Source of the DNA: Opitutales bacterium
Lineage (GTDB): Bacteria; Verrucomicrobiota; Verrucomicrobiia; Opitutales; UBA2987
NCBI GenBank assembly: GCA_965226885.1
Contig: CBDDEL010000014.1
Location: forward strand, 64,001-128,000
Reading direction: 5' to 3'
DNA length: 64,000 bases
The notes below the pieces were generated by a model. The model was not told where the DNA came from, searched no databases, and worked only from the letters and a program-made list of their open reading frames with translations. Positions 1-64,000 of this stretch are shown piece by piece. The position numbers and the translations under genes are program-made. The first letter of the stretch is position 1. Every line of letters begins with the position of its first letter.

Positions 1-709
1 CAGCAAGACGCCCAGCAGTTGCAAAAGCAGGCCAAAGAATGGTTCGAACTAAGGGGTAAAAAACAACGGTTATTCCAGGACTTCGTCTATGCTGCCGATT
101 CGTGGCGATGGCTGCGGTTGGTCATCCATAAAGCCGCACACACCGCACAGGGGTCCAACCCGCGCTTCGTGGTGACGAACCTACCGGGCGATCCCCAGGA
201 GCTTTACGACAAGGTATACTGTGGCCGCGGTGAAATGGAGAACCGAATCAAGGAACAGATGCAATTGTTCAGCGAGCGCACCAGCGCCCATCAATGGTGG
301 GCCAATCAGTGGCGATTGCTCTTGTCGGCGCTGGCCTACACCTTGATGGAAGCCATGCGCCGGTTAGCCTTAAAAGGGACGAAGTGGGCGCGGGCCCAAT
401 GCCACACCCTGCGGCTCAAATTAATCAAGATCGGAGCGGTCATCGTGCGCAACACCCGAACGATTCACTTTCACCTAAGTGAGAGTTATCCTTGGGCCAG
501 TCTTTTCAACCATGCGGCCCGCCGATTGGTGCCAACCTAAAGGGTGCATTGGTGCTGCCCCCGGCACTACCGAACCAATGGGGGAAAGGGGGCAGTGTCT
601 CTACACCCTGAAAAACACCTAAAAATCAAGACGATCTGCTCAAAATACAAAGAAATCCATCTCCAATAGCAATAACGAGCCAAACTTTACCCTTCATGAA
701 ATATCCGGG
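1..709 (+). mobile_element. IS1380-family element, 3' part (cut by window start); transposase C-terminus ends at 540
   Basis: Near-identical to full copies at 14773, 42933 and 44504. Right IR ...TTCATGAAATATCCGGG ends at 709, followed by target CTAG. Confidence 0.93.
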
Positions 710-1181
710 CTAGTATCATGGCGCAATCCTTAAATATAATCGGTATATAAAATTTTTTACCTACGCTAGTTGAAATCTCAATATATCCCGGTTTTAATAC
801 ATTTGCACCTACTATCTTAGATCGATCAATAACCTCAATCTCGCTCCAAACTTTCACAGTTATCTGTTCTGGTGTAATGCGAACAAAATTTTTCCTGGTA
901 GTAATGTAACAAGCAACAGCAGTTCCCCCTAGGATCATGCTGATAGGCAAAGTAAAAAAAACCCAATCCAAGTGCGACATGTCTGATACCGTTATTGCTA
1001 CCGCAAACAGAAAAAGAAAGCCGCAGACGGCATGGAGCAAACGAGATGCCGGGAAGTAATATATGGCGGACGTAAACTTTACACCATAGGCACGAGATTT
1101 CCTTTCTGTACAAAACGAATAAACCATCGGCAACGAACCGATCAAAGCTACCGTGAGAATTGTTCCAATTACCCCCGTCAT
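710..1181 (-). pseudogene. AT-rich hypothetical membrane protein, 3' end cut by IS1380
   Basis: ORF with about 3 hydrophobic segments. Its last residues (RIFHEG) are read from the IS1380 IR. Confidence 0.55.
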
Positions 1182-1360
1182 TATATTTTAAAAACCGATC
1201 GCATGATTAGAGATGACTGAAAATTTAAAATCTTTTTTTTAATTCGTTACGACAATACGGGTAGAGAACTGCTCCAAGTATCGAAATGATAAAAGGATTA
1301 AAAGCCAAAAGGTTTTTTGACCAGGTGAAAGATTCGGGATCTGGCAAATATCTATGAAGG

Positions 1361-1864
1361 TTAGCAACCAGGGATCCGGTTTTTCGAAGGGGGCGATGGG
1401 GCCAGGTTGACATAGTGTTGGATGATGAATTCGGGTTCTTGGCGGATGACTTTTTTAAGTTGGAAGGGAGGCTCGAAATTGGGGAAGTAGGCGTCTCCTT
1501 TGACTTCCTTTTGGATGGTGGTTAGGTAGAGGTCGGAGCAACGGGGCAGCCCTTGTTGGTAGATTTGGGCCCCGCCGAAAAGCCAGATTTCTTTTTCGGT
1601 CTCGATGTTTTCCACTTCGTCGAGGCTGCGGAGAACCGTCAGGCCGGGGGTGGGCGCCATCGTTCGGCTAATGACGATGTTTTCCCTACCCGGCAGGGGG
1701 CGGCCGATGGATTCATAGGTTTTGCGGCCCATGACGATGACTTGCCCGATGGTGTTTTGGCGCACCCATTTAAAATCTTCGGGGATTTTCCAGGGGATCT
1801 TGTTATCGCAGCCAATGACCCGGTTTAGGGACATGGCAGCAATGGCTTTCCACGGTTTTTGCAT
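1361..1864 (-). CDS. folA: dihydrofolate reductase
   Basis: Motifs IG..NKIPW, VIVMGRKTYESIGRPLPGRENIVIS, GGAQIY, GDAYFP; directly downstream of thyA. Confidence 0.95.
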   Translation of the reverse strand: MQKPWKAIAAMSLNRVIGCDNKIPWKIPEDFKWVRQNTIGQVIVMGRKTYESIGRPLPGRENIVISRTMAPTPGLTVLRSLDEVENIETEKEIWLFGGAQIYQQGLPRCSDLYLTTIQKEVKGDAYFPNFEPPFQLKKVIRQEPEFIIQHYVNLAPSPPSKNRIPGC

Positions 1865-1882
1865 TGGTGTTGGATGCAGGAT

Positions 1883-2683
1883 TTACACCGCGATGGGAGC
1901 TCTTATGACGGGATGGGGGTCGTAGCCGGTGAGTTCAAAATCTTCGTAGGTGAAGTCGCGGATATTGCGGACTTGGGGATTGAGTTTCATTTGCGGAAGA
2001 GGCCGGAAATCGCGGGAGAGTTGCAGTTTTACCTGTTCCAGGTGGTTGGAGTAAATGTGCAGGTCCCCGAAGCTGTGGACAAATTCGCCGGGCCGCAAAT
2101 CGCAAACCTGGGCCACCATCAATGTCAAAAGGGCATAAGAGGCGATGTTGAAAGGCACTCCGAGAAAAAGATCGGCGCTGCGCTGGTAGAGTTGGCAACT
2201 GAGAGCGCCTTCTTCGACATCGACATAAAATTGAAACAAAGCATGGCAGGGGGTGAGGGCCATCTGCTCGATCTCACCTGGATTCCAGGCCGTGACGATA
2301 TGCCGGCGGCTGTAAGGGTTGTTTTTAATTTGCTCAATCACCCTGTCGATCTGGTTGACGGTGCTGCCGTCGGGCCGGCGCCAATGGCACCATTGCGCCC
2401 CATAAATGCGGCCCAGATCGCCCGTCTCATCGGCCCACTCATCCCAAATGGTGACTTTGTGGTCGTGCAGGTATTGCAGGTCGGTTTCGCCCCGCAAAAA
2501 CCAGAGCAGTTCGTGGGTGATGGATTTGAGGTGGACTTTTTTCGTCGTCAGCAGGGGAAAGCTGTTTTGCAGGTCGAAACGGGCCTGGGCGCCGAAAATG
2601 GAAATGGTGCCCACTCCGGTACGGTCTTTCCTGGTTTTTCCTTTGTCCAGAACCAGGTTGAGAAGGTCGTGGTATTCTTTCAT
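1883..2683 (-). CDS. thyA: thymidylate synthase
   Basis: DRTGVGT, catalytic [23 protein letters not shown]. Start placed at ATG 2683 (MKEYHDLL). Confidence 0.96.
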
Positions 2684-2898
2684 TTGGTGGTGGAGGTATC
2701 GCTGGGGGCCATTTTTTGCCAATAGTGTCAGTCGAGCTTAAAAAGAAGAATTAATCTGCCACGAAGTCAATGGTTGGATGGGAAGATTCACCCATAAATC
2801 GACGAGAAACTATTACTACCTGTTCTGCCAGAGAGCAATTCGATTTCGTCGTCCATGCCGGTTAAGATTTTGGCTTGATTCGCTTTCCCTTTAAAGCT

Positions 2899-3348
2899 AT
2901 GAAATACTCCATGCTCTCGGACCCGAAGAAGGCTGCCGTTGTTCTTTTGGCAATGGGGTGGTTGCTGGCAGCCACAGGGCAGGTTGTCGATGGGGCTGGT
3001 TTCTCCGCTAAAAACGGGGGCCAGAAATGGAATGGAACTACAAAAACCCTGTCCGTTGCCGCGGTTAAATTTTCGGCCAAAATGGCCCACAAGGCTTCTA
3101 AAAAAACCTGGCGGGGCACGCATTGGGCCAGCGGGAAAATAACGGCCTCATTTATGAAAAGACCGCTGAAAAAGGTCTTATGGAAGGGTGGAAAGGCCAA
3201 AAAACTGCGCCGGGCCACAAAAATGTATGCCTTGGGAGAAGCCGGTCTGGCCGGTAAATACATTTCCGCCACGGTGGCCGGGGGCAGGCATGGCGGAACC
3301 CTTAATTCTCTTTCGGGCAAAAAACGAATCGGGAGGATATCTCCTTAA
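2899..3348 (+). CDS. hypothetical, very basic protein with N-terminal hydrophobic/signal-like segment
   Basis: 149-aa ORF that fills the gap and ends 12 bp before the next gene; no recognised domain. Confidence 0.4.
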   Translation: MKYSMLSDPKKAAVVLLAMGWLLAATGQVVDGAGFSAKNGGQKWNGTTKTLSVAAVKFSAKMAHKASKKTWRGTHWASGKITASFMKRPLKKVLWKGGKAKKLRRATKMYALGEAGLAGKYISATVAGGRHGGTLNSLSGKKRIGRISP

Positions 3349-3360
3349 GCGGCGGGCGGC

Positions 3361-4128
3361 ATGGCTTCGATTACAACGCTATCTTTTAATATGCAGTGGG
3401 GTAAGGTCTGGGATGATGAGGACCCGGACGGCGCCCCCATTCGCCTTGATAAGACTATCGAGGAAATTCGCCAACACGACGCCGATATCATCATGCTGCA
3501 AGAGGTCGAGGCCGTAACGCCGGGAATGGGCCAGTTGCAGCCACCGACCAACTATACGCGGCTGCGGGATGAACTGAAAGGATACCACAGCTATTTCAGT
3601 TACCCGGTCTCGGATACGAGGGAGCTGCCATTTGGTTACGGTCTGGCCATTTTCTCCAGAACCCCGCTTACGGACACCCGCAAGGTGGACCTGCCTGCCC
3701 CCGCCATCAGCTTCCACTACGAGGGCGTCGAGACCAACCCGACGGACCGGCTTTTAATTGCGGCAAAAACCAATATTAACGGCAACGACCTGCAAATATT
3801 CAACACACACTTGCAGGCCTTTTTTATCATCAATTATAGTAGCGACGACTACACGGGACAGCGTGACCGCCTGGTTGCGGAATTGAAATCTTCCAAAATA
3901 CCGACCATCTTGGCGGGCGATTTTAATTCCGCGCCCGGTGAGGGCACGGTGGCTCAAATTGAATCAGCCGCCTACAAGACGGCCCAGAATGAAACGTTCA
4001 CCTGGCGACGGATGCCCTACACCCTCGACCATATTTTTTACAACCACGGGCTGAAGTTGAAATCGGTCGAAGTCTGTCCGACCATGGCCTCCGACCACCA
4101 TGCGCTCAAAGCCGTGTTGGAGCTTTGA
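3361..4128 (+). CDS. endonuclease/exonuclease/phosphatase family protein
   Basis: Motifs SFN, DIIMLQE, NTHL, GDFN, LDHIF, SDH. Confidence 0.9.
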   Translation: MASITTLSFNMQWGKVWDDEDPDGAPIRLDKTIEEIRQHDADIIMLQEVEAVTPGMGQLQPPTNYTRLRDELKGYHSYFSYPVSDTRELPFGYGLAIFSRTPLTDTRKVDLPAPAISFHYEGVETNPTDRLLIAAKTNINGNDLQIFNTHLQAFFIINYSSDDYTGQRDRLVAELKSSKIPTILAGDFNSAPGEGTVAQIESAAYKTAQNETFTWRRMPYTLDHIFYNHGLKLKSVEVCPTMASDHHALKAVLEL

Positions 4129-4186
4129 AAATTTCTGGATGCGGGATGTGAAAAATCCTGACACCTGAAACCCTATTTTACATCTT

Positions 4187-4468
4187 TCATCCTTTGCGCA
4201 CTTTCTCCTTTTTTTCTTCCATTTCCACCTCCAGGCGCTCTTTTTCCAGGGCCATTTGTTTGCGGATCTGTTCGGATTCCACTAAATTTCCACTGGCCTC
4301 GGCATCGCGAAGCTGCTTTTGCAGGAAAATATCGCGTTCCGCCATTTTTGCTTTATAACGGGTGGAAATCTCCTCCAGTTGTTGGCGTTGTTCACCGGTC
4401 AGCGGTTTGGAGACTTCCGAATCTTCCGATTCCAGTCGTTCCATGGCGAGTTCGTATGCGCTTTTCAT
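4187..4468 (-). CDS. small conserved coiled-coil hypothetical protein (MKSAYELAMERL...)
   Basis: Charged helical 93-aa ORF from ATG 4468. Confidence 0.7.
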   Translation of the reverse strand: MKSAYELAMERLESEDSEVSKPLTGEQRQQLEEISTRYKAKMAERDIFLQKQLRDAEASGNLVESEQIRKQMALEKERLEVEMEEKKEKVRKG

Positions 4469-4745
4469 ATTTTGGTTTGTCTTTAAAGGGTGGTTCAATC
4501 GATGACGGTAGTGGATGAAATCAAAATTATTCCCAATATGACGGGTGGAAGACAAAAAGCCAAGCCGGATGGCCGCCATTTTTTGCCATGCCCGGCCAGC
4601 ATCAATAAGAGAAGGATTAAAACCGCTATTTGCCCGGTGTTTTGCCGGAAGAATATAATAACCATTTAATTCTGTAATTAATTAATTACTAGATAGTTAA
4701 TCTATCACTTCCGTGCCGTGCAAGTGATTTTAGTAGGTTGCTAAA

Positions 4746-5597
4746 TTAATCGGCCTTTACTAGCAACCGATCAAACTGCAATACCTTCTTTCCTGTGCGT
4801 TCAGGAACGATTTTCCAGAAGGATTCAGCGTCATCTAAGTGGACCATGTTAAGATAGTGCTTTTTGATTATCCTCTCAGAATTACCTGCTTGAAGGGCGG
4901 TATCTCCGACGCTGCGGAACTTGCCCACATGATTTGATATATAGGTATGCCGAAGCCCGTCATGCGGCAGATTGAATCCCCTGCGGATATTGGGGTAGTC
5001 CAGCGTGGGTGTTTTTGGGATAAGGCGGGTTGTTTCAGGTGGATACCTGACGAGCCATTCCCGGAGGTTCGGCTGTATCTTGATCTGCCGAAGGTCCTTC
5101 ACCTTGGAAACCTCCGGCGGGATGCGAATTACCTCGTTTTTCATGGCCACAAACGAAGCCAGGCCCAATTTTCCCAGCTTCGCCATCTCCCCATGTAAAA
5201 AATCCGGGCGTATCCCCGCAAACAAAGCCAGGGCAAAAAACAAAGACCATTCGCCCCTTGGACTGTTTCCATTACGGCGGTAGTTTTCCACATGGGCCAT
5301 AAAATCCTGGGCGGTTTGTACTGTGAGAATTTCCGGTATCCCCATAGAAATCGTAAAGCGATCAATTTCGGTGACCGGGTTTTCCAAGAGCCATGAGCGC
5401 GGCCTGGCCATGCACCATGCAAAAAAACTGCTCAAGTCTCCCCTGTATAGGTTCCAGGTTTTCTTTGAACCGTGGATGCCCTCAAGCCATCCTTTAACAT
5501 CATCAGTGGTGATTTCGTGGAGTAGCTTCCCTTGGACATGTTCTGCAAAGCGGGTGACAGTATATTTTAGATTAATGTGCTGCCTTGGCCCGATATG
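4746..5597 (-). pseudogene. tyrosine recombinase/integrase, N-terminus lost at IS21 junction
   Basis: Box I LFAGIR, box II HDGLRH and C-terminal catalytic Tyr (KKHY). The frame does not resume beyond the IS21. Confidence 0.85.
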
Positions 5598-5671
5598 TGT
5601 AAACGCCGGGGAAAAACCGGTACGGTAAAGAGGGCGCTTTAAAACCGGTACGCTTATCCTAGAAAGGAGGA

Positions 5672-7177
5672 GTGTATCGAGATATGAAGCAATGGACAAG
5701 AGTGCGGCACAAAGTGCTGCGGGACAAGCAGAGCAAGCGCTCTGTAATGCGAGAAGAGGGACTGCACTGGGAGACCCTGGGAAAGATGCTGGCCTATTCC
5801 CAGCCGCCGGGATACCGGCGCAAGAAGAGGCGAGAGCGCAAGATCGATCCGTATGTGGGCTGGATCGAGGAGGTGCTCAAAGCGGACCGGAACGTGCCCA
5901 AGAAGCAGCGCCATACGGCCAAACGGATCTACCAGCGTTTGGGTCGGAAGAAGGGCTACCAAGGGGGCTACACGGCGGTCAAGGAGGTGGTGGCCGAGCT
6001 GCGAGCGAGGCGGTGGGAAGTGTTCGTGCCGCTGGAGCACCGCCCCGGGGAGGGACAGGTGGACTTCGGTCATGCCCTGGTGAAGGAGGCGGGGCAATTG
6101 CGTAGGCGGCCATTTTTTGCCATGAGCCTGCCCTACAGCGATGCCTTTTTCGTGCAGGTGTTCGAACGGGAGTGCACGGAGAGCTTCTGGGAGGGGCACC
6201 TGCGAGCTTTTGAGTTTTTCGGGGCGGTGCCCCGGCGCATCAGCTATGACAACTCGAAGGTGGCGGTGGGTAAGATTATCGGTTCGCGTGAACGCAAGCT
6301 GACCGACGGGTTTCTGCAGCTACAGAGCCATTACCTGTTCGAGGAACACTTCTGTCTGCCCGCCCGGCCCAACGAGAAGGGCGTGGTCGAGGGGATCGTG
6401 CGTTATGCCCGGGCCAACTTCCTGGTACCGGTACCGCAGGTTCGGGACCTGGAGGAACTCAACGCAAAGCTGTTGGAGGCATGTGAGCGGGACATGGAGC
6501 GTAAATTACGCGGGAAAAGGGCGGTGAAAAAGGAACTGCTGGCCGAGGAGCGCGCCGTCATGCTGGCGTTGCCGCCCATACCCTTTGAAGCGAGCCGCAA
6601 ACGCTCGACCTGCGTCAGCAGCCTCTCGCTGGTGCGCTTCGAGTGCAACGACTATTCGGTGCCGGTGCGCTGCGCCCACCATCCGGTGGTGGTGGAAGGG
6701 TCCTGTCGGCAGGTGGTGATCTTCTGTGGGGGCCAAGAGGTGGCCCGGCACCGCCGCATTTGGGATAAAGAGCAAGTCTCTTTCGAGCCGGTGCACTACC
6801 TGGCTTTGCTGGAGAAAAAACCGGGCGCTTTGGACTTCGCCCGCCCACTCTCGGGCTGGCAGTTGCCGCAGTGCCTGCAGGTCCTCAGACGCCGGCTCGA
6901 AAGCCAATGCGGGGGCGAAGGCACCCGGGAGTATATCCGGGTGCTGCGGCTGTTGGAGAAACACCCCATGGCGGCCTTGCAGCAGGCCGTCGTCTCGGCC
7001 CTGCGGGTGGGGGGACTGACTCGTGAGGCCATCGCCCAGTATCTCTATCCTCAGGAAGACTACGGGAGCAGAACCTTCCGGCTGGACGGCCATCCACACC
7101 TGCGTCACGTCCGTGTGGCCGCCCCTGACCTCGGTGCCTACAGCGAACTGCTCAAGATTCCAGGAGGGGCTTTATGA
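5672..7177 (+). CDS. istA: IS21 transposase IstA
   Basis: QVDFG, YDN and EKGVVE DDE motifs. Confidence 0.93.
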   Translation: MYRDMKQWTRVRHKVLRDKQSKRSVMREEGLHWETLGKMLAYSQPPGYRRKKRRERKIDPYVGWIEEVLKADRNVPKKQRHTAKRIYQRLGRKKGYQGGYTAVKEVVAELRARRWEVFVPLEHRPGEGQVDFGHALVKEAGQLRRRPFFAMSLPYSDAFFVQVFERECTESFWEGHLRAFEFFGAVPRRISYDNSKVAVGKIIGSRERKLTDGFLQLQSHYLFEEHFCLPARPNEKGVVEGIVRYARANFLVPVPQVRDLEELNAKLLEACERDMERKLRGKRAVKKELLAEERAVMLALPPIPFEASRKRSTCVSSLSLVRFECNDYSVPVRCAHHPVVVEGSCRQVVIFCGGQEVARHRRIWDKEQVSFEPVHYLALLEKKPGALDFARPLSGWQLPQCLQVLRRRLESQCGGEGTREYIRVLRLLEKHPMAALQQAVVSALRVGGLTREAIAQYLYPQEDYGSRTFRLDGHPHLRHVRVAAPDLGAYSELLKIPGGAL

Positions 7178-7941
7178 AGGAAGAAAAAAACCAGCTGCTG
7201 TTACACCATCACCTCAAGAAACTGAAGTTGCCCACCATCCTGCGCGAATGGCCGGCGGTGGCCGCGGCTTGTTCCCGGGACCGGCTCGATTACGCCGCCT
7301 TTGTGTTGCATCTGGTCGAACGGGAGCTCATTGAACGCGAACAGCGGGCCGCCCAGCGGCGGATCAAAAACGCCCGTTTCCCCGTGCTCAAGACCCTCGA
7401 GAGCTTCGCCTTTGAAGCGCAGCCCTCGATCAACGAAGCGCTCATCCGAGAGCTCATGCGCGGGGAGTATGTCGACCAGCGCGAAAACGTGCTGCTCCTC
7501 GGTAACGCCGGTACCGGTAAAACGCACCTGGCCACCGCCCTGGGCTTTGCCGCCTGTGCCCAGGGCCGGCGGATCCGTTTCTTCGGGGTCACCGCCCTGG
7601 TTACCCATATGCTCGAGCAACGCGACAACCACGACCTGCAGCGCTTCATGAAGCAACTCGAAAGGCTCGACCTACTCATCCTCGACGAACTCGGTTACGT
7701 CCCTTTTTCCAAGACCGGTTCCGAACTGCTCTTCGACGTGGTCAGCCGCGCTTACGAGCGCACCAGTCTCATCGTCACCACCAACCTGCCCTTTGAGAAC
7801 TGGATCGAAGTGCTCGGTTCCGAACGGCTCACCGGAGCTCTGCTGGACCGACTCACCCATCGGGTGCATATCCTCGAAGCCAACGGGCAAAGCTACCGCT
7901 TGCGCGATGCTCGACGCCGTCGCCGTGGCACAAAACAATAA
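7174..7941 (+). CDS. istB: IS21 helper AAA+ ATPase IstB
   Basis: Walker A GNAGTGKT, Walker B LLILDELGY, LLDRLTH; ATGA overlap with istA. Confidence 0.95.
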   Translation: MKEEKNQLLLHHHLKKLKLPTILREWPAVAAACSRDRLDYAAFVLHLVERELIEREQRAAQRRIKNARFPVLKTLESFAFEAQPSINEALIRELMRGEYVDQRENVLLLGNAGTGKTHLATALGFAACAQGRRIRFFGVTALVTHMLEQRDNHDLQRFMKQLERLDLLILDELGYVPFSKTGSELLFDVVSRAYERTSLIVTTNLPFENWIEVLGSERLTGALLDRLTHRVHILEANGQSYRLRDARRRRRGTKQ

Positions 7942-8493
7942 ACGCCTTGGGCCCGGCTCGTCGGCCTCCGGCCTCCTCACCGACCCCAAGCCAATCCCCA
8001 AAACCAACTCCCAAACCCTAAACCTTGACGTACCTGCAATTACTAACCTAAACCTTATTCCAAGCGTACCGGTTTTACCCCGACCCCCGTACCGGTTTCA
8101 TCCCGGCGTTTACAGCCGGGATATGAGGTAATTATCATTCGGGTAGGGAAAGGCCATTATTTGGGCGACCAAAAGGATACCCTAATGGAGCGGTACCCTA
8201 CCAACAATGAATGGGGCAAGTATGGCTGGACCCATTCCAATGATGAAAGTGCCAAAATTGCGGCCAACAATGCTTATCGGGAAGAATTGCTCAAACAGGA
8301 GGGCAAGTGTGCTGCGTAAAGGTATCAGGAAGGGATTGCTGTACGTCTCAAAACGGGGGGTTGGGGGCAAATAGGTATCAGAGTGCCACTTTATCAGAAG
8401 TTCGATGATTTAAGCATGAATTTCACATTCATACCTGTGGACATGGATTCAGAATTAGAACCAGTACGTTTTCTTCAAATTGCATACAATATT

Positions 8494-8559
8494 GGGGGCG
8501 AAGGATTTCGACGGCGCAGCAGTGACCGGATGGCGGTTCGATTCCGCCCGCCTCCAGCA
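8494..8559 (+). ncRNA. minimal tmRNA-like RNA (tRNA-like domain only, no mRNA-like domain)
   Basis: Acceptor stem GGGGGCG/CGCCTCC with G3-U, discriminator A, tmRNA-type loop AAGGATTTCGA, short capped helix, GAT linker, T-arm GGCGG-TTCGATT-CCGCC. The 3' end reads GCA instead of CCA. Confidence 0.72.
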
Positions 8560-8575
8560 AATCAAAGGAAAAAAC

Positions 8576-8800
8576 ATGAGCAAATGGAGAAAAGTCAAGG
8601 AACGCCTGGAAGACCTTCTCGACGCACCTGATGCCACGATAACGAAGACTGAAGCTGCCAAAAGGCTGGGAATGTCACATCGCGCCCTCCATTTTTATCT
8701 GTGGAACGGGAAATCTGTGCCATCCTATAACCTTGGATGCCAATTTCAGAGGCTACAAAGGCATTTAGAAAAGAAATCCCAATATTCGCCTATAAAATAG
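8576..8800 (+). CDS. small helix-turn-helix protein (Cro/XRE/excisionase-like)
   Basis: RBS AAAGGA before ATG 8576; HTH-like segment TKTEAAKRLGMSHRALHFYL. Confidence 0.7.
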   Translation: MSKWRKVKERLEDLLDAPDATITKTEAAKRLGMSHRALHFYLWNGKSVPSYNLGCQFQRLQRHLEKKSQYSPIK

Positions 8801-8945
8801 GGATAACCCATTATCACAATATCCCTTTTGATGTGCCGGGGAGAGAGGGACATAATCTATTCTAAACCACATGTTAAATCTAATTTATTATGTAAAATTT
8901 TACAAATAACAATTCAAACAATTTAAGGGAGATAAAACTATATGA

Positions 8946-9101
8946 AACGGAATCAACCAGCTCAGCCAGCTCCTGTTCCATGGCCCGAGTGTAGTTGAGT
9001 ATCCATTTGGTTTTCTCCTCCTCACTCAGGTCATCTGTGTAAACACCGATGCGCTCGTTGAGGGCTTTTTGCATCCCGAAAATCTCGTCAAACTTGTCCA
9101 T
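8946..9101 (-). pseudogene. dimeric (all-alpha) dUTPase, 5' fragment
   Basis: MDKFDEIFGMQKALNERIG...AMEQELAELVDSV matches the family N-terminus. It breaks into AT-rich DNA where PWKWW is expected. Confidence 0.75.
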
Positions 9102-9183
9102 AAGCCCAGATTGCGGGAGGCTCCAGGGCAGGGCAATTCCAAGTTTTTCATAAAAGGCCCTCCTACTTATTCCCAAAACTACG

Positions 9184-10446
9184 CTAGACCCTGATGAGGC
9201 CCTTTTTCAACATGCCCATAATGGTGGCCGGGGCCTGACGGTTTTTTAATAGATCGCGCATCGTTTTCATATAGGGGTCGATATGGGCGAAGAACCGCTT
9301 GTAGGCGGGGCAGAGGTAGTTGAGTCCGTATTCGCCGTCGGGGGTTTTCATGAAGCGGTGTTTGGGGCATTCTCCGTGGCATGCGAAGCGGTAATCGCAA
9401 CGGCGGCAATAGGCGGGCAGGGTGTCCGCTTTGTCGCGCCCGAATTTTTTCATGGCGGGAGAATCGACCATCTCGGCGATGGTTTTATCGCGGATATTGC
9501 CCTGCAGGTATTGCGGGTAAACATAATGGTCGCAGGCATAAAGGTCGCCATTGTGCTCAATTGCTAGGGCCCGGCCGCAATGCTCGCTGAAAATGCAGAG
9601 GCCCCCACCCATCCCCATCCAGTTGCCCAGCGCCACATCGAATACCTGCACATAAGTATTCCCGACATCGTTGCGCACCCAATGGTCGAAGATCGTGACC
9701 AAAAATTCCCCATAATCTTTGGGCAGCACACTCCAGCGCGTGACCGGACTTAGTTTCTCATTTTCATCCTCGGGTTCTGGGGGAGTGGCCAGGGATAGTT
9801 TCAGCAAAGAAGCGGCGTCATCGGGTTTTCTTTCCACAATGGGAATGAATTGCAGGTAGCGCGAACCGATCTTGCGCAAAAAATTATAAACTTCGAGGGG
9901 TTTTCGGGAATTGCGGCGGGTGACGCAGGTGAGTGTGTTGAAGGGCACCCCATGCTTGCGGCATAGCCCGATGCCGCGCATGACGCGGTCGAAAGTGGAA
10001 TTTTGTTTGCGGTCCACCCTATAGATATCATGCAGCTCCCTCGTCCCATCGATGCTGATGCCGACCAAAAAGTCATTGTCCCGCAGGAAACGGCACCACT
10101 CATCGTCCAGCAAAGTAGCGTTGGTCTGGAAGGCATTGTCGATTTTGCGCCCTTCACCATATTTTTTTTGCAATTCGACTACCTTGCGGAAGAAATCCAC
10201 CCCCATAAGGGTTGGCTCCCCTCCCTGCCAGGCGAATGAAACCTCGTTACCGGGCTGGGCCTCGATGTATTGGCGGATATAGTTATCCAGCACATCTGCC
10301 GGCATACGCAAATTTTCCCCTCTCGGGAAAAGCTTCTCCTTTTCCAGGTAAAAGCAATATTTGCAGTCAATATTGCAGCGAGGACCAATCGGTTTGGTCA
10401 TCACATGAAAAGGCGCCGAAGCGGTTTTTGTTAAAACATCCGTCAT
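9184..10446 (-). CDS. anaerobic sulfatase maturase (radical SAM/SPASM, AslB/ChuR family)
   Basis: CNIDCKYC, WQGGEPTL, SPASM cysteines (C..SEHCG, YACDH, CRRC..CHGECPKHR, YLC). Confidence 0.93.
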   Translation of the reverse strand: MTDVLTKTASAPFHVMTKPIGPRCNIDCKYCFYLEKEKLFPRGENLRMPADVLDNYIRQYIEAQPGNEVSFAWQGGEPTLMGVDFFRKVVELQKKYGEGRKIDNAFQTNATLLDDEWCRFLRDNDFLVGISIDGTRELHDIYRVDRKQNSTFDRVMRGIGLCRKHGVPFNTLTCVTRRNSRKPLEVYNFLRKIGSRYLQFIPIVERKPDDAASLLKLSLATPPEPEDENEKLSPVTRWSVLPKDYGEFLVTIFDHWVRNDVGNTYVQVFDVALGNWMGMGGGLCIFSEHCGRALAIEHNGDLYACDHYVYPQYLQGNIRDKTIAEMVDSPAMKKFGRDKADTLPAYCRRCDYRFACHGECPKHRFMKTPDGEYGLNYLCPAYKRFFAHIDPYMKTMRDLLKNRQAPATIMGMLKKGLIRV

Positions 10447-10623
10447 GCCATCAAGTTGAAAACAATTCTATATCCCGGGAGAAATTCGTCCCTCACCCGA
10501 GGGACCAGCCATCTCCATGCAATAGAATTCTTTAGTGAATGGAAAGAGTATATTGTGAGAAGTTTTCCAAAAAAGATTGTCTCCTGCTGTCACAATTACG
10601 ATAGGTTCTAGCCTGATGAAAAT

Positions 10624-10663
10624 TTATCCGAGATTTCCCATATGAACATTCATAATCGTTGAA
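10624..10663 (+). repeat. dispersed ~38-bp intergenic repeat, copy A
   Basis: TTATCCGAGATTTCCCATATGAACATTCATAATCGTTG; relatives at 38017, 39154 and 58940. Confidence 0.85.
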
Positions 10664-10665
10664 TT

Positions 10666-10715
10666 AACCGGTCACCTGTGCTACATATTCAACCGGTCAC
10701 CTGTGCTACATATTT
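10666..10715. repeat. 25-bp tandem duplication
   Basis: AACCGGTCACCTGTGCTACATATT(C/T) twice with no spacer. Confidence 0.95.
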
Positions 10716-10749
10716 CATCATCTGAACCCCTGAACTACCCCCAGCAACC

Positions 10750-11097
10750 ATGATCAGCATTTACAAACCGGGTGCCGGCAGCGAACCGTCGCAATTGTTT
10801 TCCCCCGGTGATCTTGTTAAGCACAAACGCTACCATTACCGCGGGGTCGTTGTCGAATTCAACCTGGTCTGCCAGGCGGATGAGTGCTGGTACGAGTCCA
10901 ACCAGACGCAGCCCGATCGCGACCAGCCCTGGTACCGTGTGCTTGTGGACGGCAATTCCGCGACGACTTACGCGGCCCAAAGCAGCCTCGAACCCGACGA
11001 TTCCGATGCCCCCGTCGACCACCCCCTTGTCAAAGCCTTCTTTGCAGGTTTCATGGATGGCGTCTACATCCGCAACGACACCCCGTGGCCGACGTAG
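10750..11097 (+). CDS. hspQ: heat shock protein HspQ (YccV-like)
   Basis: F.PGDLVKHKRYHYRGVVV, QPWYRVLVD, TYAAQSSL, HP motifs. Confidence 0.88.
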   Translation: MISIYKPGAGSEPSQLFSPGDLVKHKRYHYRGVVVEFNLVCQADECWYESNQTQPDRDQPWYRVLVDGNSATTYAAQSSLEPDDSDAPVDHPLVKAFFAGFMDGVYIRNDTPWPT

Positions 11098-11247
11098 CAG
11101 TCTGGATAGGAAAACGTAAACTTGTTAAATTTTCATAGCAGGGCAATGTCAGCCCCGCGAGGGTAGGCAAAGGGTTTTGATTGGCCCTGTCTTTCTGGTA
11201 TGTCTAAACTTGCATCCGCCACGCATGGCGTCGCCGAAATCTACGTA

Positions 11248-11547
11248 TCAACGAGCGTCCGGATTAACGCAATTCGGCCCCAGGAGGGGTTGCATGGCTT
11301 CGTTGATCATCGGATAATTCTCTGCTTCCTGATTTTTCTCGATCCACTCCTCGTATTCATCCGGAACCTCGGAATCCTGGAAGATGGCGTCCACCGGGCA
11401 TTCGGGCACACAGAGGTCGCAATCGATGCAGGTATCCGGATTGATGTAGAGACGGTCGGGCGCTTCATGAAACGCCTCAACAGGACAAACTGCAGCGCAA
11501 TCGGTGTATTTGCAATCGACGCATAGTCCCGTAACAACGTAGGTCAT
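11248..11547 (-). CDS. fdxA: 7Fe-type ferredoxin (FdxA-like)
   Basis: MTYVVT..C.DCKYTDC..VCPV...CIDCDLCVPECPVDAI. Confidence 0.9.
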   Translation of the reverse strand: MTYVVTGLCVDCKYTDCAAVCPVEAFHEAPDRLYINPDTCIDCDLCVPECPVDAIFQDSEVPDEYEEWIEKNQEAENYPMINEAMQPLLGPNCVNPDAR

Positions 11548-11550
11548 AGG

Positions 11551-14204
11551 TGATGTGCACTGGAAAAAGTGGACACGAGATTCTCCTAAATGGAGAATCG
11601 AAGCATGGGAAGAAGACGCAGTATAGAGTTCAAAAATGAGGCAGTTCAACTGATGATACTCGATGGTCTGAGCGCCACCGAGGTATCGACCAAACTTGGG
11701 GTCAACACCAACCAATTGTATAGGTGGAAGAGGCTCTATCTGGACGATCAGCAGGGCGAAGCCACCTCAAAGCGACAGAGCAGTCCGAAGGAGATGGCGG
11801 CCGAGATAGATCGTCTTCGCAAAGAGCTGCGCCGCTCGGAGCGGATCAACCAGATACTAAAAAAAACGGTGGGCTACTTTGCCAAGGACGAACAATGAAG
11901 TACCAGTTTGTCAAAGACAACGAGGGGCGCTTCAAGATCGAGGAAATATGCTCGGCGATGGGGATTTGTCGCAGTGGCTATTACTGCTGGAGGCACCGAG
12001 CGCCCTCGGCCCGGCGGATCGAGGACGAGGGAATCAAGGGGGCGATCCTGAAGGTACACAAAGAGGCCAAGGGCCGCTATGGGCATCGGCCAATGCACCG
12101 CCATCTGAAGGATGATGAGGGCATCGATTGCGGCCGTGACCGGGCTCTGCGTCTGATGCGTGATGACGTGTACTGGATTTGTTGGACACGGGATTCTCTT
12201 ATATTCATTGTTTATTGATTAGTGTGTCAGGCGGCTTGTTTTGGTAAAGGGTTTTGTTTTCTCGTTGCCCCCCATGGGGGGCAAATATTTTCCTCGAATT
12301 GGACTGGGCTTTGGTAACTCAGAGAGGAATGTTTGCGATATCGGTTGTAGAAGATTTCCACGTATTCGAAGACAGTTGATCGCAGTTCGCGCTCGTCGGC
12401 AAAGTGGCGGCCTCGAATCGTGCTGGTCTTGAAGCGGCCGTAGAACGATTCCATGGCCGCGTTGTCGTAGCAGTTGCCTTGGGCGCTCATGCTCGGCTTC
12501 ATGCCTAGTTCAGAGACCAGCCTCTGATAGTCGTCGCTGGCGTAGGGGCTGCCCCGATCGCTGTGATGAATAATCCCGGTGCGCAGTGTGCCGCGGGTCA
12601 TGGCCGCGGCTTTGAGGGCCTTGCCAACCAGCTTCGCGTCGTTGTGGTTGGAAACGCTCCAGCCCAGCAGGCGTCGGCTGAACAGGTCCATCACCGTGGC
12701 CAAGTACATCCAACCGGCCAGGGTCCGTAGGTAGGTCGTGTCCGCCACCCAGACCTCGTCGATATGGGTCGGCTGGCCATGCTTTTTAAGCACATTGGGG
12801 CTGTAACCATAGGGATGGTTACTGTTGGTTTTTAATGGCTTAAAGCGTTTACTCTGGGTGCTTTTGATTCCCATTTCACGCATCAGACGCAGAGCCCGGT
12901 CACGGCCGCAATCGATGCCCTCATCATCCTTCAGATGGCGGTGCATTGGCCGATGCCCATAGCGGCCCTTGGCCTCTTTGTGTACCTTCAGGATCGCCCC
13001 CTTGATTCCCTCGTCCTCGATCCGCCGGGCCGAGGGCGCTCGGGGCCTCCAGCAGTAATAGCCACTGCGACAAATCCCCATCGCCGAGCATATTTCCTCG
13101 ATCTTGAAGCGCCCCTCGTTGTCTTTGACAAACTGGTACTTCATTGTTCGTCCTTGGCAAAGTAGCCCACCGTTTTTTTTTAGTATCTGGTTGATCCGCT
13201 CCGAGCGGCGCAGCTCTTTGCGAAGACGATCTATCTCGGCCGCCATCTCCTTCGGACTGCTCTGTCGCTTTGAGGTGGCTTCGCCCTGCTGATCGTCCAG
13301 ATAGAGCCTCTTCCACCTATACAATTGGTTGGTGTTGACCCCAAGTTTGGTCGATACCTCGGTGGCGCTCAGACCATCGAGTATCATCAGTTGAACTGCC
13401 TCATTTTTGAACTCTATACTGCGTCTTCTTCCCATGCTTCGATTCTCCATTTAGGAGAATCTCGTGTCCACTTTTTCCAGTGCACATCATGAAATGGGAA
13501 TCAAAAGCACCCAGAGTAAACGCTTTAAGCCATTAAAAACCAACAGTAACCATCCCTATGGTTACAGCCCCAATGTGCTTAAAAAGCATGGCCAGCCGAC
13601 CCATATCGACGAGGTCTGGGTGGCGGACACGACCTACCTACGGACCCTGGCCGGTTGGATGTACTTGGCCACGGTGATGGACCTGTTCAGCCGACGCCTG
13701 CTGGGCTGGAGCGTTTCCAACCACAACGACGCGAAGCTGGTTGGCAAGGCCCTCAAAGCCGCGGCCATGACCCGCGGCACACTGCGCACCGGGATTATTC
13801 ATCACAGCGATCGGGGCAGCCCCTACGCCAGCGACGACTATCAGAGGCTGGTCTCTGAACTAGGCATGAAGCCGAGCATGAGCGCCCAAGGCAACTGCTA
13901 CGACAACGCGGCCATGGAATCGTTCTACGGCCGCTTCAAGACCAGCACGATTCGAGGCCGCCACTTTGCCGACGAGCGCGAACTGCGATCAACTGTCTTC
14001 GAATACGTGGAAATCTTCTACAACCGATATCGCAAACATTCCTCTCTGAGTTACCAAAGCCCAGTCCAATTCGAGGAAAATATTTGCCCCCCATGGGGGG
14101 CAACGAGAAAACAAAACCCTTTACCAAAACAAGCCGCCTGACACACTAATCAATAAACAATGAATATAAGAGAATCCCGTGTCCAACAAATCCAGTACAC
14201 GTCA
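11551..14204 (+). mobile_element. IS3-family element A, outer copy, interrupted at 12163/13490 by an inverted copy of itself
   Basis: Ends TGATGTGCACTGG.../...CCAGTACACGTCA; orfA 11590-11898, orfB split. Flanks AGG/AAT do not match. Confidence 0.93.
12164..13489 (-). mobile_element. IS3-family element A, inner inverted copy with single fused OrfAB (12227-13450)
   Basis: Complete IRs, 3-bp target duplication TGA (12161-3, 13490-2), DDE motifs WVADTT/HSDRG/ESFY. Confidence 0.95.
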
Positions 14205-14573
14205 AATATGGATAAATGCAAGTTTCCTACAGACGGAAAGGCGAAGGTTTTCCTTCTTTGCCGAGGAAGAAACCGTAATTACTAGCAAAGTTTTGAAAGA
14301 GTCTTCTATTTCTGAAGGCGACGGAGTATTTTTGTTGGGATACCCGATGGATATGATTAGGGATCGTCATTATGTTATTTGCCGTAATGGGTCAATTGCG
14401 AGAATAAGGGATGTGAAATATGGGGAAGGGAAAGAGATACTATTAGATGGCCTCGTTTTTTCGGAAAATTGTGGAGGTCCGGTTATCAACAAACCGGAAA
14501 TTAATGCGATAGCGGGAGAAAAACCAATTAAGACAGCCTCTCTCCTCGGAATAGTAAAAGAGTGTGTTACCTA
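14205..14573 (+). pseudogene. internal fragment of a trypsin-like serine peptidase gene between two IS ends
   Basis: GDGVFLLGYP and degenerate SENCGGPV in place of GNSGGPV; both ends cut by IS termini. Confidence 0.6.
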
Positions 14574-17500
14574 GAGGCTGTCCCAAAAGGGTGATTTTTG
14601 CGAGGGCTTTTGATAGGCGCTCATTTTAGAGGTATTTGCATTTGGGAGAGTATCAACTTTGCTCTTCTATGACGTTAGGATACTGGTTTTGGGGTCCGGT
14701 TTCCTGGTTTTCTTTGTATGAGCCGACAGTAAGGCTGTGAAAAAGTATTGTCCTTGCTTTTCCGCTCTCTAGCCCGGATATTTCGTAAAAAAAGTATCGT
14801 TGATATGCTTAACTGCTGATATACAGCAGGATAGATCAATAATTAAAGCAATATCAGCGATGACAAAAGGTAAACAATTAAAGCTACAGTTGACAAGGGT
14901 AAAAGGCCGCCGTGTGCGGGTTGATTTCAAGGGCGGAGAGGTTACTTCGGATGCCGGACTGCTTTTGATCCGGGAAGTGGATCGGCAGTTGGGCTTGACC
15001 GAACGAGCGGCCCGACAGTTAGTGGACAAACGGCAGAAGGGCAAAGTACGCCATGAGGTATTGGGGATGCTGCGGCAGCGCGTTTACGGGCTGGTGGCGG
15101 GCTATGAGGATTTGAACGACTTTGATACCCTGCGCCACGATCCATTGTTGCAAACGGTAACGGGGCGCATTGAAACGTTGGCCAGCGCGCCGACTTTGTG
15201 TCGTTTTGAAAACGGGCAGGATCGGCGGGCGGCCTTTGCGGTAAACGAGCTGTTGGTCGAACAGTTCATGGGCTCTTTTGCCGAGGAACCCGAAGAGATC
15301 ATCCTGGACTTTGACGCCACCGACAATCCGGTGCACGGGCTCCAGGAGGGACGTTTTTTCCACGGTTATTATGATCATTACTGTTTTCTGCCGCTATATG
15401 TTTTTTGCGGTGATCAGCTGCTGGTGGCCTACCTGCGGCCGAGCAAGATCGATGCCAGCAAGCATGCCGGGGCCATCCTCAAATTGCTGGTTAAACGGAT
15501 TCGCCAAAGCTGGCCCCGTACGCGGATTATTTGGCGCGCCGACAGTGGATTTTGTCGAGACCGGATACTCTCTTGGTGCGACCGCAACGAAGTTAGTTAC
15601 ATCGTGGGGATGGCTCGCAATGCACGCTTGCAGCAAGACGCCCAGCAGTTGCAAAAGCAGGCCAAAGAATGGTTCGAACTAAGGGGTAAAAAACAACGGT
15701 TATTCCAGGACTTCGTCTATGCTGCCGATTCGTGGCGATGGCAGCGGTTGGTCATCCATAAAGCCGAACACACCGCACAGGGGTCCAACCCGCGCTTCGT
15801 GGTGACGAACCTGCCGGGCGATCCCCAGGAGCTTTACGACAAGGTATACTGTGGCCGCGGTGAAATGGAGAACCGAATCAAGGAACAGATGCAATTGTTC
15901 AGCGAGCGCACCAGCGCCCATCAATGGTGGGCCAATCAGTGGCGATTGCTCTTGTCGGCGCTGGCCTACACCTTGATGGAAGCCATGCGCCGGTTAGCCT
16001 TAAAAGGGACGAAGTGGGCGCGGGCCCAATGCCACACCCTGCGGCTCAAATTAATCAAGATCGGAGCGGTCATCGTGCGCAACACCCGAACGATTCACTT
16101 TCACCTAAGTGAGAGTTATCCTTGGGCCAGTCTTTTCAACCATGCGGCCCGCCGATTGGTGCCAACCTAAAGGGTGCATTGGTGCTGCCCCCGGCACTAC
16201 CGAACCAATGGGGGAAAGGGGGCAGTGTCTCTACACCCTGAAAAACACCTAAAAATCAAGACGATCTGCTCAAAATACAAAGAAATCCATCTCCAATAGC
16301 AATAACGAGCCACGAGCCAAACTTTACCCTTCATGAAATATCCGGGCTAGGCCGCCGCTTTGGTTTTTAGTTCGTCTTGCTGGGCCAGCATCTTGGCTAC
16401 TTTCCATAGGTTGTGCGAGAGTACCGACCAGGCTACGCTGATCGAGCGGTTGGCAAAGCCTTTGCTGCGCAACCGCCCGGCCTGCCAGCGATTCTTCAAT
16501 ACCCCGATCCGCCCTTTGGTGCTGGCCCGGCGCTTTTGCAATTGCCTGAACAGTGGTTCCTCCATCCGTTTTTTCAACTGCTTCGGATCGCGTGGACAGA
16601 GCGCGTCGTAGATTCCCTCCTGGGCTAACTGCCGGCGGGCCCGCTGGGAGGCAAATCCCCGGTCCGCGCACATGGCCGCTATGGGTTCTTCCAGGTTGAA
16701 GCGGTTCTGTCTTTGCAAACTCTCTTGCATTTGTTCATTTTCGCTTGGAGTTCGGCTGCCGTAGAGTTTCCAGTCCAGCAGGTACCCTTCAACGCTTTCT
16801 CCCAAAAACAGGGTGTTGCCGAACTCGACCTCTTGGCCCGCTTTACCTCGCACAATCACCTGCCCATCGAGTTCGTAAACACTCAAGACTTTCTCTGCGT
16901 TTTTCACCTGCCGGCCGCCAATGATCCGCTCGTGCGCCTGTTTGATGACCACCGGGATTTGCTCGCTCATGCGCTCCATCCGGGCGAGGATCTGTTGGAC
17001 CTGTTTTTCGCTGTAATCGCTTTGCTCCCAGCAGGCTTGCAATAATTCCCGGTGACTGCGGGCATGCTCCCCGATCCGTTTGAGCAGCTTTTTCATCTGC
17101 CTCAAGATACCCTTGCGCTGCCGCGCGCTGTCCTTTCGCCGCCGGCTGTGGGTCATCTGTATGCACAGCCGATTCATCTGCCGAGCCAAGGGCTCCGGTT
17201 CGATCGGCATGCGATGGCGCAAACCGGCCTTCTCGCGGATCAGCCGGATCGCTTTGAGCAACGTGCCGGCTACATCCTTGAGTAATACCCAGTCCGTCGG
17301 CCAATGAATGTTAGCCTCCAAACAGGTGCCGTCGATCAGGCAAATGGTGGGGTCAATCGGCTTGTCCAATCCCACCTGCCGGGCCAGAAGGGCATCGCCC
17401 ACCACCTCAGTCAAGGTCCGGTGCAAGGCCCTCAACTGCTCTTCGCTGAAAAACTTCGAGGCCCGCTCCAGGGTGCTTTTGGAGATGCCCCTGATGCCAT

Positions 17501-17968
17501 CGATCTGCCGGACACGGCAAAAGTCGGCCAACAGATCGCTGCTGCCCAGAGCCCGCGACAAATGCCGAAACGAAATCCCTCCGAGCAGACGGCCCAGCGT
17601 ATCCATGCGCAGTGCCTTGATGGCAAAACTGGCCCGCTGCCGCCGGGCCTTTAGACCCATTGGCGGCCACCCCTCCAAGGCCAGCTCAATGGCCTGCGAT
17701 TCCACCTCCGAGTCGATCAGCAGCCGATCGATTCGATCAATGGTGGCGCGGAAGTTATCGTAATCGAGGCACCGGTCGACCACAGTTAAAGCTGGACGCA
17801 GGAGGCATTGGATGGCTATATTTTTCATAGAAAGGGCTATATTGATTTTCGCTAACTCAATTATAGAACCCTTTTTTGGCCGGATCGAGCAAAAACTTGC
17901 TCTTTCCGGCTCTTTTTATCAACGTCATCCAGTTGACTATAAAATCTTTATATTTTTGGGACAGCCTC
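14574..17968 (-). mobile_element. 1817-bp ISNCY/IS5-like (ISDol1-like) element, copy 1, carrying an IS1380; transposase 16347-17828 with E>K at the probable catalytic Glu
   Basis: IRs GAGGCTGTCCCAAAA; motifs DGTCLEANIHWPTD and ADRGF; RASTKG here versus RASTEG in the other copies. No target duplication. Confidence 0.88.
14773..16346 (+). mobile_element. IS1380-family element, full length (transposase ~14860-16170)
   Basis: IRs CCCGGATATTTC, CTAG duplication, motifs LDFDATD / RADSGF / RGEMENRIKE; 7-bp duplication in the 3' UTR. Confidence 0.95.
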
Positions 17969-18057
17969 TATTATAGGCTACTATATCCATTTTGCTTTTT
18001 CTTAATCGAAACAATTATCTGTGTCTATCCGTGTTATCAGCAGATGAAAAATGAATT

Positions 18058-18516
18058 CTAATAACCCAATGCGAAATCCTCCTCGCCGAGGGCGAAGTTG
18101 ACGCTTTCAATGCCGGCCAGGGCGCAGGCGTCCAATACTTTTACAATCGTTTGGTGCGTGACGGTTTCATCCGGGGCGATTATTATGCGGGCTTCCGTGC
18201 GGGTGGCATCGCTGGCTTCCTTGTATCGCTTGAGCATGGACGCCAATTCCATAAAGCGGGGCGCCCCGGGGAAATCGTAGGCGTAGTCGTTGACCACTAC
18301 GCGGCCTTGAGCGCTGATTTCCACAACTTGTTCGTCGGGCATTGCCAACGGTTCGCTCTGCTCCACCACTCCCGGCAGTTGAAAAGATATATCCGCTTCC
18401 TGCCGGTGCAGGGAGGCTGAAACCATGAAATAAATTAACAATAGAAAAACCATGTCAATCATCGGCGCGATGGGGATGGAGGGCTTTGGGCCGGTTTTCT
18501 TTTTTAAAAGGATCAT
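18058..18516 (-). CDS. exbD: biopolymer transporter ExbD/TolR
   Basis: PMIDMVFLLLIYFMV transmembrane motif with conserved Asp. Confidence 0.9.
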   Translation of the reverse strand: MILLKKKTGPKPSIPIAPMIDMVFLLLIYFMVSASLHRQEADISFQLPGVVEQSEPLAMPDEQVVEISAQGRVVVNDYAYDFPGAPRFMELASMLKRYKEASDATRTEARIIIAPDETVTHQTIVKVLDACALAGIESVNFALGEEDFALGY

Positions 18517-18547
18517 CGAGTATTTGCTAAATCGGGTATTCGCGTCG

Positions 18548-18961
18548 CTAATTGCTTTGATAGGTGGAATAGATGATCTCGTAAGCGCCGGTTTGGGCGC
18601 AGATTTGGAGGACTTTTTTAATGTCCGCATAGGAGGTTTGCCGATCCGCCCTGAGCTGTATTTTCAAATCGGGGTTGCGGGCGAGAGATTCCCGCAGAAA
18701 AACCGGAAGTTCGTCATGAGTAACCGTTTGCCGCCCGATATGAATGACCCCTTTCTTGTCCAGGGACAAGATGCCCCGCCCCTGGAAATTATCGGCCACC
18801 CGGCTCTGCTCGGATACCGGAAGATCAATGGGGGCGCTTTTTTCAAACCGGGCCAGGGTGCTCAAACACATAAAAAAGACCAGCAAAAGAAAGACCATGT
18901 CGATCATGGGGGCCATGGGAAAATCCTCCTCGGGCCGCTCAATTTTGCGCCGAACAATCAT
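18548..18961 (-). CDS. exbD: biopolymer transporter ExbD/TolR
   Basis: PMIDMVFLLLVFFM and LRADRQTSY motifs. Confidence 0.9.
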   Translation of the reverse strand: MIVRRKIERPEEDFPMAPMIDMVFLLLVFFMCLSTLARFEKSAPIDLPVSEQSRVADNFQGRGILSLDKKGVIHIGRQTVTHDELPVFLRESLARNPDLKIQLRADRQTSYADIKKVLQICAQTGAYEIIYSTYQSN

Positions 18962-19123
18962 GTCACAAAGACTCTCGTTTCATATCAATTGGTCAAGTTG
19001 TTTGAGCTGCCTATATTGAAAGAAACTTCCATAGTGCGGAATCTGGAAGTCACATACTTGGACAATTCATTATTGGTTTGTTTCTATTCGATCGAAGTTT
19101 TATGAAGGTATTATTCACCTAAA

Positions 19124-22100
19124 ATGATTTTTTCAGTTTTCATTCGTACTCTATTTTTCGCGGCCCTTCTGCCGGTTTGCTTTGGGGCGCAAATTATTGG
19201 AGCACAGGAGTCAGGGGAAACTGCCGAAGCGGAGGTACTTACTGAGGAAGAGAAACCTGCAGCGCAAAATAAATTAACGCGCATTGTTTGAAATGGACGG
19301 GGAAAACTGGACAGTGGAATAAGGTGGTCTTGAACCACTAAATCCGCTAACCTATGAATGTTATTAAATCACGAAAGAGAAGACAATACAGTGCTGAGTT
19401 TAAAGCCCAAGTGGCCCTGGAAGCCATCAGGGGCGCTCATACCATCAACGAGATCGCCGGTCGTTTTGAGGTGCATCCCAACCAGGTGACCCAATGGAAG
19501 AAGCAGCTTTTGCAGGGAGCAACGGAGCTGTTTTCGCGCCAGCGGCAGACTCTCAGCAAGGACAACGAGACGGAAAAAGATCACCTTTACCAGGAGATTG
19601 GAAAGCTGAAAGTAGAATGCGATTGGCTAAAAAAAAAGTCTGAACAATTCGGTTGGTGAGAGGCGCAAGATGGTGCAACCACTTCAAGGAAAAATCAGTA
19701 TCGGCAGGCAATGTCAGTTGCTGGGGCTGGCCCGCGGCAGCTATTACTATCGGGCCCGTGCCCAGTGCGAGCAGAACGTTCTCTACATGCATCGCATGGA
19801 TGAGCTCTACACCCAATATCCGTTTTTTGGTTCTCGCCGGATGACCCAGTGGCTGCGTCGAGAGGGCCATGCAGTGGGACGAGGCCGCATCCAGCGGCTC
19901 ATGCGCCAAATGGGCCTGGAGGCTATTTATCCGCGTCGAAACTTGAGCCAGGGGCACCGGCAGCACCGCATTTTCCCTTATCTGCTGCGGGGTTTGGCGG
20001 TCGAGCGGCCCGACCAGGTATGGTGCAGCGACATCACTTACCTGCGGCTGAGCCGAGGATTCCTTTTCTTGACCGTGGTGTTGGACTGGTTCAGCCGCTA
20101 CGTGTTGAGCTGGCAGCTTTCCAACACCCTGGAGAGCCGCTTCTGTGTGCTCGCCCTGGAGGAAGCTCTGAGGCGGGCCCAACCTCAAATCTTCAACACC
20201 GATCAAGGCAGCCAGTTTACCGGCAGCGAGTTCACCTCGGTGCTGGGGCAAGCCGGGGTGCGCATCAGCATGGACGGGCGTGGCCGCTACCTGGACAACA
20301 TATTTGTTGAACGCTTTTGGAGAACCCTCAAGTATGAAGACATTTACCTGCGCGAATACGCCACGGCAAAGGAAGCCAGCGAAGGGATAGCCCGCTACCT
20401 GGACTTCTACAACCACCTGCGCCCCCACCAAGCCCTGGGCTACCGGACCCCGGCCGAAGTCCATGCAATCGGAGCAAAACCAACCTCCCCGCCAATACAG
20501 CTTGCGGGCACCTGCGTGCCCGTCTTTGGCTAAGGACAAAATATATTTTTAAAAAATAATATGAACACGATTTCCACCTTAATCCCACGTCAAAATTGTC
20601 CAAACAACCCCGTCCACTTCAGTCGAAGAATACTTTGAAAGCCGTTTTGTAGATGTTCGGGGGCCGTTGGATAATTTGCTGGGGACCTTGCCGGAAGGCT
20701 GGTCGGATGTGTCCGGGCCGGGTGCCGAGGTCTATTACGGGCCAGTTTATGACGATGTGCCGGAGGGTGAGAAGGCATTGCGCATGGTGGTTGTTTCCCC
20801 TGGGCGCGACAGCGCTGTGCTTGAGTATAAACCGATCCCTATCGAGAAAGGGCGGGTGCTCCAGATGGGGCTTACCCTGCGCAGTGAACAGCCCACCACT
20901 ATTATAATCGGTTTGCGATCCGGTTCCGACCCGGCGAAAATTTATTTTGAGCAGCCCATCCCGTGTCCCCTCGACTGGTCGAGCGGCGAAGTTGTGGTGC
21001 AGGCCACCGTGGACGACCCGGAGGCCCGTTTTTACCTGGAAATCGATAAAGAGGCCAGTATCGAGTTCGATGCCTTTTACCTGGAGCCTTACCGGACGAA
21101 ACAGGGGGCCGTTCTGCCTGTAATCCGTGAAGAATCGCCCAACCTTCTGCCCTCCAGTTCGTTTCCCGACGGGGTGCATGCCCCCTGGGTTTTGCTCAAC
21201 GCCGAATACCGGTATTCCGATGGTCTGGAGTTCGGGCCGACCGGCATTCCATCATTGAAGTGGGCCGGAGAAGGAGCTTCTCTGACGGCTCCTTTTTCCA
21301 GTAAAGGAAAAGGAGAATACACCTTTAGTCTGTATTTGAGGGGCAGCGTTCGGGGGCAAAAGCTCAGCTTGATCCTGACCCCTCCTCTGGCCAATCCGAA
21401 GCTCTATCCATTCCACCAGCGGGTGGTTGTGGACAAGGAATGGAAACGATACAGCACTACCGTGCCCTTGGAAATCGACATCGACGGTTACTACCTGGCG
21501 CACATCGTATCCCACTCGGTGGAACCGGTTTGGGTGGATGGATTGCAGGTGGAAAAAGCCGCCGTGATGACCCCACTGGCACGGACCGGCCCGGTGGAGA
21601 TCGTGGCCCAGCCGCTGAACCCGATGGGGATTGGTTTTGAAGGGGAGCAAATGGCCGTGCGCGTCACCATTTTTGGAGCGCTCTCCATGGCTCGGGAGGT
21701 AACCGGAACCCTTTTCGATATCGATGGGCGTCAATATTCCCTCAGTCCGCTGAAGGTAACCGGCAGCAAACCGATCAGCCGTACGGTCCTGCTGAAGGAT
21801 CTCGATGAACCTCCGCTGGGTTCCTACCGGCTGGAATTACAAGCCTGGGGAGATGGAGACAAACCGGTTTCGCGGCCGGCTGAAGCGCTTTTGCACCGGG
21901 TGCGGGCGCCGGCCAACCCAAGCCAAGCGTCCCCGGATTCACCTTTCGGAATCGAGGTGGCCCACATCAGCGAGCGGGCCGAAGAAATCGGCGTGGCCAA
22001 GGCATTGGGGTTTAAATGGGTGCGGGACGTCCTCAATTTTACGTGGAAAAATGCCGCCCCCGAACCGGACAGCAAAGTGTTTGAAAAAGCGGATATGGCC

Positions 22101-23228
22101 AGCTCGGTTTATCAACAACTGGGCATGGAGGTTCTGGCCGTTCTGGGGCCGGCCCCGGCCTGGGCTCTCGACCAGCCAGAGGATTTTCCCCTGGATCTGC
22201 CGCTACTGCCCGCCGACTCAGAATCCTGGTCTCAATATATTGCAGAAACGGTTGACCGCTTCAAGGACGTCATCCGGGCCTGGGAACCCTGGCCCTTGGT
22301 TTACTCCGAGCGCACTCTTTCCGCTCTGTCCCTGAAAGACCAGCAGGATCCATCGAAAAGCGAAAATGATTCCGCTTCCCAAGGGTCTTCCGGAAAAGAA
22401 ATTCAACCAATTCTAGCCAATCCGCAAGACTATGCAGCCATGCAGAAGGCGGCCTATGAGGCTATCAAGGAACAGGCGAAATCCGCCCTTGTGGCAGTCA
22501 ATCTCAACCTCAACGGTGAACGAACGAAGGGCGGGGAATTGCTGGCGGCGGGAATCACTGCGGATGCCGACGCGATCAGTTTTCAGGATAATTTCGACAA
22601 GGAATCCTCTCTGGAAAGGCTGGTTGAGGATTTTTCCTGGCTGGCCGATCAAATGCCGGTGCAGGAAAGATTTTGGCAGGTGCAGGCCCGCGCCAATGTT
22701 TCGCGCATTTTTAATTTTTATCAGCACGTTGTACCCGTTTTTCCGGTTGAAGCCGCAAAATCCGAAGCGGCTGCCACGGTACGTTATTACCTGGCTCTAT
22801 TATCGGGAAAAGTGGAACGCTTTTTTGTCCCCGGCTATGCCATCGACCCCTTTAAAGACCTTTGGCAGCCGGGACCCCGTATCTTCAACGTTGACGGCCG
22901 CCTGAACCCCAATGCGAGTGCGCTTTCCAATATGATGTGGCACCTGGAGGGGAAAAAACCGGCCGATGTTTACCTAATCGAGGAAGATTTTGATTTATTC
23001 ACTTTCGCCGATGAGGAAGGCGCGGTGGGAGTGCTCGTGAGCAAGAATGGTTCCGCCTTAAAATTCAAATCCATGGTGGAAAAAGTCGAAGTTCGCGGGA
23101 TGTTCGGCAACGCCATCAAGTTTCCCGCCGAGGTGGGGCGGACCCCGACTTATTTCAGCGCCGACAGCTTCTCCGCCGCCCAAATGAACTTCCTATTTAC
23201 AATGATCAGCTACCGCCGGGTGGAGTAG
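19124..23228 (+). pseudogene. large secreted CBM/glycoside-hydrolase-like protein split by IS3 element B after codon 55
   Basis: Signal-peptide-like ORF 19124-19288 rejoins in frame with 20622-23228 when the IS is removed. Clan GH-A-like segments (LGFKWVR, W..YI..TV.RFK..I.AWE). Confidence 0.7.
19289..20621 (+). mobile_element. IS3-family element B (1333 bp); orfA 19354-19659, orfB to 20533, A-run frameshift site
   Basis: Ends TGAAATGGACGGGG...CCCCGTCCACTTCA; WCSDITY, NTDQGSQF, ERFWRTLK; flanks GTT/GTC. Confidence 0.95.
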
Positions 23229-23895
23229 ATTGCTCTAGCATTGATGCGGGTATGATACTGTAGGCGCAGCGCCGGGCGCCCGCCTGGATATGTTCGGTTC
23301 GCTCGACCTTCACATCCGAACCGAGTGATTTTTGGAATACCTCCAGCTCCATATCGCATAATCCCAGGCAGGAGGCGGCCGCATCGCAGATCGGGCAATG
23401 GTTTTCCACCAGAAGCAGCGATTGATCCTCCTGTTCCTTAACTTCCGCCATATATCCCTCGTCGGATCGGATCTCGGCCAGAATTTTTACTCGGTCAACC
23501 AGAGATTTCTTTCCGCAAAGCCGACCCTGGTAATCTTCCACTTGTTCTTTGGCCCGGATGGACAGCAGGCGTTCCATCCCCCGGGAACCAAAGGCCTTGC
23601 CCATGCTGCGGATCAAACTCACTGACAGGTCCGCATGGCCGTTGTGAAAAAAACGATTGGCCTCAGGTCTCAGACGCCAGATTTTAGCCGGACGGCCGAG
23701 GGGCCGGGGTTCCTCCTGGCAATCGATAAAATTTTGTTCTTGAAGGGAATAAAGATGCAAACGGACGGCCATAGTGGTTGTTCCGAATCGCTCCGCAATG
23801 GATTTGGCATCCATCGGCCCTCGTTCCTTGAGCCACTGCATGATGGCCCGCCGGGCGCGTTGGTCGGAAGAAGAACCGGGGGGTTTTATTTTCAT
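23206..23895 (-). CDS. ArsR/SufR-like HTH transcriptional regulator
   Basis: N-terminal HTH, GRP motif, EGYMAE, ENHCPI...C..E...C cysteine pattern. Confidence 0.85.
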   Translation of the reverse strand: MKIKPPGSSSDQRARRAIMQWLKERGPMDAKSIAERFGTTTMAVRLHLYSLQEQNFIDCQEEPRPLGRPAKIWRLRPEANRFFHNGHADLSVSLIRSMGKAFGSRGMERLLSIRAKEQVEDYQGRLCGKKSLVDRVKILAEIRSDEGYMAEVKEQEDQSLLLVENHCPICDAAASCLGLCDMELEVFQKSLGSDVKVERTEHIQAGARRCAYSIIPASMLEQSTPPGGS

Positions 23896-23904
23896 GCATT
23901 TTTT

Positions 23905-23959
23905 GTAAAGAAAAATATTGACTAAGTCAAGTTTATACTATGTAAAGGAAATACTTTAC
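23905..23959. promoter_or_regulatory. candidate operator pair in a divergent promoter region
   Basis: Perfect dyad GTAAAG-N6-CTTTAC (23942-23959), degenerate copy 23905-23922, and dyad TTGACTAAGTCAA (23918-23930). Confidence 0.55.
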
Positions 23960-23974
23960 TTAATTAAAATAAAA

Positions 23975-24550
23975 ATGAAACAAAAAATAGCAGTTATTAG
24001 TTGTTCACTGAATAAAACGAGCTGGTCCAGGATATTGGCCAATCGGGTGACTGAAGCCCTTTGCGATCTGGGATCGGAGGTCGAATTCATTGATTTGCAG
24101 GATTTTCAACTGCCGCTTTGCGACGGCGGCCCGGCCTACGAGAATGCGAATGTGATCAAATTGACGGAGCGGATTGCGGCGATGAAGTCAGTTCTTCTGG
24201 CCGTGCCGGTTTACAATTACTACGCCAATGCGGCGGCAAAAAACCTGATCGAATTAACGGGAAACGCCTGGGAAGACAAGATCGTCGGGTTTCTGGCGAC
24301 GGCCGGTGGTCAATCGAGTTATATGTCGGTGATGTCGCTGGCCAACCAGCTCATGTTCGATTTTCGGTGCCTGGTGGTTCCCCGATTCGTTTACGCTACA
24401 GGAAGCGATTTCGGCCCGGCGACCGACGGCAGGGAAAAGCTTATTAGCCCAAAAATTGAAAATCGGGTTCAAGAACTGGCGGAAGCAATCCTGAACCTGG
24501 CAAATGGTCTTCAATTTACAAAAGAACAAGAAAGGAGAAACGAGAAATGA
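23975..24550 (+). CDS. NADPH-dependent FMN reductase family protein
   Basis: Flavodoxin-like S.SL...S.S, PVYN, KNLIEL motifs. Confidence 0.87.
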   Translation: MKQKIAVISCSLNKTSWSRILANRVTEALCDLGSEVEFIDLQDFQLPLCDGGPAYENANVIKLTERIAAMKSVLLAVPVYNYYANAAAKNLIELTGNAWEDKIVGFLATAGGQSSYMSVMSLANQLMFDFRCLVVPRFVYATGSDFGPATDGREKLISPKIENRVQELAEAILNLANGLQFTKEQERRNEK

Positions 24551-24966
24551 AATGCCAATTGGAACATGCCAATATAACTGTCGAAGATATGGATGAAGCG
24601 GTCCGCTTTTTATCAACGGCTTTTTCCCATTTTAAAGAACGCGGAGGCGGCAAAAACAATCAAGGTGCCCGCTGGCTGCACTTTGGGACTGACGACCATT
24701 ATATCGCTTTGCAGGAAGCGGTTCAAGTTGAAGAAAATGACCGTTGGCCCTACAACGATCCTGGCGTCAACCACCTGGGTTACGCGGTTGACGATGTGGA
24801 TTCGATCAAACGGCGATTGCAGGATGCCGGCTATGAAGAAGGAATGGTCCCGGAACCCCACCCCTACCGAAAGCGGGTTTATTTTTATGACCGGACAGGT
24901 TTCGAGTGGGAATTCGTGCAATATTATTCAGACGATCCCAAGGAGCGCAACGACTACTCGCAATAG
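24547..24966 (+). CDS. VOC/glyoxalase family protein
   Basis: LEHANITV, NHLGYAV, YFYD..G.EWEFV. Confidence 0.88.
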   Translation: MKCQLEHANITVEDMDEAVRFLSTAFSHFKERGGGKNNQGARWLHFGTDDHYIALQEAVQVEENDRWPYNDPGVNHLGYAVDDVDSIKRRLQDAGYEEGMVPEPHPYRKRVYFYDRTGFEWEFVQYYSDDPKERNDYSQ

Positions 24967-25006
24967 GCTTCGCAACTGAACAAACGGGTATTGGGGAATT
25001 GAGTAT

Positions 25007-25768
25007 TCAACCCACCTCAGTGAAAATATTTTTGACCGAGGCGGCGGCGTAATCGCGGTTCATCTTGGCGATGACGTCGAGAGGGATTTCTTTGGGACAA
25101 ACGGCGGAGCACTCGCCGTAATTGGTGCAATTGCCGAAACCGGCAGCATCCATGCTGGCTACCATGCTCAATACGCGCCTATCTTTCTCCGCCGCGCCCT
25201 GGGGCAGTAGATTGAGGTGGGCCACCTTGGCTCCCACAAAGAGCATGGCAGAGGCATTTTTACAGGCCGCCACACAAGCTCCGCAGCCGATGCAGGAAGC
25301 GGCGTCCATGGCCTTGTCAGCGATCGTTTTGCCCAGCGCAATGGCATTCCCATCGGGAGCGCTCCCGGCGCGGGCGGTAATGTATCCTCCTGATTGAATA
25401 ATGCCGTCAAAAGCTGAACGGTCCACCACGAGATCGCGAATAACCGGAAAGGGCCTGGCCCGAAAGGGCTCGATGACGATGGTTTCCCCATCCCGGAAAT
25501 GACGCATGTGCAACTGACAGGTAGTGGTCGCTCTCTGCGGCCCGTGGGGAATCCCGTTGATGTTGATGGAGCAGGTCCCGCAAATCCCCTCCCGGCAATC
25601 GTGATCGAAGGCCACCGGCTCTTCTCCTTTATACACCAGATCTTCGTTGAGAAGGTCCAACATTTCGAGAAAAGATGAATCGGCCGAAACGTCATCCAGC
25701 GGGTAGTCAACCAGGTGGCCTTCTTCTTGCGGGTTTTTTTGCCGCCATATTTTAAGATTCAGCTTCAT
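25007..25768 (-). CDS. sdhB: succinate dehydrogenase/fumarate reductase iron-sulfur subunit
   Basis: [33 protein letters not shown]. Confidence 0.95.
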
Positions 25769-25800
25769 TGATTCGGACTTACAAAATTCTCATCAGTCAC

Positions 25801-27717
25801 TCATTTGTAACTGCGCACGGATAGGGAAACATTTTCGAAATTCAGGTCTTCGACATGTTTAACCGGCAGGGCGTCGTCACCTTTATGCTCCCAGACTGAA
25901 ACATTGGCAAAATTCTCGTCGTCGCGCACGGCCTCACCCTCCCCGGTCTGGCGCTCCTCGCGGAAATGGCCCCCGCAGGACTCATCGCGGTCGAGCGCAT
26001 CCCTTACCATCAACTCACCGAATTCCATAAAATCGGCCACCCGTCCGGCCCGCTCCAGCTCCATATTCAATTCCTCTCCCTGTCCGGTGACACGCAAATC
26101 GCTCCAAAATTCGTCCCGCAGACCCGGGATTATATCAAGGGCTTTTTGCAGTCCCCGGGCATTGCGCGCCATCCCGCAATACTCCCATACGATCTTACCC
26201 AACTCCATGTGAAAGGATCGCGCCGAGCGTTTGCCTTCGATGCCCAGAAGCCGCCCAATCTTGCCCTTTACCTTGGTTTCGACCTCCTTGAACTCCGCGC
26301 TATCGGTGGAAGGCGCACCGGCCCCGGTTTCCGCCAGGTAATTGGCCAGGGTATAGGGAATGATGAAATAACCGTCGGCCAAACCCTGCATGAGGGCGCT
26401 GGCGCCGAGGCGGTTGGCCCCGTGATCGGAAAAATTGGCCTCTCCTAGGACGAAACAGCCGGGGATGGTGCTTTGCAGGTTATAATCCACCCACAGACCA
26501 CCCATCGTGTAATGGAGCGCAGGGTAAATGCGCATGGGCCGTTGGTAGGCATTTTCACCCGTTATGCGCTCATACATTTCAAAGAGATTGCCGTAACGCT
26601 CCTCAATGGTGGACCGGCCCAGCCGCTCGATCGAATCGGCAAAATCGAGGTAAACGCCGCGGCCTCCGGGGCCGATCCCACGCCCGTCGTCGCAAGCCTC
26701 CTTGGCCGAGCGCGAAGAGATGTCTCTGGGGGCCAGGTTGCCGAAACTCGGGTATTTGCGTTCGAGGTAATAATCCCGGTATTGCTCGGCAATTAGCCTT
26801 GGATCCTGAGGGCAATCCTCCGCCTTTTTCGGCACCCAGACCCGCCCGTCATTGCGCAGCGATTCGGACATCAGGGTGAGTTTGCTCTGGTGGTCCCCGG
26901 CTTGCGGAATGCAGGTAGGGTGAATTTGGGTGTAACAGGGGTTGGCAAAACCGGCGCCTCTTTTGTAGGCCCGAAAGGCGGCCGTCACATTGCATCCGGC
27001 GGCATTGGTGGAGAGAAAGAAAACATTGCTATAACCGCCGGTGGCCAGGATGACGGCATCGGCGCTCCAGGATTCAATTTGCCCGCTGACCAGGTTGCGT
27101 GTCACGATGCCCTTGGCGTGCCCGTTGACCAGAACGAGGTCGAGCATCTCGTGCCGGTTGTGCATTTTCACCTGGCCAAGACCAATCTGGAGGCTGAGCG
27201 CGCTGTAGGCCCCCAACAGTAGCTGCTGCCCGGTTTGGCCGCGGGCATAAAAAGTGCGGGAAACCTGCGCCCCGCCAAAGGAGCGGTTGGCCAGCAAACC
27301 GCCGTATTCGCGGGCAAAAGGGACGCCCTGGGCTACGCACTGGTCGATGATGTTGCCACTTAACTGGGCCAGCCGGTAAACGTTGGCCTCACGTGAGCGG
27401 TAGTCGCCCCCTTTGATGGTGTCGTAAAAAAGCCGGTAATCGCTGTCCCCGTCGTTCTGGTAATTTTTGGACGCGTTGATGCCTCCCTGGGCGGCGATGC
27501 TGTGGGCGCGCCGGGGGCTGTCCTGGTAGCAGAAACAATCCACGTTATAACCCAGTTCGCCCAGCGTAGCCGCCGCCGACCCGCCGGCAAGCCCGGAACC
27601 GACCACAATAACCCGGTATTTTCGCCGGTTGGCGGGATTGACCAGCTTGATGCGGAACTTGCGGTTGTCCCATTTGTCGGTCAGAGGACCGGATGGTATT
27701 TTTGCATCGAGATTCAT
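25801..27717 (-). CDS. sdhA: succinate dehydrogenase/fumarate reductase flavoprotein subunit
   Basis: [36 protein letters not shown]. Confidence 0.96.
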
Positions 27718-27718
27718 T

Positions 27719-28477
27719 TTAGGGAGTTAAAGTGAGCGATTGTGCCAGGGTCTGAGCGGCCTCCACATGTTCCTTGTCGAGAATGTCGATGCCGGCGTGT
27801 TCGGTCAGCAGCACGGCCACCGGAATGGAAATAAAACCAAGAAGAACGATCCACCCGTAAGCGGCCGCGGCCAGGCCCAGAATACCGCGCCATTTCTCGT
27901 TGCGCCAGCCCATGGTTTGAAACATGCTTGAGACCCCGTGGGAAAGGTGCGGGCAGAGCAAGGCCATGCAAGCAATATAAAATACCGAGACCCACCAATG
28001 GGAAAATCCCAGATACATCATGGCGTAAATATCGTGCACCGTTTCCCCATGCAGGTTAAAGGGCAGATTGCTGTAATCGTAAATATTTCGCACCGTAAAA
28101 TGGAAGAGGTGAAAAACGATGAAAAACAGAAGGATTAAACCCGTGTAAGGCATCGACCGGGATGACAAAGTAGCCTCCACGGTGGCCTCTTTTTCGTAGC
28201 GGTCCGGGCGGGCCAGGCGGTTCTCGACCGTCAATACAACGGCCGTCCAAACGTGTACTATAACACAGATTAGCAGAAAAAGACGAATTCCCCATAATAT
28301 GACCCCCGGCAGCGATTGCAATTTATGCCCATAGGCGTTGATATATTCAGGCGACAGAAAAATTTGCGCATTTCCCGCCATATGGCCAAAAACGAACCCG
28401 GCCAGAACAAAACCGCTTAAGGCCATCAAATATTTTTTGCCTATAGAGGATTTCAACAACTGGCAAAACGAATTCAT
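27719..28477 (-). CDS. sdhC: succinate dehydrogenase cytochrome b subunit (single anchor, ~5 TM)
   Basis: SSIGKK.LMALSG and four TM His ligands; first gene of the sdh operon. Confidence 0.92.
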
Positions 28478-28839
28478 GAAAACATGCCTGGTAATGGGTT
28501 GGAAACCTTGGGCTCAAGGTGCCCAACCATCCTAAATCTATGATCCTCTGCACGAAAAAAGTAAAGGATTTTCAGGCCGGCACATAGATTATCTGCCACT
28601 TATAAGAGTTCGCTAATTCCGCCAGAAACTCCTCTAATGCCACCTCAAGCCCACATCCGCTCAACTAGGATGCGATTCGGAATAAAATGGAATCGTTCTC
28701 CAAATAACGCGTTATTATCGATCATTCCCAGAATTTGTAAAATAAATTACGGTATTTCTTGCCAAAGTAGGAAAATTCAGGACAATATATTTTTGGCATT
28801 AGACGTTTGAGAAAAATTAAGGTGAGAGGAGACTTCAAG

Positions 28840-29064
28840 ATGGCGAAGAGAAAAAATCCAAAGAACAAAGGCATATCACGGATCGATTCCGGTTCTACCC
28901 ATGGTTGGTTTGTAAGAGGGTATAAGAATGGGGAGACCTATTCCAAATTGTTTAGCGATTTGAAATGTGGGGGAAAACGAAAAGCGCAAAGACTGGCCCG
29001 CGAACACCGCGATGAACTCCACGCCCGGTTGAACAAAATACCAACCAAAAGACGGGGCCGTTGA
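28840..29064 (+). CDS. small AP2-domain-like DNA-binding protein
   Basis: RBS GAGGAG; GISRID...HGWFVR...SKLFSD...GG..KA...A...R pattern. Confidence 0.65.
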   Translation: MAKRKNPKNKGISRIDSGSTHGWFVRGYKNGETYSKLFSDLKCGGKRKAQRLAREHRDELHARLNKIPTKRRGR

Positions 29065-29240
29065 ACCCAACCCCGTTTGGGCATTAACGGAATACCCGAA
29101 ATAAACAGATTCCATCGTCAGGCAGGGGTTTTTCAAGCCTGATTTCATGAAGGACAAATGAAGCCTTTACAGGGCGTTTGTCCACGGTGGTCGATTAACG
29201 TTATTTTCTCGCAAAATAGCTTTGCAAATTATTGTGGAAA

Positions 29241-29318
29241 TGGCGTCCCGTAGGGGATTTGAACCCCTGTTGCAGGGATGAGAACCCTGAGTCCTGGGCC
29301 GGGCTAGACGAACGGGAC
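29241..29318 (-). tRNA. tRNA-Glu (anticodon CTC)
   Basis: Acceptor GTCCCGT/ACGGGAC, anticodon arm CAGGG-TTCTCAT-CCCTG, T-loop TTCAAAT, encoded CCA. Confidence 0.96.
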
Positions 29319-29395
29319 CCTTCCCGGATTGTCGTTTACATTACGTTCATCGGCATAGTTGTCAACCTGCCATCGGATTTAGGCCTGCATCGTAT

Positions 29396-31657
29396 TTAGC
29401 GGCCCCTGACCGGTTCTCCGGCCAGAAGCCGTGCCATTACAGTAACATCGTTGGTGGGTAGTTGGCAGACGAAATCTTCACAAATGAACGCCGTCGTCCT
29501 ACCGTCGATGGGAACCATGGCGCCCAGTGCAGCATTGTTTTTACTCAAAAATTTCTGCCCCTCGGCCCCGTCGGCGAGGAGGACAATTTTGTTGGGTAGG
29601 TAGTTCCGGTAAACCTCACGCAAGAGGACTCGGGTGTTTTCCGAATCGAGTTTTCCCGCCAGAATGATCTGTTTTGGTTTGGCCCGGAAGAAATCGTAGG
29701 CCGCCAGCATGAGGGGCATGGAGGTGGGGTTTTCCTCCAGACTGGAAGCAAAAGCCTGCAAGGTTTTTTCGGCCTTCGTGTGGTATTCATCCCTTCCGGT
29801 TATTTGAACAAGCCGGAGTAAATTGAGGGCCGATACGGAATTGACGGAGGGCTCTGCCCCGTCGAATCGCTCCTTCATCCGCAGGAGAATGCGTGCATCC
29901 CGGTCCGTTACATTGAAAAATCCACCATTTTCAGCATCGAAAAAGAGTTTGTTCTGAGTCTCCTGAAGTCTCACCGCCCAGGGCAGCCATCTGATTTCAA
30001 ACGATGCCTGGTAAAGATCGAGCAGCCCCTGGATGAGAAATGCGTAATCGTCGCCAAATGCAGCGGTGTCACCGGGGCCATTCCGGTAGAGGCGCAGAAG
30101 AGCGCCTTTTTCTTCATTATAGAGGTTTTTCCTGATAAAATTTGCCGAGCGTGTGGCCCGCGCCAGGTATTTCGGTTGGTCCAGGATAATCGCTCCACGG
30201 GCCAAGGCGGATATCATGAGGCCGTTCCAGGAGGTGATGATTTTGTCGTCCAGATGTGGCCGGGGCCGCTTATTTCGAACTGCTAATAGAAGGATCCGGC
30301 TTTCCTCCAGCATTTTTTCAACGGCCGATGGAGAAAGTTCGAATTGATCCGCCGTCTCCTGTGCGGAATGGCTTTGCTTCAGAATATTGCTGTTCTCAAA
30401 ATCCCCGCGCGGATCGCTGCCTGGGGGAGCGTTTCCGGAAGCATTTACGCCGTAGTAATAATTGAAAACGGTTCCCTTTTTTAGGCCCAGGATTTTCAGG
30501 ATTTCCTCCTCCGGCCAAATATAAAAAGCCCCCTCCGTTTTTTCGTGGCTATCCCGGGAAGGCAGGCTGTCGGCATCTTCGGCGGAGTAAAACCCCCCCT
30601 CGGCATCAGTCATGATTTCGGCGACATAGGAAAAAATGCGGCGGGCCGTATCGGCGTATTTTGCTTCGCCGGTAATTTGAAAGGCGTCCAGACAGGCATT
30701 GGCCAACTGGGCTTGATTGTAGAGCATTTTTTCGAAATGAGGGACGTGCCAAAATCGATCGACCGAATAGCGGTGGAAACCTCCTCCCAAATGATCCCGG
30801 ATGCCTCCCGCGATGATGGAGTCGAGGGTAAACAATGCCATCTTGAGGGCCTTTATGCCGCGTGGGTCTGATAACTTCTTGGCGGCATAATAATGGAAAA
30901 GGAAATTGAGAGTGACCGGCCGCGGAAATTTCGGCGGCTGCCCAAACCCCCCTTCGGTCTCATCGAACCTCCCTCTCAATTGCTCAAAGGCCGCTTCCAT
31001 GTGTTCGATTCCCAGGCCCAGGCCGCCTTTACCCGGACCTGGACCCATTTTTTTCAATTCTTCCACAAAGAGCTTTCCCTGGGCTAAAATCTCCTCCCGG
31101 TGTTCCTTCCAGACCTCGGTCCAGTGTTGCAACACCCGGGGGAAACCGGGCCGCCCGTAGCCGTCCTCCGGCGGGAAATAGGTTCCCCCGAAGATGGGGG
31201 TGAGGTCAGGCGTCAGCCAGACGCTCATCGGCCAACCGCCGCTGCCGGTGGAGGCCTGCACAAAAGTCATGTAAACCTTGTCCACATCCGGGCGCTCCTC
31301 GCGGTCCACCTTTATGCTGACATAGGATTCATTCATGAGGGCGGCGGTTTCGTGATTTTCAAAGGACTCATGCTCCATCACATGGCACCAGTGGCAGGTG
31401 CTATAACCGACCGATAGAAAAATCATTTTATCCTCTTTTCGGGCCTTCTCAAAAGCCTCCTCCCCCCAAGGATACCAATCGACGGGATTATCCGCATGCT
31501 GTCGCAAATAAGGAGACTTCTCCAAAGCCAATCGGTTGGATTTCACACCAACCGCCACCTCCCCGCCAAAACCATTCGAAAACAATCCCAGAACAACAGC
31601 GGCTACAAAACAGCGACCGGCATTGGGAAGCTGGTATTTAAAGGCAAAATTCATCAA
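29396..31657 (-). CDS. thioredoxin-domain protein, YyaL/SSP411 family
   Basis: [42 protein letters not shown]. Confidence 0.93.
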
Positions 31658-31762
31658 AAATTTGTATTTAATTTGCGTCTATTAGAGTTCATTCGCGGTT
31701 CAAAACTTCCAGCCCCTTATACCATATTTTTCAAAATCCCGCAATCCCGCAATAGATAGGTT

Positions 31763-33095
31763 TGAAATGGACGGGGAAAACTGGACAGTGGAATAAGGTG
31801 GTCTTGAACCACTAAATCCGCTAACCTATGAATGTTATTAAATCACGAAAGAGAAGACAATACAGTGCTGAGTTTAAAGCCCGAGTGGCCCTGGAAGCCA
31901 TCAGGGGCGCTCATACCATCAACGAGATCGCCGGGCGTTTTGAGGTGCATCCCAACCAGGTGACCCAATGGAAGAAGCAGCTTTTGCAGGGAGCAACGGA
32001 GCTGTTTTCGCGCCAGCGGCAGACTCTCAGCAAGGACAACGAGACGGAAAAAGATCACCTTTACCAGGAGATTGGAAAGCTGAAAGTAGAATGCGATTGG
32101 CTAAAAAAAAAGTCTGAACAATTCGGTTGGTGAGAGGCGCAAGATGGTGCAACCACTTCAAGGAAAAATCAGTATCGGCAGGCAATGTCAGTTGCTGGGG
32201 CTGGCCCGCGGCAGCTATTACTATCGGGCCCGTGCCCAGTGCGAGCAGAACGTTCTCTACATGCATCGCATGGATGAGCTCTACACCCAATATCCGTTTT
32301 TTGGTTCTCGCCGGATGACCCAGTGGCTGCGTCGAGAGGGCCATGCAGTGGGACGAGGCCGCATCCAGCGGCTCATGCGCCAAATGGGCCTGGAGGCTAT
32401 TTATCCGCGTCGAAACTTGAGCCAGGGGCACCGGCAGCACCGCATTTTCCCTTATCTGCTGCGGGGTTTGGCGGTCGAGCGGCCCGACCAGGTATGGTGC
32501 AGCGACATCACTTACCTGCGGCTGAGCCGAGGATTCCTTTTCTTGACCGTGGTGTTGGACTGGTTCAGCCGCTACGTGTTGAGCTGGCAGCTTTCCAACA
32601 CCCTGGAGAGCCGCTTCTGTGTGCTCGCCCTGGAGGAAGCTCTGAGGCGGGCCCAACCTCAAATCTTCAACACCGATCAAGGCAGCCAGTTTACCGGCAG
32701 CGAGTTCACCTCGGTGCTGGGGCAAGCCGGGGTGCGCATCAGCATGGACGGGCGTGGCCGCTACCTGGACAACATATTTGTTGAACGCTTTTGGAGAACC
32801 CTCAAGTATGAAGACATTTACCTGCGCGAATACGCCACGGCAAAGGAAGCCAGCGAAGGGATAGCCCGCTACCTGGACTTCTACAACCACCTGCGCCCCC
32901 ACCAAGCCCTGGGCTACCGGACCCCGGCCGAAGTCCATGCAATCGGAGCAAAACCACCCTCCCCGCCAATACAGCTTGCGGGCACCTGCGTGCCCGTCTT
33001 TGGCTAAGGACAAAATATATTTTTAAAAAATAATATGAACACGATTTCCACCTTAATCCCACGTCAAAATTGTCCAAACAACCCCGTCCACTTCA
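31763..33095 (+). mobile_element. IS3-family element B, copy 2
   Basis: Same 1333-bp element as at 19289; right end abuts a truncated IS21; flanks GTT/GAT. Confidence 0.95.
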
Positions 33096-34409
33096 GATAT
33101 ACTCCCGGGTGCCTTCGCCCCCGCATTGGCTTTCGAGCCGGCGTCTGAGGACCTGCAGGCACTGCGGCAACTGCCAGCCCGAGAGTGGGCGGGCGAAGTC
33201 CAAAGCGCCCGGTTTTTTCTCCAGCAAAGCCAGGTAGTGCACCGGCTCGAAAGAGACTTGCTCTTTATCCCAAATGCGGCGGTGCCGGGCCACCTCTTGG
33301 CCCCCACAGAAGATCACCACCTGCCGACAGGACCCTTCCACCACCACCGGATGGTGGGCGCAGCGCACCAGCGAGAGGCTGCTGACGCAGGTCGAGCGTT
33401 TGCGGCTCGCTTCAAAGGGTATGGGCGGCAACGCCAGCATGACGGCGCGCTCCTCGGCCAGCAGTTCCTTTTTCACCGCCCTTTTCCCGCGTAATTTACG
33501 CTCCATGTCCCGCTCACATGCCTCCAACAGCTTTGCGTTGAGTTCCTCCAGGTCCCGAACCTGCGGTACCGGTACCAGGAAGTTGGCCCGGGCATAACGC
33601 ACGATCCCCTCGACCACGCCCTTCTCGTTGGGCCGGGCGGGCAGACAGAAGTGTTCCTCGAACAGGTAATGGCTCTGTAGCTGCAGAAACCCGTCGGTCA
33701 GCTTGCGTTCACGCGAACCGATAATCTTACCCACCGCCACCTTCGAGTTGTCATAGCTGATGCGCCGGGGCACCGCCCCGAAAAACTCAAAAGCTCGCAG
33801 GGGCCCCTCCCAGAAGTTCTCCGTGCACTCCCGTTCGAACACCTGCACGAAAAAGGCATCGCTGTAGGGCAGGCTCATGGCAAAAAATGGCCGCCTACGC
33901 AATTGCCCCGCCTCCTTCACCAGGGCATGACCGAAGTCCACCTGTCCCTCCCCGGGGCGGTGCTCCAGCGGCACGAACACTTCCCGCCGCCTCGCTCGCA
34001 GCTCGGCCACCACCTCCTTGACCGCCGTGTAGCCCCCTTGGTAGCCCTTCTCCCGACCCAAACGCTGGTAGATCCGTTTGGCCGTATGGCGCTGCTTCTT
34101 GGGCACGTTCCGGTCCGCTTTGAGCACCTCCTCGATCCAGCCCACATACGGATCGATCTTGCGCTCTCGCCTCTTCTTGCGCCGGTCTCCCGGCGGCTGG
34201 GAATAGGCCAGCGGCCAGCATCTTTCCCAGGGTCTCCCAGTGCAGTCCCTCTTCTCGCATTACAGAGCGCTTGCTCTGCTTGTCCCGCAGCACTTTGTGC
34301 CGCACTCTTGTCCATTGCTTCATATCTCGATACACTCCTCCTTTCTAGGATAAGCGTACCGGTTTTAAAGCGCCCTCTTTACCGTACCGGTTTTTCCCCG
34401 GCGTTTACA
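33096..34409 (-). mobile_element. IS21-family element, truncated and frameshifted copy (left end plus most of istA; istB missing)
   Basis: Left IR ends at 34409; 7-bp duplication at 34206-34219; 33-bp in-frame deletion near 33362. Confidence 0.92.
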
Positions 34410-34412
34410 CTC

Positions 34413-34887
34413 ATGGAGAACCGAATCAAGGAACAGATGCAATTGTTCAGCGAGCGCACCAGCGCCCATCAATGGTGGGCCAATCAGTGGCGATTGCTCT
34501 TGTCGGCGCTGGCCTACACCTTGATGGAAGCCATGCGCCGGTTAGCCTTAAAAGGGACGAAGTGGGCGCGGGCCCAATGCCACACCCTGCGGCTCAAATT
34601 AATCAAGATCGGAGCGGTCATCGTGCGCAACACCCGAACGATTCACTTTCACCTAAGTGAGAGTTATCCTTGGGCCAGTCTTTTCAACCATGCGGCCCGC
34701 CGATTGGTGCCAACCTAAAGGGTGCATTGGTGCTGCCCCCGGCACTACCGAACCAATGGGGGAAAGGGGGCAGTGTCTCTACACCCTGAAAAACACCTAA
34801 AAATCAAGACGATCTGCTCAAAATACAAAGAAATCCATCTCCAATAGCAATAACGAGCCAAACTTTACCCTTCATGAAATATCCGGG
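34413..34887 (+). mobile_element. IS1380 3' fragment with right IR
   Basis: Begins at the MENRIKE codons and ends at the IR, followed by TTAG. Confidence 0.92.
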
Positions 34888-35797
34888 TTAGTTCGAACCA
34901 TTCTTTGGCCTGCTTTTGCAACTGCTGGGCATCTTGCTGCAAGCGTGCATTGCGAGCCATCCCCACGATGTAACTAACTTCGTTGCGGTCGCACCAAGAG
35001 AGTATCCGGTCTCGACAAAATCCACTGTCGGCGCGCCAAATAATCCGCGTACGGGGCCAGCTTTGGCGAATCCGTTTAACCAGCAATTTGAGGATGGCCC
35101 CGGCATGCTTGCTGGCATCGATCTTGCTCGGCCGCAGGTAGGCCACCAGCAGCTGATCACCGCAAAAAACATATAGCGGCAGAAAACAGTAATGATCATA
35201 ATAACCGTGGAAAAAACGTCCCTCCTGGAGCCCGTGCACCGGATTGTCGGTGGCGTCAAAGTCCAGGATGATCTCTTCGGGTTCCTCGGCAAAGGAGCCC
35301 ATGAACTGTTCGACCAACAGCTCGTTTACCGCAAAGGCCGCCCGCCGATCCTGCCCGTTTTCAAAACGACACAAAGTCGGCGCGCTGGCCAACGTTTCAA
35401 TGCGCCCCGTTACCGTTTGCAACAATGGATCGTGGCGCAGGGTATCAAAGTCGTTCAAATCCTCATAGCCCGCCACCAGCCCGTAAACGCGCTGCCGCAG
35501 CATCCCCAATACCTCATGGCGTACTTTGCCCTTCTGCCGTTTGTCCACTAACTGTCGGGCCGCTCGTTCGGTCAAGCCCAACTGCCGATCCACTTCCCGG
35601 ATCAAAAGCAGTCCGGCATCCGAAGTAACCTCTCCGCCCTTGAAATCAACCCGCACACGGCGGCCTTTTACCCTTGTCAACTGTAGCTTTAATTGTTTAC
35701 CTTTTGTCATCGCTGATATTGCTTTAATTATTGATCTATCCTGCTGTATATCAGCAGTTAAGCATATCAACGATACTTTTTTTACGAAATATCCGGG
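34888..35797 (-). mobile_element. IS1380 5' fragment with left IR, broken at an internal TTAG
   Basis: Transposase runs to ...EWFEL then enters the opposing IR; CTAG flank at 35798. Confidence 0.92.
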
Positions 35798-35879
35798 CTA
35801 GAAAGCCCAAATTGGAAATTACGAAAAGTTCGATCAAAAACCCCCGATCCTTGAACCAAGGGCGTATCTCACTTTTCAT
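35798..35879 (-). pseudogene. 5' stub of a membrane protein gene overlapping the end of the cytochrome gene, cut by IS1380
   Basis: MKSEIRPWFKDRGFLIELFVISNLGFL read from ATG 35879. Confidence 0.5.
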
Positions 35880-37922
35880 GCTTCGCCCTGATCTCTTTTG
35901 CCATCTGCTTCAATTCCGCCAGCTTGTGCAATAACTCGTAATTTCCATGCCATTGAACAAAATCGGCTCCCCCCATAAATGCGCCATGCTTGGCCGTTCG
36001 GGTAGTGTATAAAAAAAGAATGTTATTTTGTATTTTTAGCTGTACAAATAGCGTTAGGCAGTTTATTCTTAGTGCATGGTTACTAAAATTATTAATTGTT
36101 GGCACTGTGGAAGTGAAAATATCATTAAATTTGGCAAGACGCCCAACCATAAACAGCGCTACCGCTGCCATGATTGTGGTAAACAAAGCCGCGAAAACCC
36201 CACAGTGAAATACACCGAAGAGCAAAAAGAAATGATCCTTCGAGTCTATCAGGAACGCAGCAGTCTACGCGGTTTACAGCGCGCCTTCGGGGTGAGTCCC
36301 AACACCGTTTTGAGTTGGTTAAAAAAAACGACAATCGCTGCGACCGCTCAAAAGCACGATTCTTGCGGCCCGCCGCCATGATGTCATTGAACTGGACGAA
36401 CTGTGGTCTTTTGTGGGGCGCAAGAGCGATGCCCAATGGGTTTGGATCGCTCTTTGCCGACGCACCCGTCAAATCCTCTCCTATGCCATTGGGCCTCGGG
36501 ATTGGTATCGTTGCCGGGAACTTTACGAGCGTCTGCCACGGGCCTACAAAAGATGTGCCACCTACAGCGACTTTTGGAGCACTTATGATGAAGTCTTTCC
36601 TCATAACCGATCCGTGGGAAAAGAAACCGGTGAAACGGCCCATGTGGAACGATGGAACAATACCCTGCGCCAACGACTGGGTCGTTTCACACGCAAAACC
36701 CTCTCCTTTTCCAAGCTTAAGAGTATGCATGAAACCTGTCTGAGACTTTTCATTCATCAATATAATCAAGAATTAGCCACCATTCCTACTTAATACACTA
36801 CCGCCGTTCGCCCATAATAATGCCAATAATCAAAATAAATAAACTCGATGGGTTCGTCGAACGGTTCCGGGGTCAATAAATTCTCTCTCCGAAGGTCTTC
36901 AATTATCTTTTTTGCCTCGATCACTTTTTCGTTGGTCGCTTCGACAGCCGCTTCGGCGTTTGCATAGAAATTTTCTACGTGAGGCTTTGTGTGGCACTTC
37001 AGACAAGTCTCTTTCATTTCAATTTGACCTTGTTCATAGGTGGGCCGCTTCTCTGACTTCGCTGCGAACAGCCAATAAGACAACCTTTCGGTGACATCAT
37101 GAGTAAATTTCTGCCCTTCCAATCCGCTCATGTGACAGGTTGCACAGGTGGGTACCGGCATGTCTTTGGTCGTAAGTTTTTTTGGATCTGCATTGAGATT
37201 CATATTAAGTTTTTGGGCTCGAAACAAAATCCCATGCTTCGACTCGTTGTAAATCTCCAACTGAGAATGATCCGGTCCCATGTGACATTGCCCGCAAGTT
37301 TCGGGCTGTCGCGCCAAAGCAATTGAAGAGGAGTGGCGCGCATGACATTTTGTGCAATCTCCAATGGTCCCATCTCGATTGGGACGACCGATGTCATGAC
37401 ATGCCGCGCATCCTACTTACATCGCGCTTTCTCCTTCAAGAATAGCCAGTTGATTGGCCTCACGATCAACCGCGCCCCGATGAAATTTTTCCGATTGAAG
37501 GATTTGCTCCGCCGTGAAATCCTGCCTACCATACACGGCCGCCCAAGCCGGCGCCCCATGACGACTCCGCACAAGTTGATCGTATTGGGTGGAATGGGGG
37601 TGGAATGGCATACTCGGTAATTATTGGATGTCACTTTCCCGGAAATGACAAATCCGCGGTGGTTCTGCTTTTCCTGTCCGTCCAATGATTGATGGCAATC
37701 CAGACAATTTAAACCCACTTGTGCGTGTCGGCTGATTTCAAATTGATGGATTATGGAGGACGTCTCCTGGCGATGGCATTCTGCGCATTTGCCCGTGGCT
37801 CGTACGAAGTCGGCTGAAGGTTGAGCTAAATCCACCATCGGCCTTTTTGATTGAATCAACAATGCCGCCAATATCAACGAGGTGCTTACAAAAATTGCTA
37901 TAAACACAGACTTGAATTTCAT
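35869..37922 (-). pseudogene. octaheme cytochrome c, hydroxylamine oxidoreductase (HAO)-like family, with four lesions
   Basis: Seven intact CxxCH plus YRVCH; CGQCHMGPDHSQ.EIY.ESKHG motif; 11-bp duplication, in-frame TAA, IS1 insertion. Confidence 0.88.
36001..36802 (+). mobile_element. IS1-family element (802 bp); insA 36076-36381, insB to 36793
   Basis: Ends GGTAGTGTAT...ATACACTACC, 8-bp duplication GCCGTTCG, C4 zinc finger, A-run slippage site, ELDELW and ERWNNTLR motifs. Confidence 0.95.
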
Positions 37923-38016
37923 AACTTGTTCCGATATACTGGATTAGGCTTCATGCGCAAATTCGTTCTACATTGTTATTTCCCTGTGAAATCAATGCTT
38001 TAGATGATAATCAACC

Positions 38017-38054
38017 TTATCCGGGATTTCCCACATGGACATTCATAATCGTTG
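38017..38054 (+). repeat. dispersed ~38-bp repeat, copy B
   Basis: TTATCCGGGATTTCCCACATGGACATTCATAATCGTTG; 3 mismatches to copy A. Confidence 0.85.
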
Positions 38055-38210
38055 TTCGATCCAATTTTCTGCATTCAAGTCAGTATAGCAATGGTTTTTT
38101 GGTACCTGCCTGTCGATTAGTGCACCTTCCACCCTCGCCATTCAAGATCAGGCAAAGGGAAGCAGAACTTCAAACAGCAGGTAATCCTGGCGAACCAGCA
38201 GAGGTAAGCG

Positions 38211-38519
38211 TCAGGCCATTTTCTGCAAGCTCTTGAGCGCCTGCACGGCATACAAACCATCGACATGGAAGCACTCCATAATGAGCATCATGGCGGCATT
38301 GTTCTGCCCGCTTTGAATCTCCGTCCTTATTTGCATGACATTGGCAAACATGCCAGGATCGCTTGCAAGTTTCTGATATAAAAATGTGGCCGCGGATAGC
38401 CCGATCCCGGCAGGAAAGTCCATCAACTGCGACAAAATCTTTCCAGCCAGAACCAAATCCCCAGCCTGAATCGCCCTCGCAAACTCCTTAAAGGTAACGC
38501 CTTTTATGGGAGAGTTCAA
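38211..38519 (-). CDS. hypothetical helical protein
   Basis: 102-aa ORF with GGGGAG RBS before a TTG start. Confidence 0.55.
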   Translation of the reverse strand: MNSPIKGVTFKEFARAIQAGDLVLAGKILSQLMDFPAGIGLSAATFLYQKLASDPGMFANVMQIRTEIQSGQNNAAMMLIMECFHVDGLYAVQALKSLQKMA

Positions 38520-38564
38520 ATGCTCCCCGCTCGTGAGGGCTGGTTCGGTTTGTCATACGGGTTG

Positions 38565-39116
38565 TTAGTCTTTTTTATAACGTTCCCAGGGACAAACATA
38601 AATTCGAATGCGATTCACCTTCCCATCTACTTTTCCCCCCTTACGCTTGTCCTCTAGGATCACATCGATCCTGTCTCTCTTGCTTCTGTCAGACGGCACT
38701 TTTCTTCCCATAGAAATGGTTAACCCTTCATATTGCTCATTTTCGCTCCAGTAGTTATGATAAAAGGTAAAAGCTATGCGCTTTGGATCGGCCTGGAGTT
38801 CTTCGGAAAAATCATTGTAATCTAGGGGGATTTCCCGACTAAAGTTTTCGATAATATTTTTCACTACTTTAAAAAATTCCCGATCCTCGTTCAAATCATG
38901 TATATGGGCGCGGAAGACATTCAGCCCATATTTATTCCAGGCACGAGACCAGCCCATTCCTTTTCGCTGTCTTTGGGTTTCCAGCATATTCATCAATTTG
39001 CTCAATACCATTGGCGGTTTTTTTTGCAGGTCTAGCTCCCGCTTCAATGTGCCCATCGACAGGTCTTCAGGATTGATGGAATCCTCGTCCAAAGTGAGGG
39101 TTTTGGATGATTTCAT
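38565..39116 (-). CDS. hypothetical protein (possibly truncated)
   Basis: 183-aa ORF with plausible composition; no recognised domain. Confidence 0.6.
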   Translation of the reverse strand: MKSSKTLTLDEDSINPEDLSMGTLKRELDLQKKPPMVLSKLMNMLETQRQRKGMGWSRAWNKYGLNVFRAHIHDLNEDREFFKVVKNIIENFSREIPLDYNDFSEELQADPKRIAFTFYHNYWSENEQYEGLTISMGRKVPSDRSKRDRIDVILEDKRKGGKVDGKVNRIRIYVCPWERYKKD

Positions 39117-39153
39117 AATTTTTCAGTTTCCGCGAAGTGGATTTGATCTTTCT

Positions 39154-39190
39154 TCCGGGATTTCCCATATGATCCGTTAGAGTCGTTGAA
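39154..39190 (+). repeat. dispersed ~38-bp repeat, degenerate copy C
   Basis: TCCGGGATTTCCCATATGA....TCGTTGAA aligns to copy A without gaps. Confidence 0.65.
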
Positions 39191-39211
39191 ATTAAGGCTC
39201 ATTCTATATTA

Positions 39212-41028
39212 GAGGCTGTCCCAAAAATATAAAGATTTTATAGTCAACTGGATGACGTTGATAAAAAGAGCCGGAAAGAGCAAGTTTTTGCTCGATCCGG
39301 CCAAAAAAGGGTTCTATAATTGAGTTAGCGAAAATCAATATAGCCCTTTCTATGAAAAATATAGCCATCCCATGCCTCCTGCGTCCAGCTTTAACTGTGG
39401 TCGACCGGTGCCTCGATTACGATAACTTCCGCGCCACCATTGATCGAATCGATCGGCTGCTGATCGACTCGGAGGTGGAATCGCAGGCCATTGAGCTGGC
39501 CTTGGAGGGGTGGCCGCCAATGGGTCTAAAGGCCCGGCGGCAGCGGGCCAGTTTTGCCATCAAGGCACTGCGCATGGATACGCTGGGCCGTCTGCTCGGA
39601 GGGATTTCGTTTCGGCATTTGTCGCGGGCTCTGGGCAGCAGCGATCTGTTGGCCGACTTTTGCCGTGTCCGGCAGATCGATGGCATCAGGGGCATCTCCA
39701 AAAGCACCCTGGAGCGGGCCTCGAAGTTTTTCAGCGAAGAGCAGTTGAGGGCCTTGCACCGGACCTTGACTGAGGTGGTGGCCGATGCCCTTCTGGCCCG
39801 GCAGGTGGGATTGGACAAGCCGATTGACACCACCATTTGCCTGATCGACGGCACCTGTTTGGAGGCTAACATTCATTGGCCGACGGACTGGGTATTACTC
39901 AAGGATGTAGCCGGCACGTTGCTCAAAGCGATCCGGCTGATCCGCGAGAAGGCCGGTTTGCGCCATCGCATGCCGATCGAACCGGAGCCCTTGGCTCGGC
40001 AGATGAATCGGCTGTGCATACAGATGACCCACAGCCGGCGGCGAAAGGACAGCGCGCGGCAGCGCAAGGGTATCTTGAGGCAGATGAAAAAGCTGCTCAA
40101 ACGGATCGGGGAGCATGCCCGCAGTCACCGGGAATTATTGCAAGCCTGCTGGGAGCAAAGCGATTACAGCGAAAAACAGGTCCAACAGATCCTCGCCCGG
40201 ATGGAGCGCATGAGCGAGCAAATCCCGGTGGTCATCAAACAGGCGCACGAGCGGATCATTGGCGGCCGCCAGGTGAAAAACGCAGAGAAAGTCTTGAGTG
40301 TTTACGAACTCGATGGGCAGGTGATTGTGCGAGGTAAAGCGGGCCAAGAGGTCGAGTTCGGCAACACCCTGTTTTTGGGAGAAAGCGTTGAAGGGTACCT
40401 GCTGGACTGGAAACTCTACGGCAGCCGAACTCCAAGCGAAAATGAACAAATGCAAGAGAGTTTGCGAAGACAGAACCGCTTCAACCTGGAAGAACCCATA
40501 GCGGCCATGTGCGCGGACCGGGGATTTGCCTCCCAGCGGGCCCGCCGGCAGTTAGCCCAGGAGGGAATCTACGACGCGCTCTGTCCACGCGATCCGAAGC
40601 AGTTGAAAAAACGGATGGAGGAACCACTGTTCAGACAATTGCAAAAGCGCCGGGCCAGCACCGAAGGGCGGATCGGGGTATTGAAGAATCGCTGGCAGGC
40701 CGGGCGGTTGCGCAGCAAAGGCTTTGCCAACCGCTCGATCAGCGTAGCCTGGTCGGTACTCTCGCACAACCTATGGAAAGTAGCCAAGATGCTGGCCCAG
40801 CAAGACGAACTAGAAACCAAAGCGGCGGCCTAGAGAGCGGAAAAGCAAGGACAATACTTTTTCACAGCCGTACTGTCGGCTCATACAAAGAAAACCAGGC
40901 AACCGGACCCCAAAACCAGTATCCTAACGTCATAGGAGAGCAAAGTTGATACTCTCCCAAATGCAAATACCTCTAAAATGAGCGCCTATCAAAAGCCCTC
41001 GCAAAAATCACCCTTTTGGGACAGCCTC
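39212..41028 (+). mobile_element. 1817-bp ISNCY/IS5-like element, intact copy 2 (transposase 39352-40833)
   Basis: Perfect IRs GAGGCTGTCCCAAAA; target duplication TATATTA. Confidence 0.92.
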
Positions 41029-41275
41029 TATATTACGAACGAATCTTGCTTCTCTCAATACGTTCTGCAATCGCCAGCCCTGCTATCTACGGGTAAAATA
41101 AATCGGATAGCCGGATGTCCGGCTCTTTTACAGATGAATTCGAAGTAAAATTTATCGGTTTTGGGTGAATCTTCCAACACAGGCAGTCTTCGTCTGATTG
41201 TCTGCTTGTTGTCCACCGCATTTTAGCTTACACACCTGAATTATAAAAAACCATCAGGATTGTAATCGGGATTAA

Positions 41276-42193
41276 ATGAAAATGAAAGATCAAGTTCGAC
41301 TGCCGATCGGCAATGCGCCCTGTTCGTGGGGAGTTATCGAGAGTGTGGAAGGCCAGCGGGGGGGGTATGCCAAAGTCCTCGATGAAATGGAAGCGGCCGG
41401 TTATGCGGGCACAGAACTCGGCGATTGGGGCTTTATGCCGACCGACCCGAAACGTCTGCGCCGGGAACTGGCGGCGCGCCACCTGCAACTGCTGGGCTCG
41501 TGGGTCAGCGTCTATCTGCACGATGCCGGGCGCCACGCCGAGAGCGCCGCGGATGCCGTCCGCACGGCCCGGTTATTGGCCGAGGTAGGCGGGCCGGAAA
41601 ACTTTATCATTTTGGGCAACGATCCTTTCGGCGACCCGCTGCGTAGACAAAATGCCGGGCGCATCAAGCCACAACAGGGTTTAAACGAAGCCCAGTGGCA
41701 AGTCCTGGCTGAGGGGGCTGAAAGGGTGGCTCGGGAGGTGAAACGCGAAACAGGCTTGCGGACGGTCTTTCACCACCACATCGCCACTTGGGTGGAAACG
41801 CCCGAAGAAACTGCTCATCTTCTAGAGTTGACCGATCCTTCGATCCTGGGCCTTTGTTTCGATACGGGCCATTACCGCTTCGGCGGAGGCGATCCGATGG
41901 TGGGATTGGTGCGGTATATCAATCGTATCTGGCATGTTCATTTCAAGGATCACTCCTCGGCCGTGGCGGAACAATCCCGCCGCCAGGGCTGGGACGCTAC
42001 CCAATCGGTCGAGCACGGAATATTTTGCGAATTAGGTCAAGGGGACGTCGATTTCCCATCCATTTTAGCGAAACTTAAAAAACTCCATTACGAGGGCTGG
42101 ATCGTTGTGGAACAAGATGTTCTGCCGGGCATGGGCAGCCCGAGAGAAAGCGCTCAACGCAACCGCGACTATTTGCGAAGCATCGGCCTCTAG
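41276..42193 (+). CDS. sugar phosphate isomerase/epimerase, IolE (inosose dehydratase)-like
   Basis: [36 protein letters not shown]. Confidence 0.85.
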
Positions 42194-42231
42194 GAAGTCA
42201 TGGATGTATATAAGCCGATTGAGACAGCCGA

Positions 42232-42480
42232 CTAAAACAGCTCTTTGACTACCTGGGCCATGGCTTCGCCGATCTTTTCCTGGTCTTCCTGGCTGTGGCG
42301 GGCCGATATCGAGGTGCAGATGAGGTCTTTGCCCGGCGCTACCCCAGGCGATACCGCCATCACCGTGAAGACTCCTTTTTCCATGAGCGATTTCCAGAAG
42401 CGAAAGGTGAGCGCTTTGCTACCTTTTTTGGCAGCCCCATTCCAGACCACCGGGAAAAACTCCTTCCTTAACTGATTTAT
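42232..42480 (-). pseudogene. C-terminal remnant of a class II PLP aminotransferase (AONS/serine palmitoyltransferase-like)
   Basis: FWKSLMEKGVFTVMAVSPGVAPGKDLI.TSISARHS.ED; no upstream part. Confidence 0.6.
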
Positions 42481-42932
42481 CAGATGAAAAACGGCTCGGA
42501 GCCATCGTAGATTTGGGCTCGGTTCGAGATACAATTTTACACCAGCTAAGGCCTTCAGTCCAAAATGTTGGAGGCATCGAAACAGATGCCGCCTTTGCTA
42601 TGATTCGTGAATCTGAGTTGGGAGGTATTTCCTAGGTTTCAGCCCGGCAGGTTACCTCTCTTAGTTATGGCAATAGCAAAATATTTACCTCAACCATACC
42701 CATTACCCTGGCCCTGCAATTTCCCCATCGGAAAAAATGGGATGGATTCACAGGCCAAGTCTCTGCAACAGGCTCTTATACTTTGGAAATCACAGGAAAG
42801 TTCCTGCCATCCACAAAGATTACTGCCGTATTCAATGGAGCAACGGTTCCGGTAGCGCGGTCCAAGTCCGGTAATATGCAACTTTCATTAAAAGGCGCAG
42901 GAAGCTTGCGGTTGAAGACTTCTACCCCTTAG

Positions 42933-44499
42933 CCCGGATATTTCATGAAGGGTAAAGTTTGGCTCGTTATTGCTATTGGAGATGGATTTCTTTGTATTTT
43001 GAGCAGATCGTCTTGATTTTTAGGTGTTTTTCAGGGTGTAGAGACACTGCCCCCTTTCCCCCATTGGTTCGGTAGTGCCGGGGGCAGCACCAATGCACCC
43101 TTTAGGTTGGCACCAATCGGCGGGCCGCATGGTTGAAAAGACTGGCCCAAGGATAACTCTCACTTAGGTGAAAGTGAATCGTTCGGGTGTTGCGCACGAT
43201 GACCGCTCCGATCTTGATTAATTTGAGCCGCAGGGTGTGGCATTGGGCCCGCGCCCACTTCGTCCCTTTTAAGGCTAACCGGCGCATGGCTTCCATCAAG
43301 GTGTAGGCCAGCGCCGACAAGAGCAATCGCCACTGATTGGCCCACCATTGATGGGCGCTGGTGCGCTCGCTGAACAATTGCATCTGTTCCTTGATTCGGT
43401 TCTCCATTTCACCGCGGCCACAGTATACCTTGTCGTAAAGCTCCTGGGGATCGCCCGGCAGGTTCGTCACCACGAAGCGCGGGTTGGACCCCTGTGCGGT
43501 GTGTTCGGCTTTATGGATGACCAACCGCAGCCATCGCCACGAATCGGCAGTATAGACGAAGTCCTGGAATAACCGTTGTTTTTTACCCCTTAGTTCGAAC
43601 CATTCTTTGGCCTGCTTTTGCAACTGCTGGGCGTCTTGCTGCAAGCGTGCATTGCGAGCCATCCCCACGATGTAACTAACTTCGTTGCGGTCGCACCAAG
43701 AGAGTATCCGGTCTCGACAAAATCCACTGTCGGCGCGCCAAATAATCCGCGTACGGGGCCAGCTTTGGCGAATCCGTTTAACCAGCAATTTGAGGATGGC
43801 CCCGGCATGCTTGCTGGCATCGATCTTGCTCGGCCGCAGGTAGGCCACCAGCAGCTGATCACCGCAAAAAACATATAGCGGCAGAAAACAGTAATGATCA
43901 TAATAACCGTGGAAAAAACGTCCCTCCTGGAGCCCGTGCACCGGATTGTCGGTGGCGTCAAAGTCCAGGATGATCTCTTCGGGTTCCTCGGCAAAGGAGC
44001 CCATGAACTGTTCGACCAACAGCTCGTTTACCGCAAAGGCCGCCCGCCGATCCTGCCCGTTTTCAAAACGACACAAAGTCGGCGCGCTGGCCAACGTTTC
44101 AATGCGCCCCGTTACCGTTTGCAACAATGGATCGTGGCGCAGGGTATCAAAGTCGTTCAAATCCTCATAGCCCGCCACCAGCCCGTAAACGCGCTGCCGC
44201 AGCATCCCCAATACCTCATGGCGTACTTTGCCCTTCTGCCGTTTGTCCACTAACTGTCGGGCCGCTCGTTCGGTCAAGCCCAACTGCCGATCCACTTCCC
44301 GGATCAAAAGCAGTCCGGCATCCGAAGTAACCTCTCCGCCCTTGAAATCAACCCGCACACGGCGGCCTTTTACCCTTGTCAACTGTAGCTTTAATTGTTT
44401 ACCTTTTGTCATCGCTGATATTGCTTTAATTATTGATCTATCCTGCTGTATATCAGCAGTTAAGCATATCAACGATACTTTTTTTACGAAATATCCGGG
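42933..44499 (-). mobile_element. IS1380-family element, full length (1567 bp)
   Basis: Both IRs, TTAG on both sides, intact transposase. Confidence 0.96.
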
Positions 44500-44503
44500 T
44501 TAG

Positions 44504-46070
44504 CCCGGATATTTCATGAAGGGTAAAGTTTGGCTCGTTATTGCTATTGGAGATGGATTTCTTTGTATTTTGAGCAGATCGTCTTGATTTTTAGGTGTTT
44601 TTCAGGGTGTAGAGACACTGCCCCCTTTCCCCCATTGGTTCGGTAGTGCCGGGGGCAGCACCAATGCACCCTTTAGGTTGGCACCAATCGGCGGGCCGCA
44701 TGGTTGAAAAGACTGGCCCAAGGATAACTCTCACTTAGGTGAAAGTGAATCGTTCGGGTGTTGCGCACGATGACCGCTCCGATCTTGATTAATTTGAGCC
44801 GCAGGGTGTGGCATTGGGCCCGCGCCCACTTCGTCCCTTTTAAGGCTAACCGGCGCATGGCTTCCATCAAGGTGTAGGCCAGCGCCGACAAGAGCAATCG
44901 CCACTGATTGGCCCACCATTGATGGGCGCTGGTGCGCTCGCTGAACAATTGCATCTGTTCCTTGATTCGGTTCTCCATTTCACCGCGGCCACAGTATACC
45001 TTGTCGTAAAGCTCCTGGGGATCGCCCGGCAGGTTCGTCACCACGAAGCGCGGGTTGGACCCCTGTGCGGTGTGTTCGGCTTTATGGATGACCAACCGCA
45101 GCCATCGCCACGAATCGGCAGCATAGACGAAGTCCTGGAATAACCGTTGTTTTTTACCCCTTAGTTCGAACCATTCTTTGGCCTGCTTTTGCAACTGCTG
45201 GGCGTCTTGCTGCAAGCGTGCATTGCGAGCCATCCCCACGATGTAACTAACTTCGTTGCGGTCGCACCAAGAGAGTATCCGGTCTCGACAAAATCCACTG
45301 TCGGCGCGCCAAATAATCCGCTTACGGGGCCAGCTTTGGCGAATCCGTTTAACCAGCAATTTGAGGATGGCCCCGGCATGCTTGCTGGCATCGATCTTGC
45401 TCGGCCGCAGGTAGGCCACCAGCAGCTGATCACCGCAAAAAACATATAGCGGCAGAAAACAGTAATGATCATAATAACCGTGGAAAAAACGTCCCTCCTG
45501 GAGCCCGTGCACCGGATTGTCGGTGGCGTCAAAGTCCAGGATGATCTCTTCGGGTTCCTCGGCAAAGGAGCCCATGAACTGTTCGACCAACAGCTCGTTT
45601 ACCGCAAAGGCCGCCCGCCGATCCTGCCCGTTTTCAAAACGACACAAAGTCGGCGCGCTGGCCAACGTTTCAATGCGCCCCGTTACCGTTTGCAACAATG
45701 GATCGTGGCGCAGGGTATCAAAGTCGTTCAAATCCTCATAGCCCGCCACCAGCCCGTAAACGCGCTGCCGCAGCATCCCCAATACCTCATGGCGTACTTT
45801 GCCCTTCTGCCGTTTGTCCACTAACTGTCGGGCCGCTCGTTCGGTCAAGCCCAACTGCCGATCCACTTCCCGGATCAAAAGCAGTCCGGCATCCGAAGTA
45901 ACCTCTCCGCCCTTGAAATCAACCCGCACACGGCGGCCTTTTACCCTTGTCAACTGTAGCTTTAATTGTTTACCTTTTGTCATCGCTGATATTGCTTTAA
46001 TTATTGATCTATCCTGCTGTATATCAGCAGTTAAGCATATCAACGATACTTTTTTTACGAAATATCCGGG
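44504..46070 (-). mobile_element. IS1380-family element, full length, tandem with the previous copy
   Basis: Both IRs, TTAG on both sides; differs from its neighbour at two codons. Confidence 0.96.
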
Positions 46071-46102
46071 TTAGCTGTCCACAGACAGAATTATTATTTA
46101 AA

Positions 46103-46900
46103 ATGAAAACTAACTTTGTACGTAAAAAGCTGAAGCAAGGAGAAGCCAGTTTTGGAACCTGGCTGACCCTGCCCGATCCTGTTGCGGCCCAACTAATGGC
46201 TGGCGTGGGTTTCGATTGGTTAACGGTTGAAATGGAACATACCTCCATCGGTATTGATATGGCTCGGCAATGTTTCACCGCCATAACCACGCAAGATTGT
46301 GTTCCCCTGGTTCGGATCCCCTGGAATACCGGCGAAAACATCAAGCGTGTATTAGACAACGGGGCATGGGGCGTTATTGTTCCCATGGTAAATTCCAGGG
46401 CCGAGGCGGAAGCGGCGGTCGTCAATACCCGTTATAATCCAATAGGTAATCGATCCATTGGCGGCCAATTGCACGCGGCCAGCTTTGGCACGGACGCGGC
46501 AACCTATTACGAGCGGGCCAATGAAGAGATTTTATTGGTTTTAATGATCGAGCATGTCAAAGGAGTGGAAGCGGCGGACGATATTTTGAGTGTGCCCGGT
46601 GTCGATGCCGTTTTTATCGGTCCTAACGATCTTATGAATTCAATGGGCAAAAAGCCGACCTTTAATTCTGATGATGGGGAGTTTTCCCAAGCCGTGGAGC
46701 ATGTTTTAAAAACAGCCAAAGCGCATGGAGTGGCCCCGGGCATTCATGTGCCAGATGCCGAGACGGCTCACCGCCGCAGGGAGGAAGGATTTCAATTTAT
46801 TGCCATTACCAGTGAAGTTGGCATGATGTTGGCAAAGGCCTCCGATACGGTAAAGACGCTGGGGTTGGGCCAAGATAAACCTGCCGTGGCCAAGTACTGA
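46103..46900 (+). CDS. HpcH/HpaI family aldolase
   Basis: GFDWLTVEMEH, LVRIP, IVPMV, MIE, FIGPNDL; start MKTNF at 46103. Confidence 0.9.
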   Translation: MKTNFVRKKLKQGEASFGTWLTLPDPVAAQLMAGVGFDWLTVEMEHTSIGIDMARQCFTAITTQDCVPLVRIPWNTGENIKRVLDNGAWGVIVPMVNSRAEAEAAVVNTRYNPIGNRSIGGQLHAASFGTDAATYYERANEEILLVLMIEHVKGVEAADDILSVPGVDAVFIGPNDLMNSMGKKPTFNSDDGEFSQAVEHVLKTAKAHGVAPGIHVPDAETAHRRREEGFQFIAITSEVGMMLAKASDTVKTLGLGQDKPAVAKY

Positions 46901-47008
46901 CGCTAGGTTAATTTAGCATTGTTTAAGTCATAAAGACCACAAGCCGAGTTTCCTCACTTTTTCGAGCGCTTCATCCATTGAGGGCAATAGGGATGCCATT
47001 TTTTTTCC

Positions 47009-47528
47009 TGATCGGACCCCATCTTTGCTTCCACTTTAAGTGAGAGTATTTCCGTAGGTTAGGTATTGTAGGTTTTGCAGGGGGGTGGCGGAATGAGGCC
47101 GTAGGCCGAATGGAGCCAGCCGCTGCTTTGTTGATTGTTCGCCAGAGTCTGGCGAATGTATTGGGGGAGCGAAAGCCAAATCGACTGTGGGGGTGTTTTG
47201 CGTTGTATCGGTGTCGCTACGCTCGATAGCCATAGCGAGGATGTTTCTTCGAAAAGGCAATGATGCGTGCCACCAGTTTATGCCTATACTCAGTAGCTTC
47301 CTTGGGTTCATACAGGTAGGTTGAGCGGTGCAACCCAAAATACTGACAGGCCCGACGCAGCGAGCACGACCCTCGGGCCAATACATGCTTCACCGCTTCC
47401 TTCTTCTACTTCGCGCAGTATCGTTATGATTTGTTCAGGGGTGTATCTTTTTTGCTTCATAGGTCTTTCCGGTAATTTCTCCAGAAAGACTCTCACTGGC
47501 AATGGCCGTGTTTTTGGCGGTCACATCA
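47009..47528 (-). mobile_element. internally deleted, degenerate IS3-family relic (~520 bp)
   Basis: TGA..GACC-type ends, orfA start MKQKRYTPEQIITILRE and orfB tail RYNAKHPHSRFGFRSP with the middle missing. Confidence 0.7.
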
Positions 47529-47600
47529 ATTTGAATGATTGATTTGCTTATCCCTATAAACTTGAAAGTTCGAATAGTCTGAAGAGGGAAAAATTTGGGC

Positions 47601-48030
47601 ATGATGATACCGAAACCGAAATTTCATTTTGATCCCTACGATCCGCAATTCATGGAAAACCCTTACCCCGCTTACCACCGACTTCGCTCTGAAACGCCCA
47701 TCTTCTTCTATGAGGACTGGAATCTGTGGTTTTTTACCACTTACGAGGATATTGCCACTTTGCTGGGGGATAAACGGCTGGGCCGCACCATGGACCACGT
47801 TATTTCCGAGGAGGAGGTTGGGCAAAAACGGAAAGCCGCCCACTGGCACAAACACCCGTATTTCACCCGCTATGTGCGGCAGAATTTTATGGAAAAAGAC
47901 GGGGTCGATCACGCCCGTCTGCGCAAGCTCGCCCACAAGGTTTTTACTCCCGTTCGGGTGCGCGGCCTGGAAAACCGCATCCAGGAAATAACGGATCGGC
48001 TGCTCGACAAGGTGGAAACCCAGACGGTTG
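47601..48030 (+). pseudogene. cytochrome P450, N-terminal third only
   Basis: FDPYDPQFMENPYPAYHRLR and DGVDHARLRKLAHKVFTP; no I-helix, ExxR or heme Cys before dnaE. Confidence 0.82.
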
Positions 48031-48074
48031 CCAGGTTTTGTCTTCCGCAGCGTGGAGGAGTTGCCGGTCGTGTT

Positions 48075-51000
48075 TTAAGCGCCGACCGGTTGTTTGCGCC
48101 AGCGGTTGTTTTCGACCGGAGGAAGTTCCGCTGATTGGATTTGGACCCCATATACCGCCGGATGCCGGCGAAGGTTTTTGTAAGTTTCCAGGGTCGGCTG
48201 CCATCGCAGGGAGCGGGGGGTGTCGGCCATGGCGGCGTAGTCCCCATCCATGAAAATCCCGATGCGGAGTTTTGTTTCCCCCGGTGAGCGGGCAATTTCT
48301 TTGAGCAACAAACCGAGAAATTCATCGCATTGAACGCCGGGGCGCAGGATCCAGTCGATTTCCTCGATCAGCCGGAAGGGGAAGGGATCGAGCAAACTGG
48401 CTTCGGAGACGCTTAGCCGGGGGTCGTCCTCGCGGTTAAAAACCGTTCCGGTAACCATGAGGATATTTCCCGGCTGGACACATTCACCGCACCGGGAATA
48501 GGGCTCGGTATATATATTGAGAGGAAAATTCGCTTTGCGACCGCTCAATAAAACAATCGCCCAGGGCCTGTTATCGCGACGGGAGATTTTTTTGGTGACT
48601 TGGGAGACGACTCCGCAAAGCCGGAACGGGGTGCGGTCGGGCAGGGTCAAATACTCCTCGCCCGCGATCGTGTCGATGTTCTCGGCCAGACCGGCATAGG
48701 CGTTCATGGGATGGCCGGAAACATAAAACCCGAGCAACTCTTTTTCGGACTGCAATTTATCATTGAGCGACATGCTGAGGTCCTCATCTTCCGTTCCGTT
48801 GGCATGGGCGCTGCCGTTGGAACTGTGGCTGACTACAGGCACATCAAGGATATCGAAAAAGGATTCCTGGCCGCGCTCGCGGTCTCGCTGCATTTCAGCG
48901 ACTTCGTTCATGGTCGCTTCAAGGTTTTTGAGGAGGAACCCTCGGTCCTGGTTTGAGAAATCGAAAGCTCCGGTCTTGATGAGGCATTCATAAACACGCT
49001 TATTGACAGCCCGGGCATCGACGCGGGAAGCGAAATCGTGGAAGTCTTGAAATTTGCCTCCTGTTTCACGCTCTTCGAGAATCTTGCTAGCGGCGGCGTC
49101 ACCCACACCTTTGATGGCTGCCAATCCAAATCGTATGCTGTCCTGGCCGGTTTGGGTGTTAAAAATGGGAGTAAAATTTTCCCTCGACAGGTTAATGTCG
49201 GGGCCGAGCACGGGAATCTCCAAGGCGGAGCATTCTTCAATAAAATGGGCCACCTTGTCGGCGTTTCCCAATTCATTGGAAAGCACCGCGGCCATGAATT
49301 GGACCGGGTAATTGGCTTTCAGGTAGGCGGTCTGGTAGGAGATTACCCCGTAGGCGGCGGAGTGGGATTTGTTGAACCCGTAGCTGGCGAATTTTCCCAG
49401 CAGTGCAAAGATTTCCAGGGCCGTATGGCGATCCAGGTCGTGGGTGGTCCTGGCCCCGTCAACAAAGACCTGGCGCTGCTTTTTCATTTCCGCAACCTTC
49501 TTTTTTCCCATGGCGCGGCGGAGGATGTCGGCCCCTCCAAGGGAATATCCGGCGATAATCTGAGCCGCTTCCATGACCTGCTCCTGATAAACCATGACGC
49601 CGTAGGTTTCCCGGCATATACCCTCCAGCAGAGGATGGGGATACTTGACCGTGGAGGGGTCCTGTTTGCCCCGCACATAATCGGGTATGAGGTCCATGGG
49701 CCCGGGCCGGTAAAGGGCGATGAGGGCGATGATTTCGTCGATGCTGGCGATTTTGAACTGCCGGCAGAGACTTTGCATGCCGAGTGATTCCAGTTGAAAG
49801 ACTCCCACCGTTTTGCCGCTGTTGAACAGATCGAAGGTCCCGGCGTCGTCGAAAGTGATTTTCTCGATATCGAAGTCTGCCTGGGCGGTTCGCCGGACGT
49901 GTTTTTGGGCGTCGTCGATCACGGTCAGGGTTTTTAATCCCAGAAAGTCCATTTTGAGAAGGCCCAGATCCTCCACCGGTTCTTTGGGGTATTGGGTCGT
50001 GAGGTCTCCTTCCTGCAAGGTCAGGGGAACCAGCTCGTCCAGCCGCCCATCGCCGATGATGATGCCGCAGGCGTGTTTGCCGGTGTTGCGTACCATGCCC
50101 TCGATGATCCGTCCATGTTCGACAATTTTCGCCGCCAGAGGGTTGTTGCTCACTTCCTGTTTCAGCTCGAGGCTTTTATCCAGCGCCTGGTCGAGTGAGA
50201 TATTGAGGTTGTCGGGCACCATCTTGGCGATGCGGTCGGCCTCGGCGTAGGGAATATCGAGCACCCGGGCGACATCGCGCACCACCATTTTGGGTCCGAA
50301 TTTTCCAAAAGTGATGATATTGGCTACGCTTTCCTGACCGTATTTTTCCCGCACATAATCGACCACTTCATCCCGCCGGCGCATGCAAAAATCGATATCG
50401 AAATCGGGCGGTGAGACGCGCTCGGGGTTGAGCATGCGCTCGAAGAGGAGCTTGAAGCGAATGGGATCGACGCCGGTGATCTTGGTCAGGTAGGCGACAA
50501 TGCTGCCCGCGCCAGACCCGCGCCCCGGACCGACCGGAATGCCCTTGCCCAAGGCCCAGTTGGTGAAATCCTGAACGATGAGAAAGTAATCGACGAAGCC
50601 CATTTTCTCGATCACCCCCAATTCGTAATCGAGCCGCTCAACGAGGGTTTGGGCCAGGTCTTTGGGTTCTGAAGGCTTCGGTTGATAGCCCTCCGGGTTT
50701 TCATAATCCACCCCGTAACGTTCTTTTAAACCTTTAAGGCAGAGGACTTTTAAGTAAGAGGCGTTGTCCGCGCAGGCGACCTGAATCTCAATTGGCCGCT
50801 CGAAAACCGGAAAATGATTTTTTCCGAATGGCAGTTGCACCTCGCACATTTCGGCTACCGCATTGGTATTGATCAGAGAATCGGGGCGTTCGCGAAAAAT
50901 CGCCTCCATCTCATCACGCGATTTGAGATAAAACTGATCGTTGGCGTAGCGCATGCGTTTTTCGTCCGCCACTTTGGAACCGGTTTGAATGCACAGGAGG

Positions 51001-51671
51001 ACATCGTGGGTGGGGGCGTCGTTTCGCTCCACATAATGCACGTCATTGGTGCAAACGACCTTCAGGTCGAACATCCCGGCCAGCTTGAGCAAGCCCGGTA
51101 TGATCTGCCGCTGCTCCTCAATGGTGTGGTCCTGGATTTCGACGAAATAATTTTCTTTGCCAAAAATATCCACAAATTTGCCGGTCCACTCTTTGGCAGC
51201 CTCGAAATCTTCATTCAAAAGCGCTTGGGGGACAACGCCTTGCAAGCAACCGGTAAAACCAATAAGGCCTTCGGCATGGGCCGCCAAGGTGGTAAAATCG
51301 GCTCTCGGCTTGTAATAAAAGCCCTTCACGTGAGCATCGGAAACCAGGCGCACGAGATTCCGGTAACCCTCAAAGTTCCTGGCCAATAGACCCATATGAA
51401 ACGCTTTTTTACGCGTTGGGGCGCCTTTTTCGGTCCGATCCCCGGTCGTCAGGTAAATCTCACAGCCGAGCAGGGGTTTGATCCCGCTTTGCCCAGCTTT
51501 CTTAAAAAAATCGACCAACCCGAAAAGGCAGCCGTGGTCGGTTATGGCGATCGAATTCATGCCAAGCTCCGCCGTCCTCTTCATCAGCCGGTCGATGCGG
51601 CAGGCGCCATCCAGCAGGCTGTAGTCGGTGTGAACGTGAAGGTGGACGAACTCCTTATCGCGGGCAGGCAT
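48075..51671 (-). CDS. dnaE: DNA polymerase III alpha subunit
   Basis: [35 protein letters not shown]. Confidence 0.98.
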
Positions 51672-51850
51672 GTGCTTGTAAAATCAACCTCACAAGGAAC
51701 GTATTACAAGCAGGAATTATTGGATTTGTTCACAATTTGTGCTCGGCGTTCTTAAATGCGGATTTGCCTTAAAAAATAGTTGACCTCTCCCGATAAAATG
51801 GCCTCACTTCCTTTCCTTTTAAATATCCATCCCATCCCAACCAGGGAACT

Positions 51851-52051
51851 ATGTCCGTCGAAGTAAAAATACGCAGAGGTGAACCCATGGAGCGCGCGCT
51901 CCGGCGTTTGAAAAAGAAGCTTGATCGTGAAGGTGTCATTCGCGACGTACGCTCAAAGCGGTATTTCGAGAAACCATCCGAGGTGAAACGGCGCAAAAAG
52001 AAAGTCATGGACTTCTCCAATATGCTGCGTCTTCGGCACGAAAACAGGTAA
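51851..52051 (+). CDS. rpsU: 30S ribosomal protein S21
   Basis: ALRRLKKK...RYFEKPSE. Confidence 0.95.
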   Translation: MSVEVKIRRGEPMERALRRLKKKLDREGVIRDVRSKRYFEKPSEVKRRKKKVMDFSNMLRLRHENR

Positions 52052-52184
52052 TTCATTCCGATCGGGTTTCGTTCGGTTTTTGGCCCTGCGGCGGAAAAAA
52101 TACTGGCTCCCTGCCGGCGGCGACGGATGAAGCATTTCATTCGAGCATGCGTGGTGGAGTGTGGACCAGGACCAGACGCCAGCG

Positions 52185-53132
52185 ATGAAACCTAAAATCG
52201 CCCTCTCTACCTGTTGGTGTTCGCACCGGCATACCGACGGCTTCGAGATGGCGCGGGAGATGGCGGGCCTCGGTTTTGAATACATTGAGCTGAGCCACGG
52301 CATTCGCATTTCCCTGGTTCCCGGAATTTTGAAAGCGCTGGAGGAGGGTTTGGTGAAAATTTCCTCGGTCCACAATTTTTGTCCACTGCCCACAGGGGTT
52401 ATGCATGCGGCTCCCAATATTTTCCTGCCCACATCCAGCGACCAGGGTGAAATAGCCTCCTGGATCCGCTATACTCGCCGGACCATCGAATTTGCCGCCC
52501 AGGTAAAAGCGGACCGCATCATTTTGCATTGCGGCAAGACGCCCTTTTCCTGGTTCGATCCGGGAAAAACCCTCAAGCGCTATCGTTCGGGAAAAAACCG
52601 GCAGGAATTATCCACCGATCCACGCTATTCCCGGATCCTGGAAAAATGCCTGGACAAGGTAATGAGAAAAAAAGCTCGTTACATGAATCATTTGCGTTCC
52701 TCGCTGGAGACGGTTATTCCTTTGGCCCGGGAACGCGGCATCCGGCTCGGCCTGGAAAACCGGGAGAGTCTTGTGGAACTGCCTCTGGATGCCGAGATGG
52801 CTCCGTTTCTCGATAAAATGGGACGCTCCGGCGTCGTTGGTTACTGGCACGATACTGGCCATGCCCGCCTCAAGGAAATACTCGGCATCATCAGCCAGGA
52901 ACGACTGCTTTCGGAAAATCAAAACCGGCTCCTCGGCTTTCACCTCCACGATGTCGATGCCCATGAGAGGGATCACCAACCCATCGGTACCGGTGCCATC
53001 GATTTCAAAAAAATCGCCTCCTACTTCCGCCCCGGCCAAGTCCTCGTCCTGGAAATGAGTCCCCGCCTCAGTGAGGAGCAGGTCACAGAATCAAAGTATC
53101 GCCTCGAAGGCCTTCTTGCGGATAATAGATAG
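52185..53132 (+). CDS. sugar phosphate isomerase/epimerase (xylose-isomerase-like TIM barrel)
   Basis: LGLENRE, WHDTGH, FHLHD, DHQPIG.G.IDF. Confidence 0.85.
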   Translation: MKPKIALSTCWCSHRHTDGFEMAREMAGLGFEYIELSHGIRISLVPGILKALEEGLVKISSVHNFCPLPTGVMHAAPNIFLPTSSDQGEIASWIRYTRRTIEFAAQVKADRIILHCGKTPFSWFDPGKTLKRYRSGKNRQELSTDPRYSRILEKCLDKVMRKKARYMNHLRSSLETVIPLARERGIRLGLENRESLVELPLDAEMAPFLDKMGRSGVVGYWHDTGHARLKEILGIISQERLLSENQNRLLGFHLHDVDAHERDHQPIGTGAIDFKKIASYFRPGQVLVLEMSPRLSEEQVTESKYRLEGLLADNR

Positions 53133-53148
53133 TTAATTACTTCCTCCA

Positions 53149-53580
53149 ATGCCCTCTCAATTCACAATTTTACGAACGGTTGAATTCCACCAAACGGATG
53201 CTGCCGGGGTTGTTCATTTTTCCAATTTTTTCACTTATATGGAAGAAGCCGAACATGCTTTTTTAGATTCTTTGGGCATTCCTGTATATGTAAAAGAGGG
53301 GGACGGTTGGCGTGGTTGGCCGCGTATCCGGGCTTCCTGCGATTATAAATCACCGCTGGGGTTTCAGGATAAATTTGAAATCGAATTGCAGACGCTTGAA
53401 ATCGGTCCCAAGACAGTAAAATACGGATTTCGTTTTCTGAAAATCATGGATGATAACCAAAAGAAAAAAGTGGCCGAAGGGGAAATGACTTCAATTTATG
53501 CCCGCAAAAACCTTTCCGACGATGAAATCGAACCGATTCCCATACCGCAGGATATACTGCACAAAATCCGCCCGGACTGA
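53149..53580 (+). CDS. acyl-CoA thioesterase (4HBT/YbgC hot-dog fold)
   Basis: TDAAGVVHFSNFFTYME. Confidence 0.9.
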   Translation: MPSQFTILRTVEFHQTDAAGVVHFSNFFTYMEEAEHAFLDSLGIPVYVKEGDGWRGWPRIRASCDYKSPLGFQDKFEIELQTLEIGPKTVKYGFRFLKIMDDNQKKKVAEGEMTSIYARKNLSDDEIEPIPIPQDILHKIRPD

Positions 53581-53590
53581 ATGGCGCGGT

Positions 53591-54325
53591 TCATCCATTT
53601 ATGAGGTGTAAAATGCCAGTCAAACCGAGAAACCCAAAAACGACGGCTTTGAGGTGAATGGAGTCAACCCGGCGACCGAACTTGAGCCCTGCCAAAATCG
53701 CGACCGCGATGGGAATCGAGGTCCAAAGGGTGATCTTGATAATTCGGGGCAAATCATCGGTCGTGATGCCTATGAAGAGAAAGCGGGTGAAAGTGGTGGC
53801 GGCGTAAACCGCGGCCAGGGTGGCTTTCATTTTATCAATGGGCCAGTTGCGTGAAAAGACGTAAGCAACCGATGGCGGACCGCCGGCATTGAAGGAGCCA
53901 GCCAGGGAGCCGGCCAGCAATCCAACAAATAATCCCGACGATTTAGGAATTTTGAAGCCGTATTTTCGTTCCAGCACGAAGTGGTTTATGCTTATCAAGA
54001 GCATAAGTGCGCCGAAGATGCGGAGGAGGATCGATTCGGGAATACTGACCAGAACATAGACCCCGAAGGGTACACCAAGCACGCTGCCGATGATCAATCT
54101 ACGGGCGGAAGCCCATTGAAAGTGGCTCCGGGTGCCGGCCACAGATACTCCCATGGCAACAAAGTTTAGCAAAATGAGAAGGCCAACGGCGTCTCGCAGG
54201 GGGAGCAATAGGGGCAGAATAGAAATGGCCAGAATGGCAAAACCAAAGCCGAGGACGCCCTGGACAAAACCGCTGGCGAGGAGGATAACGAGAATTATCA
54301 AATTGAATAAATTAAGTAAATCCAT
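53591..54325 (-). CDS. TauE/SafE sulfite-exporter family membrane protein
   Basis: GFVQGVLGFG and GSFNAGGPP repeats, about 8 TM segments. Confidence 0.88.
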   Translation of the reverse strand: MDLLNLFNLIILVILLASGFVQGVLGFGFAILAISILPLLLPLRDAVGLLILLNFVAMGVSVAGTRSHFQWASARRLIIGSVLGVPFGVYVLVSIPESILLRIFGALMLLISINHFVLERKYGFKIPKSSGLFVGLLAGSLAGSFNAGGPPSVAYVFSRNWPIDKMKATLAAVYAATTFTRFLFIGITTDDLPRIIKITLWTSIPIAVAILAGLKFGRRVDSIHLKAVVFGFLGLTGILHLING

Positions 54326-54407
54326 GCTGTCAGTCCTATAAATTCGATCGAGGAATGGATTGTCCTATTCCCGCAATTTCGACAGTTGGTGCGCAGCTCA
54401 CCAGGCA

Positions 54408-55190
54408 TTACGACTTCCCGGTTAGATAACCGAGCGAAAAAAGAAATGTTTCGGTGGCGCGCATAGTTTCATCAAAAGGGCGATCTTCATTGCGGCCAAA
54501 ATTAAAGAAGCCGTGATCCATGTCCTTAAATTGATGGATGTGGCAACGATTTCCGGCCTCTTTCATCTTTATTTGAAACCGTTCGATGTCTCTTATTGGG
54601 ACGATTTTGTCTTGGGTTCCGTGAAAAATGATGGTGGGCGGGCCGTTTGAAGAAACATAATGAAGCGGAGAAATCTCCCGACGCCGGTCGCCTATGAGCT
54701 TTTTGCATAATTCAAGCTCGGTAGTATCGACCACCGGATTGAATAAAACCAAAGCATCCGGCCGGCAACTTATGGCGAGGTCATCAGAGGGATTGTCATT
54801 CCCTGCGATGAAAGCTGTTGAAACTGCCAGATGACCGCCCGCGGAACCACCGCCAGCGATGATTTTTCCCGGATCGATGTCCCAATCCCGTGCATTTTGG
54901 CGAAGCCATCGAATGGCCGATTTAGCATCCATCAAGGCGTCAAAGGGAGTTGTTCCGTGACGGTCCCTAACCCGGTATTCCGCACAAACGGCGACCAGTC
55001 CACGAGTCGCCAAAAACCTGCTTTGTTCTTTAAACTGGTCGATATCGCCGTGCGTCCAACCACCTCCGAAAAAGAAGACCACAGCTGGCCCAAGCTCTGG
55101 CCGATGAGCGACCTCCGGCTTATAAATTTTCATGAATAACGAGGTTTCGCCAATGGTTTTATAGACGATACGATTTACTGAAATTTTCAT
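54408..55190 (-). CDS. alpha/beta hydrolase (carbohydrate esterase-like)
   Basis: FFGGGW oxyanion motif, GGSAGG nucleophile, HGTQD, HGFF. Confidence 0.9.
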   Translation of the reverse strand: MKISVNRIVYKTIGETSLFMKIYKPEVAHRPELGPAVVFFFGGGWTHGDIDQFKEQSRFLATRGLVAVCAEYRVRDRHGTTPFDALMDAKSAIRWLRQNARDWDIDPGKIIAGGGSAGGHLAVSTAFIAGNDNPSDDLAISCRPDALVLFNPVVDTTELELCKKLIGDRRREISPLHYVSSNGPPTIIFHGTQDKIVPIRDIERFQIKMKEAGNRCHIHQFKDMDHGFFNFGRNEDRPFDETMRATETFLFSLGYLTGKS

Positions 55191-55492
55191 TTTTTTATCT
55201 ATAACTGAGGAAAAAAATCTATTATCTAAATCGAATTCACCACAGTTATTGTCGATCCTCAAGCGGAATCGGAAATGTTGAACCGGGCGGAGCCGAATTT
55301 CTTTAACTCGCGCGCATATTGAAGAAAATTATTGGCCCCGTGGCGACCCCAGTGTTTGCGGTGATCTTCCTCCTCAATAAATTGGCTGGGTAGGGTAATA
55401 TTGAAATCGCCGTTCCAGATTGCAACCCATGCCCAGGGTATTAATGCTGTCTAGGTCCTTATGATTATTTAACCATCTGATGGAAATCGATT

Positions 55493-55843
55493 ATGCCCTT
55501 TATCAACATTAAAAAATACGAACCGATTGAACTGGCTCCCGGAGCCCGTGTGCGCACACCTTATGGGACGAACCTGATGCTTTCCTACCTCGAGCTGGAC
55601 GAAGGTTCTTTAATTCCACCGCATCAACATCCCCATGAGCAGGGTGGGATGTTGATCGAGGGCAGTCTGGAATTGACGATCGGTGATGAAACGCGGCTTT
55701 GCCAACCGGGCGATATGTTCATCATTCCGCCCAACACGCCGCATGCCGCCAAGCCCATTAACGGTCCGGCAGTAGTGCTCGATGTTTTCAGCCCGGTTCG
55801 TGAAGATTATGCCAAACTCTTCAATAAATACATACCGGAATAG
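55493..55843 (+). CDS. cupin domain protein
   Basis: HQHPHEQ and PGD...IPPNTPH. Confidence 0.9.
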   Translation: MPFINIKKYEPIELAPGARVRTPYGTNLMLSYLELDEGSLIPPHQHPHEQGGMLIEGSLELTIGDETRLCQPGDMFIIPPNTPHAAKPINGPAVVLDVFSPVREDYAKLFNKYIPE

Positions 55844-55860
55844 GGTAAGGTTACCTTAAC

Positions 55861-57264
55861 TTAATCATACCAGATCGGGCTTGTCCATCCAACTTGACCA
55901 TCGCTCTGCACAATACGGGCATAGAGAAATCCATTGATTTCAGGTGGATTTTCCAAGGTTTCCTCAAACTTAAAAGTGAACTCACTCTCGGCTACTGCCC
56001 GATGAATTTTAAGGGCGGGAGAACCTAGTCCGTTAAGATTTTTTGCCACCGATCCGTTTACCAGATCGCTCACCGGAAGATCGAACGAGATTCCATTGGC
56101 TTTTACTTGCAAACTGGTATTCGAACCAGCTTCCAGGTCGAGGATAACTGCTTGGGTTCCAGATGCATTGAAATGTGTGCCACCCATCATCCCGGAGGGA
56201 TTGGGCACCGCGCGGCAGGTCCATTTCAGGGTGTCCTCAGTTCGCTCTAGAATCCGTTCCGAGGATTCCTCTTCATCCATGGCAAAGGTGCTGTTTCGGA
56301 AGCAGGGTTGACAGCCAAGTATTCGTCCGTTCAGGACGTGGCACATAATCAACCAGTCGGACCGAGTTTTGCCCCGGCCCCATCCACATTCCACTTTCAC
56401 TTTATAGCGGCCCGGAGTAAACAGAAAATATAGATCCTGACCTGCCAGCCGCCGGACACTGCAAGTGCCATTCTCTCCGCGTATGAGGTCAACCCTTTCT
56501 ATGGGGGCGCTGCCTTCAACCTCAATGCGCAGACACATCTTTTTCTTTGCCCGCGCAACGCCTCCGATTTCTGCGTCGTCGAGTTTCATCATGGCGTTGA
56601 AATGCGTTCCCGTAGTGGCGATCGTTCGCCGCTCTGTGAGCCCTTTCCAGAGGCAGGGCAGAGTCAGGGATTCAGCCATCACACCGACCCTGCCGTGTCC
56701 GTAGTGGCCGGGATAACCATCATGCGAATCAGTGCCTGCGGCGAAGCCGAAGCGGTGCCCGGCGAGGAGTCCGGCGCGAACCATAGATTCTCCCACCCGG
56801 GGCCCCATACTGTGGTGATAGTCATAGGGCGCGTCGTCAGATTCTCCACATCCGTGATTTGAATAGATTTCAACTAATGGCGAAATCCGCGTGTCATAGG
56901 CATCCCAATTCAGACCGCGAAAGCCGCGCACGTAAGCGCAATGGTGCGGCATCATCATGAAGGCAGACCCGCTTTCCTCCAGAGAACGAGCCAGGGAGGT
57001 TCGGTCCGGGGCGTCAATTAACTTTGCATCGAAGGCATTAAAATAACAATTGTAATCCCCAAATTCCATAGAGTGCCACTCATAACTGGGTAAGGTGACA
57101 AAGCTGCCGGGCTTATTGCAGGCGGCGAGGTTGGAGAGCAGTTCCTCCCAGTAATAACGTAGCTTGGCAAAGCCGCCGAGATGAATGCCAATACTGTCGC
57201 TATGACGCCCCAGATCCATCGGCATATCCGGCCAGAAAGCGTGGCCCGTTATGCTGCAAAAATC
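55861..57264 (-). pseudogene. PHP-like (DUF3604/CehA-McbA-type) metallohydrolase lacking its N-terminus
   Basis: DFCSITGH, SYEWH, PHH, EIYSNHG, GTDSH; the 5' end is replaced by IS1. Confidence 0.75.
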
Positions 57265-58066
57265 GGTAGTGTATAAAAAAAGAATGTTATTTTGTAGTTT
57301 TAGCTGTACAAATAGCGTTAGGCAGTTTATTTTTAGTGCATGGTTGCTAAAATTATTAATTGTCGGCACTGTGGAAGTGAAAATATCATTAAATTTGGCA
57401 AGACGCCCAACCATAAACAGCGCTACCGCTGCCATGATTGTGGTAAACAAAGCCGCGAAAACCCCACAGTGAAATACACCGAAGAGCAAAAAGAAATGAT
57501 CCTTCGAGTCTATCAGGAACGCAGCAGTCTACGCGGTTTACAGCGCGCCTTCGGGGTGAGTCCCAACACCGTTTTGAGTTGGTAAAAAAAAACGACAATC
57601 GCTGCGACCGCTCAAAAGCACGATTCTTGCGGCCCGCCGCCATGATGTCATTGAACTGGACGAACTGTGGTCTTTTGTGGGGCGCAAGAGCGATGCCCAA
57701 TGGGTTTGGATCGCTCTTTGCCGACGCACCCGTCAAATCCTCTCCTATGCCATTGGGCCTCGGGATTGGTATCGTTGCCGGGAACTTTACGAGCGTCTGC
57801 CACGGGCCTACAAAAGATGTGCCACCTACAGCGACTTTTGGAGCACTTATGATGAAGTCTTTCCTCATAACCGATCCGTGGGAAAAGAAACCGGTGAAAC
57901 GGCCCATGTGGAACGATGGAACAATACCCTGCGCCAACGACTGGGTCGTTTCACACGCAAAACCCTCTCCTTTTCCAAGCTTAAGAGTATGCATGAAACC
58001 TGTCTGAGACTTTTCATTCATCAATATAATCAAGAATTAGCCACCATTCCTACTTAATACACTACC
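57265..58066 (+). mobile_element. IS1-family element, copy 2 (nonsense mutation in insA)
   Basis: 802 bp; TTA>TAA just before the A-run; flanks CAAAAATC / CAAAAAT. Confidence 0.94.
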
Positions 58067-58073
58067 CAAAAAT

Positions 58074-58875
58074 GGTAGTGTATAAAAAAAGAATGTTATT
58101 TAGTATTTTTAGCTGTACAAATAGCGTTAGGCAGTTTATTTTTAGTGCATGGTTACTAAAATTATTAATTGTCGGCACTGTGGAAGTGAAAATATCATTA
58201 AATTTGGCAAGACGCCCAACCATAAACAGCGCTACCGCTGCCATGATTGTGGTAAACAAAGCCGCGAAAACCCCACAGTGAAATACACCGAAGAGCAAAA
58301 AGAAATGATCCTTCGAGTCTATCAGGAACGCAGCAGTCTACGCGGTTTACAGCGCGCCTTCGGGGTGAGTCCCAACACCGTTTTGAGTTGGTTAAAAAAA
58401 ACGACAATCGCTGCGACCGCTCAAAAGCACGATTCTTGCGGCCCGCCGCCATGATGTCATTGAACTGGACGAACTGTGGTCTTTTGTGGGGCGCAAGAGC
58501 GATGCCCAATGGGTTTGGATCGCTCTTTGCCGACGCACCCGTCAAATCCTCTCCTATGCCATTGGGCCTCGGGATTGGTATCGTTGCCGGGAACTTTACG
58601 AGCGTCTGCCACGGGCCTACAAAAGATGTGCCACCTACAGCGACTTTTGGAGCACTTATGATGAAGTCTTTCCTCATAACCGATCCGTGGGAAAAGAAAC
58701 CGGTGAAACGGCCCATGTGGAACGATGGAACAATACCCTGCGCCAACGACTGGGTCGTTTCACACGCAAAACCCTCTCCTTTTCCAAGCTTAAGAGTATG
58801 CATGAAACCTGTCTGAGACTTTTCATTCATCAATATAATCAAGAATTAGCCACCATTCCTACTTAATACACTACC
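58074..58875 (+). mobile_element. IS1-family element, copy 3, tandem
   Basis: 802 bp, 7 bp from copy 2; flanks do not match. Confidence 0.94.
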
Positions 58876-58939
58876 GCCGTGAGCGAAGTATCTAAATCGA
58901 ATATACCGATTTTTATATTCTTTTTCATAAACTTCAAGA

Positions 58940-58971
58940 CGAGATTTCCCATGTGAACATTCATAATCGTT
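58940..58971 (+). repeat. dispersed ~38-bp repeat, copy D
   Basis: CGAGATTTCCCATGTGAACATTCATAATCGTT; 1 mismatch to copy A over 32 bp. Confidence 0.85.
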
Positions 58972-58976
58972 AATTA

Positions 58977-61900
58977 GAGGCTGTCCCAAAAGGGTGATTT
59001 TTGCGAGGGCTTTTGATAGGCGCTCATTTTAGAGGTATTTGCATTTGGGAGAGTATCAACTTTGCTCTCCTATGACGTTAGGATACTGGTTTTGGGGTCC
59101 GGTTGCCTGGTTTTCTTTGTATGAGCCGACAGTAAGGCTGTGAAAAAGTATTGTCCTTGCTTTTCCGCTCTCTAGCCCGGATATTTCATGAAGGGTAAAG
59201 TTTGGCTCGTTATTGCTATTGGAGATGGATTTCTTTGTATTTTGAGCAGATCGTCTTGATTTTTAGGTGTTTTTCAGGGTGTAGAGACACTGCCCCCTTT
59301 CCCCCATTGGTTCGGTAGTGCCGGGGGCAGCACCAATGCACCCTTTAGGTTGGCACCAATCGGCGGGCCGCATGGTTGAAAAGACTGGCCCAAGGATAAC
59401 TCTCACTTAGGTGAAAGTGAATCGTTCGGGTGTTGCGCACGATGACCGCTCCGATCTTGATTAATTTGAGCCGCAGGGTGTGGCATTGGGCCCGCGCCCA
59501 CTTCGTCCCTTTTAAGGCTAACCGGCGCATGGCTTCCATCAAGGTGTAGGCCAGCGCCGACAAGAGCAATCGCCACTGATTGGCGCTGGTGCGCTCGCTG
59601 AACAATTGCATCTGTTCCTTGATTCGGTTCTCCATTTCACCGCGGCCACAGTATACCTTGTCGTAAAGCTCCTGGGGATCGCCCGGCCGGTTCGTCACCA
59701 CGAAGCGCGGGTTGGACCCCTGTGCGGTGTGTTCGGCTTTATGGATGACCAACCGCAGCCATCGCCACGAATCGGCAGCATAGACGAAGTCCTGGAATAA
59801 CCGTTGTTTTTTACCCCTTAGTTCGAACCATTCTTTGGCCTGCTTTTGCAACTGCTGGGCGTCTTGCTGCAAGCGTGCATTGCGAGCCATCCCCACGATG
59901 TAACTAACTTCGTTGCGGTCGCACCAAGAGAGTATCCGGTCTCGACAAAATCCACTGTCGGCGCGCCAAATAATCCGCTTACGGGGCCAGCTTTGGCGAA
60001 TCCGTTTAACCAGCAATTTGAGGATGGCCCCGGCATGCTTGCTGGCATCGATCTTGCTCGGCCGCAGGTAGGCCACCAGCAGCTGATCACCGCAAAAAAC
60101 ATATAGCGGCAGAAAACAGTAATGATCATAATAACCGTGGAAAAAACGTCCCTCCTGGAGCCCGTGCACCGGATTGTCGGTGGCGTCAAAGTCCAGGATG
60201 ATCTCTTCGGGTTCCTCGGCAAAGGAGCCCATGAACTGTTCGACCAACAGCTCGTTTACCGCAAAGGCCGCCCGCCGATCCTGCCCGTTTTCAAAACGAC
60301 ACAAAGTCGGCGCGCTGGCCAACGTTTCAATGCGCCCCGTTACCGTTTGCAACAATGGATCGTGGCGCAGGGTATCAAAGTCGTTCAAATCCTCATAGCC
60401 CGCCACCAGCCCGTAAACGCGCTGCCGCAGCATCCCCAAGACCTCATGGCGTACTTTGCCCTTCTGCCGTTTGTCCACTAACTGTCGGGCCGCTCGTTCG
60501 GTCAAGCCCAACTGCCGATCCACTTCCCGGATCAAAAGCAGTCCGGCATCCGAAGTAACCTCTCCGCCCTTGAAATCAACCCGCACACGGCGGCCTTTTA
60601 CCCTTGTCAACTGTAGCTTTAATTGTTTACCTTTTGTCATCGCTGATATTGCTTTAATTATTGATCTATCCTGCTGTATATCAGCAGTTAAGCATATCAA
60701 CGATACTTTTTTTACGAAATATCCGGGCTAGGCCGCCGCTTTGGTTTTTAGTTCGTCTTGCTGGGCCAGCATCTTGGCTACTTTCCATAGGTTGTGCGAG
60801 AGTACCGACGGTTGTGCGAGAGTACCGACCAGGCTACGCTGATCGAGCGGTTGGCAAAGCCTTTGCTGCGCAACCGCCCGGCCTGCCAGCGATTCTTCAA
60901 TACCCCGATCCGCCCTTCGGTGCTGGCCCGGCGCTTTTGCAATTGTCTGAACAGTGGTTCCTCCATCCGTTTTTTCAACTGCTTCGGATCGCGTGGACAG
61001 AGCGCGTCGTAGATTCCCTCCTGGGCTAACTGCCGGCGGGCCCGCTGGGAGGCAAATCCCCGGTCCGCGCACATGGCCGCTATGGGTTCTTCCAGGTTGA
61101 AGCGGTTCTGTCTTTGCAAACTCTCTTGCATTTGTTCATTTTCGCTTGGAGTTCGGCTGCCGTAGAGTTTCCAGTCCAGCAGGTACCCTTCAACGCTTTC
61201 TCCCAAAAACAGGGTGTTGCCGAACTCGACCTCTTGGCCCGCTTTACCTCGCACAATCACCTGCCCATCGAGTTCGTAAACACTCAAGACTTTCTCTGCG
61301 TTTTTCACCTGGCGGCGGCCAATGATCCGCTCGTGCGCCTGTTTGATGACCACCGGGATTTGCTCGCTCATGCGCTCCATCCGGGCGAGGATCTGTTGGA
61401 CCTGTTTTTCGCTGTAATCGCTTTGCTCCCAGCAGGCTTGCAATAATTCCCGGTGACTGCGGGCATGCTCCCCGATCCGTTTGAGCAGCTTTTTCATCTG
61501 CCTCAAGATACCCTTGCGCTGCCGCGCGCTGTCCTTTCGCCGCCGGCTGTGGGTCATCTGTATGCACAGCCGATTCATCTGCCGAGCCAAGGGCTCCGGT
61601 TCGATCGGCATGCGATGGCGCAAACCGGCCTTCTCGCGGATCAGCCGGATCGCTTTGAGCAACGTGCCGGCTACATCCTTGAGTAATACCCAGTCCGTCG
61701 GCCAATGAATGTTAGCCTCCAAACAGGTGCCGTCGATCAGGCAAATGGTGGTGTCAATCGGCTTGTCCAATCCCACCTGCCGGGCCAGAAGGGCATCGCC
61801 CACCACCTCAGTCAAGGTCCGGTGCAAGGCCCTCAACTGCTCTTCGCTGAAAAACTTCGAGGCCCGCTCCAGGGTGCTTTTGGAGATGCCCCTGATGCCA

Positions 61901-62369
61901 TCGATCTGCCGGACACGGCAAAAGTCGGCCAACAGATCGCTGCTGCCCAGAGCCCGCGACAAATGCCGAAACGAGATCCCTCCGAGCAGACGGCCCAGCG
62001 TATCCATGCGCAGTGCCTTGATGGCAAAACTGGCCCGCTGCCGCCGGGCCTTTAGACCCATTGGCTGCCACCCCTCCAAGGCCAGCTCAATGGCCTGCGA
62101 TTCCACCTCCGAGTCGATCAGCAGCCGATCGATTCGATCAATGGTGGCGCGGAAGTTATCGTAATCGAGGCACCGGTCGACCACAGTTAAAGCTGGACGC
62201 AGGAGGCATTGGATGGCTATATTTTTCATAGAAAGGGCTATATTGATTTTCGCTAACTCAATTATAGAACCCTTTTTTGGCCGGATCGAGCAAAAACTTG
62301 CTCTTTCCGGCTCTTTTTATCAACGTCATCCAGGTGACTATAAAATCTTTATATTTTTGGGACAGCCAC
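58977..62369 (-). mobile_element. 1817-bp ISNCY/IS5-like element, copy 3, carrying an IS1380; transposase frameshifted by a 20-bp duplication
   Basis: Target duplication TAATTA; one IR mutated (CAGCCAC); duplication at 60790-60829. Confidence 0.9.
59176..60727 (-). mobile_element. IS1380-family element with a 15-bp in-frame deletion
   Basis: Both IRs, CTAG duplication; HQWWA missing from the transposase. Confidence 0.95.
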
Positions 62370-62701
62370 TAATTATGGTTACTTTCTAATATATCGATCC
62401 AATATCCTGCTCCCATTTTGATTTGGCAATCTCATCCTTCGTTAATTGATGATCAAGTCGGCAGTATTTAACAATTTATGCTGATCCATCCCCATACCAA
62501 TGTTACCACCCGGCGCCAAACCGATCGATCAAGGGTTGAATATTCCTTGCCGGCAAGATTGAAACTTGCCGCCTGTTGAGCAATGAATTAAAGAGCGATA
62601 GAAAAAGGTAAAAATTTTTATGGGGTATGAAAATAAAAAAAGGACAAGTAGGTTCTGGACAGGATAATATCGTATTATTTCCTTTTGATGAATGTGCAAT
62701 T

Positions 62702-64000
62702 TGACGTGTACTGGATTTGTTGGACACGGGATTCTCTTATATTCATTGTTTATTGATTAGTGTGTCAGGCGGCTTGTTTTGGTAAAGGGTTTTGTTTTCT
62801 CGTTGCCCCCCATGGGGGGCAAATATTTTCCTCGAATTGGACTGGGCTTTGGTAACTCAGAGAGGAATGTTTGCGATATCGGTTGTAGAAGATTTCCACG
62901 TATTCGAAGACAGTTGATCGCAGTTCACGCTCGTCGGCAAAGTGGCGGCCTCGAATCGTGCTGGTCTTGAAGCGGCCGTAGAACGATTCCATGGCCGCGT
63001 TGTCGTAGCAGTTGCCTTGGGCGCTCATGCTCGGCTTCATGCCTAGTTCAGAGACCAGCCTCTGATAGTCGTCGCTGGCGTAGGGGCTGCCCCGATCGCT
63101 GTGATGAATAATCCCGGTGCGCAGTGTGCCGCGGGTCATGGCCGCGGCTTTGAGGGCCTTGCCAACCAGCTTCGCGTCGTTGTGGTTGGAAACGCTCCAG
63201 CCCAGCAGGCGTCGGCTGAACAGGTCCATCACCGTGGCCAAGTACATCCAACCGGCCAGGGTCCGTAGGTAGGTCGTGTCCGCCACCCAGACCTCGTCGA
63301 TATGGGTCGGCTGGCCATGCTTTTTAAGCACATTGGGGCTGTAACCATAGGGATGGTTACTGTTGGTTCTTAATGGCTTAAAGCGTTTACTCTGGGTGCT
63401 TTTGATTCCCATTTCACGCATCAGACGCAGAGCCCGGTCACGGCCGCAATCGATGCCCTCATCATCCTTCAGATGGCGGTGCATTGGCCGATGCCCATAG
63501 CGGCCCTTGGCCTCTTTGTGTACCTTCAGGATCGCCCCCTTGATTCCCTCGTCCTCGATCCGCCGGGCCGAGGGCGCTCGGGGCCTCCAGCAGTAATAGC
63601 CACTGCGACAAATCCCCATCGCCGAGCATATTTCCTCGATCTTGAAGCGCCCCTCGTTGTCTTTGACAAACTGGTACTTCATTGTTCGTCCTTGGCAAAG
63701 TAGCCCACCGTTTTTTTTAGTATCTGGTTGATCCGCTCCGAGCGGCGCAGCTCTTTGCGAAGACGATCTATCTCGGCCGCCATCTCCTTCGGACTGCTCT
63801 GTCGCTTTGAGGTGGCTTCGCCCTGCTGATCGTCCAGATAGAGCCTCTTCCACCTATACAATTGGTTGGTGTTGACCCCAAGTTTGGTCGATACCTCGGT
63901 GGCGCTCAGACCATCGAGTATCATCAGTTGAACTGCCTCATTTTTGAACTCTATACTAAAGCGTCTTCTTCCCATGCTTCGATTCTCCATTTAGGAGAAT
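62702..64000 (-). mobile_element. IS3-family element A, copy 3 (left end beyond window); orfA 63679-63990, orfB to 62765
   Basis: Right IR starts at 62702; A8 frameshift run; extra Phe codon relative to the other two copies. Confidence 0.95.

Follow-up and report, generated by a model that had tools for sequence, protein, structure and literature searches.

A 66-nucleotide message-less tmRNA gene in a degraded phage-like element of an Opitutales bacterium

Introduction

Can a tmRNA gene reduced to its tRNA-like domain (TLD) be a complete gene, and what would such a gene do on a bacterial chromosome? The question is raised by a 66-nt locus, here called the mini, in the window, the stretch of 64,000 nt from an Opitutales bacterium that was analysed as a whole, where the original prediction had seen both halves of a TLD closed upon each other with no message in between. 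Trans-translation is the main route of ribosome rescue in bacteria and a drug target. To our knowledge, the ways in which phages handle it are poorly known.

Several precedents for message-less tmRNAs are in print, and for these we draw on parts of the respective reports. ‘Mycobacterium phage DS6A (TLD only)’ is listed by Hudson, Lau and Williams 2014 (PMC4131195), and a DS6A-like TLD, chargeable or not, is described as strongly inhibiting tmRNA in E. coli, perhaps by titration of SmpB (PMC4131195, PMC11915505). Among organelles, jakobid mitochondria and two ~65-bp Mallomonadaceae plastid genes are given as message-less; these tmRNAs without a coding sequence (CDS) are conserved together with SmpB and are thought to act without tagging (PMC11915505). 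A database census of 2025 contains 9 entries of the type ‘standard, no CDS’ among 97,179 sequences, obtained with a pipeline that discards ‘likely tRNAs’ and ‘truncations’ (PMC11915505), and peptidyl transfer to a TLD-only tmRNA has been measured (PMC3895274). As a natural phage RNA, the SmpB-binding, alanine-accepting part of tmRNA is in print for DS6A only.

Results and discussion

The mini is a closed tRNA-like domain without an mRNA-like domain

The 66-nt stretch is a genuine, complete and cleanly closed TLD-only tmRNA gene (Table 1), which reads on the forward strand, from 8494 to 8559, GGGGGCG-AAGGATTTCGA-CGGCGC-AGCA-GTGACCG-GAT-GGCGG-TTCGATT-CCGCC-CGCCTCC-A-GCA. All the sequence features that the original prediction had listed were found in place, including the gene end in GCA instead of CCA and the start of a helix-turn-helix (HTH) gene 19 nt past the discriminator. 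The acceptor stem forms 7/7 pairs, with G8496.U8553 corresponding to G3.U70. The message-less fold drawn at the outset is identical to the minimum free energy (MFE) fold of the locus (−28.1 kcal/mol, ensemble frequency 0.57), in which the acceptor has 7 bp and the T-stem 5 bp, the D-loop analogue is left unpaired, and the 6-bp helix, with a single bulged A, is capped by 4 nt; its thermodynamic z-score is unremarkable (−1.2). The letters of the proposed 3-nt GAT linker are present, but in the Rfam alignment GA forms two sheared G.A/A.G pairs and the linker is reduced to one nucleotide.

When the whole window was compared with Rfam using Infernal, two matches exceeded the gathering score, the mini and an ordinary tRNA at 29244-29318. 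The tmRNA model RF00023 (gathering score 47 bits) matched exactly at 8494-8559 with 49.3 bits, spanning model positions 1-374; 11 nt stand in place of 318 positions in the middle, so that both tmRNA termini were matched with the middle absent, as had been anticipated. Like standard tmRNA, the host ssrA included, the mini has a G3.U70 acceptor, GGAUUYCGAC as its D-loop analogue, sheared G.A pairs where helix 2 begins, the T-arm and the discriminator A, whereas the extension of helix 2, the four pseudoknots, the resume codon and the tag reading frame, which occupy those 318 positions, are missing, and the 3' end is GCA, not CCA. None of the sequence determinants that define the tmRNA elbow or alanine identity is missing from the mini. 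ARAGORN made no call at the locus, and when RF00023 was rerun with permissive filters on a sub-stretch of 601 nt, the matches listed comprised only a 12-bit alignment to a 5'-truncated tmRNA.

Table 1. Features of the mini and of its surroundings in the window
Feature	Position	Strand	Details
Integrase-like ORF fragment, on the far side of IS21	4746..5699	-	phrog_1 integrase 1.8e-07; weak Phage_int_SAM matches
IS21-family insertion sequence	5598..8114	+	istA 5672-7177, istB 7174-7941; IstB_IS21 1e-73
orf118 C-terminal remnant, residues 51-118	8114..8319	+	tblastn 91%, blastn block; cut by IS21
Conserved block upstream of the mini	8413..8493	+	1 difference/81 nt between the two genomic copies
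Perfect palindrome ATGAAT-N5-ATTCAT, candidate operator	8416-8432	+	Within the conserved block
TACAAT	8485-8490	+	No -35; start point would fall within the acceptor stem
TLD-only (message-less) tmRNA gene	8494..8559	+	66 nt; RF00023, MFE fold, R1 model, structural parse
Acceptor 5' strand GGGGGCG	8494-8500	+	
D-loop analogue	8501-8509	+	Unpaired
Closing helix	8510-8530	+	G.A/A.G pairs, then 6 bp, loop AGCA
Closing-helix pairs	C8512-G8528, G8513-C8527, G8514-C8526, A8525 bulge, C8515-G8524, G8516.U8523, C8517-G8522		
Linker	U8531	+	1 nt
T-arm GGCGG-TTCGATT-CCGCC	8532-8548	+	5/5 T-stem pairs
Acceptor 3' strand CGCCTCC	8549-8555	+	
Discriminator A, then GCA	A8556, 8557-8559	+	
Small HTH protein gene, 74 aa	8576..8800	+	AGGA Shine-Dalgarno 6 nt upstream of ATG

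The score on RF00023 alone barely discriminates the mini from a tRNA, because genes for tRNA-Ala attain scores of up to 46.3 bits with this model too (76-nt matches in 150 genomes of the class; three were checked and all were tRNA-Ala). A degenerate tRNA-Ala was therefore one reading to be weighed. Since 49.3 bits on RF00023 alone is thin, an independent covariance model, R1, was built from four short viral TLD-only genes (L041, L313, L292 and L300, see below), with the window copies excluded, the pairs of the acceptor and T-arm set and the middle left unpaired. The window mini and a second genomic copy on contig C10 were the best matches outside the training set (50.6 and 50.5 bits), compared with 41-47 bits for the viral genes of a longer class, 36.2 for DS6A and 31.3-39 for foreign tRNA-Ala genes; the four tRNA-Ala genes of the host scored 26.6-28.1 bits, more than 22 bits below the window mini. 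There is neither a D-stem nor an anticodon arm, the middle consisting of six base pairs closed by a 4-nt loop, and the mini contains the tmRNA-specific motif GGAUUUCGAC...GGA, in which GGAUUUCGAC is aligned to the Rfam consensus. The missing arms, the specific 5' motif and the class model R1 are what tell the mini apart from a tRNA.

The mini is neither a deleted host ssrA nor a remnant of an attachment site

The ssrA of the host genome (17 contigs, 5.48 Mb), located at C15:318749-319106, is normal (137 bits, tag ...GENEYALAA), and the genome also encodes one smpB (SmpB match of 181 bits) and a CCA-adding-type nucleotidyltransferase, which scores below the NCBIfam equivalog cut-offs. The mini differs from this ssrA, as the original prediction had held: 16/26 positions are identical in the 5' half and 24/34 in the 3' half, which rules out an origin by deletion of the host gene and is at odds with the deletion pseudogene, with halves identical to host ssrA and no conserved homologues, that had been named as the contrary case. 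The second 66-nt copy on C10 aside, the only other genomic matches to either half are of T-loop size and fall in tRNAs.

A remnant of the attachment site of an ssrA-targeting island was the other non-tmRNA reading. The genes for tmRNA are described as common integration sites (PMC11915505), and the 3' fragments left at such sites share with the mini their derivation from tmRNA, the association with mobile DNA and the proximity of an integrase-like gene. Such fragments, in contrast, comprise the 3' part only and match the host gene, whereas the mini has both halves, is closed and is located, in each copy, within its element, flanked by orf118 and the HTH gene; the view that it is not a 3' fragment of this kind is thereby borne out. 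The integrase-like fragment, which had no match in NCBIfam, may belong to the same element as the mini or to another one. Whether as a degenerate tRNA-Ala or as an attachment-site remnant, a non-tmRNA origin is largely refuted and retains hardly any credibility.

All host tRNA and tmRNA genes (50/50) encode CCA, and charging of the mini would require 3' trimming and CCA addition because its gene ends A-GCA. The organellar CDS-less tmRNAs resemble the mini in being message-less and of about the same size (PMC11915505, in part). The organellar form is the only tmRNA of its organelle and was reduced in place, whereas the mini is an additional gene carried by mobile DNA, in a genome where the host ssrA and smpB are both intact.

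The element is phage-like and has been cut up by insertion sequences

Three related loci were found in the genome. In the window, the IS21-family element, of which at least 40 copies are listed in the host genome, has split the element at a point upstream of the mini and truncates orf118 at residue 51. On C10, a block colinear with window positions 8114-8946 (~93% identical by blastn) contains the second mini at C10:392994-393059, which scores 40.9 bits on RF00023, below the gathering score. There the gene order is an ORF of 321 aa that weakly matches a replisome organiser, a DnaB-like helicase (DnaB_C 3.8e-92; phrog_19 6.8e-101), orf118, intact with 118 aa and directly before the mini, the mini itself, and a 67-aa HTH protein. 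The third locus, on C17, comprises an HTH gene (75% identity), an N-terminal fragment of orf118 and a Toprim/DUF3631 primase; the mini is absent, and the end of an IS21 lies ~30 nt upstream of the point where homology resumes.

For the HTH gene, three genomic paralogues of 74-79% identity were recovered, and its product shows a weak match to MerR-type HTH domains (E 0.0095). Neither of the small proteins flanking the mini was assigned to a family of Pfam, PHROG or NCBIfam, and their nearest ESM-Atlas clusters are viral (0.91-0.93, a lead only). The helicase, the ORF resembling a replisome organiser and the likeness of the flanking proteins to viral clusters agree with the mobile-element location that had been proposed. 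By its gene content the element is mobile-type, phage-like DNA, and it is dead as a unit at all three loci, each of which is cut up by IS21 and other insertion sequences. Because all three are shredded in this way the RNA itself may be a fossil, and because both copies of the mini lie in such remnants its present-day activity is uncertain.

The mini is among the best-kept parts of the element

The window and C10 copies differ at 46 of 641 aligned bases, distributed as 1/66 nt in the mini, 12/174 nt in the upstream spacer and 27/179 nt in the HTH coding region. The mini is less changed than the rest of the block (1/66 against 45/575, one-sided Fisher p=0.037); compared with the adjacent upstream spacer alone, p is 0.085 in the same test. 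The best-kept stretch runs from ~8413 to 8588 and covers the mini, the 80 nt upstream of it and the ribosome-binding site of the HTH gene; the mini with its ~80 nt upstream accounts for 2 differences in 163 nt, in a block otherwise diverged by about 7%. Two variants of the mini were seen, C8512T and C8515T, one of them additional and contributed by contigs of other public runs. Each converts a C-G pair of the closing helix into U-G and keeps the pairing; for the C10 allele with its U-G, the predicted MFE fold is no longer that of the TLD. The conservation of the mini within the genome is suggestive but shallow, as it comes from two paralogues and close strains.

These data bear on a reading that overlaps others, in which the class is functional in phages and both copies here would be inert remains left by the decay of a prophage-like element, neither transcribed nor processed any longer and preserved only because too little time has passed. 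The truncation of all three loci and of orf118, the destabilised fold of the C10 variant, the marginal statistics and the GCA end in a host that otherwise encodes CCA throughout all point in that direction, as does the promoter scan, which revealed no convincing sigma-70 site ahead of the mini. They are countered by the placing of the mini and its upstream 80 nt in the best-conserved part of the block, by the pairing kept in both variants and by the TLD determinants, which are all intact in both genomic copies, and we hold it rather unlikely that the two genes are relics only.

TLD-only genes recur in viral contigs and in a cultured phage

A first pattern scan of viral contigs yielded L041, a 72-nt TLD-only gene of 52.1 bits situated between terminase-like and other structural ORFs. 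Two more specific patterns, applied to the viral contigs of IMG/VR, returned 27 loci, of which 20 are TLD-only (7/7 acceptor pairs, G3.U70, 5/5 T-stem pairs, discriminator A, 68-83 nt long), six are tRNA-like genes lacking the D-arm and one is noise. The 20 loci represent 10 distinct sequences in about 9 families. All eight representatives tested exceed the RF00023 gathering score (48.3-76 bits, model 1-374), and ARAGORN, run on 10 viral loci, called no TLD-only gene. The Streptomyces phage BRock carries an 81-nt TLD-only gene (64.5 bits) within its tRNA array, in a gap that has no annotation, and phage Alone3 has a weaker homologue (36.8 bits).

Thirteen distinct TLD-only sequences, namely those of the window, C10, DS6A and the 10 viral ones, were compared by an end-anchored count, which was adopted because MAFFT alignments of all minis misplaced the 5' end. 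The 12 pairs of the acceptor and T-stem are formed in 13/13, G1-G4 are invariant, and G3.U70 and A73 are likewise present in every sequence, as is a middle segment that closes into a hairpin. Compensatory changes occur at acceptor pairs 5-6 and at T-stem pairs 1-4. In two related viral families, whose flanking proteins are 59% (HNH) and 43% (replication initiator) identical, the minis differ almost exclusively at paired positions: in four pairs both partners were exchanged and still pair, in one a single partner was exchanged, and one pair is broken, while the unpaired TLD motifs are all unchanged. Two size classes can be distinguished, a short one of 66-72 nt and a long one of 82-83 nt with a two-part helix. 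CCA is encoded in 5/13 sequences; the other eight, DS6A among them, end in CTA, CTG, CAC, CAA or GCA. The class is real and, as its substitution pattern indicates, under selection.

The gene of DS6A was located at JN698994.1 28478-28560 (83 nt, 43.2 bits, ending A-CTA), between gp33 and a DNA polymerase III gene, where GenBank has no annotation. It resembles the mini in having both TLD halves, a short closed helix, G3.U70, A73, a perfect T-arm and no encoded CCA, tag ORF or pseudoknots; both are found in phage-type DNA beside replication genes and are unannotated in GenBank. The two differ in class, DS6A being of the long and the mini of the short one, and no sequence kinship is detectable beyond the universal TLD motifs. 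DS6A is a viable phage, whereas the mini is chromosomal and present twice, each time on a remnant degraded by IS elements, in a bacterial host whose tRNA genes all encode CCA. The mini outscores DS6A on both models (49.3 against 43.2 bits on RF00023, 50.6 against 36.2 on R1). The genes of the viral contigs and of BRock have the same architecture and determinants as the mini, and L041 shares its AAGGATTTCGA loop; the helix and arm sequences of the viral-contig genes differ from those of the mini, and about half of these genes encode CCA.

Their recurrent genomic contexts are tRNA arrays (L311 with 20 tRNAs, L292 with four) or modules with replication-initiator and HNH genes. These contexts matter for a further reading, in which the fold would be a processing signal in cis, a cleavage site for RNase P/RNase Z that separates the messages of orf118 and the HTH protein, or sets the 5' end of the HTH mRNA (with a 19-nt leader) and its stability. 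The HTH Shine-Dalgarno and ATG follow 10-19 nt past the mini, the conserved block spans the mini together with this ribosome-binding site, and the missing promoter would be accounted for. The minis of the viral contigs, in contrast, lie in tRNA arrays or between unrelated genes, without an HTH gene, and a signal in cis would need neither the tmRNA-specific D-loop/G.A motif nor G3.U70, which makes this role very improbable.

The original prediction had held message-less forms to be rare. The literature indeed names only DS6A and organelles, but the 20 viral-contig loci and the BRock gene make the form less rare than that literature implies. Full-text literature searches returned no wider report of phage TLD-only genes, and neither BRock nor DS6A nor ‘no CDS’ appears in one supplement of PMC11915505.

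Possible action on host trans-translation

The mini is a new example of a known but barely documented kind of RNA, for which DS6A provides the precedent. With modest confidence, we favour an action as an SmpB-binding mimic of tmRNA, a decoy that would damp trans-translation in the host. As no promoter of its own was found, the mini would be transcribed from upstream together with its neighbours and then cut out by tRNA-processing enzymes, that is, by RNase P and 3' processing. The RNA would fold as the acceptor/T-arm/D-loop elbow of tmRNA and bind host SmpB, and in this bound form it would compete with host tmRNA, with the result that trans-translation is damped or redirected. The presence of G3.U70 and A73 would make charging with alanine possible after trimming and CCA addition. 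An uncharged mini could equally serve as a sponge for SmpB, for which no charging would be needed; this agrees with the DS6A-type inhibition, described as occurring ‘whether or not chargeable’ in the parts of the literature cited above.

A charged mini could instead accept a nascent chain and rescue ribosomes without a tag. CCA would be added and the RNA alanylated, it would enter stalled ribosomes with SmpB and EF-Tu and take over the nascent chain, and the ribosome would be freed by drop-off or hydrolysis, sparing truncated proteins of the element or of the host. The invariant AlaRS identity of the 13 sequences, the CCA encoded in five of them, the CCA-adding-type enzyme of the host and the conservation of organellar CDS-less tmRNAs together with SmpB (PMC11915505, in part) are all compatible with such a rescue. 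We nevertheless regard it as unlikely, given that the window mini is without CCA, that no release route is known for a peptidyl-TLD and that the DS6A-type molecule is reported as an inhibitor of tmRNA and not as a substitute (PMC4131195, PMC11915505, in part).

Beyond the decoy proposed for the window, it is quite possible, if still tentative, that TLD-only mini-tmRNAs are widespread and almost wholly unannotated RNAs of phages and mobile elements, in two size classes, with elbow and AlaRS identity under purifying selection, encoded in tRNA arrays or beside replication or immunity genes and targeting the host SmpB-tmRNA system as decoys or tag-free rescuers during infection or lysogeny. One use of such RNAs might be to exclude superinfecting phages that depend on trans-translation, and the window pair would be the first example from a chromosomal element in this bacterial lineage. 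With the mini, DS6A is joined by an unrelated second lineage, carried by a chromosomal element, and the same design, missed by ARAGORN and by GenBank annotation, recurs in about nine viral-contig families and a cultured Streptomyces phage; a recurrent, selected and unannotated phage class is the main reason for interest in the locus. Should SmpB titration or tag-free rescue be the true mode of action, these RNAs would constitute a general phage tool for manipulating the quality control of host translation, and ready-made minimal ligands for studies of recognition by SmpB, AlaRS and EF-Tu.

Searches for relatives of this particular mini

No exact match to a 46-mer of the mini was found in viral contigs. 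In blastn searches, the 833-nt block had no match in phages and plasmids, and the 66-nt mini matched phages only with T-arm-sized pieces. R1 gave no match at E<=1e-6 over 150 genomes of the phylum (32 candidates scored per genome), and among the RF00023 matches listed for 40 relatives and 150 genomes of the class there was no other short form. An alignment of the HTH protein recovered only its own three loci and one marginal match over 400 genomes of the phylum, and nothing in viral contigs, where orf118 had one weak match.

The loose pattern GGATTTCGA-N10-30-GGTTCGATTCC returned at least 118 stretches in genome contigs and at least 120 in metagenome contigs, and these two scans say little. 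Ten loose candidates were flagged from scans with this pattern; L041, from the viral scan, was the only one with the full geometry, and the others resemble, by inspection, coding motifs of aminoacyl-tRNA synthetases (aaRS) and tRNAs. A 25-nt pattern of the 3' arm, with up to two mismatches allowed and without a match in the order or class of the mini host among the genomes sampled, was matched in 25 other genomes of the phylum, in every case by the same two-mismatch variant.

tmRNA genes in phages

Full as well as TLD-only tmRNA genes occur in phages (see the table). The full gene, permuted and made of two pieces, is found in Ruegeria phage RpAliso directly after the phage tRNA array, and is not annotated in its GenBank record. 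The TLD-only genes of the cultured Streptomyces phages BRock and Alone3, also unannotated, lie within tRNA arrays, and a thioredoxin gene is located nearby in both records.

TLD-only genes of 82–83 nt, the long class, have in common the motif GAA(A)ACC-GC...GC-GG at the apical part of the closing helix; it is shared by loci L287, L290, L294 and L311 and by phages DS6A and BRock. This motif resembles the sequence with which the helix 2/pseudoknot 1 region begins in full tmRNAs, a likeness which would suggest that the long class was derived from phage-borne full tmRNAs via internal deletion.

Both DS6A, the mycobacteriophage with a published "TLD only" tmRNA, and BRock encode an RNA ligase (n = 2). 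A passage of the CoCoNuT preprint (PMC10542128) describes tmRNA as the most frequent bacterial target of RtcB.

D-arm-less tRNA-like genes

Six IMG/VR viral contigs contain tRNA-like genes of 70–72 nt without a D-arm, none of which gave a tRNA or tmRNA match in the Rfam search. The acceptor starts with GGGG and contains G3.U70, only 4–6 of its 7 pairs being formed; the discriminator is G and CCA is encoded. The stem-loop ACGGATTCGAAATCCGT, with the loop TTCGAAA, resembles an anticodon arm; another hairpin and then the T-arm come after it. These genes score 28.8–38.2 bits with R1, the covariance model built from four short viral TLD-only genes.

Surroundings of the 66-nt gene

The promoter scan yielded a sole good match near the 66-nt TLD-only gene of the window, a sigma-70-like site that lies at the right-hand terminus of the IS21 element and points outward, to the truncated orf118 (the preceding gene) and the TLD-only gene. 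This putative promoter could drive read-through in the window copy. Downstream of the HTH gene, a radical SAM/SPASM gene and a 98-aa ORF are found on the opposite strand.

Features described in this section
Feature	Source	Position	Strand	Remarks
Permuted tmRNA gene	L336, RpAliso OR257569.1	1477–1698 of locus (phage ~2895–3116)		RF04321, 129.5 bits
TLD-only tmRNA gene	L334, BRock KX925554.1	1491–1571 of locus		64.5 bits
TLD-only tmRNA gene	L335, Alone3 OR725492.1	1480–1559 of locus		36.8 bits
RtcB-like RNA ligase	DS6A JN698994.1	49300–50502		
"RNA ligase"	BRock KX925554.1	gp168		close to TLD-only gene
D-arm-less gene	L288, L293, L304, L310	~1501–1572 of locus		
D-arm-less gene	L297	508–579 of locus		
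D-arm-less gene	L308	9–80 of locus		
Sigma-70-like site	window	8109–8138		TTTACA-18-TATCAT, 10/12 match
Radical SAM/SPASM protein, 420 aa	window	within 8880–10446	-	phage PHROG match
98-aa ORF	window	within 8880–10446	-	weak dUTPase_2/NTP-pyrophosphohydrolase match; phage PHROG match
IS21	window	5598–8114		
IS3-type copies	window	11550–14207		nested or inverted
DDE_Tnp_1_4 transposase	window	14800–16170		

The host genome is very rich in IS elements. The IS21 has at least 40 near-identical genomic copies among the matches listed, and coverage counts are ~80–170 for IS ends and one further IS.
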